DNA of 64,000 nucleotides, from positions 182,094,001 through 182,158,000 of the forward strand of contig OZ024741.1 in NCBI GenBank assembly GCA_964016885.1. The letters run 5' to 3'. Origin of the DNA: Eledone cirrhosa (taxonomy: Eukaryota). Shown one piece after another: positions 1 to 64,000 of the stretch; within the stretch, counting starts at the first letter, position 1, and each line of letters begins with the position of its first letter. The notes beneath the pieces are model-generated. The model did not search any database, was not told the DNA's origin, and saw nothing but the letters and a program-made list of their open reading frames with translations. The position numbers and the translations under genes were made by a program.

Positions 1-257
1 TTTCTTAAGCAAACCCTTAATTTATCAAAATTCAAGATTCCCAGTTTGTGTGATTGCTAATGTATCCAGTAATCCTGCTACATACAGCATATCATTCTAG
101 CTTCCAAAAACTAAATACGTCATTATTGATGACATTGGCCTACTAGTAAAATATAAAGTCCCAAGAACTATTGTGAGTAATATAAGTTCAGTTAGCAGGG
201 ATAAATAAAAAAATAAAAAGATCACACACAGCTGCATGCACACACAAACACCAGAGC

Positions 258-324
<67 letters not shown>

Positions 325-327
<3 letters not shown>

Positions 328-384
328 CGGATCTAGCTGTCGATACGGCCGGACCACAGCCGTCGGGGTCCTGAATCTGTTCAT
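325..384 (+). mobile_element. Diverged short copy of (TA)n-embedded family B element
   Basis: tagctgtcgatacggccggaccacagccgtcggggtcc resembles tagccgtcgaaacggcttgagctcagccgtcggggtcc of the copies at 13.2, 35.0, 42.8 and 62.3 kb; flanked by (TA)n. Confidence 0.55.
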
Positions 385-403
385 ATGTATATATATATAT
401 ATA

Positions 404-1071
<668 letters not shown>

Positions 1072-1105
1072 GAAACGAAAGGAGCTGTGTGGTTACTGTA
1101 AACAA

Positions 1106-1343
1106 AGTTTAAGATGGTAGTATGGACGAAACAATAGAAGAAAAAAAAAAGAAGAAAATAATCATTCATCAGCTGTAAAACCGAGATCAAGATGTTTCGA
1201 CGCTTAATACAAGACATCTATAAGCGGATCGGATGTCCTGTATTAAGCGCCGAAACATCTTAATCTCGGTTTTACAGCTGATGAAGGATACTTTTCTTCT
1301 TTTCATTTCTTCTATTGTTTCGTCCATACTACTATCTTAAACT
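1106..1343. mobile_element. Imperfect fold-back palindrome (about 110-bp arms)
   Basis: agtttaagatggtagtatggacgaaacaatagaag... mirrored by ...cttctattgtttcgtccatactactatcttaaact; short spacer near 1220-1231; ends in (TA)n. Confidence 0.75.
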
Positions 1344-1487
1344 ATATATATATACATATGCGTGTATGTGCACATGTGCATGTATATTTGTGTGCGTGTG
1401 TGTGCGCGCGCGCACGTGTGTGTGTATATGTATATTTATGTATGTGTATATATTTATGCATGTATATATATATATATATATATATAT

Positions 1488-2058
1488 GGTGGCTGCCAAC
1501 TCGTTTCGAGTACGGCCACTACTTTATATCCATGTAGGAGAACTCCTACTGATGCGCTGCACGAGTGTGACTTTTTAGTCCAGCCAGCGACTTGAAACTC
1601 TGGTACAAACACTACACTTGTGACAATTATTGACACACAGTGCTGGGCCCTTGGTACCATGCGACGACAAGTGCAGAGAGATCTCCAGATATAAAGCAAT
1701 GCCTGTGCCGTGAAGCTTTTATAGTGAGCAAAGGCACTGCACAAAGCCAGTCCCACTCTCTTAACCAAGATGATATTTACCAAAAAGAAGAACAAGTCAA
1801 CATCATTGGATACCATCAGAGTTGCAGGTGTTATATCAGTTTTCTTTCTCCTAGAAATCTGCCTTGACAAAGGCTAAGGGGTCATCTCTCCCGGTGATTT
1901 TGGATAGCCATTGACTCTTAAGAGCTGCTTTGACAGGTTTTGTTTTTAGTCCTGCAGGATGTCCAAAGTCACCCTCCTCACCAAGAAACTTGGTGGGGTT
2001 GCCAGTTTAGTCGCCAACGACCCGACCATGAGACAGGTTGTACTGGGATACATGTTAC

Positions 2059-2060
<2 letters not shown>
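1488..2060 (-). mobile_element. RTE-like LINE derivative (internally deleted, 3' end with terminal hairpin)
   Basis: Minus strand encodes FKSLAGLKSHTRAAHQ* (RTE-like C-terminal Zn motif), then ggccgtactcgaaacgagttggcagcca, which resembles the motif at 43855, 43967 and 44627. Confidence 0.5.
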
Positions 2061-2105
<45 letters not shown>

Positions 2106-2809
2106 TATATATATATATAGTTCAAAGAAGCAACACACAGAGGTTCAATGGTTCAGAGCTTTATATGGGAAAAAGAAAAAGAAAGATATTCTCATACTTC
2201 ACCCAACAACAGAATAATAGTAAACTAATATAACAAACCCAAACCAGCCAGGACCCACCACACAAATACATTCACTTAGCTAGAAAACAAGTTTTAACAC
2301 GATAAACGATGTCCACTAAAAGCAAATCACCCACCAAATATTTCATGTCTAATCAACAAAATCTGAAACTCATAAAATATTAATAAATCTAAACGGAATG
2401 TAACCACCTCAAAGAAAACGATGTCGTAATGAAGACAAACTTTCTATACTTGAACTAAGGGGTGACGAACTTCAGGCTACAATCTACCGTATTTCAAAAA
2501 CAATACATTTATTGTTAATATTATTTGTTCGTTATAATTATTTCGTTTCTACTAATTCGAATATCAACCTATGTTGTTAATATATCTACGTACACACCAT
2601 TGAACACATATCTCTCAATACACTTTTAGTTGCTTTTAAGTCTGAATTTCCATTTGAAATGTTAAGATAGATTAACTAACATATGAAATGTGACAGATTC
2701 TTAAGATGTATATTTAAATAGCTGGCCATGTGAGAATTCAACGATTTAATTAGAAACAACCCCAAAGTATAAAATACCATTAAGACATTACAAATGTTTT
2801 ATTTATGTT

Positions 2810-2880
<71 letters not shown>

Positions 2881-4198
2881 ACTGTATTGTGAAGAAGATC
2901 AATGTTGCCGCTGCTACAACCACCACCACCGCCTGTATTTATAAGTAGAATATTCCCACGGCAGAGGGAACAGGTGATACAGAATGTTCTAGATCACTCT
3001 AGAACATAATCTTCGCCTAAGATATTACAAGTAAGGCAGTGACAAATATTTTTGATTTGTGATGACAAATCAAAGGCAAGCTGTGATTGATTGCCAAATA
3101 CAGACGGTGTGTTTCGGCAGAAAATGAAAGTTGTTGACTAGACAAACCCATTTCCTGACGGAAAGACAATGCGTTCGAACCACACAATACCTAAAAAGAT
3201 TCGTATTCACTATGCAGTAATAGGAAATAGATATTACTAATTACGTGATGAATAAGAAAGACAAAGACATTTACGTAGTGATAGAAATGTTGACTCTGAC
3301 ATACCAATATGAAAGATATCAGTCACGTCATCAGCAGTTGTCCAAAAATATCCACTAGGATTATTTTCCCATGAGACATGACATAGCGGCGTAAAGTACT
3401 TACAACGTTATCCACGTGATGAATCACCCTGTTGCTCATAGAAAAGACACAGCAGCAGCAGAATGTAACCACACCTTTAAAATATATATGTAAAAAAGAA
3501 TATACTGGTAACAGACTCCAATACAAACAGCAATCCGGTGTAAATACAACAGATGTGATAACGATCTATGGGCAAATCTGCATTGCTGTAAAGGTCTAAT
3601 GGATGTGAATGTATCGTCTAATGCTGGGGGAAAAGAAAATATCTATTATAATCCAATGCAGAAATTACAAATCTAGTATCGCGTGTATAGTTTCATATGT
3701 TCTTATTAGCATAAGTGCACTGGGTTATGTAACAACAGATTTGCACGAATCTCTGGAAATGTTGGCACCCCCCACTAAAAAAAAGAACTAGTTAAACTGA
3801 TTCACATTTTCTAAATCCTATTGATTTGTAAAACATTTCAAAGATTCTCCATTTGAGATTCCTTGAATGAATATATTATACATACAATTACATGCCTGCA
3901 TATGACATACACACAAACAAAAACAACACACATACATTTGTGTATCAAAGAAAATCTACACAAATAACATGCATGTACATCTGCCCATACACTTACATAT
4001 ATGCACTAAATAACGCACGCGAATAATTACAAACCCCGGGAACTGCCTAAGTCCAATGCGAAAAGTCTTATCACTTTATTAAAGACCCGCCTGAATTCTG
4101 CGGAGCGGAACTTATATAAACCTAAAAGAAATCATAAATACATACATTTATATATAAAAAATACATTCGCAAATTAACAAGCGAAATACATATTAAAT

Positions 4199-4257
<59 letters not shown>

Positions 4258-4831
4258 ATTTATCTCATAGCATGGTCTCAAATTTCAAATAGTGGGCCAT
4301 CCGTTCTCACCAGTGACATAACTAGGAAATATACTGGTTTGGAGTATCTAATATATAGCCTTTCCGTAAAATAATAATATTTTAAAAAGAAAACGCTGCA
4401 GTCTACTTGGAGAAAACTACGTGGGAAAGCTGCATAATGACGATCATGTTCACAGTTACATCTGTGACATTATGACGTGAGAAAGCCAATCTGTTTTAGC
4501 ACCATTCCCACGTCATAATGATACGGATTATATATGATTAATTATGTTATGCATTTTATATTAAACATTTTTGACCTCTGAATTTTGTCTGGCTTTAGAA
4601 TTTTATCGACTCCTAGTCATTTATCGGCCCTTGTACACATTCACTGTATACTGGGGACTATATCTACCACTTAGACAAAAACCTACTTGGCTACAATCCA
4701 ACGATTAGAAACAGGAAAACAATAAAAGAACACATAAATACAATGAAATTATTACGTTTCCGGTGTGATTTTACATCAAAAGGTGAGATATTTTTGTGAA
4801 ATTTATTCGATTTATCTAAACGGAATATATT

Positions 4832-5020
4832 ATGGATTGGCAGTATCGGTAGAGGATCGGACGCGATGCTTTGCAAGCATAGAGTTACGACCTTTTATGG
4901 TCTGAGTTCAAATCCCGCCGAGGTTAACTTTGCCTTTCATCCTTACGGGGTCGATAAAATAAAGCACCAGTAATACACTGGGATAATTGCTGGCATTGTG
5001 CCAAAAGTAGAAACAATTAT
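4832..5020 (+). mobile_element. tRNA-headed SINE family 1 (Meta/MESC-like central domain)
   Basis: A-box-like TGGCAGTATCGG, B-box GAGTTCAAATCC, then GCCGAGGTTAACTTTGCCTTTCATCCTTACGGGGTCGATAAAATAAAG; repeated more than 10 times in the window. Confidence 0.85.
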
Positions 5021-5320
5021 ATTGGTTACACGAAATATATTTTGAATAAGCATCAGGGAAAATAAAAAATGTATTTCAGTTACGGTTTAAAAAAATATAA
5101 AATAATTCTTTAGATGTCTTTGCCAAGACTACAAGAGTTTTAGCTCAATAACTCTTACATCATATTTTTGAAGCTTAAGACAGTTATTCATATGTTTTAA
5201 GAATACTGGAGATACCAATGTGACTCATAAACCTTTTATAGATGGGAACATAGTAATGGGATATAGCAAGCCACACACACACCACACACACATACATATA
5301 TATTGTACATACACACACAT

Positions 5321-5370
<50 letters not shown>

Positions 5371-5448
5371 CTTCGGATTTTGGTTTTCGTAATTATTATT
5401 ACTATATATGTGTGTGTGTTCGAGATAGAGTGTGTATGTATACAGATA

Positions 5449-6042
<594 letters not shown>

Positions 6043-6727
6043 CAATAAAAGAACAAATAAGTAGATAAATAAATGTTGCATAGTAGTTAATCATTTGTTT
6101 CAATTCCCGCCCTCCTTGCCATTGTATTTGTCTTATAAGACTCGGGATTGTTTGATCTTGGTATCACAACCCTTCAGTTCCTGCCTGCCCATGATTTTAT
6201 GTTCATCAGACTTACTTGTCTGTCTATCTGCATGTGTGTGTTCCATACATAGTTATCTGTCCTCGGGTTTCATTTATTCCAAACGACACCTTTCTAATTT
6301 GCAAGTATCGTCGTGATCCAATTCTTTACCTATCGAAAAACCGTTGGTTTAGAAGATTTGGCTGAATTTCGGAATTTTTCGTTGTTATTGCTGCTTTCGT
6401 CAAGTTTCCCATTTTGTTTTTTGGGGTTTTTGTTTTTATCCATTTGTTTTCTGTGCATTCCTGTATATTCGTCTTTTGTCCCATTTCCACTTGTTTGATT
6501 ACACTGGATTTATCAAATACTACAATGCAACACAATACTGTCTCATCTTTCAAACCTTTGGTTTATTATAAATATATATATATAAATTTGAGTATGTGCT
6601 GGTTGCTTACCTACATTTCAGTATGCATTAACAACACCACATTTTGGATCTTGGCATATCAACGAATTAACAAGGTAAACTTTATTTCACCGTTATGTTT
6701 CCTTGTTTTTTTTTCGTTTAACTTCTA

Positions 6728-6786
6728 GCTGCCTGATGAGGTCATAACTGTTGAATAATGGTTATCACCGAAATATATATTCCAGC
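6728..6786 (+). ncRNA. Minimal type I hammerhead ribozyme motif (slightly degenerate stem I)
   Basis: gctgc-CTGATGA-ggtcataac..gttatcacc-GAA-ATATATAT-T-ccagc. Confidence 0.55.
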
Positions 6787-6835
6787 GAATATGAATAAAC
6801 GAAGTTAATTTTAACCTGTTGACTTACACTTCTTG

Positions 6836-6881
<46 letters not shown>

Positions 6882-6968
6882 GACAAAGGAAAACGGAAAC
6901 AACGAAGTAAACAATACAGTACAATGAATAAATATACTAGTTTAACGCTAGATATAGTATGAAAAAAG

Positions 6969-7004
6969 TCTTAACGTTTCGGAAACAAATCCTTCGTCAG
7001 AAGA
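6969..7004 (-). ncRNA. Minimal type I hammerhead ribozyme motif
   Basis: Minus strand tctt-CTGACGA-a-gga-tttgtt-tcc-GAA-ACGT-T-aaga: palindromic stem III typical of Penelope-associated hammerheads. Confidence 0.7.
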
Positions 7005-7814
7005 TAGAAAGAGAAATAAGAGAAGAAATAGAAATATAGTCAGGAAAAGAAGGAACGGAAAAGAAAATTTTTGAAGAAAAAGCACGGGTGTATTCAGCCA
7101 ACCATTTTTGTAAAATGCTGGTCAGTGCTGTCTTAGATATTAGCGATGTTTCCAAAGGGGTAGAATCATTGTAAATTTTGACTGGACATTTGTGTGTGTG
7201 TTGGTTTGTTTCTTTGTCTGTGCAAAGCTGTGAATGGATGTGCGCTGGGCTCTAACAAGGCTGCCTGTTGTGAGAGTATAGAGGTGTGAGTGAACGCGCG
7301 CATGAGCTGACCAACACAGTGTGTATGTGAAAGTTTGTGTACATATACATATAGACACACAAGTAGAAACAGTCGCAATGGGTTGTAGAGAAAAGAATGT
7401 GGTTGCGAATATAATCGTGGCCTTGTCTCATTTTGTGGGTAAGCCATAAGAGAAACCACTTGGCTTCGGGTACGACGATATGGTTGTACAACCGCAAATG
7501 GCTGAACTAGAAAGTGTAGTGCCACAGCATACGGGGTGAGGGATAAAGTCGGGAAGTGTTAGGGGTGTAGAAAATGTTGGGAAACATTTAACGCTGGTAG
7601 CGCCACAACCCAGGCACTGTGTGTCATGCAAACATAATCACGTTCGTCACTGAGCAATATGTATTTTTCTGGGGGCCCTGGAGCGGCACATATTCTAGCT
7701 ACGTCACTGATCAACAGTTCGTCAATCATAACCGTCCTGTCATTTTAGGTGTATATAAGAGGTCTATGTGCACGCGTCTGTGTTTGTGTATATATAATAA
7801 TATATATATAACAA

Positions 7815-8000
7815 TTTTGGGGGAGGGGAAAGTTGATTAAATCGGCCCCAGTGAGTGACTGGTACTTTATTTTATCGACTCCGTAAGGATGAAAGGCAAA
7901 GTTAACCTCAGCGGGATTTGAACTCAGAACATAAAGAGCCGTAACTCTATGCTGCAAAGCATGGCGTCCGACCCTCTACCCATACTGCCAATCCACCACC
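7815..8000 (-). mobile_element. SINE family 1 (long 3' variant)
   Basis: Reverse complement of the 4832 family with extra ggggccgatttaatcaactttcccctcccccaaaa segment. Confidence 0.85.
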
Positions 8001-8039
8001 CTCATATATATATATATAACAATAATTAAAATGATTGGG

Positions 8040-8455
8040 TACAGTGCTCAGGTGCACTACAACTCATCAAATGTGTATGTATAGTACATAGAATAATGTA
8101 GAAATGTCAGGAAAGTGAACAGTGTATGAATCATGTTATACACACAGATACATGCATGCGTGTGTACGGAGGCGGAATATCAGGTGTAGTGTTGGTGAAT
8201 TTCAGGAAGCATGGACATTTTGAAGGATGCAGTGTCCCGACAGGTAACAACCGATGCAGTTAGTTTGTTCCTTGCTTCAGCAACTCTGAGCGGGGAAAAA
8301 TGTTTCCGAAAGTCATCGTAGCTGTAATGTTTTCTGATTTTGTAAGCATATCTACTGGTGTTAGACACATGGAATTCAGGGTTGTTGTTGGAAAGATGGT
8401 TAATAATCAGTTGCCAGATGTTGGAGATTTAATGTATGGAGGCAAAACATTCAGA
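8040..8455 (-). mobile_element. CR1/L2-like LINE 3' remnant
   Basis: Minus ORF FRKHFSPLRVAEARNKLTASVVTCRDTASFK resembles the CR1-group ORF2 C-terminal motif RxxFFxxRVxxxWNxLPxxVV...FK. Confidence 0.55.
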
Positions 8456-8879
8456 GTATGTGTGTGTTTACATACATATATTATCAAATAATGCACTCAT
8501 TTATATGTAAAAACAAATAAAAAACAATCAGTATATAATGGTAACTGAATTGTTGTAATTGTATAATTTTTTTTATTTCTTTTCATGTATCTCTTTTGAC
8601 TAAAACGTGTCTAATCATTAAAGTAGACCGCAACCTGTTGTAGACACCAACGAGCGAGCCTCTACGTGGTGGCTCAACCCGTTGGAAATAGCAGTCAAAC
8701 ACCCAAAAAATAAACAACCAAATGAATTGTATAAGAACAGAATGTATTAAATAATAATTCTTATATACCTTAAATGACTAGATTGTGATTAAAATTCCTT
8801 TGATAATAGGCTTGCTCCATGAGAGTTGACCTGGGGTTAAAAAATAAGAAAAACAAGAACGACAACAAAAATGAAACAG

Positions 8880-11800
8880 CAGCAGCAATAGCAACAGTAA
8901 GTACAATAAGAAGAACAACAATTTCAGCAATAGCAACAATAAGTACAGTAAGAATAACAACACCTTCAGCAATAGCAACAATAAGTACAGCAAGACAACA
9001 ACAACTTTAGCAACAGTAAGTACAGTAAGAACAACTTCAGCAATAGCAACAGTAAGCACAGTAAGACAACAACAGTAAGTACAGCAATAGCAACAGTAAG
9101 TACAGTAAGACAACAACAACTTCAGCAATAGCAACAGTAAGTACAGTAAGAATAACTACTTCAGCAATAGCAACAGTAAGTACAGTAAGAATAACAACAA
9201 CTTCAGCAATAGCAACAGTAAGTACAGTAAGAATAACAACAACTTCAGCAATAGCAACAGTAAGTACAGTAAGAATAACAACAACTTCAGCAATAGCAAC
9301 AGTAAGTACAGTAAGAATAACAACAACTTCAGCAATAGCAACAGTAAGTACAGTAAGAATAATAACACCTTCAGCAATAGCAACAGTAAGTACAGTAAGA
9401 CAAAAAAAACTTCAGCAATATCAACAGTAAGTACAGTAAGAACAACTTCAGCAATAGCAACAGTATGTACAGTAAGACAACAACAACTTCAGCAATAGCA
9501 ACAGTAAGTACAGTAAGAATAATAACTTCACCAATAGCAACAGTATGTACAGTAAGACAACAACAACTTCAGCAATAGCAACAGTAAGTACAGTAAGAAT
9601 AATAACAACTTCAGCAATAGCAACAGTAAGTATAGTAAGAATAACAACAACTTCAGCAATAGCAACAGTAAGTAAAGTAAGAATAACAACAACTTCAGCA
9701 ATAGCAACAGTAAGTAAAGTAAGAATAACAACAACTTCAGCAATAGCAACAGTAAGTACAGTAAGAATAACAACAACTTCAGCAATAGCAACAGTAAGTA
9801 CAGTAAGACAACCACAACTTCAGCAATAGCAACAGTAAGTACAGTAAGAATAACAACAACTTCAGCAATAGCAACAGTAAGTACAGTAAGACAACAACAA
9901 CTTCAGCAATAGCAACAGTAAGTACAGTAAGACAACAACAACTTCAGCAATAGCAACAGTAAGTACAGTAAGACAACAACTTCAGCAATAGCAACAGTAA
10001 GTAGAGTAAGAACAACAACAACTTCAGCAATAGCAACAGTAAGTACAGTAAGAATAACAACAACTTCAGCAATAGCAACAGTAAGTACAGTAAGACAACC
10101 ACAACTTCAGCAATAGCAACAGTAAGTACAGTAAGAATAACAACAACTTCAGCAATAGCAACAGTAAGTACAGTAAGACAACAACAACTTCAGCAATAGC
10201 AACAGTAAGTACAGTAAGAATAACAACAACTTCAGCAATAGCAACAGTAAGTACAGTAAGAATAACAACAACTTCAGCAATAGCAACAGTAAGTACAGTA
10301 AGAATAACAACAACTTCAGCAATAGCAACAGTAAGTACAGTAAGAATAACAACAACTTCAGCAATAGCAACAGTAAGTACAGTAAGAATAACAACAACTT
10401 CAGCAATAGCAACAGTAAGTACAGTAAGAATAACAACAACTTCAGCAATAGCAACAGTAAGTACAGTAAGAATAACAACAACTTCAGCAATAGCAACAGT
10501 AAGTACAGTAAGAATAACAACAACTTCAGCAATAGCAACAGTAAGTACAGTAAGAATAACAACAACTTCAGCAATAGCAACAGTAAGTACAGTAAGAATA
10601 ACAACAACTTCAGCAATAGCAACAGTAAGTACAGTAAGAATAACAACAACTTCAGCAATAGCAACAGTAAGTACAGTAAGAATAACAACAACTTCAGCAA
10701 TAGCAACAGTAAGTACAGTAAGAATAACAACAACTTCAGCAATAGCAACAGTAAGTACAGTAAGAATAACAACAACTTCAGCAATAGCAACAGTAAGTAC
10801 AGTAAGAATAACAACAACTTCTGCAATAGCAACAGTAAGTACAGTAAGTATAACAACAACTTCAGCAATAGCAACAGTAAGTAAAGTAAGAATAACAACA
10901 ACTTCAGCAATAGCAACAGTAAGTACAGTAAGAATAACAACTTCAGCAATAGCAACAGTAAGTACAGTAAGAATAACAACAACTTCTGCAATAGCAACAG
11001 TAAGTACAGTAAGTATAACAACAACTTCAGCAATAGCAACAGTAAGTAAAGTAAGAATAACAACAACTTCAGCAATAGCAACAGTAAGTACAGTAAGAAT
11101 AACAACAACTTCAGCAATAGCAACAGTAAGTAAAGTAAGAATAACAACAACTTCAGCAATAGCAACAGTAAGTAAAGTAAGAATAACAACAACTTCAGCA
11201 ATAGCAACAGTAAGTACAGTAAGAACAACAACAATTTTAGCAATAGCAACAGTAAGTACAGTAAGACAACAGCAACTTCAGCAATAGCAACAGTAAGTAC
11301 AGTAAGACAACAACAACTTCAGCAATAGCAACAGTAAGTACAGTAAGACAACAACAACAACTTCAGCAATAGCAACAGTAAGTACAGTAAGAACAACAAC
11401 AACTTCAGCAATAGCAACAGTAAGTACAGTAAGAATAACAACAACTTCAGCAATAGCAACAGTAAGTACAGTAAGAACAACAACAACTTCAGCAATAGCA
11501 ACAATAAGTACAGTAAGACAACAACAACTTCAGCAATAGCAACAGTAAGTACAGTAAGAATAACAACACCTTCAGCAATAGCAACAGTAAGTACAGTAAG
11601 AACAACAACAACTTCAGCAATAGCAACAGTAAGTACAGTAAGAATAACAACAACTTCAGCAATAGCAACAGTAAGTACAGTAAGAACAACAACAACTTCA
11701 GCAATAGCAACAGTAAGTACAGTAAGACAACAACAACTTCAGCAATAGCAACAGTAAGTACAGTAAGAACAACAACAACTTCAGCAATAGCAACAGTAAG

Positions 11801-12000
11801 TACAGTAAGAATAACAACACCTTCAGCAATAGCAACAGTAAGTACAGTAAGACAACAACAACTTCAGCAATAGCAACAGTAAGTACAGTAAGAACAACAA
11901 CAACTTCAGCAATAGCAACAGTAAGTACAGTAAGAACAACAACAACTTCAGCAATAGCAACAGTAAGTACAGTAAGAACAACAACAACTTCAGCAACAAC
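8880..12000. repeat. 42-bp minisatellite, about 3.1 kb (roughly 75 units)
   Basis: Unit cttcagcaatagcaacagtaagtacagtaagaataacaacaa, with 41-bp and 38-39-bp variants. Confidence 0.97.
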
Positions 12001-12059
12001 AATTGCAGGAACAGTAAAACAAAAGGTGCAACAACGCCAACAACGATAGCACCAACAAA

Positions 12060-15380
<3,321 letters not shown>

Positions 15381-15849
15381 ATAGATAGATAAATGAGGTA
15401 AAAAATATTTCGATCATAAAAATCAATGGATGTGGTGGCGGGGGGAGGAGGGTATGCGGCCATTTCATTGACGTCATAGGCAACGGTGGTTTAGTTCTCA
15501 TTCTTGATATCGACATTAAATAACAACAACAACAACAATAATCGTAATAATAATAAAAGTAATATTAATAATAAATAATAATAATAATAATCGTAATGAT
15601 ATTTATAGGAAGTCGAAATATGTTTAAGTATACAAAAATGCACACACACACAAAACACACACATACACACTTACAAAGAGAGAAATGCACACATCACGGC
15701 ATAAACACTCAAACACTCTAACACGCTTACAAACATACACACATGTATGTTTGTATGTATGTATGTATGTATGTATGTATGTATGTATGTATATGTATGT
15801 ATGTATGTATGAATGAATATCATACATCTGCAAGGAAATACATTCTCAC

Positions 15850-16900
15850 CCTACCGTTAAAAAAATCAATGGATAATTTCGTCCTAGGTACAGTGTTATA
15901 AATATATATGTAAAGCCTTTATAGATTTTCTTTTTAGTTATTGAGTTTTTATCTCCAATCGAAAACATTTGTATGTTATGCACCTTGCTGATAAGGTCCT
16001 GGACATCTGATTTGCTTTCATCAGATCTATCCTGGTGTTTTCTCATAGGAAATTCTAAGATGTTGATCAAGCCTGCATAGATGACATCTTTAGGCTCTTT
16101 CCAAGAAGCCTTAATATCATCAGAAATCTGGACGAGTTTTGCATAAAGTTCCAGCCTCATATGCGAGTATCTCAAAGCACCCTAATCAACCTTGGGTGTG
16201 ATAGGAGCTTTTAAAGACGCCGCTTGTTGGGAATATTGAATAAGACTTTACTGCGCAGCAGTGCATGATCCGGGAGATAGCAAGATGAGTGAAACGTGTG
16301 AGTGAATTTGAAATCTTTTATGTCACGCCTGTGTGTGATGACATTGTCAATCATGTGCCAATCCTTGGATCTAGAATGCAGCCATGTTGTCTTATGGTTT
16401 GCAGGTTATTGAAAAAAAGTATCAGTGATGCTAAGATCAAATTCCTCGCGGAGTAAAATCAGCCTAACCCATTTCATGTCATAGCTCAGACTCTATTAAA
16501 CTAAAGGACGCTATGCTATGTCTGATAGTCATTTCCATCTCTATTTGAATCTCTCATTATGATGAGCTTGTTCTTGTATTGAACAGCGTATCATAGAATA
16601 TTTTGATATCCTGTTCAGATGAATAGAGAATTGGCGTGTTACAACTCACTAGTGTAAAAGAGGTGTTCTTTGCTAGAGAAAGAAAGTGTCATGATACAAT
16701 CACTGACACCTTTAGGGAATGATGTTAGAGATTTAGCAATGTCAGATCTAATGGTAAAACCAACACCAGATTGACGGTGGTATTCTTCACTTTTTCCGGG
16801 AAAAATGACTGTACACTTTTCCTATTTCTTCAATTTAGGATGTGCCAGAATCGGGTTTCAATTATGGCACAGGTATCGATATTATATCTATTGAATGCAT
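15850..16900 (-). mobile_element. RTE/BovB-like LINE, AP endonuclease and linker region (inverted), degenerate
   Basis: Minus strand translates RYNIDTCAIIETR, RQSGVGFTIRS, KGVSDCIMTL and RKHQDRSDE, matching RTE motifs RYNIDIAALSETR, GVGFAI and KHQDWFDE. Confidence 0.8.
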
Positions 16901-16904
16901 TGCA

Positions 16905-18495
16905 GATGAGGGCTGATCTTCGTTCCAGATTTGAACTGATGTCTCGGGGTGTTGTAATGCTTTGTTTGTTTCGACTGCATATTTGGATAACCAGGGAACC
17001 AAGTTAAAAGATTGAGCAAGCATTTGTTTAAGGCTCCTTTTACCACCCTCTCCCTGTGTAAGTAAAGCAGACATATGTATATAAAGACCTGCTCTGTCAC
17101 CATCGGTGGACACAAACAGCACAAATTGTTAATATTTTGTGAAGAATAACGATCTCCTGATGGTTGCCACTGTGTCAAGCTCCAGCTAATGATTTCTTGT
17201 AACACCCTTCACTTATCCACGTCGCATTTGCTCTCACCATGATAACTACCATGAAAATCAATGTGTTTTTCACACAGGTTGGCGTACTTTTGACATCAAC
17301 TTCTCCCTTCGTCAGGTTGCAGAGTAGGTTCGTGAAAAGAACCAGGAACTATTTATGGTTTTCGTCGACTTAACCAAAGTTTTTAAACTGTCAATCTTAA
17401 ACTCTCTGGAAAATCCTCAAAGAGTTTGCATACCTGACAATATGCTGAATGTCATCAATGTTATTTCATGAGGGAATGAAGCATCATTTATATCAAATGG
17501 CGAATGCCTTGAACAGTTTTCACAAACGGTACGAATCAGAATTGTCATGGTTTCTGTTCTATTTGCTTTGTTCTTCCCTGTAATGCTCCAGGATTCACTT
17601 GGCGACTTAGACACCGGTGTCAGATTTGCTATCCGTACATCAGGTGGGCTAGTCAAGTATTAGCACTTTAAGGATAAAACACTTACACGAACAAGTGTTA
17701 TTTGTGATTTATAATTTGTTGATGCTGCTGCACTTGTTGCAACATATCTGAAAGAGGTACAAGTATTGATAAAACGCTTGTTAAGCAAGGACAGCCGGGA
17801 CAGGATGGACTCCTCTGCATATCTGGATGATGAGATCGCCAATCGCGTCTCCAAAGTAACCGACGTTTTTGGCAAATTACATCATCATCTATGGAGTGTC
17901 AGAGGTATATCCCCTAAAACGAAAGTTACAGTTTATCGTGCAGTGGTTCTGACAACCCTTCTACACGACTTGGAGTCATGGACATTTTACGCCATCCACA
18001 TTTATAAGCTTGATGTCTTTCATAACCATTGCCTTCGCTGTCTGTGGTTACATGCTTTCTGAGAGTCTATAATGCCGATCTTTCACGACGTGCAACATCG
18101 GTGGGATTGAGTTACTTTTGATGTAATCCCATCTCCGATGGGCTGGTCATGTTCTATGAGGACCGCACACCTAAGATTCTGTAATACATACTTCGTAGAA
18201 ACTTCATAATGGTGCACGTAATGTAGGCGGATCATTACTCAGATATAAAGACAAGAAGTACAAGCTGAAATCTGTGAACAAACCTCTTCCTTCTTTTGAA
18301 GCCCTAGATGTTGACTGGAAAATTGGAGAACTTTGTGTGTCATGGCAGTGTCCATATTCTAGATCTAAGATCTAACACAAAAATTTGATCAAACCGCCAT
18401 CCTGTTCCGCTTTAAATCGTGTCATTTGCACAAAATGCGGCTTAATGTGTAAATTAGCAGCTGGACTGAAGTGCCATTTAAAGCATATTAACTGA
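16905..18495 (+). mobile_element. RTE/BovB-like LINE, reverse transcriptase and C-terminus, degenerate
   Basis: FVDLTKVF, LDDEIANRVSK..FGKL..LW..RGIS.KTKVTVYRAVVLTTLL...ESW, terminal CTKCG..C...GLKCHLKH; many stops and frameshifts. Confidence 0.85.
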
Positions 18496-18566
18496 AAACT
18501 CTGTTGACTCCTTATACCTCAAAATACGACAAAAGAGGTCCTCATACACACACACACATACACATA

Positions 18567-18598
<32 letters not shown>

Positions 18599-18600
<2 letters not shown>

Positions 18601-18773
18601 TCGTTTTTCCCGGCGCCGAAGTCGCTTCGTCCTCGAGGACGCACCCTAATTTTGACAACAAAAATTGGAAGAAAAAAAATGATAAACAACCTTCGGCGTC
18701 CAGGGCGCATGGTAGATTTTTGAGACTTATTTTAGAAAAAAAAGTAGCGTCTTCGACACCGGGAAATACGGTA
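18599..18773. mobile_element. Tc1/mariner-superfamily (Tc2/pogo-like) MITE
   Basis: Imperfect TIRs tcgtttttcccggcgccgaagtcgct / agcgtcttcgacaccgggaaatacgg with TA flanks. Confidence 0.65.
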
Positions 18774-19709
18774 TGTATATTTAATATAGAAATCACTACT
18801 ACAGGACTAGAACTACTTAATTCGAAAGAAGTCATCAGGAAAGCTGACCGCCAATATGATATGGTGGTATTGATACATTTTCTGGTGGTTGGGGAAGGTG
18901 GTGATTGGATTGGGTGGAGGTCATTGGCTGATGGATTTAAAGAATGGGGATTCGTTGAAAAAACTAAAGAAAAATTCATAGCGATACAAAATGACACAAA
19001 TGCAGGCACTCCTAATTTTCAAGATTCATTTATTCAAAGCAAACAAAGGGTTGTATTAACATGCTCTGTTAAAGTCTGCAAAATGTTTACAATCACATAC
19101 ACACACCCACATACCCACATTTTACCTATAGCAGTTATATAACTGTATACGATCAGACCTCAACATATATTTATATGGTACGTGCGTTTGTGTGTGTGTA
19201 TGTTTATGTATGTGCGTGTGTGTGTATATATATATACACGTGTTGGTCTGTGAATTCTTTATGTATTTTATGTGGATATGTGTTCACACGTTTGTGTGTT
19301 TGAGTGAGTTTATACGGTTATTAATCTGTGTTGTCGGTTTGTATTATTGCTTCTCTGTGTGTGTTGGGTGGGGTTGGGTGGGAGTATTTATGTATCATTG
19401 ATGGATGTGGGCGTATGTGTATATGTGTGTGTATGTGAAGTTTGTACGTAGTTTATTGTGTACTTGTTAATGTATAAGTGTGTGTGTGTATACACGTGTG
19501 CGTCTGACATTTTTATGTATTTTTTGTGTGCGTGTGTATACACGTATCCACCTGTATGTACACGCTAATGTGTTTGGGCGAATTTATGCAGTTATTAGTC
19601 TGTTTGTGTGAATGTATTTATGTGTGTGTGTGCATAAGCTTGTGTAGCTGTTTGTATTGGTTTTTTTTTTTTTATACAGGTCTTATGAGATTCAGCAGTA
19701 AGCAGGAAA

Positions 19710-20056
19710 ATAATTGTTTCTACTTTTGGCACAAGGCCATCAATTATCCCAGTACATTACTGGTACTTTATTTTATCAACCCCCGTAAGGATGAAAAGTA
19801 AAGTTGACCTCGGCGGGATTTGAACTCAGACCGCAAAGCATGGCGTCCGACCCTCTACCGATACTGCCAATAAAATAATTGTTTCTATTTTTGGCACAAG
19901 GCCAGCAATTAACCAGTGTATTACTGGTACTTTATTTTATCGACCCCATAAGGATGAAAGGCAAAGTTAACCTCGGCAGGATTTGAACTCAGAATGGAAA
20001 GGGCCGTAAGTCTTTGCGTCAAAGCATGGCGTCCGATCCTCTACCTATACTACCAA
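19710..20056 (-). mobile_element. Two tandem SINE family 1 copies
   Basis: Copies at about 19710-19870 and 19876-20056. Confidence 0.85.
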
Positions 20057-20599
20057 ATGATGCGTAGTGGTCAAAGCTGGGCTCTTTCAGGAAGTGGCCA
20101 AAGGAGGAGTGGCTGAGTATGGCGCATATAGTGAAACATTAAACGCTTAGAAAAATAAGAAGTATATACAAATCACATTATACGAGAAAAATAATAATCT
20201 TAAAGATGCGCCTAATGTGTTCTTTAATACACCTATATATAAATTTGAGCGACTTCCGACCGTCCGTCTCACAGTGTGTGCGTGTGGGCGTGTGTGTATG
20301 TGTGCTTGTGTGAATGTGTGTGTGTGTAAAAACAAAGAGGGGGATGGTGAAAAGACTATAGGAAAATAGCGGCTGGCATTCCATTTGCTACGCTGTGTGT
20401 AAGTGTATATGTGTATTTGTGTAAATGTATGTATGTGTGTGTGTATTTTTGTAAGTGTCTGTCTGTGTCTGCGTGTTTATATTTATATACTCATACATAT
20501 AAATGTATGCATATGCACATACAGACACGCACACACATAGACGCATACGCGTCAGCGTGTTGAAAATAACCCTAGTACCTGAAAATTTACATTGAACAA

Positions 20600-21420
20600 T
20601 AAAAATATATTTGTTTGTACAAAATGAATTATAATTTTGTCCTGACCGTTTTCAGCTATCGTAAACTTTTCAGGGTAGAATTATCAAAATTACATTTGTG
20701 CTAGTATTGTTTACTTTTTAACACGTCTCATTATCTTCCGCGCGCGTCCTTTCTATGACTAGGGACACGACTGGATATAACCTTGCTGTCACTTAGATTG
20801 TCTAATTGTAGGGAGGCAACTCTGGCTTATATGAACTGGTTTAAGTGCCGTTTGTTAGTTGGAGCATAACGACTTTCATTTTGGTTTCTATTTGGTTATA
20901 AAATACATTTCTTTACTGATATATTGCTGCTCCATTGCTAAATCACTACATCGATAGAATGGGAAAACTTCAAAATTTGACAATGTCCTCCACCACTTTG
21001 AGTTTTCTGGCGTATGGTTCTTTAATTTGCTGACGACGCATTGATATTCTATGTCGGAGTGTCATACGTGTTTCGCCAATATAGTGTCCATAGCAACCTT
21101 TACAGGCTATAATATACATATTAAATTTCATGAGTGATACGAAAAGTTGTCGATAATTTTGAAAATTCGTGCTTCTTTGTACTGAAATCCAGAAATAGCT
21201 CTAAACTTCGCAGTTTGTATTCGTTGACGTTTTCTAAATGAATGATCCTTAATTGCATTCGTCAATAGTTCTTTAGTGATTTTGACTGTCTTTCATTTTT
21301 TATAATGGGATATATTTTTAGATGTTTTTCATGTTTTGCTCCTTAACAGACTGGATTAAATTTCAAAATATATAGTATAACACTTTTCCTTTTTTCATTT
21401 TGTTTCTCGCACTTGCTTCG
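20600..21420 (-). mobile_element. Penelope-like element 3' part with GIY-YIG endonuclease remnant
   Basis: Minus strand at about 21123-20980 translates NMYIIACKGCYGHYIGETRMTLRHRIS (GIY-YIG with CxxC); degenerate hammerhead-like motif near 20640-20680. Confidence 0.75.
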
Positions 21421-21446
21421 TTTAATTTGGCCTGCTATTTGTAAGA

Positions 21447-21660
21447 TGGATTGGTAGTATCGGTAGAGAGTCGGACACCATGCTTTGTAGCATAGAGTTA
21501 CGGCCCTTTATGATCTGAGTTCAAATCCCGCCGAGGTTAACTTTGCCGTTCATCCTTACGAGATCGATAAAATAATGTACCAGTAATGTACTGGGGTCGA
21601 TTAAATCGACTTTCCCCTCCCCCAAAATGGCTGGCCTTGTGCCTATATATGAAACCATTA
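21447..21660 (+). mobile_element. SINE family 1 (long 3' variant)
   Basis: Same head, B-box and central domain. Confidence 0.85.
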
Positions 21661-23039
21661 TTAATTAAATTCAGAGGATATTCCCTCTTGGTGAATATTT
21701 CATCTCTTTTAGTTTGTTATCTTTAATTGTTGGATTTGAAACTATTATGCACATTCGCTTAGCTATGGAATGTTGATCCGGATATATTATACCATATATT
21801 TCAAACTTTATATATATATTGATAAGATGGTCGTAACTGGAATTTATTTTGATTTTAGGTCTGTTAAAGTAAGGCTCAACAACAATCCGCACAGTAAAAA
21901 AAGGGAGGAGTCAGGATTCGGGTATTAGCATGCTATCAAACTAGACAGGATTTCAATACTAGTGACCTATGCAATAACGGAAACAGTAAAAATATAAAAA
22001 CTGTGTTGTTTTTGTTATTTTGTCCTCAAACAGCCCCTATCAAGAATATGTCTAGCACAAAGCATTCCAGTTGTGATTATCTCTGTTTGTTCATCTCTTT
22101 TGTTTCAATGTGCCATGTTTTATCTTAAACTCAATGTTACTTTCCAGTTTAAAGATGGTAATACAAGGCTCTTGAAAAATATCCTAATGTAGACTCGTCT
22201 TTTCTTGCTGCTCGGGTATCTTACTCGATTTTCTCAACTATTATTTATAGTGATTTAATATTATTATGGTAATTTGCCTAGGTACGCACGAATTTCAAAT
22301 TTCAAAATTTTCTGATGATTCTTACGTCAACAGCTTTGATTACACTTCTAGCCACATCTTCTATATATGTACTTGTAGGATAGTTATTAAGGGTATGCAT
22401 ATAATCATTGTAATACAGGAAGTAAAATCTAGCCTGACAAAACCTGCAGCTATGATTTTATTCTTCGTTGTGGTTATTTTCAAATTACCAGCTTCACTCC
22501 TAATTATCTTTGGAAGAGGCACAAACGCTACAAGCCCTCTTTATTACATTTCCTCGGTATTCGTGATCATGGAATTTCAATTGTAATTGTTCGTGTAAAT
22601 AGTGCTTGTGTTACGGCTATAATGGTTCCTAATTTAGACACAAGGCAGGCAATTTGAGTGGAGTGGTAAGTCGATATAATCGATCCCAGAAATATGGAAA
22701 ACAAATTTGATCTAGACAGGATTTGAACCTAAAACGTGCAGAGCCGAAATAAATAACACACGAGTTTGTCCCATATTCTAACGTTTTCGCCGAGCCAATA
22801 AAACCCCTTCTCTGAAGTTCCCTAAAGTTCTATATATCGGGATCGAACATTAAGCTACGTTGTTGTTAAACAAACTTCTTAATCAGTTCGCCAAACCTAT
22901 ATTTTTCTTTTACTATTTTCCCCAGTGACAAGCAGCTATAGTCCTTATATCTTGACAAACTTATTTCTAGGATATAGCTACATAAATATTCGAAATAATT
23001 GATATAAGAATGACGACTGTAATGACGGCAATAATTAAA

Positions 23040-23330
23040 AAAGGGGGAACAAAAAGAAAGAAAGAAAGAATATGGAAATATATCGAAAAAGTAGAGAAAG
23101 AAAGAAGAAAAAGAGCGTGAAGGGGAGGAGATGGCAAGAGCTCTGGTGTCGCTGAAGAGAGGGGATAGGTGAAGGGGAAGGGTGATTGGGCTTTGGGCCT
23201 AGGGCAAGAGGGCAGAAGTGCTGCGCCCCGACGACAAAACGGCAAAAGAATTTCCTCGAACGATGGCCACTGACACCCGCTGCCACAGCCACCCAACCTC
23301 GATGTTCTGATTTTGCGGAGGAGCTGGAAC
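23040..23330 (-). mobile_element. CRE-like retrotransposon extreme 3' fragment
   Basis: EVGWLWQRVSVAIVRGNSFAVL matches the C-terminus of the 58-61 kb element (ELEWLFQRVSLAVL); pyrimidine-rich 3' UTR like the one at 26840-26880. Confidence 0.7.
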
Positions 23331-24542
23331 AAACACTAATATTACCATAAGGCGGTAAATAGGCATGGTCGTTAGAATAGCATGTGGTCTTCTTCGGTGC
23401 AGCCCTCTCCGCTCTCTGAGTTCAAATCCCATCGAGTTCAACTTTGCCTTTCAACATTTCGAGGTGGATAATGTACCACTCTAGTACTAGGATCGATTTT
23501 TCATCTATATCTCTTTCTCGTGTCCTCTCTATCACACACTTTCTCTCACTTTTCTCTGAAAATACATGGGCTCCATCAGGAGTTTCGGATCCAAGAATGA
23601 AGAGAATATTATCATTGCAAATTTTAAATTAATTAAGTAGTGCTGCTGCTTTTCTTTTCAAATCCTGATTAGATGAACCACCGTCAACTGCGTATGACAA
23701 TTATCATTATATCCGCAATAGTTAAAATACTATTCTGAGATACTTGGGCATACAATAGCAAATCTGCTCACCGTAATTAACAGCTATGAAAGACGTGCCT
23801 TTAGGTAATCAATACTTTGCTGACAGGAATGTGAACAGAAATACAAAACGAGTTTGCCACAGGGTAGAACGTCTGTTAAAGGATCACTCTGGTCACGAAA
23901 AGGGCAGTGTTTGGCACTCTCTATTCAAATGAGATGAATAGCATCATCTCTTCATGTGTGTGTGTGAATATGTCTTAGTGTAAGCGCGCGCGTAGGTATA
24001 CGTGCGTGTGTATACGTGCGCGTGTAGGTGTACGTGCGTGTGTGTATGTGCGCGTGTAGGTGTACGTGCGTGTGTGTATGTGTGCGTGTATGTGTACATG
24101 CTTGTGTGTATGTGCGCGTGTGTGTGTGCTATCCCTTTTTTGTAAGCATGTAAGATATGTGCGTGTGTATGCATGCATGCGTGTATGCATGCATGCATGT
24201 GTGCGTGTGCATGTGCGTGCATGTGTTTTATCCCTATGCTGTAAGCGTGTAAGATGCGAGTGTGTGTGTACGTGTTACAAGTGCGTCAGATGTGTGTGCG
24301 TATGTGTGTTTGTATGTTGACAGTGAAAATAGGACTCACGGGACCTTTTGATTTTAATTTTCATATTCTATTATAAATCAATTTACATACAGGATACACC
24401 TTAAGAATAGTAGTCTACCCGTATCAACAATAAATGCAAAATATATTTATTTTAGAGAATGGTACATCCGTTCAAAACGAAGATTGAAACCATTGATTAT
24501 CTTCTTACTTAAAGACTTACCTCTTTGTATTTATTAGTAAAA

Positions 24543-26165
24543 CTAGTAGAAAAACCACCCTTCGGGTCGTTTTCTGCTAGCCTGTGTAATGTGCATATTT
24601 ATATTATATGCAAATACACATTCATGTAGATATGAAATGTCAAACAAAATCGTAATTGACAATATGCACAGAAGTTGAAGAGAGACTGTGTTACACTCTC
24701 TTCTGTAATCAGTAAAGTAATCCAGGATACATTTAAAAAAAGACGATATTATATATATATATAACCAGCAATTTCTCTGTCTGTCTGTCCGACAGTGGAA
24801 ACACGTGCGTAGAGAGAGAGTGAGAGTGAAAGAAAGAGACAGACTACGAGAGGGGGATAGCGGGAGGGAGAAAGGAGAGAGAGAGAGAGTGAATAGATGC
24901 TAAAACACGTGCTACAGAAACATTACCTTCCCCTCTCCACTGACTTTGGCCACTGAGGCCGAGGGAATCGCGCTGAGCGCGTCATAATGACGTAATGCAG
25001 ACAGCCAGACATACAGACAGATATTACAAGGGCGCAACGTTATATCTATGTATCTATCTAAAAAGAAAGACTAAGAATTATATAGAGAGAATGCTAAATC
25101 GCCTAATGCGGTCCCTAGGGCATTGAAAATTTGAAATAATTTTTGCTCAAAGAGGACCATAAGTATTACATGTCTAAAGTTTGAAAACAATCGGTTGGAT
25201 GGTTCTCAAGTTTTAGTGAGCTGACAGACAGACATACATTCTCTGTTTTAGATATATAGACTAGCAGAAAACCGCCCACGGGTGGTTTTCTGCTCGTCTA
25301 TATATATAAAACTGAGGATGTCTGTCTGTGTGTGTGTGTGAGTTTGAATCCCTAAAACTAGAGAAGCACCCAACCGACTGTTTTCAAACTTTACACATGT
25401 AATACTTATGTTTCAGGGAGTGTTCTGAGCAAAAATATTTTCAAATTTTCAATGCCCTAGGGACCGCATCAGGCGTTTTAGCAATTTCTATATACATATA
25501 ACGTCGCGCCCTTATAATATCTGTCTGTATGTCTGGCTGTCTGCATTACGTCACTTCCTACAATTCGCTCTGCGTCCAGAACGCGCCCTTATAATATCTG
25601 TCTGTATGTCTGGCTGTCTGCTGCCTCCCGTTAATCTGCCACCCTTGCTCAAGACAAATCTCACACTCATTCTTCAAACAGTTGGTAAGTGCACACAACC
25701 TCTTCCTCACGTTTTAAGCCACAGTATTGCTTACTTACATACCACCAGATCCTTACTTCTTTGCCAGTCGTGGTTGTGGCAATACTAAGCTTAGCTAAGG
25801 CGGTTATATATTTCACAATACTTTAACTCGTGCAACCACGCGGGTACCACTGCTAGTTATATATAAACTGCATTACGGTGAAATGTAATGAAACCTTATA
25901 TAACAATGCAAATATACGGATGTTTACATAAGCAATGTAATAAGTGTTATGATATAACGGACGCTAACCAGAAGTGTAGACATTTGAAAATTTTAAAAGA
26001 AGTGAATCTTAAAATAAGCAATCATTATATATAAGAATATTTAGTAGATAAATTATGTAATATTCATTCATTATTTATTCAAAGTAATCTAACTTATTTT
26101 ACTAACGGGATTAAAAAATATATTCGGGTCGCAGTCCCGCACTCCTCCCTTTATTATAGTTATAT
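24543..26165 (-). mobile_element. Composite non-autonomous Helitron (host A with nested family H copies)
   Basis: 3' hairpin plus CTAG at 24543; segments 24543-24750 and 25858-26165 match 57049-56849 and 56027-55720 in reverse complement. Confidence 0.7.
25297..25856 (+). mobile_element. Non-autonomous Helitron family H
   Basis: 5' TCTATATATATAAAA; 3' cgtgcaaccacgcgggtaccactgCTAG followed by T. Confidence 0.75.
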
Positions 26166-26514
26166 AATACTAAACATTAATCTTAACGAAAAGGTCGAAG
26201 TCAATCATTTCTAAATCTGAAAGTGCAAGTCAACCGCTGAAAATGATGGTTCACAACGATATATAAGCACATAGACACTTCAGCTCCCCACCAAATTGAC
26301 ATGTTCTACTGTTTCTCTAAATAGTTAGGTCTACTGGCGATTATAGGTCCCATCAATTCACTGTTATCAACTATGGAAGGGCATCGTCGACATAACCGAG
26401 AATGTAAACTATATCATTGCCTAATACTTCCTTTCTTTAAATACTTTCATTGTGAAATATTTTCCTCCTTCCAATACTAACATTTAAACTGACGACGTTG
26501 AATATCTTTTAAAT

Positions 26515-26698
26515 ATTGTTTCTAGTTTTGGCACAAGGCCAGCAATTACCAGTGTATTACTGGTACTTTATTTTATCAACCCCATAAGGATGAAAGGCAA
26601 AGTTAACCTCGGCGGGATTTGAACTCAGAATGGCAAGGGCCGTAACTCTATACGTCAAAGCATGGCGTCCGACCCTCTACCGTTACTGCCAATCCACC
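26515..26698 (-). mobile_element. SINE family 1
   Basis: Reverse-complement match. Confidence 0.85.
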
Positions 26699-26749
26699 AA
26701 TAATGCGATACACCGGGAACTTTAGAAATGTACGACATTTAGTTGTTAG

Positions 26750-27290
26750 TTCATTTGTTGTAAAAAATGCAAGTATCTTTTGTAGTTATGAAAACGGAAA
26801 CGGAAGGGACAAGCAAGAGCTTTAAGGTCACAGAAGAATGGAAGGGGGAAGGGGGTATAGGGTCTAGACCTAGGGTGCAGTGGTGTTGGGGCTGCGCCCC
26901 GCGCACAGGACCGCAAAAGCATTCCCGAGGACAATGGCCAGCGACACCCACTGCAACAGCCACCCCCACCTCGTGGGGAGCCTGCCTCAGACGGGCTGCT
27001 GATGTTCCGATCTTGCGGAGTAACTCTGCAGTACGGGGTCTAAGTACGCCTGAGGTCTCGATAGCGACCGGTGCGAGGAGGATGCGGCCGGACAATCTCC
27101 GGTATTTATGTATCTTTCTTTCCTCCGCAAGGCGGGCCGCAGTACTGGGTCTTGTGGACGAAGCGACTAAGCTGGAGGAGGAGAACCTGTCACAACATGT
27201 GACGTCTCAGATGAGGGATCTACCTCCTTCGAATGGGAATAGGGTAATTCCATCGGGCGTTTGCCGTCTCCGCAGTTGAGGCCTACTGGC
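26750..27290 (-). mobile_element. CRE-like retrotransposon 3' fragment (restriction-like endonuclease)
   Basis: PDGITLFPFEGGRSLI*DVTC and APVAIETSGVL motifs homologous to the RLE at 60755-61250; GC-rich island. Confidence 0.8.
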
Positions 27291-28047
27291 TCCAGTTGTG
27301 ATGGGAAGCCAGCTGCGCCTAGGTCCCTTCTCAATATCTCGTCGAGAGCGGAAAGATATTGGGTGTAGGCCTAACTTGTCAACGACTGCCCCCGCACGGC
27401 ATTTAGTTATTGAAACCTCAATTCTTTGATTGAATTCCATGACTTTTCAATTGTATTATCCTTATTTATATGTTTTTAATTAAATAATGAAATGTTTTTA
27501 AAAAATAGATGCATTCGGAAATGAGACTTTTTTCATTCTCGATTATGTCTTGGATATTTTTCGTAGTTAAGGTTTATGACAGTAAATTGATGAGAGCCGT
27601 GTTCGTTGGTAGCACGAGACGGTTTCATGATAGGTATAAAAACTTAATAATATGTATAAAAACTATATTTACAAAGAAATATTGCAATATTATTCACAAA
27701 ACACTGCAAAATTTACATGTAATTATTATTATTGTACAAGTTATTTTATTACGATATTCAGAGTAAGTTCATATCTTGTTTATCAGTTAGAGCAAAATAA
27801 TGAATACCTCATCACGCCACTCACTTTTTTGTTTATCGCTTGATACCTTCCAGGTCCACGCTATCTCCTTACAATAACAGCAAACAGAAACACTAAACTC
27901 ATTATATATAGATTGACACGACCCATTACTTGACTGGTAATTTCATTTCATCGATTTGATTTCGATTTGATTTCGGCGATATTTGAACTCTGAACATAAA
28001 CGGCAATAACTGAATACCACAACACAACGGAGCTGACTTGTGATCAA

Positions 28048-28437
28048 TAATTGTTTCTACGTTAGGCACAAGGCCAGCAATTACCCAGTGTATTACTGGT
28101 ACTTTATTTTATCGACCCCGTAAGGATGAAAGGCAAAGTTAACCTCGGCGGGATTTGAACTCAGAATGGCAAGGGCTGTAACTCTATGCGTCAAAGCATG
28201 GCGTCCGACCCTCTACCAATACTGCCAATCCACCGCCTTTGTGATCAATAATTGTTTCTACTTTAGGCACAAGGCCAGCAATTATCCAGTGCATTACTGG
28301 TACTTTATTTTATCGACCCCGTAAGGATGAAAGGCAAAGTCAACCTCGGCGGGATTTGAACTCAGATCGTAAAGGGACGTAACTATGCTCGAAAGCATGG
28401 CGTCCGACCCTCTACTGATACTGCCAATCCACCACCC
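28048..28437 (-). mobile_element. Two tandem SINE family 1 copies sharing a triplicated target site
   Basis: ttgtgatcaataat occurs at 28038, 28239 and 28438. Confidence 0.9.
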
Positions 28438-29519
28438 TTGTGATCAATAATGTCCTTGATATAGTCTTAGAAAAAAGATAGAAAGTTCCCCTCCAAGCAC
28501 AAGCCCATGCAAAGGGTTTTTTGTGAAAAACTCGCACATGCATACCAGACTCCCTTTTCCACCCCTTTGATGTCGTCCAAAGGTAAAGCAAAGGCTGATT
28601 TCAGCTTGGCACCAGTGACGTCACAATTCATTTCTACAGCTGTGGGAACTGGAGCAGCATGAAATAAAATGTCTTGCTCAAGGACACAACGTTTCCCCAA
28701 TCCGAGACCTTTCTAACCAGTTAATCACGCGCCTTCATAGTCTACCTAAGACTACTTTAACCCTTTAGCATTTAGATTACTCTATATTTACTATTGTATT
28801 TTCACAGTAAAGGCTTCCCACATAAGATCGAATCTATGAGATTTTTACATTATTTATTTTGAGAACAATACCTTAACATAAGCATGAGTAGCCAGTTAGA
28901 GCCGGTTTGAAAAGAAAGAGGTGAGAGAATTATGGCCAGATATGGCCGGTTTAAATGATGAAGGGTTATTCACTGTGTCCTTCCATTTTAGGACGTTGTT
29001 ATTTGAACGACATTTAGTTGCTTTTTTTCTAGTCGGTCGAGCAACAATGTAATGGCTCCTTTGTTGACACATATATAAAGTGTGGTGTTGTTAAGCCTAA
29101 TGTCAGAAATGATCGAGAAAACCAATGATCAAAGTTACTTCTGCTATGACCACCCCGTCTATTTCCAATTTGTATGGACCCCAGGACCACATGTGTTCAA
29201 TGTGTCATTTTTAAAACAGTAAATTGTGAAATCTGTACATGGAGGACTCGAGTTATGGGAGGCGATCTGAATGGCGGAGGACAGGACTGTTAGGCGGAAA
29301 TTACATAAGGCAATCATAATAATAGACCCTTGCAAGTCTATGATTATGATGACGATGGGGATGATGTTATGAGATAAGAGAAATGTCACTGCCTAGAGGC
29401 TCTTTAGTTCGCTTGTCTGTAAAGTTGCCGTGGCTGTTGTTTAGCTCATCTAACTGACATGTATGTGACAAAAGCATTCCAGCTGTGACCAGCCCCTCTG
29501 ACTCACGGCTATGTTGTCT

Positions 29520-29725
29520 CCTTACTCTCCCTCTTCTACCATTACAGTGGAAACTTCTGGTGTCCTTGGTCGTAGGGCTACCTCCCTGCTCACCAGCATC
29601 GGCACAGGGTTGGCTACCTGCAGGTGTGTACCTCGCGAGCTGGAATGGCTCTCCTAGCGCGTTTCCCTCACCATCCTGCGGGAAAATACCTCATCTATTC
29701 TGTCCACTGGGGTCGTGGGGCGGCC
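29520..29725 (+). mobile_element. CRE-like retrotransposon 3' fragment (same family as the 58-61 kb element)
   Basis: cagtggaaacttctggtgtccttgg...cgcgagctggaatggctc aligns at DNA level to 61107-61270. Confidence 0.8.
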
Positions 29726-30359
29726 AGTGCGTGAGCCAATTGCTCATAATAGTGAGAGATGGGGAGAGCGGGAGAGACGGAGGCAGTGACAGTGGGAGTT
29801 TGTTTCGTATGTGTTCAGACCTGGTGTATATATGTGTATATAAGAGAGAATGAGTCTTTTCCAATTCGATCTGTATTCAATTGTCTATACCAGCAGTTCC
29901 CAGTTTAAATGATGATAAAAACAATATTTATATATACATTCCAGTACTTGTCCATACCCTCAATGAAGATGATCACTGCTCCTTGGAGCTTGTTGAGTTC
30001 ATGCCATCTCCACTCAAGCATTCCCGACTCACTCATCGCAACCCCTCTCATCGCCCGAGCTATGTCTACACCCATATACATCCTACAAAAGCCACTATGT
30101 TCAGTACCCCCCCTGAGCAGAATACCGGCCCTTTAGAACTTACCCCTTGCTCATGTCTTTATCAAAGAAGTGAACCTGCAAAAACGACATCAGTTAAATA
30201 TGTACAGGCAATCTAGTACCACATTACGCGGATGTCTTATTTCAAAACATTAAGGATAGGATTTTAGGAAGTGTTGGCTGTTATTTCTAGCAGGTCCAGC
30301 CAGCTACAACGTAAATGTTCCTTCGTTAGCTAGTAGATGAAGAGGCCGATGTGTATTTT

Positions 30360-30605
30360 CATTAACGTGCAAGTAATTGAACATCCCACAAACACGTGTA
30401 TCCTTAATGTAGTTCTCGGGGAGATTCAGCATATCACAATGCCGGCTCTTCGAATCATTTTAAACATTTTTTTTTTTTTTTTTTTTTTACCAGCTGAATG
30501 GACTAGAACAAAGTGAAATAAAGTGACTTGTTTAAATACACTGAGAAACGAACTGCGGACCTTATGTGTGTGAGCCGAAAACCTTAACCACTACGCCACG
30601 CGCCT
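30360..30605 (-). mobile_element. tRNA-headed SINE family 2 (CORE-like), diverged
   Basis: Minus strand begins ggcgcgtggcgtagtggttaagg (A-box); related pieces at about 28640-28740, 36620-36900, 37740-38030 and 48590-48750. Confidence 0.6.
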
Positions 30606-30985
30606 CTAGTAGCGGGCGTTAAGGGAAGAATGACATTAAAAAAACACCTATAATGGAAGGAAGGGTATAATAGGAAATATTTAAGCAGTGGCTAAAATAA
30701 TATATATAGATGGGTGAGGTGGGAGTGGTGCAGGCAGCGCGTTTAACGGGGAGGGGGGAGACAAACAAATTTGGAAGAGATAAAGTGAAAGAGAAAAAGA
30801 AGTAGATAGAGAGAAATATTGGGAGAAGATTGAGGAAAAAGTGATTGAGGGGAGCGCAGGAGGAGTGAAAATAGTTTTTTAATACTTGAGACGGAGAAAC
30901 AGGCAGATTTGAAAGAGATAGTGATGACAATAAGAAAAGAAAGACAGAAAAAAAGAAGTATTGACGGAAAAATATAGTAACTGAT

Positions 30986-31027
<42 letters not shown>

Positions 31028-31225
31028 AAGAGAACAGAATTATAAAGAGGGGGATCAGAGATGGATATGGAATAGACAAATAGAGAGAGAGAGTAAAGGA
31101 GACCAGCAAGGATGAAACGAGAGGAGGAGAGTGTATATTATATGAATGGAAATAAATGTTTGAGTGTGTATATATATAGATAGATATGTGTGTGTGTACG
31201 TGTATACGCGTATACTATAAACATA

Positions 31226-31268
<43 letters not shown>

Positions 31269-31348
31269 AGGCATCGTTATATGTATGTATGTATATGGAT
31301 ATATATATATGTATATAATTATATATATAGGTATATATATATATATTA

Positions 31349-31431
<83 letters not shown>

Positions 31432-32024
31432 TGTGGTGTGTTGCTAGTTGCCTAGGCGTTTGTGAACGCGTGCATGGGTGTGCGCCTGCGCAGGTGTGTG
31501 TGTCTGTAGTATATGTTGGTGTGTGAAAATGTGAGCGCGTCCGTTTGTACATATATATGTAGTGGTTAGTTGTGCGTCTGTGTGTTGCAGCGCGTCCATT
31601 TGTACACATACACACGCACACACACACGCACACACACGCACACACACACACACATATATATATGTATTAGTTAATGTGTTAGTGTATTTATGTGTACGTA
31701 TATGCGTATATGTGTCCACTGTGTGTACGTGTGTCCGTGTGCATGTATATGTCCGTTGTGTGTTCGTGTGTCTGTTGATTGTATATATACATATATACAT
31801 ATATATTTATATGCTTCAGTATTGTTGTTGTATGTGTGTCCGCTGCTGTTAGTGTGTGAATGTCAGTAATCGTAAGGTTATGGTGTATTTCTCTTCGCTG
31901 TTCGTTCCTCCAGTCGTCTGTAAGGTGAACAAATCGAATTTGTTAGTCTTATAATGAGGCTAGCGAACGGCTGGTAAAAACAAGAGTTGGACATATTTAT
32001 ATCTCGTGTTCTGTGTATATATTG

Positions 32025-32110
<86 letters not shown>

Positions 32111-34338
32111 TATACATATATATACATATATATATACATATACATATATATATATACATATACATATATATATATATACACAATTTTTTTTCTCCCTTTG
32201 CACTCCTTCTTTCTTCAAACATTGGATCTCTACAGGATATCTATCTGTTATGTTGTTCCATGCTGGTTCGAATCTTACAATAATAACAGCTAAATTAATG
32301 TAAATACACAAAACACCTAAGATACCATCACATCAGTAAGTCACAAACAAGTTATTTTTCCTGTTTCTGTTTTTTTTTTTTTTAGTTTTTCTTCTTTTTG
32401 CATTTATTTGTTATAAGCCGGCGATTCAGCCATAAGAAGGATGTTTCATTTAATGTTATTTAATAATAATAATAATAATAATGCTTTCTGATCAGGACAC
32501 TAGGCCAGTAATTTTGACTAATGTGGGTTGGAGTGGGTGACGGGCAAAGTAGATTAAATCGACACAGTACTTGACTGGTACTTTGTTTTATCGACCCCCG
32601 GAAGGCTACTGAAAGACAAAAGTTGATTGCTGGAGTGTTGTAAAACGGAATGTAAAAAGCCAGAATAAATGCCGCAACACATTTCGTCCGACACTCTACC
32701 GATTCTGCCAGCCTAACAATGAGGATTTTTTTATTGTCTACGGCAGCCCGTATATAGGGACGCGAAAAATACAAAACAACAACAAAGAAATTAAATGAGA
32801 ATCGGAAACCTCCTACGTGGACACTCGATTTGCTAGAAATAGCAGCCAAATATATACCATATACCTTACCCTCTAAAAAAAAGTGAAATACACATTATGT
32901 AACGTAGTCTGGGGTGCGCTATGCTTCGAAAAAAAAAATGATAACAATAAAATACGATAAGAATCGGGAATGCAATGATTTGCTCATAGGTCGCCTGGAT
33001 AAAATGTGATCGGGGGCTAAACAACAATAACAACGGAAGGTTTTATTTACATCGTGTAAAACGAATGTGAAAACAACAGCTATAATGATAGTGTTTGCCT
33101 TTACTCACTCTGGACTCGGTAAAATAAAATACCAGTCATGAATTGTCCATATAATGAATACTGTTCCTCTCACTAAATTTCTGGCTCTCTGCCTATTTCT
33201 AACCTCACCCACCACCTTTTTTATTAATGTAATGATTTGATCGAGATGATAAAGGCACATTATTTGGTGGGTGTGTGAGCAGGAAATGACATATATCGAC
33301 CCCACTACACAACTGGTACTTGTTTTATCGACCTCAGAAGTATGAAACAGGTTACTGTTATTAAATAATTATTATCATGCAGCTTTCATTGTTGTTATTT
33401 TTGGTGGCGGTAGTGGTTTTTAACCCTGGGCCGACCCTGAACAAACAGATCTTATAATCCATGGATTTCCAGTCATGACCAACCCGTCGTATTTCTATGT
33501 ACAGGGAACACACAACCACATTGTCCAACACGTGTCCTATTTGACATCGGTTGAATGTATTTTGAGTGAGGTGATTTGGCAGCTATTTCTAGTAGGTCGA
33601 CCAACCATTTAATACTCTTTGTTGACTCGATTTTTGTATGGTGAACGAGGGCGGTTAATTCACAAAGTCGGTAGAGCGTCGGACAAAATGCCTTACGGTA
33701 TTTAATTATGTCGGAGTTCAAATCCTACCATGGTTTATCTGCATTTCATCCTTCCCGTACTGAGACCTGTTTCATTGACATTACTCTCTCCTTAAAGTTG
33801 TTGACCTTGTCCCGAAATTATTTTTCATGTCACTTTTTCTTTATTTTTTCTTCTCATAATCGCCACCTCCACCACTTCCAACACCAAGAACATCATAAAC
33901 ACCACCGCTTTACCAGCGCCACTACCACCACATATATATTTCTATTTAGTTTGTAGGACGGGCACCGTATATCTATATACATCTGAGGGTATACATAATC
34001 ATGTGTGCGTGTGTGCACGCGACTATGCATAATTGTACCTAACTATTAGTATGCATATTTGCACAGACAGACACACTCACGCACACACACATACGTATAT
34101 ATATATATATACACACATGCATACATAACATACATGTGTGTGTGTTATCGCTGATTTATGTAATTATATAATAATATACATTGTAAAATTGTCTATCATT
34201 AAACATAATTATGTATACCTGCACTCATATACACGCTATTTATGGTTTCATATGTGTGTATATATATATATACACACGTACATTTTGATTTACAAACACG
34301 TGGAAAAAGTGCTCAATATCAAAGTAGAGAATATATAA

Positions 34339-34550
34339 GGCGTGTGGCTGAGTGGTTAGAGAATTGGATTCGCAATCGTAAGGTTGTGAGTTCGATTCCT
34401 GGACCAGGCGATGCGTTATGTCCTTGAGCAAGACACTTTATTTCACGTTGCTCCTTCTACCTGGAGTTGCGACCGATAGATAGTATTAGCAATTGGAAAG
34501 ACCAACGGAAACATTGTTCCCTCGGTCCGATTTGACGAAAGTCGATCGTT
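34339..34550 (+). mobile_element. SINE family 2 head fused to a distinct tail
   Basis: TGGCTGAGTGG A-box, GAGTTCGATTCC B-box, tgtccttgagcaagacacttt; near-identical copy including the tail at 54165-54378. Confidence 0.8.
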
Positions 34551-34712
34551 CCTTAATATATATATATTCTCTACTTTGATATTGATTTATTGATATTGAT
34601 ATATATATATATATATATATACTACATTTGTGGATACTCTGAGTTTCGCGGGTTGCAGCTGTCTCGGGAATTTGCGAAACTCATAGTAACAACAAACAGA
34701 GTACTCTGAGTA

Positions 34713-34971
<259 letters not shown>

Positions 34972-34976
34972 GTGTA

Positions 34977-35112
34977 GTCCAGAATTAGCCGTCGAAACGG
35001 CTTGAGCTCAGCCGTCGGGGTCCTACTCGTTCCTATTACCCACTCTACTACCCTAAGTATTGAGTATTTTGGTGCGTTATGGTCCACCTGGTTCCTTACC
35101 ACATTTCCTTCG

Positions 35113-35115
<3 letters not shown>
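34977..35115 (+). mobile_element. Family B element without inverted arm
   Basis: gtccagaattagccgtcgaaacgg...atttccttcgtta between microsatellites. Confidence 0.85.
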
Positions 35116-35170
<55 letters not shown>

Positions 35171-35175
<5 letters not shown>

Positions 35176-35310
35176 AACACAAGAGCAAGAATGAAGGGTT
35201 CATTCTACTGACATGGCTATAAAATTGAGGCTTGTTTGCATAATTGCAATGGAATCGAATGTTATTATTACATTCATTGTATTCAGCCATGTAGGGCGAA
35301 ATTTTCTTTT
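35171..35310 (+). mobile_element. Family F (TA)n-embedded element
   Basis: atgccaacacaagagcaagaatga...tgtattcagccatgtaggg matches the arms of the palindrome at 55655-55716 and 57050-57278. Confidence 0.65.
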
Positions 35311-38300
35311 ATATATATATATATATAGGGAGGAAGAAAGAAAAATGCACATACATACACTCCAAATATAAAATGTGTATTGCATATTTATAAAACTAAT
35401 TTTATATTTACACACTTTTGACATTCGTGTTTATATATTTGCATAGAAAGTAGTTAGTTCGCGTGAAAGAGAACCTAGATGTTTTGACATTCATCTTCTT
35501 TTTAAGAGCGTATTATGCATGTCTCAGTCCATATGCATTCGTGTATGCGGATGTTGTCAGTCTGTGTGTATGTGAGAATATATAAACACACGTGCTTAAC
35601 TGTAGAGATCTTACGTAACATCACGTCCTCTACACACATCATCAATGCAATCAACATATGCATATTACATACACGCTCGCTCACAGATATCAACACACAT
35701 ATGTGTACTTGTGTACTTGTGTCTATGTGCTTATGCATGATTATATATCTATCAGAGAACGTGTTTATATATATATGTATGTGTGTGTGACTGTGTGTGC
35801 GTGTGTGAGTGTGTGTGAGTGTGTGTGGCGTGTGTGAGTGTGTGTGCGTGTGTGTGTATGTCGTAACTATATATATATATACACACACATATATATGTGT
35901 GTATGAATACATACATATATATAATCACACACACATGCACACAGACACACACACACACACATATGTTGGTTGTATTAGTGCGCGTGTCTGTGTGTGTGTG
36001 CGTGTGTATGTCGTAACTATATATATATATATACACATATATGTGTGTGTATGTATACATACATATATATCACACATATGCACACAGGCACACACATATA
36101 CTGGTTGTATTTGCTGAGGACGCGTGCTCATCGCTACATATCTTAAACAACGAAAATGTGTTATAGGAAATGACACATCCATTGGTACATTGAAATACAT
36201 CAAATACATATGTACACATACATATGCACAAACATACGCATACATATCAAACTGACAAGAGAGCCTCTACGTGTTCACTCGACATCCTAGAAATAGCAGC
36301 TAAATGCCTCTCGAATTATTTCTTTGTTCTTTTAGAAAATGATATATTGGTGAATGTTGTCGTGGCTTCGTTGCACATAGGGATAAGAACGGTTGTTAGC
36401 AACTGGAATTCCTTTCATAATTGGTATGCTCGATAAGGGTTGAGCAGTGGCTAAAAAATGCAATAGTGAGTAACAGTTCCCCCACATGAAATATACTTAA
36501 AACTAATTAGCCAGTATCCAATCCCATTTTAGATACTCCTCTCGTCCGCTTGAAATGGACATCCGTCGGTTTTCACGACGAGTGTTCTAGTTGTTTGATT
36601 AACGGTGATGCCTACTCATAAAATTAACGTGCAAGTGGCTAAGCCTTTCATAGACACGTGTACCCATAAGGTAATTCTCAAGGAGATTCAACGTGATATA
36701 GTGTTTGACAATGTTAGCTCTTTGAAACTAAGTCCATCCGACAGGCTTCTAAACAGTTTCCGTCTACTCAATTTCAATCCCAAGATTTAGATTGACCCGT
36801 TGCTATGATAACTGACACTTGCCCAAGATGACACACACTATTGTTTCGAATCAAGACCCTATAATTATGAAGCGAACTTTTTAACCATTCGACTATGCTA
36901 GGTCCACACAAATCTGCTTAAAATTACAGAAAATAACGTCTTTTTATGTTTTGTGTTAAAATTCCACAAAGACCCATTTATACTTTCCATCCTTCTGGGG
37001 ATCATTCATATGAAGCACCAATCAAACGGTGACGATTTAATCGACTTATCCAATTACAAAAACTTTTGATCTTGTGATAAATTTAGAACTCAATAGTTCT
37101 GAAAGAAATAAGAACTAAGGCAAAACGGTAAAAGAAAAATGCAAGCTTGGCCTTTTAGTTAAACATGGTGCTTTATGGCAACGGAATACCATTTTCGATC
37201 CCACGGAATGGTACTTTACTTATGGCTCTTTTATTGTAGTCTTGGATCGATCAAAGCTTTGTAATCGAAATTTGTTTTTATCCTAATATAATCAATAATC
37301 TTTTTTTTTCGTTCTTTGTGTCGATCATACCTTGTATAGGGTTCGATCTATTTTGCATTGATCTAACCGAGATATTACTCCAATAGACGCATAGATACCT
37401 CAGATATTGGGGAGCAATCAATGTTAGTCTGGCCCTGTTTTCCCCCACGAAGAGAAAGGAGGCGAAATTTTAGCACAGAACGCAAAGTATAAGAACTGAT
37501 ACGGCAGGCATCCCACCCAATGATTTAATGGTTTTATACTTTATTTACCGTTTACCGAAATGATGAACTGCAAATTTGACCTGGGTGGGATTTTAACTCA
37601 GAAAGTAGAGATTTGGAAGAAATGTCATAAAGCATTCTATTCGACGACTGCGCTAATTCGCCTTCTAATACGGAATGGAATGCATCTCTATTCATTTCGT
37701 CAATGCATATTCCAACTGTTCGATGTACGGAATCATCTGATGGTGAAATTAACTTGCAAGTGGCTGAGCATCCCACAGACACATGTAGCGTTAACGTAAT
37801 TCCCAGACAGATTCTGAATGACACAGTGTGACAAGTGTGGCCCTTTGAATTACAAATACAGTCCTTCCGACGATCTTCCAAACAGTCTATGCCTACCCAA
37901 TTTCATTCACAAGGCTTGGGTCAACCCGTGACTGTGGTAAATAATACTTGCTCAGGATTCCATGTGGTAGGATCGAACCCTGAACCTCATATCTGCGAGG
38001 CGGATACCTTTAACTTTCGACCATGCTACGTCTGCTCTTCTAATATAAGCAATCGATATTTTACATGGATAATTATATATCCCGTTTGTATTTGAAGAAG
38101 GCTATGGTGTATATATTCTCTCATGTTTACAATCATATAAATTACTGACAAATGAATGAATGAAATTAGATTCGTTATATCAACAACTTATAGTCATCAC
38201 ACAATAACAAGGATTCGTATGCTCTATGTCTTGTAATGTACCAGCTGGTACAGAATAAACATGTATTGACTCAGACATGGTTGAGTGGTTAAGATGTTTG

Positions 38301-39821
38301 CTTTGCAATCATGGAGTTCCGGTTTCGTTCCCATTTACTTATAATCAACTCAAGCCCTATACGGCAATTTGGATAAATGGAAACTGCATGGAAGCCCGTT
38401 GGATTGGTTATGCCTGCAATTCAAAAGGGTCAGGATGATTTTGCCTGGAAATTAAGTTAAGGATACACGTGTCTGTGGAATATTCAATCATTTACATGTT
38501 AATTCAAAAGTCGGACGTTCAATTGATCCCTCATCAGATGTACCGGGGTATGTGAGGATGGCATTTGTTTTGAGTAGTTTGGGATAGACTGGCTTTTGGT
38601 GTCAGTCTGTTATCGTGTAGTCTGTTTATATACAGAGCGTTTCTGCATTTCTAAATAATGGGCTTTAATGTTCTAGAATTTTGCAATGTTTAAAATACAA
38701 AATATCATCAAGTGATAGAGGAGTCATAAAGAAAGAGCATGAACTTACACATGGCATATAAATACATTAGAGTTAATTGATACCAGCATTCTTACGGGGT
38801 CGATAAAATAAAGTACCAGTAATGCACTGGGTAATTGCTGGCCTTGTGCCAAAAGTAGAAACAATTATCAACATCATCATGCCTCTGTTGCAGAGCTTCT
38901 TTTCACTGATTAGTTCACCAGCTTCACATGTGATAACTAACAGAGACACGTAGATCAGACGGTTTGGGGCGAGAGGTTTCGTTCATGTACTCATATAATA
39001 ATATTTTGTAACTTAACTCAAGGCAAGCAACTCGAAACGTCGGTAGATCGATTATAATAAACGCAGTACTTAACTGATATTTTTTTGACCTCGGATGGAT
39101 AAAAGGAAAACTTGACTTCAGCGGGATTTGAACATAAAATGTAAAATTATTTTGTCCAACGCTCTATTCCACTCACAGTATAATTGAGTAAAATTAACCT
39201 GCGTCTGGTTAACTAAAGTCGGGGCTTGAATTGACTCTACATTTATTAATACTCAGAGTTCAAATCCGTCCGGGTGTAGGACGAGATGTCTTGCTGTATT
39301 TATTTTTGCTCTTTGTCTCCTCAGTTCAAATCCACATGTAGCCTACCTTGGTAACCTGGTTTTATGGCGCCTTTGACAAAACATAGCATAGCATTGTCTT
39401 CACCAGGCCTAAGTCTAAACGATTAAACAAAAAACTGCTTCGACGATGGCTAAAATTTCCTATATGAATGATCCATCATTGTCATTTTTTCAAATGCATA
39501 TCAATCTCACAGGCTTTAATACATGTCTCTTTCTGTCTTCCGTCTTCCCAACGCCTTCTAAATATGTTTGAGCGAGGAAGAGCTGTACTTGTGCGTCCAC
39601 TGAGTTTATAATATATGTCGCAGAGTAATTGCTGGGTCATAGCGATCTCCAAGTAACCAACGAATAACTGGAAAGTGACATATGAAAGTCAACAACCTTC
39701 ACATCAATGAATATGTTTCAAAAGAAGAAAAAAAGATTTAATTGTATTTTAGAGTTTGTAAGCAGCTCATGAAAAATACGATTGTTATTGTGTGTGTCAG
39801 TAGATACTAAGTTAGAATATA

Positions 39822-41070
39822 TCTATATCTATATATATAAAACTGTTGTTGTCTGTGTGTGTCCTCATTTTTGCAAAGTCTATACAAATCTACATTTCAA
39901 CTCCGAGTGACTTCAAACTTGTATTTATATATTACTTGCGATCTAAAGATATTAACTGCAGCTTTTATGTTTCAATTTTCTGTTGTTAAAGGGGTGTTAG
40001 GCGCCGGTTATCCATCTCCGTAGCGCTCTTATAATATCTGTCTGTATGCCTGGTTGTCTGCATTACGACAGTCTGACGAACATTGATGACGTATTATGTT
40101 CGCTATTTTCCGTTTATTGCCAGGGAACATCTTCACGAACCAAAGTATCGTATTCCTGTTTTCCTTCGGTTGCAACGTTTTTCGAAATATTTACTTCTGC
40201 GTTCACAGATTAATGTTTTTAATATCAGATGATCCCGTTAAGGGTGAAAGCAACAAATTTGTGATTAAACTTTAATCTGTTATTTTAGTATATAATATAA
40301 GCGAGGCAAGCCAGCCCAGTTGCCACTTCTTGCCAATAAACATTAACTCTTTGTGCGCCATTCATCTAACTGTAGACCAACAAATACCAACTAAACGGAG
40401 CATTGACAAGAACGATGGCGAATGAATCTTGGGTGTAAGCAGTTTCCTCCCGAGCTGTTAGTTCACGCGAGATTCTCTGCTACACCTTTTCGTAATAATT
40501 GTTTCTACTTTTGGCACAAGGCCAGCAATTATCCCAGTGTATTATTGGTATTTTATTTTATCGACCCCGTAACGATAAAAGGCAAAGTTAACGTCGGCGG
40601 GATTTGAACTCAGGCCATAACGGGTCGTAACTCTTTGCTGCAAAGCATGGCGTCCGACCCTTTACCGATACTGCCAATCCACAGACCTACGCGAGAAATT
40701 CGCAAGGGACTGCACCCAGAGGGATAGAGAGAAAGAGTAACTTAGTGGAAAGAGTGCGATTGAACTTTTGAGGTAAGTAGCCTACGCCTTACTGCTATGA
40801 CACTGGAACCTTCTGCCTACTTAACCTGTGACTTTCTCTTTCACATTTACTCCAAAAGGTTAAAACAGAGGAGTATGAAAAGAATATTTCTATGAACAAT
40901 GCACGTAGACAGCTAAACTGTACTTTCAACTTCTTAATTTTCTCAAAATAAAACAAGTTTCCTGTCGGTATATTTTTGTGAGTTTTTAACAAAAATTCCC
41001 AAATAAACGTTTCTCATTGGCGGTGCTGTTACCAATGTCCTTACCACTGCAACGCCGGGATACATTGCTA

Positions 41071-41071
<1 letters not shown>
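39822..41071 (+). mobile_element. Non-autonomous Helitron (family H-related) containing a SINE
   Basis: A|TCTATATCTATATATATAAAA start, ctgcaacgccgggatacattgCTAG|T end; inserted at an AT dinucleotide. Confidence 0.7.
40495..40681 (-). mobile_element. SINE family 1
   Basis: Reverse-complement match. Confidence 0.85.
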
Positions 41072-41106
<35 letters not shown>

Positions 41107-41297
41107 CCTGGGTCCTGTATTTTCGTTGCTCTGGTAATGCGGTCGGACTGCCGACTGCTATATCTGATTTGCTAAGCTGTCTGAACGTAATGTTATTACT
41201 CTGGGGTCTTACATCATCCGAGTGCTAAAGCTACAGACCGATTATGCATATACGCTAGCTTGGCCGTATACTATAGCTTCGTCAATGCTGTACTAAA

Positions 41298-41365
<68 letters not shown>

Positions 41366-41491
41366 ACATATATATATATATATATGTATACATATATATA
41401 TATATATATGTATACATATATATATATATATATATATGTATACATATATATATATATATATGTATACATATATATATATATATATGTATAC

Positions 41492-41554
<63 letters not shown>

Positions 41555-41570
41555 TATAAATATATATATA

Positions 41571-42028
41571 TTACTAAATGGAAACTATATTTATAAAACC
41601 ATAATTATTTTATTATATATATTTCAAGGGCAACCAAGGCAAATTTTGGTGCGCTTTCATCAGATAAAATACAAATTTGTTTTATAAATATTGACATACC
41701 CGCATAAAGACAACCGCAACGGTTGAGACAACCTAAACGGTTGAGGTTCGCTCGATAGTCAGTATCCAGCGAACCTCAACCGCTAAGGTTGACTTTATGC
41801 GGGTATGTGAAATATTTATAAAACAAATTTGTATTTTATCTGATGAAAGCGCACCAAAATTTGCCTTGGTTGCCCTTGAAATATATATAATAAAATAATT
41901 ATGGTTTTATAAATATAGTTTCCATTTATTAATATATTGAATATTTACTACTCTAAATTGTTGAGTGCTTTATATCAGTTATAAAAATTCTTAAGCTCGT
42001 TGAATCCCAACCAATTAAATATAACTTC

Positions 42029-42032
<4 letters not shown>
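41571..42032 (+). mobile_element. Family C Penelope pLTR-like element with 5' fold-back
   Basis: Palindrome 41571-41932 plus a 100-bp one-sided extension; in (TA)n; non-palindromic relative at 55190-55580. Confidence 0.8.
41833..41896 (+). ncRNA. Type I hammerhead ribozyme motif, intact core
   Basis: attttat-CTGATGA-aag..ccaa..ttgg..ctt-GAA-ATATATAT-A-ataaaat; mirrored at 41607-41670 on the minus strand. Confidence 0.8.
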
Positions 42033-42083
<51 letters not shown>

Positions 42084-42238
42084 TAACTTAGTATCTACTG
42101 ACACACAAGTCCAATCGTATTTTTCATGAGCAGCTTACAAATTATAAAATACAATTAAATCTTTTTTTCTTCTTTTGAAACATATTCATTGATGTGAACA
42201 TTGTTCACACACACACACACACTGACACACACACACAG

Positions 42239-42319
<81 letters not shown>

Positions 42320-42324
<5 letters not shown>

Positions 42325-42337
42325 TCATCATCATATA

Positions 42338-42373
<36 letters not shown>

Positions 42374-42689
42374 CGAGTAAAATTCCCGAGATCCATAGAC
42401 GAGTTCTCTCCAGCGGTCTCTGTCCTTCATCATCGCCGCTATGTCTCCCAGAGACAAATGGGGCATCAATAGATGTCATCCGCTGTCTTCCTCTTCCAGT
42501 GTGTCCGTGTGGGGGCTACAACATGATCTCTGATTGCAATATCAATTCTGAATGTCGGTGAGCATGTCCAGCTATCCTCAGTCTCCTCTGTGGCACGTTC
42601 GAGTTGACTTTTGGGTGGCTCCCTTACAGCTCTGAGTTCTTCATCCTCAGTGTATACTGATTAATATTCAGAGCCATCCTCAGAATTCT

Positions 42690-42690
<1 letters not shown>
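42320..42690 (-). mobile_element. RTE-like LINE 3' remnant
   Basis: LGDIAAMMKDRDRWRELV (RTE C-terminal xMxDRxxWR motif), near an (ATG)n tract. Confidence 0.6.
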
Positions 42691-42737
<47 letters not shown>

Positions 42738-42741
<4 letters not shown>

Positions 42742-42933
42742 AACGAATAGGACCCCGACGGCTGAGCTCAAGCCGTTTCGACGGCTAATTCTGGGTCCAG
42801 AATTAGCCGTCGAAACGGCTTGAGCTCAGCCGTCGGGGTCCTACTCGTTCTTATTACCCACTCTACTACCCTAAGTATTGAGTACTTTGGTGCGTTATGG
42901 TCCATCTGGTTCCTTACCACATTTCCTTCGTTA
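42738..42933 (+). mobile_element. Family B element with inverted terminal duplication
   Basis: Palindrome centred on ctgggtccag; same body as the other copies. Confidence 0.85.
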
Positions 42934-42950
42934 TATATATATATATATAA

Positions 42951-43126
42951 GTAAGCAGGAGCAAAGTCAAGGTTGCACCATAAATGAATTTTATTGCATA
43001 TGACAATTGTTCCGATATCGATCAGCCCTGACTATAACGATCGAACTCTCAACTGATCGATATCGAAACAATTGTCATATGCAATAAAGTTCATTTACGG
43101 TGTAACCTTGACTTCTTCCTGCTTAC
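42951..43126 (+). mobile_element. Fold-back palindrome family D with half-hammerhead motif
   Basis: About 75-bp arms; GAA-ACAATTGT-C at 43065-43076 just 3' of the centre. Confidence 0.7.
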
Positions 43127-43303
43127 CTGTATTTATACTCTGCACGTTACAGCCATCTAAACCCTGGAGTACACTGAAGTGTAAACCCTACACGAGTCGG
43201 AACCTCGCAACACCATTGATTGTTTTAACCATTTAACCAACGAACCGCCTGTAACTATAGTTATGCGCACATCTACTACTACACACACACGCCCCCCCCC
43301 TTT

Positions 43304-43357
<54 letters not shown>

Positions 43358-43548
43358 AATTAATAAAAATAATGAATAAAAACAAAGAAACAGTTCCTTA
43401 TATTAAAAAATTCATCATTTTACGATCGTTTCTAGGATATATATGTGTGTGTTGGTATGTATATCATATAGATCTATGTAAAATTTGTACAAACTATCAG
43501 AGGGAATATACATACCTACACATATATATGCTGTCTTCAGAAATAATA

Positions 43549-43597
<49 letters not shown>

Positions 43598-43794
43598 GAA
43601 AATAAACGAACAAAACACAGGAGGCAATTGTACACAGTTATATGATGTTCACGAGGGAGAAAGTCCCTCTAAGTTGCTACACATACACACACACACATAT
43701 ATATGTATATAAGTAGATCGCATCGATTATTCAAAGGCCGTCCGTTGATAAGGAAACAATATTGTGATATTAGATTGTATGTAGTTGTGACCAG

Positions 43795-44010
43795 CTTATG
43801 TATTTATGTATGTATGCCATTAATTGTGAATTATTAATAATGTTATTTCGTGCAATGGCCATACTCGATAACGAGGGGCAGCCATCATGTATGTATATAT
43901 GTATGTAGGTAGGTAGGTACGTACATATGTATGGCATTAATTGAAAATTATTAATGTTATATCGTGCAATGGCCATACTCGATAACGAGGGGGCAGCCAT
44001 CATGTATGTA
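43795..44010 (+). repeat. Tandem pair (about 113 bp) of RTE-like 3' termini with (TGTA)n tails
   Basis: cgtgcaatggccatactcgataacgaggggcagccatcatgtatgta occurs twice; a third partial copy is at 44627. Confidence 0.6.
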
Positions 44011-44385
44011 TGTATGTGTCTGCGTGTGTGTATATATATGTATGTATTTGTATGTAATTTGATTGTTAATCTACCTTGTTTATGTTTGTGTGGGTGAGCT
44101 CACATTGGGAAGCATTTATGAACAATAAATGGTTATCCACCGGAGGTTGATATTCCCTATGTAAGACGAAATTGCTGGTGTTGCACATCAATTATATCGC
44201 GTATTAGGTTTCTCAAAGTCATCGTCTAAATAGAACGGAAAGAAATGATCGATTGATGCGATCTCCACCGAGAGATGAATTCCAACAATATAGAGTTAAA
44301 GGTATCTGAACTTGAAAAAACCCACTGTAGGACCATGTTTCAACGTTTGACCTATGCATTATTATATATGTGTGGATGAGCGTGA

Positions 44386-44599
44386 TGGATTGGTAGTATC
44401 AGTAGAGGGTCAGACAACATGATTCGTGGCATAGAGTTACGGCCCATTACGTTCTGGGTTCAAATCCCACCAATGTTAGTTTTGCCTTTCATCCTTACAG
44501 GGTCAATAATTAAAACACCAGTAATGCACTGGGGCCGATTTAATCGACTTTCCCCTCCTCCTTCAAATTTCTGGCCTTGTGCCTAAAGTAGAAACAATT
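44386..44599 (+). mobile_element. SINE family 1 (long 3' variant)
   Basis: Sequence match; flanked by direct repeat ttatatatgtgtggat. Confidence 0.85.
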
Positions 44600-45649
44600 A
44601 TATATGTGTGGATATGTAAATAGGCATGGTCATACTCGATAACGAGGGGCAGCATTTTAGCATTTTAAAACTGGTGGAGGCCATCCCGTCTTCAGATCTG
44701 TATACAGCTAATTTCCTCCAGAAAAGGAGAGTGCAAGTGAGAGAGGAAATGAGAAAGACATATAGAAAATAAACATGATTCCAGTACCTGACTAGTACTT
44801 TTTTTACCGACCTCGAATGAATGAATGGCAAAGTTGACCTCGGTGCGCAGGGAAATGGAACAGACAACCAAAGCATTCTATCCGACATCCTAATGAATCT
44901 GCCAATTCGCCACTTCTATAATATTCTATTCGGTATATGATGGTAGAGATGAAAAGCAGCCCTGAATTTCACACTTTTCTGAAATGTGCATAAATGGATG
45001 CATTAGTGCCGTCTATTGTCTTGAAGAAAGTTATAATGTGTAAACTCGCTGGGCGTGAAATACGAGTGGCTATTCGTGATGTTAATTTGGAGAACAACCT
45101 CCAGTATTAATTTCTTGCCATTCCGACGTTTTTTCTCAATAATGGCCTCACTAAACTCAGAAATGTTCATAGTAAGATACAATCTCAGAGTGAGAATATG
45201 ATCCTATGTAGTGAATGGCATTGTCCAAGCAATTACTAATTTTAAAGTGTTGGTGGTGCTTTTCTGAATCTATTTTACTCACTGTACTCTCTTTTTCTCT
45301 TGCCTTGCTATACAATTTGGCGAATTGGTAGAGTTATTAGATTGTCAGATTAAATGTCTCGTTAATTATTCCTGCTCTCCGCAATCTGAGTTCAAAACGC
45401 ATTGAGTTCAACTTTGCTGTTTATTCTTTTGGGGTTGATTAAAATATACCAGTGAAGTTCTGGCGACGAGAATTGAATTGGCTGGTTTGCGGTATCCGTT
45501 CCGACTTTGTGTGTCATGTGTTGAAATCCAGCCTCCTCTCATCGGAGCTGCGACTGGCAGGATTTATCAATTATAGAGAGACTCATGGAAACACGCATTC
45601 CTTGGTTCATTTTCTTTGCTCAGTAGAACCGCGTCCACTTTGTTTTTCA

Positions 45650-46100
45650 TTGATAGCCTGAATCCTCTTGATCATTATCAATCTATTTCTAAACACCTTC
45701 AGTAGTTTCCCAATTTTCAGCATATATAATGTTGTACTGAAAATAATTTCCTTGCAAATCTAAATTAGGTTTAATGTTATACAAAACCATCTCTCAACTA
45801 TTTGCTTAATTTATAGTCTTGGCCTCTTTTCAAGTAACTACAAAGTATAAAATATGCATAGTTAATGTTTGCCATAGTGAAATATCCCTTGCTCCCCTGT
45901 ATCTTGGTCGTCATCCTACATAATCATTACTTCTTCTAAAAAGTTGCAATTATTTTTCTCCTAACATATCCTTCTGGGGTGTGTTAGAAGAGAGGAAAAG
46001 ACTTCTAATTTTCCATTATTCAAGAAGCAACAATACTTTCATTGAGAGAAATCTTCATACGATGTGTGGAAGCGTTTCATATACGTGGCAAAATAATTGA
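45650..46100 (-). mobile_element. Highly degenerate LINE RT fragment (tentative)
   Basis: Only short motifs on the minus strand (RDISL, LLEKR, GF) spaced like early RT motifs. Confidence 0.3.
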
Positions 46101-46599
46101 ATAGCATGTCAGAAAAATATTAATAAAAAGGCATGCATTTTTTGAGTTGATGTATATATGAAATAACTGGTTCATAATGTAGTTTATTTTATTTTCGAAC
46201 TATCTAGCACTTCAGGCGATGTAAGCAATCAGCATTTGTATATATCAAGGCAAAATTCATGCGTTATGAAACTTACGACTAGCTAGGCTCTGTTCATGTT
46301 TGTTAATCTGCATGTATTTAAGAACATGACAATAGAATAAGCCAGTTTTATCGGCACTGTAAATCTGTGGTAAAATATGGCGGTAATAAATTTTCAAAAG
46401 GGACAACCTGTAAAATGTCTATACTTAAAGATTGTTCTAAAATAACGTTAATGGATGAAACACCTACTCGATCAGGGCTGAGCTGCAGCTAAATAGTGAC
46501 ATCAGCATCATTATTCCAACAAGCTTTTAATTATGTTACTCTCTGATAATGTTCGTATATTACACTTTCCATTCTCTCTCTCTCTCTCTCTCTCTCCCG

Positions 46600-46654
<55 letters not shown>

Positions 46655-46923
46655 TGTTAGAAAATGTAGAAAACTCGCACACACAGAAATGAACTGTTAA
46701 CACAGACGATTGCTATCAACAATACATTAGAATATCGGGTAAACTACCCCTAGAGACGGGATGAAATGTCAGCAGCCGCTACAGAGAATCGCAATCCCTA
46801 CGTCATAAACACCTAGAGTTTGAAAGGTGCAGACTTCAACTCTCTGTAGCGGCTGCTGGTAACTTTTTACCACGTTTAGGGGTATTTAACTTGGTTTTCT
46901 CATGTATTATTTATAGCAACACA

Positions 46924-47112
46924 GGGCGGTGGATTGGCAGTATCGGTAGAGGGTCGGACGCCATGCTTTCCAGCATAGTTACGTCCCTTTACGATCTGAG
47001 TTCAAATCCCGCCGAGGTTGACTTTGCCTTTCATCCTTACGGGGTCGATAAAATAAAGTACCAGTAATGCACTGGGTAATTGCTGGCCTTGTGCCTAAAG
47101 TAGAAACAATTA
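46924..47112 (+). mobile_element. SINE family 1, full length with TSD
   Basis: Flanked by attatttatagcaac on both sides. Confidence 0.9.
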
Positions 47113-47237
47113 TTTATAGCAACTGACTGTGTCGAAAATCACAACCTGCGTTTGAGATTGTCTACGTTTTTTAAGAATTTCAATCCCCTCAACGCTCCAA
47201 TAATTTATTTACACACATACTTACACACACATATATA

Positions 47238-47553
47238 CAGTGTACGCCCGGTATTCGCGGTTCCACATTCACGGTCCCGGTATTTCGCTGAATTTTCCTT
47301 AAAACCTAACTAATAATTGTTCGTAGAAACCAAAGCATATTCGCGGAATCGTAAATAGCTTGTGCGATTTTTTAATGGCTTTCTTCGTGGCAATATATAT
47401 ATTTTTGACGCTTTTTAACGCTAAATTATTAATAACACATTTGCCGGCCTATATTTTACGTTATGTTTTGACGTTTATAGACATTTTTATAGACCACGTC
47501 CAATATTCGCGGGTGCTCTAGGAACGTACCCTGCGAATAGCGAGGAACAATTG
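47238..47553. mobile_element. Tigger/pogo-like MITE
   Basis: TA|CAGTGTACGCCCGGTATTCGCGG ... CTGCGAATAGCGAGGAACAATTG|TA imperfect TIRs. Confidence 0.65.
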
Positions 47554-48435
47554 TATATATATATATTATGTGAAGTGTAAGTATCCCAACTCTTTCTTAA
47601 TTTAACTGTTGGAATCCTTAAATTCCTTCGATTGTTAATATAGGTTTTTTTGTTCAATATAGGTGCTTTCCTATGAACGAATCACTATCATGTGCTCCGA
47701 AGCCAATTATCCACCCACATAGCATAGCTTTCTTTGAGCAGTTTCTAGAGAGCAAGATCGGAAAATTGCCTTGGCTTTTGTGCTTCTTACGATATCAGTA
47801 AAACATGTACCGAACTTGAAGATGACAGTTACTGGGGTCGATTTGATCGACCAAATCCATTCAATTCAATGTGTTTTCGTAGCATGGCAGCAGTCTAATT
47901 GATGAAGCCAGTAAAAGAATATATATTATATATATGTGTGTGAGTATATGTGAACGTGGGCGTATATATATGTGTATGTATGTGTACGCCAACACGTTCT
48001 ATTACACAACACTTCTTTCCTTTTATCTCAGCAATTCCTTACCCTGTTTGCCAGCTTCTTCAACAGAATTTCTAGTTTTCTCTATTTATCTGAAATTCAG
48101 AGTTGAGTGTGATTATTTTTTTTATTGTGCAAAATGGTAGTGCTGGTGACAGGACAAAATGCACTTGGTACCATTTTCTAAAATGGTTGGCGTTTGGAAG
48201 GACATAGAAACCATTTAGTTTCGGAATTTTACAACCCACCTTGCCTATGTCCGCACAGAAAGAGCACGTAAAAGGATGATGATGGTGGTGTGTCTCTGTG
48301 TGTGTGCATGTGTGAGCATGTGTGAACATATCAAAACAAGATCAGAGTCTTGGACCATCTATCGTTCAAAATGTACTAATAGATCAAGGGGGAAAGGATA
48401 AGTGAAGATACGCGGGCTGCGTTATCAGACAATCA

Positions 48436-48502
<67 letters not shown>

Positions 48503-49927
48503 TGTTGTTGTTGTTGTAGAAGACATACGCAGAATATGTTGGACCTCCTTCAGTTCTGGCGATGAGCGTTCCAATTTATCGTAACATTGCGAGCGCCTGA
48601 GCATTCCACAGGTACGAGTCCCCTTAACACAGACGTCAGGCAGACTTCACATGGTACTGTGTAACAAAGCTGACACTGACTTAAAGGTAGTACTCATTTT
48701 ACCAGCTGAATGGGCTGGAACAACATGAAATATATTTCCTTGCACAAGGAAGGCAAAATATGTGGTTGTAAGATTCGCATGGTATATTTATTCTAAATTT
48801 CAGAATCTACGAGATTAGCCTATTCGTGATTATAGAGGAACCTTAATTAGAATTTCGTAAACGTATCATTTGAATCTACAATCTAATATGTTTCTATAAT
48901 AGGATAAATTGCTTCTATCCACTCACGTTTTCTCTCTTAGACACCCCAGTAGCATTTAATCCTTTTTATACCAAACAACATGAAACGGCCTTCTTGTTAA
49001 AAGATGCAAAGTAGTTTATTTAAAACTGTTTATCTTTATCTAACTAGATACATTGCGCCATGATTTTAAAATAATGAGAAAGTTAATTATATGAATAAGA
49101 AACATCTACACATTTTTTTTATTATTTGTAATATTAGTTGAAAATGTTAGGCAATGCCTTTCATTAAAAATATTGTAATGAAGGAGTTAATTCTATGTAT
49201 TTCACTTTGCTATTGTTGTTTCTATATTAACCTTCATTTTCTTCTCCCTCCTATATTGTTCATCAAAAGAGTGTTCCTCCACGTTTCTCACTCTCACTTT
49301 CTCACTGAGAGGTTTAACTCATCAGCTCACTCCATTCATATATCTATTAACTTTATATTGATTATTTATTAATATATTAATAAATATTATCATTTATTCG
49401 GTACGTTAATTACGAAATCTGTTAAATCGGGGGTCCGTTATATCGATCGCTAATTGAAATTCATACGCAAATATTTGTAAATATATATAGATATGCATAC
49501 ATAGATATATACATTCGTATGTGTTTGTATGTATGTGGGTATACATACATATTTAAATATGCTGTGTATACGCACATATTTGTAAACATATATAAGCATA
49601 TATACATGCGTATGTATATCCATATACGTATATATTTATATGCCTGTAGGTAAACATACATGCATATATACGTACATACCTGTATGTATAGAGGCATACA
49701 TATATTTATATGTACACAAATATGCGTATTTATGGGGATTATATAGATATACATAAATGCATATATACACGGATACACGTAATATTTGAATGAATATATG
49801 TATATATATGCATGAATATGTACAACCAAATACGTACATATTTGCAGGTATGCAGGCATACATACATACATGCATATATAAATAAATCTACGTAGATCTT
49901 TGCATCATATGAATTATATGAATATAA

Positions 49928-50026
49928 AGGTTAACTTTGCCTTTCATCCTTACGGGGTCGATAAAATAAAGTACCAGTAATGCACTGGATAATTGCTGGC
50001 CTTGTGCCTAACGTAGAAACAATTAT
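49928..50026 (+). mobile_element. 5'-truncated SINE family 1 with TSD
   Basis: aattatatgaatataaa duplicated on both sides; another truncated copy at 38787-38868. Confidence 0.85.
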
Positions 50027-50296
50027 ATGAATATAAACATCCATACACTTATATATTAGTATATATGTAGATATAGGTACATGCATATATATACATAGAT
50101 ATACGTATATATTTGTATGTATATATGTATATATGTATATATACACAGCTATACATACGTGCTTCTATGCATATAGGTATACACACATGCCTATATATAT
50201 ATATATATATATACGTTATTCCGGGTTGAATCGGAGGTAACCACAGTAAGTAAGGTTCTCAATACATAGCAGAGTATAAAAGTTTTAATATAGATG

Positions 50297-50347
50297 AGAT
50301 TCTACAGGACTAGAACTGTTTCATTCTTTAGAAATCATCAGGAATCT
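50297..50347 (-). ncRNA. Type I hammerhead ribozyme motif with full stem III (family E)
   Basis: Minus strand agattc-CTGATGA-tttctaaagaat-GAA-ACAG-ttctagtc-CTGT-A-gaatct; GUA cleavage triplet. Confidence 0.75.
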
Positions 50348-50666
50348 GGGTATCAAAAAATATATGTATGTGTATGTATATATATGTATGTATATGTATG
50401 TGTATGTATATATATGTGTATTTGTATATATATATATATGTATATGTGTGATTGTATGTGTGTATATATATATGGATATTCGTACATAAGCATATGCAGA
50501 ATGGCGGCTTCAACTAAGTTAGCATTGACGTGGCTGTAGCCAGAGGCCCTAAAATAATTAACGGACCAAAAATTGATTTTTTGCTAACATAAATAATAAA
50601 CAAGGCAGCCCACTCCTCCTTCGATGAAAATTTCAGCCAGGGGCTGTATATATATATATATATATA

Positions 50667-51400
<734 letters not shown>

Positions 51401-51532
51401 TTTACAGTGAGTGGTGGGTGCTTTTTTTGCCGTGGCACCTCCACGACAACTATGCAGTGGGAGGAGGTGGGGGAATATGGTCTATATGCTTCAGTTTCGG
51501 TTTGTACCTGTGGGAAGTCGGGTCTTTATATA

Positions 51533-51564
<32 letters not shown>

Positions 51565-51567
51565 AAT

Positions 51568-52183
51568 ATAAACGGAAAAAATGTAACGAAATTTCATTTC
51601 TCACTCTTAGTACGGCTGTTACTTAAATATAAGTATGTATACGTACATACATATATGTATACAGACGTACAGTAGTATGTATATATATATACATACATGC
51701 ACACACATATATATGTACGTATGGATTCACCGAACATATATTATAATGTTCGATGTGTTTGTAAACAAACATCCCGAATTAAGCCGTAGTCTCTAGCAAC
51801 CATCGTTGCTCGTTTGTTCAACACTGACAAAGGAACGCTGTACTAGTTTCAAGCTAATTAGCTATCATCAGCAACGTATACCTTCCTGCCAGATGATTGA
51901 ACGTCTGAAAGTATATACTTTCCTTATGCATATTAACGCCTGAGCAGCCTAATTTGCATATCGAGTGAGTTAATCGGCCGGGGTACCGAAAACGATAAAC
52001 GGAAAAAATGAAACGAAATTTCATTTCTCACTCTTAGTACGGCTGATACCTAAATATAAGTATTTATACGTACATACATATATGTATACAGACGTACAGT
52101 AGTATGTATATATATATATACATACATGCACACATATATATATGTACGTATGGATTCACCAAACATTTATTATGGATTCACCG

Positions 52184-52190
<7 letters not shown>
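51568..52190 (-). mobile_element. 428-bp partially tandem non-coding unit with hammerhead (retrozyme/mini-PLE-like)
   Basis: About 170-bp direct repeats start at 51568 and 51996; hammerhead in between; (TA)n flanks. Confidence 0.7.
51836..51876 (-). ncRNA. Minimal type I hammerhead ribozyme motif, intact core
   Basis: Minus strand cgttg-CTGATGA-t-agcta-at-tagct-t-GAA-ACTAGT-A-cagcg. Confidence 0.8.
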
Positions 52191-53900
<1,710 letters not shown>

Positions 53901-53928
53901 ATTTATATTACAACACAACGGAAAATAC

Positions 53929-53984
<56 letters not shown>

Positions 53985-54018
53985 TCCAATTCTCTAACCA
54001 CTCAGTCACCACACATCT

Positions 54019-54162
<144 letters not shown>

Positions 54163-54164
54163 AG

Positions 54165-54378
54165 ACGTGTGGTGACTGAGTGGTTAGAGAATTGGATTCG
54201 CAATCGTGAGGTTGTGAGTTCGATTCCTGGACCGGGCGATGCGATATGTCCTTGAGCAAGACACTTTATTTCACGTTGCTCCTTCTACCTGGAGTTGCGA
54301 CCGATAGATAGTATTAGCAATTGGAAAGACCAATGGAAACACTGTTTCCTCGGTCCGATTTGACGAAAGTCGATCGTT
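54165..54378 (+). mobile_element. SINE family 2 head plus tail, second copy
   Basis: Matches 34339-34550. Confidence 0.8.
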
Positions 54379-54757
54379 AGGAAAAAAAAATATATATATA
54401 TATAAGTGTGCGTGTGTGTATACGCAATATATTTCTGAATGATGTATATACGCATAAAATAGGATAAAGATCCCATAACTCCTTTTGGAGCCGTAGAGAC
54501 ACCACCATACGGCGTGTCTAGGGCACAGTTAAACCTGGTGGAGCTCAACCCTCTCCAGGTCTGAACTCAGCCGATTTTCTCTATAGAGGTAGAATCCACC
54601 CCAGTACTGTACTGGCACTTTTTTTTTTTTATCGAACTCGAAATGACGAAAGGCAAATGTGACAACGGCGGGATTTGAACTCAGAGCGTGCAATGAGGTG
54701 AGATGAATATCGTAAAGCATTCTCTCCGACGTCTTAACGTCTCTCTCTCTCTCTCTC

Positions 54758-54885
<128 letters not shown>

Positions 54886-54890
54886 CATAT

Positions 54891-55185
<295 letters not shown>

Positions 55186-55189
55186 TATA

Positions 55190-55575
55190 AATTAGCGAGA
55201 ATCGTATAATTCGGCTTAGGAATAAACGAAAAACAACTTCCGAGATGTTAGATATATATAAAATTAGTAACCCCACTATCCGGGAGCTTCCAACCGACAT
55301 GGTCGCATTCTTTAAGGGTATGTCAATATTTGTTTATAAAACTGATCTATATTATATTTTATCTGATGAAAGCGCACCATAATTTGCTTTGGTGTCCTTG
55401 TATAATGAAATGTATAATGAAATAAATATGGTTTTATATATATAGTTTCCATTTTTTAATATATTGTATTTTAACTCCAAAAATTTGTTTTTACTCCAAA
55501 AATTTGTTGAGTGCTTTATATCAGTTATAAAAATATTTTAGCTTGTTGTATCCCAACAAATTAAATATAACTTCT

Positions 55576-55580
<5 letters not shown>
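55190..55580 (+). mobile_element. Family C element, diverged hammerhead, no fold-back
   Basis: attttatCTGATGAaagcgcacc and the 3' end cccaacaaattaaatataacttct match 41833-42030. Confidence 0.7.
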
Positions 55581-55646
<66 letters not shown>

Positions 55647-55716
55647 TATATAAATTCTTTTAAAAATTATCTCCCTACATGGCTGAATACAATAAATGTT
55701 TTTCGAGTTTTTCGAA

Positions 55717-57049
55717 TCATATAACTATAATAAAGGGAGGAGTGCGGGACTGCGTCCCGAATATGTTTTTTTATCCCGTTAGTAAAATAAGTTAGATTAC
55801 TTCGAATAAATAATGAATGAATATTACATAATTTATCTACTAAATATTCTTATATATAATGATTGCTTATTTTAAGATTCACTTCTTTTAACATTTTCAA
55901 TTGTCTACACTTCCGATTAGCGTCCGTTATATCATAACACTTATTAGCTTGCTTATGTAAACATCCATATATTTGCATCGTTATATAAGGTTTCATTACA
56001 TTTGACCGTAATGCAGATTATATATAACTAGCAGTGGTACACGGCGTTGCACGGGATAAGGTATTTTGGAACGCGGGCTGCCAACAGACCTAATCGTAGA
56101 AAATCTGCATGCGTGGACAATATGTAAAGAAAATAAACCGAATACTCTTATAGCTGGATAATCTTTAAGATTTTCCTCGATGAAGCAGGAAAAATGCAGG
56201 TTTTCACCTATTGCGGGCCCTAGGGGATGAAGAAAATGAATTTTTTTATGTGCATAATACTCCCTGAAACATAAGTAATACACATGTAAAGTTTGAAAAA
56301 AAGCCGGTTGGGTAATTTTCGAGTTTTAGGGATTCAAACTCACAGACACACACACAAACACAGACAGACATCCTCAGGGAAGTGACGTAATGCAGACAGT
56401 CAGACATACAGACAGATATTATAAGGGCGTTGGATTGGCAGTATCGGTAGAGGGTCGGACGCCATGCTTTGCAACAAAGAGTTACGGCCCTTTATGGTTT
56501 GAGTTCAAATCCCGCCGAGGTTAAATTTGCCTTTCATCCTTACGGGGTCGATAAAATAAAGTACCAGTAATACACTGGATAATTGCTGGCCTTGTGCCAA
56601 AAGTAGAAACAATTATAAGGGCGCGACGTTATATGTATGTATCTATCTAAAAAGAGAAAACTAAGAATTATAGAGAAAGATCGCTAAATCGCCTAGGGCA
56701 TTGAAAATTTGAAATTTCTTTTGCTCAGAACACTCCCTGAAACATAAGTATTATATGTGTAAAGTTTTAAAAGAGTCTATTGGGTGGTTCCCGAGTTTTA
56801 GGGATTCAAACTCACACACACAGACATCCTCAGTTTTATATATATAGATATCGTCTTTTTAAAATGTATCCTGGATTACTTTACTGATTACAGAAGAGAG
56901 TGTAACACAGTCTCTCTTCAACTTCTGTGCATATTGTCAATTACGATTTTATTTGATATATATCTACATGAATGTGTATTTGCATATAATATAAATATGC
57001 ACACTACACAGGCTAGCAGAAAACCGCCCAAAAGGTGGTTTTCTGGTAG
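55717..57049 (+). mobile_element. Composite Helitron (host A with nested minus-strand family H at 56028-56848)
   Basis: A|TC start; terminal hairpin cagaaaaccgcc..ggtggttttctg then GTAG|T; nested element has TC and CTAG ends on the minus strand. Confidence 0.7.
56426..56615 (+). mobile_element. SINE family 1 nested in Helitron
   Basis: TSD attataagggcg. Confidence 0.9.
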
Positions 57050-57273
57050 TTAAAAATAATATTCGTTTGCAATTATGCAAACAGCTTCTTTTTTAAAGCT
57101 ATGTCAGTAGAATGAGCCCCTCATTATTGGTCTTGTGTTGGCATGTAAACAGAACATGCCAACGCAAGAGCAAGAATGAGGGATCATTCTACTCACATGG
57201 CTTTAAAAAAGAGGCTGTTTGCATAATTGCAAACGAATATTATTTTTAATATTCGAGAAACTCAGATTACATT

Positions 57274-57278
<5 letters not shown>
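57050..57278. mobile_element. Family F fold-back palindrome (left arm continues at 55655-55716)
   Basis: Arms meet at tggcatgt-aaacaga-acatgcca. Confidence 0.75.
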
Positions 57279-57353
<75 letters not shown>

Positions 57354-57390
57354 CAGAAATAGCTGTATATATATATATATATATACATAA

Positions 57391-57468
57391 TTTCAGAAAT
57401 AGCTGTCGAAACGGCCGGAGCTCAGCCGTCGGGGTCCTGACTCTTTTCCTAGTACCCACTCTACTACT
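57391..57468 (+). mobile_element. Diverged family B copy
   Basis: ttcagaaatagctgtcgaaacggccggagctcagccgtcggggtcc...tacccactctactac. Confidence 0.7.
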
Positions 57469-57493
57469 ATATATATATATATATACACACACA

Positions 57494-57543
<50 letters not shown>

Positions 57544-58202
57544 CACACTTACAGTCGAATACGTGAGAACTTCAAACATCACTGGTGACAACTCGCTATA
57601 TTATACTAAAAGAAGAGAAAGAAATAAAGAAATATATAGAAATATATATTTTTGTAAATAAGACAATAGAACCGTGTGGAAATGGAAGCACCAATTGAAA
57701 CATAAGTTTTAAATCTCCGAAGCCGTTTATGAAAGTATTGAAGAAGACAAGAAAACACACTTCGATCTTCCGACGTGGAAGAGGCTCCAATCAGAAGAAA
57801 AATGAGTATAAATCCTGGAAAACTGTAAGTCCGGTATTGGAAAAAAAAAAAAAAAAATTCACAAGGGATTGACACTCCAAATCCACTATTTTCCTTTTAC
57901 TTTGCTCCACTTTTCAAATTAAATGACACGACGGTTCAGTTATATTCAAATATTGTAAGCGCGTCCATTGAGAATATTGTCTTTGACAAACTGCTCAGTT
58001 GCTCGCATGTGTGCGTGCTGAATTCTGGGTCTTTCCGCTGGGAACAACCCCTTGTTGCCCCCCACCCCTCCTTTTTTTTTTTTTAATGTACATCCATCCA
58101 TTCACTCATTCATTTACTGCCATTCTACCTTCCTGTGTCTCCCCATCCATGCAGCCCCTTTTCGCTCTCGATTTCTAGAACCTCCATATATATAGGTGAG
58201 CT

Positions 58203-61200
58203 ATGCTGCCCTCTTACCAGCACTTTCCCTTCCAACCACACACACCTAACCCTAACCCTAACCCTAACCCTAACCCTAACCCTAACCCTAACCCTAACCC
58301 TAACCCTAACCCTAACCCTAACCCACCCCTGATGCCGCTCGGTGCCCCAGTCCCCGGGCCCACGCCCCATCCCCCACCCCTCCAAATCAACACCTGCAGC
58401 ACTTGCGGCACTACTAACAAACGGAAGAGGGGCCGGAACTGTTTGGGGTGCGGCTGCTTCGACCACCTCACCTGCGTTGGCTTGACTCGTCGAGCTTCCA
58501 ATGCCTTCGCAGTGTGGAGGTGCAGGAGCTGCCTCTTCCCCACGTCTTCCCAGCCACGGCCGTCTGGCACACCACCAGATGGGACAGCGAGCTTGCCTGA
58601 CGCCCGAGCCTCGCTGGTCAACATCGCTCGGCTCAGGCGGCTCCGGAAGATCCCACTCAGGATCCCGAGAGCGGCACGGGTGCTGGCGGCCGATGCCCTC
58701 GCTTCCTCGATTGAGACCGCCCTGGACTCCAATCGAGCCAGTGACTGGGAGCGGCTGTTCTATTTCGCGCCACTCGCCCTCAGCCTCCCCACCTCTGGCA
58801 GCAGCCTTCGCCAAGGCTAATGTCTCGTCATTTGGGCGAGCGCCCATTCCAGGCCTGCCCAGGGACGCCACACACCACACCCTCAGGTACCCCCTATCCT
58901 CCACCCCCGAGGCCAGCGCCAAGCGTTTACGTGACCAGGTAAACGCAAAGCTTATCATGGGTGATGTCTCGGCCGCAGTCAGAGTTGTTGCCTCAGAGGA
59001 CACTGTCCTCCAAACCACCGAGGAGATCCTGGCTGCTCTGCGGCTCAAACACCCTGAGCCACCCTCTGATCTCAGACCCATACCCCCACCCGGCCCCACC
59101 TGCTCCTTGTGGCTACTGATGCAGATATCATGTCCGCCATCAGGTCCTTCCCAGCTAGAATGCGGAGGTGTTGATGGTCTCCGACCAGGCCACCTCAAGG
59201 AGTTGACAAATTCCCTCTGAGGCCGGGCGCCGCCTTCTGAGTGCAATTGTGGCGCTCACCAATAGGCTCATTCATCGTGCCCTCGACCCTTACGCCCGAG
59301 GCCTCGTTTTTTCGGCCAGCCTCACCGCTCTCAGGAAGAAATAGGGTGGCATACGCCCCATTGCTGTGGGCAATGTCTTCCGGAGGCTGGCTGCCAAGGT
59401 GATTTGCAAGTCCGTGACAAATGAACTGGGTGAGGAGTTTAGTCCGGTGCAACTGGGTGTCGGCGTGTCCGGTGGCTGTGAGGGAGCCTCTCATGCAATC
59501 AGGCAGTTCTTCAGCAGCTGCCCATCGGTACCGGTATCCAGGGACTCCAGGCACCTCATTGTCAAGCTTGACATGAGGAATGCCTTCAACTCTTTACGCC
59601 GGGATCATCTGCCCGAGGCCTGCCTCAGCCGAGCCCCCTCTTCCTACTCGCTGGCCTACCTGTCATATGGAGCCCCGAGCATGCTCCTAGCTGCTGATAC
59701 GGTCATACCCTCGGCTACTGGGGTCCAACAGGGCGACCCTTTGGGACCCCTCCTGTTCGCCCTTGGTATTGACCACATCGCCCGGAGTATCACGGCCCCT
59801 CTCAACGTTTGGTATCTGGATGATGCTACGTTGGGCGGGCCCGTACGGACGGTCTGCCAAGACCTTCAATCGGTGATTCCTGCCCTGGCGGGAATCGGCC
59901 TCCAGGTCAACTCGGCCAAGTCGGAGTTAGTGAACGTCAGCCTCGATGCTGTGAGCTTTGCAGCCTCCGTCTTGGACGTGCGGTCCATTCTCCACCAGGT
60001 TTAGGTGACCCCCAAAGAGGATGTCCTCATCCTCGGGTCACCGATCCACCCGCCGGCCGTCCGCTCCACCATCAGGTCCAGGCTTCAACAGCTTCAGACT
60101 CTCACGAGCCGACTGGGCTTGATTGACGGTCACCCAGCTCTCTTTCTGCTGAAGAACTGCTTCGCCATGCCGAAGCTCCTCTATACACTCCGCAGCGCTC
60201 CATGCTGCACCCAGACATGTCTCCTCGCTGACCTCCATACTTGTATCCGAGCAGCAGTCGAGGGGATATGCAACGTCAAGTTTGACGTCATAGGGTGGCA
60301 ACAGGCCACTTTACCGATCAGGTATGGCGGCCTAGGCCTCCGGTCCCCGATCTCACTAGCTTTGCCGGCGTATCTTTCGTCGGTAACCTCGTGCCGCGTC
60401 CTTGTCAGCAAGGTTCTTCAAAACAACAGAACCCTCTGTATTCAGAGAACGTGAGGCCGCCTGTGAGACGTGGGACCGGCGGGGACTTAGCCCAGTAGAT
60501 GTCCCTCCACCTTCTTCCACTGTTGACGTCAAGTCCCCCCAAGATGCGATCCAGTGCAGCCTGGCCTCAGACAGGCTCACGCGCCAGCTCGACCAGCACC
60601 GCCTTGCTTGTTTTCGTGCGGCCTCCAAACCCCACAGTGGTACGTGGCTCCATGCTCTGCCCTCCTTCTCCACTGGCACGCAGCTAGACAACCATAGCCT
60701 GCGAATTGGCGTTTCCCTGAGGCTCGGCCACACCAATGTCGCTGCGGTTCCACCGTGGACTCTTTCGGCCTCCACCCGCTTTCCTGTCGCCACAGTGCCG
60801 GCTGCCATCCACGCCATACTGCCCTCGACGAGGTCATTAAGCATGGCTTGGACGCTGCAGGCTTCCCTACCCAGCTCGAGCCGGTGGGGCTGGATCGAGG
60901 GGACGGCAAAAGACCAAATGGCATGACCATCTACCCGTTCCGCGGTGGCAAACCCCTCGACTGGGATGCCACTTGCACCGACACTTTCTGCAGCTGCAAC
61001 CTGGTGCAGTCTGCGACTGACCCAGGTTCTGCTGCACGTCGGTCTGAGGGGGCCAAACTCCTCAAATACCGGTCGCTCTCCGACAGGTTTGCGGTCGTTC
61101 CCCTGGCAGTGGAAACTTCTGGTGTCCTCGGCCCCAGAGCTACCTCCTTACTCACCACCATAGTCGCTGAGCTGGCCAGCCGTAGGTGTGCGCCCCGCGA

Positions 61201-61312
61201 GTTGGAGTGGCTTTTCCAGCGCGTCTCCCTTGCCGTCCTCGGGGAAACGCCTTCTCCATTCTGTCCGCCGGGGCTGTGGGTGGGCCCCATCGCGTACCAT
61301 TACATTAGTTAA
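58203..61312 (+). pseudogene. Disrupted single ORF of the CRE-like retrotransposon
   Basis: ORF-track pieces 58203-58820, 58501-59220, 59366-60004, 60005-60454, 60402-60926 and 60755-61312 join into one PHD-RT-RLE polyprotein. Confidence 0.85.
58245..58322. repeat. Interstitial telomeric repeat (CCCTAA)13
   Basis: 13 perfect cctaac units, the complement of the TTAGGG telomere repeat. Confidence 0.97.
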
Positions 61313-61347
61313 ATACCATTCTTTCATCTCACACACTTATATATACA

Positions 61348-61420
<73 letters not shown>

Positions 61421-61682
61421 TAAAATAACAGATATATATTTATCCTTATCGAGCCCTCTTTGGATTTTAGTCTTCAAATTTATTATTATTACTATATATA
61501 TATATATATAAAGGTTTACATAAGGTTTACGAAGGGCTGCTTTCGGTTATTTGTCGGAGATTTCTTCAGAGAAGCCTTTATTCTTATAGCATGGTATAAT
61601 CGATTTTTTATATGGTTAATTATGGTAATTGGGAGAGGAAATGGTATATATTTTATCTGGTGATTCTATAGACATGTTTTAT

Positions 61683-61786
<104 letters not shown>

Positions 61787-61802
61787 TATGTGTGTGTGTA
61801 AA

Positions 61803-61834
<32 letters not shown>

Positions 61835-62202
61835 CGTATATATGTGTGTGTGTGTGTGTATAGATATGTGTGTGTGTGATTACACACACACATTTATAAA
61901 TGGATATACGAATACGTACATATTTGTATGTATGTACGTATGCATACATGCCTAAATGTGCGTTCACAATTTTAAAATGTATTATTAGCTCACATCCGAA
62001 ATTGGCAGTATTTTAAATAAACGTATTTGTATTGATCAGATATGTAAATGAACGCGTTCAGAACAATTAAGTAATGACATAGATAAATATTGATAAGTTG
62101 TACACTTCTATTGAACCTGTGTGTGAACAAAACCTCCGGAAGTGTGTGTCTACGCATACACGCATAAATATGAATATACAAATACATATAAATTACACAT
62201 AC

Positions 62203-62251
<49 letters not shown>

Positions 62252-62255
<4 letters not shown>

Positions 62256-62453
62256 AACAAGTATGACCCCGACGGCAGAGCTCAAGCCGTTTCGACGGCT
62301 AATTCTGAACTCGCGTCCAGAATTAGCCGTCGAAACGGCTTGAGCTCTGCCGTCGGGGTCATACTTGTTCCTATTACCCACTCTACTACCCTAAGTATTG
62401 AGTATTCTGTCGCGTTATGGTCCATCTGGTTCCTTACCACATTTCCTTCGTTA
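62252..62453 (+). mobile_element. Family B element with inverted terminal duplication
   Basis: Palindrome centred on ctgaactcgcgtccag; same body; in (TA)n. Confidence 0.85.
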
Positions 62454-62603
62454 TATATATATATATATATATATATATGAATGTACGTATTCATAGTGAA
62501 AGGCCTTCAAAATGTTTTTAAATAAACATACAGTATATTATTAAACATACAATACGTATACGTACAATCCTATATACATCGGTATTTCAGCGCTCCAACA
62601 TAA

Positions 62604-62654
<51 letters not shown>

Positions 62655-63111
62655 TTGAGCTTTCTTTGTTGTGTAGCATAATCAATATATACTTTATATG
62701 TATAGATTAAACCTGATTATAGTATATAACTGCTCCAAATTTTAAAAATGTTGTGTTATCCTATAGGGACCGTTTTGGCTATTCTCTTTAGCGCTTTTTA
62801 GGACCAGTCATGCAAAATATCTGTCCTTTTGTAAGACGTTAGTTTTAACACCGTGTGCTTTTAGTCAGGTGTCTTGCTTGGACAGATAGCTAGTTAATGT
62901 GCAGTGTGAGATGTATATAAAAAAGACCAAGCTCTTTCTAGATTGGAATTTTCTGTAGACTTAATGATGTTTATTACAAAAATCGATAAGTGGTGATTGA
63001 TACCAATCATTGAAATCGATTATAAACATCGTGTTCTAGATTCCATGAAACGGCCGTGCGCGAGTTTTTGTTGTTCTATATATATATATGTCAATAATAC
63101 AAAATGTTTCC

Positions 63112-63196
<85 letters not shown>

Positions 63197-63911
63197 AAAG
63201 TATGTGTTCCTGCACATAAATAATACACATAGGGATACAAGTATAGTCCGACCGTATGCATGTGTGGTGCAATGGCAAGTTAATAAATTAACAAGCCTTC
63301 TGACGAGGATCTCTTTCTCAATAGAAACCCGCTTGGATTATCTATTTGTTTGGGGATCTGAAACTGCGGTAAAGGCACATATAGTAAGTACAGTGAACTT
63401 TTTGAAATTTATTTTAACATTTTTTCTTTATTTGCTTTTCCTTGATTTTATATATATATATTGTTATACTTTGGGAGGGTCATGTTGCTAATAAGAAACA
63501 CACGCACCAGCTGCTTTCACTTCAATTTATTATAATAAATTTATAAATTTAGGAATTTATAAATTTCCGGTTGGTTGGTTGGTTCCACAACCAGATGATT
63601 GTTCATATATTTTCAAAGTATAACAATATCGGTTTCAACACACGTTTTCAGATAAAGAATCTTGCTAAATAAATTCAGAAACGATATATATATATACATA
63701 TATATATATGCTTCCCTCAGATTTTGCACTCAATCCTTTCCTCTTACCTATATCGGTATCTGATATTTCTAGTCTAACCAACTCGCGAACTGAACAAGAT
63801 GGTTTGCTGATGCTTTAACTGAGTTTGCTTATAGACAGGTTCCCCTCCCAATACATTCTCATACATTGTTCCAAAAAGACATGGGTCGGTTCAGGTTATA
63901 GGAGAACTCAC

Positions 63912-63950
63912 GCCTTTGTTTGCTTCTCATTAAGAGAACACTGCTAAAAA
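63912..63950 (-). other. Candidate 39-nt micro-exon
   Basis: Minus strand ctttctttctatttcAG acceptor, 39 nt open in one frame (FSSVLLMRSKQR), GTGAGT donor. Confidence 0.25.
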
Positions 63951-64000
63951 CTGAAATAGAAAGAAAGTTTTAGTTAATTGAGCTTTGATTTCCTACTTCC

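What the first reader, a model, noticed from the sequence alone, without database searches (positions are those of the whole stretch)
58100..61335. CRE-like retrotransposon led by a perfect (CCCTAA)13 telomeric tract
Seen: 13 perfect telomeric units lie at the 5' end on the sense strand, in frame after the ATG at 58203 (poly-PN) and just before a second ATG at 58332, although the ORF itself has many lesions. The 3' flank is TA, not telomeric. Known: fungal MoTeR and Cnl1 are CRE-related RLE elements associated with telomeric repeats. Inference: a telomere-associated RLE family in an animal with TTAGGG telomeres, an element carrying its own telomere seed, or telomerase-type healing at this site.
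Basis: partly seen in the sequence, partly recalled or inferred. Interest (0 to 1): 0.8.

Follow-up and report, generated by a model that had tools for sequence, protein, structure and literature searches.

The report
Telomere-repeat scar inside dead retrotransposon
A 74-base run of telomere repeats sits inside one broken copy of a scattered retrotransposon, while the family's other copies lack it, so it is likely an ordinary DNA-break repair scar left by telomerase and not a telomere-seeking element.

Summary
The tract is real but belongs to this copy alone. Of 47 distinct copies that cover the site, only the window's carries telomeric repeats. Genome-wide, 111 copies match the empty site exactly and 1 matches the tract junction. 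Here 74 bp of perfect repeat (58247-58320) replace 4 bp (AGCC). The host bases are in register on both sides (4 nt at the G-strand 3' end, 2 nt on the other side). The tract is not at the 5' end: the element starts at 57567, about 680 bp upstream. The poly-PN frame is an accident of the +70 bp change. The family is a dispersed CRE-like RT-RLE element (at least 205 copies) with no sign of telomere association in this assembly; the tract lies 182 Mb from the nearer contig end. The genome has terminal TTAGGG arrays, a TERT-like exon, and other short tracts in unrelated repeats. Best reading: a short interstitial telomeric sequence, likely added by telomerase during break repair. This class is known in mammals, including inside repeats; the invertebrate setting is mildly new. 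Tree placement against CRE, MoTeR and Cnl1 and polymorphism were not resolved.

The parts
57567..61331 (+). One decayed copy of a dispersed single-ORF RT-RLE (CRE-like) non-LTR retrotransposon
   Evidence: 5' limit shared with other copies at 57567; 3' limit about 61331; 2.8% from the family majority state
57542..57551 (+). Candidate left target-site duplication CACACACTTA, followed by 15 nt (57552-57566) that match no other copy examined
   Evidence: read from sequence and flanks; low-complexity and repeated nearby, so tentative
61330..61339 (+). Candidate right target-site duplication CACACACTTA, then a (TA)n microsatellite
   Evidence: sequence; tentative
57795..57800 (+). Junction of a copy-specific deletion of about 190 bp or more in the 5' region, between two A-rich stretches
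58203..58205 (+). Upstream ATG. In the family it opens a 19-codon ORF that ends at TGATG; here the +70 bp change puts it in frame with the main ORF
58245..58246 (+). Host CC in register with the repeat (2-nt microhomology, far junction)
58247..58320 (-). Inserted 74 bp of perfect telomeric repeat (TTAGGG on the minus strand) replacing the host's 4 bp AGCC: a short interstitial telomeric sequence
58321..58324 (-). Host ACCC (GGGT on the minus strand) in register with the repeat: 4-nt match at the G-strand 3' end, the inferred telomerase priming site
   Evidence: 4 nt or more in register at a random phase occurs at 0.35% of positions of this element
58330..58334 (+). TGATG: overlapping stop of the family's upstream ORF and start of the main ORF
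58395..58532 (+). PHD-like Cys/His region at the N-terminus of the main ORF
   Evidence: Pfam PF00628 E=0.018, below the curated cut-off; PF00628 also on several homologs
59345..59932 (+). Reverse transcriptase domain remnant
   Evidence: Pfam RVT_1 E=3.5e-12
60737..60967 (+). CCHC knuckle plus restriction-like endonuclease motif; catalytic PD reads PN in this copy (PD in 21 of 24 copies read)

Best explanation
One already-inserted copy of a dispersed CRE-like retrotransposon carries 74 bp of perfect telomere repeat in place of 4 host bases, and the repeat was likely added by telomerase during repair of a germline double-strand break. Shown: the insertion is private to this copy; 4 bp are lost; the host bases are in register at both junctions; TTAGGG is this genome's terminal repeat; a TERT-like exon is present; similar short tracts occur in unrelated repeats. 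Inferred steps: (1) a break exposed a 3' end reading GGGT on the minus strand; (2) these 4 nt paired with the telomerase RNA template and about 12 repeats were added; (3) instead of becoming a telomere, the extended end was rejoined to the other end through the GG microhomology, with loss of 4 bp; (4) the scar drifted neutrally, possibly changing length by slippage. The tract has no role in the element's mobility. The copy is frameshifted and its endonuclease motif is mutated, so the poly-PN frame is incidental.
For: Private insertion: 1 of 47 distinct places; 111 exact empty sites against 1 tract junction. Jump from zero to 13 units: the empty site holds no full repeat unit. 4-nt in-register 3' end: 0.35% at random phase; 2.1% of positions offer such a seed in any phase. 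Small deletion plus in-register bases is the commonest signature of mammalian short ITSs, and ITSs inside repeats were defined there from the repeat consensus (PMC2246262 Tables 1 and 4; PMC7215372 Tables 5 and 6). Terminal CCCTAA arrays at 5 of 20 contig starts. TERT_C match over the Pfam cut-off on C27. Other short perfect tracts in unrelated hosts, one starting at the same GGGT register in a different repeat (L144) and one at a GTTAGG seed (L061).
Against: In-register microhomology is also expected if a telomeric DNA or cDNA fragment was captured by microhomology-mediated joining; no telomerase-RNA-derived flank proves the enzyme. The order of events (element first, tract later) is not shown: 74 bp without a change has probability 0.13 at the copy's own divergence, which does not exclude equal age. 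No read or second assembly confirmed the tract (searches did not cover this copy's own junctions). PF12009 found no TERT RNA-binding domain, though nothing rang in the controls either. It is a single event; the other tracts were a small hand-picked set, and only 2 had a usable empty-site comparison at the G-strand 3' junction.
Confidence: 0.62

Rival explanations
1. A fragment of telomeric DNA, or a cDNA of telomeric RNA, was captured or template-copied into the break by end joining, without telomerase acting at the site.
For: Microhomology at both junctions (4 and 2 nt) suits microhomology-mediated capture. The genome holds abundant donor sequence: 41,132 matches to (TTAGGG)8, including large interstitial blocks. 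PMC7215372 names retrotranscribed telomeric RNA as an alternative.
Against: The tract has no variant units and no co-captured flank, whereas the interstitial blocks seen are interrupted by variants. The longer match lies at the G-strand 3' end, where telomerase would prime.
Confidence: 0.2
2. Telomerase extended the 3' end of the element's own nascent first-strand cDNA while this copy was being inserted, and reverse transcription then resumed 4 nt further on.
For: The G-rich strand is the element's antisense strand, which is the strand a first-strand cDNA would be, and its 3' end at the junction is GGGT. Equal age of tract and copy is not excluded (P=0.13). The copy has another 5' discontinuity and 15 unmatched nt at its 5' end.
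Against: The orientation has a 1-in-2 chance under any break model. Similar tracts occur in non-coding repeats and unique DNA. No precedent came up in one full-text search. The tract is purer than the copy.
Confidence: 0.07
3. Local mutations created one CCTAAC unit, which then expanded by replication slippage like an ordinary microsatellite in a microsatellite-rich genome.
For: The window has 135 tandem-repeat rows; the site is C/A-rich; L061 grew at a pre-existing GTTAGG seed.
Against: The empty site CC-AGCC-ACCC needs several changes to give even one unit. None of 46 other copies shows an intermediate with a telomeric unit.
Confidence: 0.05
4. The tract is an assembly or consensus artefact.
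For: No read support could be obtained.
Against: Both junctions are precise, collinear and in register, with only 4 bp missing; a mis-join would not be expected to give that (inference).
Confidence: 0.04
5. This is a telomere-associated RLE family like MoTeR or Cnl1, or an element carrying its own telomere seed.
For: CRE-like architecture in a TTAGGG genome. Telomeres are incompletely assembled (5 of 20 starts reach an array), so telomere-embedded copies could be missing. L007 has a degenerate telomere-like stretch about 780 bp upstream of its 5' match.
Against: The tract is absent from 46 of 47 places and internal, not terminal. 0 genome-wide 3' junctions run into repeats. 0 of 30 unselected 3' ends have a repeat dimer downstream. 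1 of 100 listed copies lies within 1 Mb of a contig end, against 0.97 expected.
Confidence: 0.02

Closest known systems
Short interstitial telomeric sequences (s-ITS) of primates, rodents and equids (PMC2246262, PMC7215372; passages read)
   Same: Sudden appearance of a short perfect TTAGGG run at an internal site, a small deletion at the break, 1-6 host nt in register at the G-strand 3' end, and the empty site defined from paralogous repeat copies.
   Different: The host here appears to be an invertebrate (likely a cephalopod; inferred from named homologs and a recalled SINE motif). No telomerase-RNA fragment; no orthologous empty allele available; no polymorphism data.
CRE-clade non-LTR retrotransposons (CRE1/2, SLACS, CZAR; CRE types reported in cephalopod genomes, PMC10294476 passage)
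   Same: Single ORF with RT followed by CCHC and a PD-(D/E)XK-type endonuclease; 39% identity over 416 aa to a barnacle protein automatically named 'Retrotransposable element SLACS protein'.
   Different: Dispersed, with no common target in the flanks seen; N-terminal PHD-like finger; RHT/RHA instead of RHD/N in the endonuclease motif; no tree against named members.
MoTeR, FoTeR and Cnl1 telomere-associated fungal elements (PMC12857005, bioRxiv 10.1101/845669; passages read)
   Same: RT-RLE architecture; telomeric repeats next to element sequence in this one copy.
   Different: FoTeR and MoTeR copies sit in telomeres, with repeats at their junctions in every copy. Here the repeats are internal, in one copy, 182 Mb from the nearer contig end, and the element ends are non-telomeric.
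De novo telomere addition (chromosome healing)
   Same: Priming from a short in-register seed (GGGT).
   Different: The chromosome continues collinearly beyond the tract, so the end was rejoined rather than capped.

Membership tests
short ITS | Short run of the host's telomeric repeat at an internal site | tested here: met
   80-bp perfect run; TTAGGG terminal at 5 of 20 contig starts; 182 and 234 Mb from the ends of C2
short ITS | Appears in one step relative to an empty ancestral site | tested here: met
   46 of 47 places empty, no intermediates; 111 exact empty sites. The empty site comes from paralogs, not orthologs.
short ITS | End-joining signature (small deletion, addition or duplication) and in-register bases | tested here: met
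   4-bp deletion; 4 nt and 2 nt in register
short ITS | Direct proof of telomerase action (e.g. co-inserted telomerase-RNA sequence) | not testable with these tools
   No extra sequence was inserted and the host telomerase RNA was not identified; only a TERT_C exon was found
MoTeR/FoTeR/Cnl1-type telomere-associated elements | Telomeric repeats at element junctions across copies | tested here: not met
MoTeR/FoTeR/Cnl1-type telomere-associated elements | Copies located at chromosome ends | tested here: not met
   0 of 100 listed copies within 0.1 Mb and 1 within 1 Mb of a contig end, 0.97 expected; many contig ends do not reach telomeres
CRE clade | Single ORF, RT followed by C-terminal CCHC and restriction-like endonuclease | tested here: met
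   930-aa open frame in copy L002 with RVT_1 and the motif
CRE clade | SLACS/CRE endonuclease motif as printed in PMC12857005 (RHD/N ... R/KPD ... D/E) | tested here: inconclusive
   Strict pattern matched neither this family nor any of 84 long proteins tested; a loosened pattern matched this family and 81 of 84
CRE clade | RT groups with CRE1/SLACS/MoTeR/Cnl1 in a phylogeny | not testable with these tools
   No named reference protein came back; only an automatic SLACS name on a 39% homolog and weak hits to L1 and R2
CRE clade | Target-site duplication | tested here: inconclusive
   Candidate 10-bp duplication in low-complexity flanks of this copy only; other copies not tested

The most novel reading that the evidence does not exclude
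Telomerase hijacked a retrotransposition intermediate: it extended the GGGT 3' end of the element's paused first-strand cDNA by about 12 repeats, and the element's reverse transcriptase then resumed, fixing a two-enzyme chimera in the germline.
Probability: 0.07. Interest if true: 0.6.

Novelty: new member of a known kind. Interest (0 to 1): 0.2.

Why it matters
As it stands it is a small, clean example. Short telomeric insertions at repaired breaks were characterised in mammals and only hypothesised for all telomerase-using species (PMC7215372 introduction). This genome shows the same signature, with the empty site fixed by more than 100 paralogs. It suggests a cheap way to test the telomerase-at-breaks model outside vertebrates: use high-copy repeats as built-in ancestral alleles. 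It does not reveal a telomere-targeting CRE family in an animal, which was the exciting claim.

Tried and rejected
Telomere-associated family and self-carried seed: rejected. Functional poly-PN leader: rejected; the frame arises from the +70 bp change, three other copies (L007, L015, L026) reach the same frame through their own indels, and the copy is broken downstream. Read support and polymorphism: no result. The four indexed runs held 0.35-0.41 of the words, about what family-shared words alone would give. They showed no depth over this copy's 5' junction and no joint across its deletion. No telomeric loose end was listed at a paralogous site, but 142 rows were not shown and human-like records are filtered. 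RT tree against named CRE, MoTeR and Cnl1: not built, because no reference sequence came from any tool. PF12009 search was uninformative. A full census of short ITSs was not possible: listings stop at 100 places and are swamped by large blocks. Of 11 fetched regions plus L061, eight were analysed before the script stopped: 2 were parts of degenerate blocks and 6 were isolated tracts; L149-L152 were not analysed as candidates. Starnes 2012 (PMC3374306) is not held. Earlier-findings look-ups returned nothing. No supplements were read; the ITS tables and RT alignments in them could bear on the comparisons.

Full report
Observation. A perfect array of 13.3 CCTAAC units lies at 58245-58324. It contains 12 whole CCCTAA units, or 13 in the TAACCC phase, and is far beyond chance (11 dimers against 0 in 100 shuffles). 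It reads as poly-PN from ATG 58203 and precedes ATG 58332. Downstream are RT (RVT_1 E=3.5e-12) and a CCHC/RLE motif, broken over several frames. The window is G000:C2:182.09-182.16 Mb of a 416-Mb contig.

The tract is private to this copy. A DNA search of the genome scored 40 of 5,482 candidates and returned copies that match query 1-167 and 242 onward with a 4-bp gap; a second search with the 5' part did the same. At the site, other copies read CACACC-AGCC-ACCCACCCCTGATG. The 60 loci fetched are 52 distinct places; 47 cover the left side of the site and 5 are truncated. Only the window's copy has a telomeric unit there. 40 have the intact CCAGCCA and 6 have small unrelated changes. Exact pattern counts over the whole assembly give 111 empty sites and 1 right-hand tract junction, this one. 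The left-junction pattern hit this locus and 8 other places. Five of these lie in a telomeric block on C2, and one (C24) is an isolated tract in non-family sequence. The two on C14 and C18 were fetched but not analysed.

Anatomy of the insertion. 74 bp (58247-58320) replace AGCC. On the minus strand the host's GGGT runs straight into TAGGG..., 4 nt in register, and the tract ends in TTA before the host's GG, 2 nt in register. In this element, 4 nt or more in register at a random phase occurs at 0.35% of positions and 2 nt or more at 7.3%; 2.1% of positions offer a 4-nt seed in some phase. The net change of +70 bp turns a 59-nt ATG-to-ATG distance into 129. In the family the upstream ATG opens an 18-19-codon ORF that ends at TGATG: 33 of 45 rows in which the ATG was found, of 60 rows with duplicates included. 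The poly-PN fusion is therefore incidental.

The element. Its 5' end is at 57567, where several copies begin after unrelated flanks, though some extend further upstream. The tract is thus about 680 bp inside. This copy also lacks about 190 bp or more at 57795-57800. The family has at least 205 exact 3'-motif matches. Pairwise distances among 30 copies have a median of 6.3%, the tree is star-like, and the window copy is 2.8% from the majority state with 8 deletions. Its RLE PD reads PN, against PD in 21 of 24 copies read. Copy L002 keeps a 930-aa open frame. Its homologs (680 of 8,000 candidates scored, best 120 listed) are 37-56% identical. The named ones come from Octopus sinensis, a barnacle, moths and a tardigrade, with a cuttlefish protein at the top of the short-protein search. 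A barnacle cluster member automatically named 'Retrotransposable element SLACS protein' aligns at 39% over 416 aa. L1 and R2 structures match only weakly. CRE types are reported in cephalopod genomes (PMC10294476, passage). 'CRE-like' is reasonable; membership is not shown by a tree. The strict SLACS/CRE motif of PMC12857005 matched none of 84 long proteins tested, nor this family; a loosened motif matched 81 of 84. That the host is a cephalopod is my inference, partly from a recalled SINE motif.

No telomere association. No 3' end runs into telomeric repeats within 12 nt in either orientation (exact matches only). Of 30 3' ends taken in genome order on C1, none has a repeat dimer downstream. 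One has a single unit within 200 bp, and two near-identical loci have one dimer 648 bp upstream. L007 has a degenerate telomere-like stretch about 780 bp upstream of its 5' match. Of 100 listed copies (of 111), 0 lie within 0.1 Mb, 1 within 1 Mb (0.97 expected) and 2 within 5 Mb (4.85 expected) of a contig end. One limit applies: only 5 of 20 contig starts reach a telomere array, so telomere-embedded copies could be unassembled. FoTeR and MoTeR, by contrast, have telomeric repeats at their junctions and sit in telomeres (PMC12857005 and bioRxiv 10.1101/845669, passages).

Context for the mechanism. TTAGGG is the terminal repeat. A TERT_C match over the Pfam cut-off occurs three times on C27; PF12009 gave nothing, nor did its controls. 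Six other isolated perfect tracts of 4.7-9.3 units were seen in unrelated hosts. L144 starts at the same GGGT register in a different repeat, with an unrelated right flank. L061 lies at a GTTAGG seed of a SINE-like repeat with 1 bp lost. L148 is flanked by TGTGT on both sides. L143 and L147 gave no clean empty site, and L142 had no paralog. This set is small and hand-picked. In mammals, deletion is the commonest modification at such insertions, about three quarters have in-register bases, and some were defined from repeat consensus sequences (PMC2246262 passages and tables; PMC7215372 abstract, introduction and passages; review PMC6410037 passages).

Mechanism. Shown: a private, one-step replacement with in-register junctions in a genome with TTAGGG telomeres. 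Inferred: a germline break, telomerase priming on GGGT, addition of about 12 repeats, and rejoining through GG (0.62). Capture of a telomeric fragment explains the junctions almost as well (0.2). Because the G-rich strand is the element's first-strand cDNA, telomerase action during retrotransposition is not excluded (0.07). Zero changes in 74 bp has probability 0.13 at the copy's divergence, which only mildly favours a later date. Public runs did not cover this copy's own junctions, so artefact and polymorphism remain untested.

Novelty. This is a new member of a known kind. Searches for interstitial telomeric sequence with octopus or with invertebrate and mollusc terms listed no study of short-ITS junctions in a cephalopod; I saw only the listings for most of these hits. 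A six-term search for telomerase acting in target-primed reverse transcription returned 0 papers. The library lacks most subscription journals. PMC4640811, PMC10088271 and PMC3636483 were read as passages for clade background. Interest 0.2.

Noticed in passing
G000 C1:217.8-218.1 Mb, C2:242.3-243.5 Mb, C3:184.6 Mb: Large interstitial TTAGGG-rich blocks lie near the middle of contigs of 379-443 Mb, while the other contigs seen are 135 Mb or less. They may be scars of end-to-end chromosome fusions or pericentromeric blocks. C4 was not reached in the listings.
   Followed up: no
L183-L185 (C27:13.14, 14.25, 14.73 Mb): The same TERT C-terminal exon occurs three times within 1.6 Mb, in both orientations: a telomerase gene triplication or an assembly duplication.
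   Followed up: partly
window 58203-58205 and 58330-58334; family copies: The family has a 19-codon upstream ORF whose stop overlaps the main start (TGATG). This resembles stop-start translational coupling described for SART1 (recalled, not checked).
   Followed up: partly
L013, L021, L036, L040, L041 5' regions: The element's 5' region carries zero to three copies of a SINE-like segment at one position, so its length varies by several hundred bases between copies.
   Followed up: partly
3' ends of L002/L013/L016, L005/L008/L011, L018/L019/L022, L010/L178/L179: Groups of copies share different 15-50 nt 3' extensions, suggesting 3' transductions from different source copies; there is no uniform poly-A tail.
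   Followed up: no
window 62251-62374: 60-bp arms, 98% complementary, 4 nt apart; part of a MITE-like repeat family with relatives near 13084, 35042, 42860 and 57400. The same family hosts the short telomeric tract in L144.
   Followed up: partly
window 8883-11996: A 42-bp minisatellite of 75 copies, 94% identical.
   Followed up: no
P0022, P0026, P0073, P0107, P0087: Several CRE-like homologs carry a ubiquitin C-terminal hydrolase or Ulp1-type protease domain fused to the RT protein.
   Followed up: no
L148 (C24:5.09 Mb), L061 (C1:3.23 Mb), L142, L143, L147: Other isolated perfect telomeric tracts; L148 has TGTGT on both sides, a possible 5-bp duplication.
   Followed up: partly
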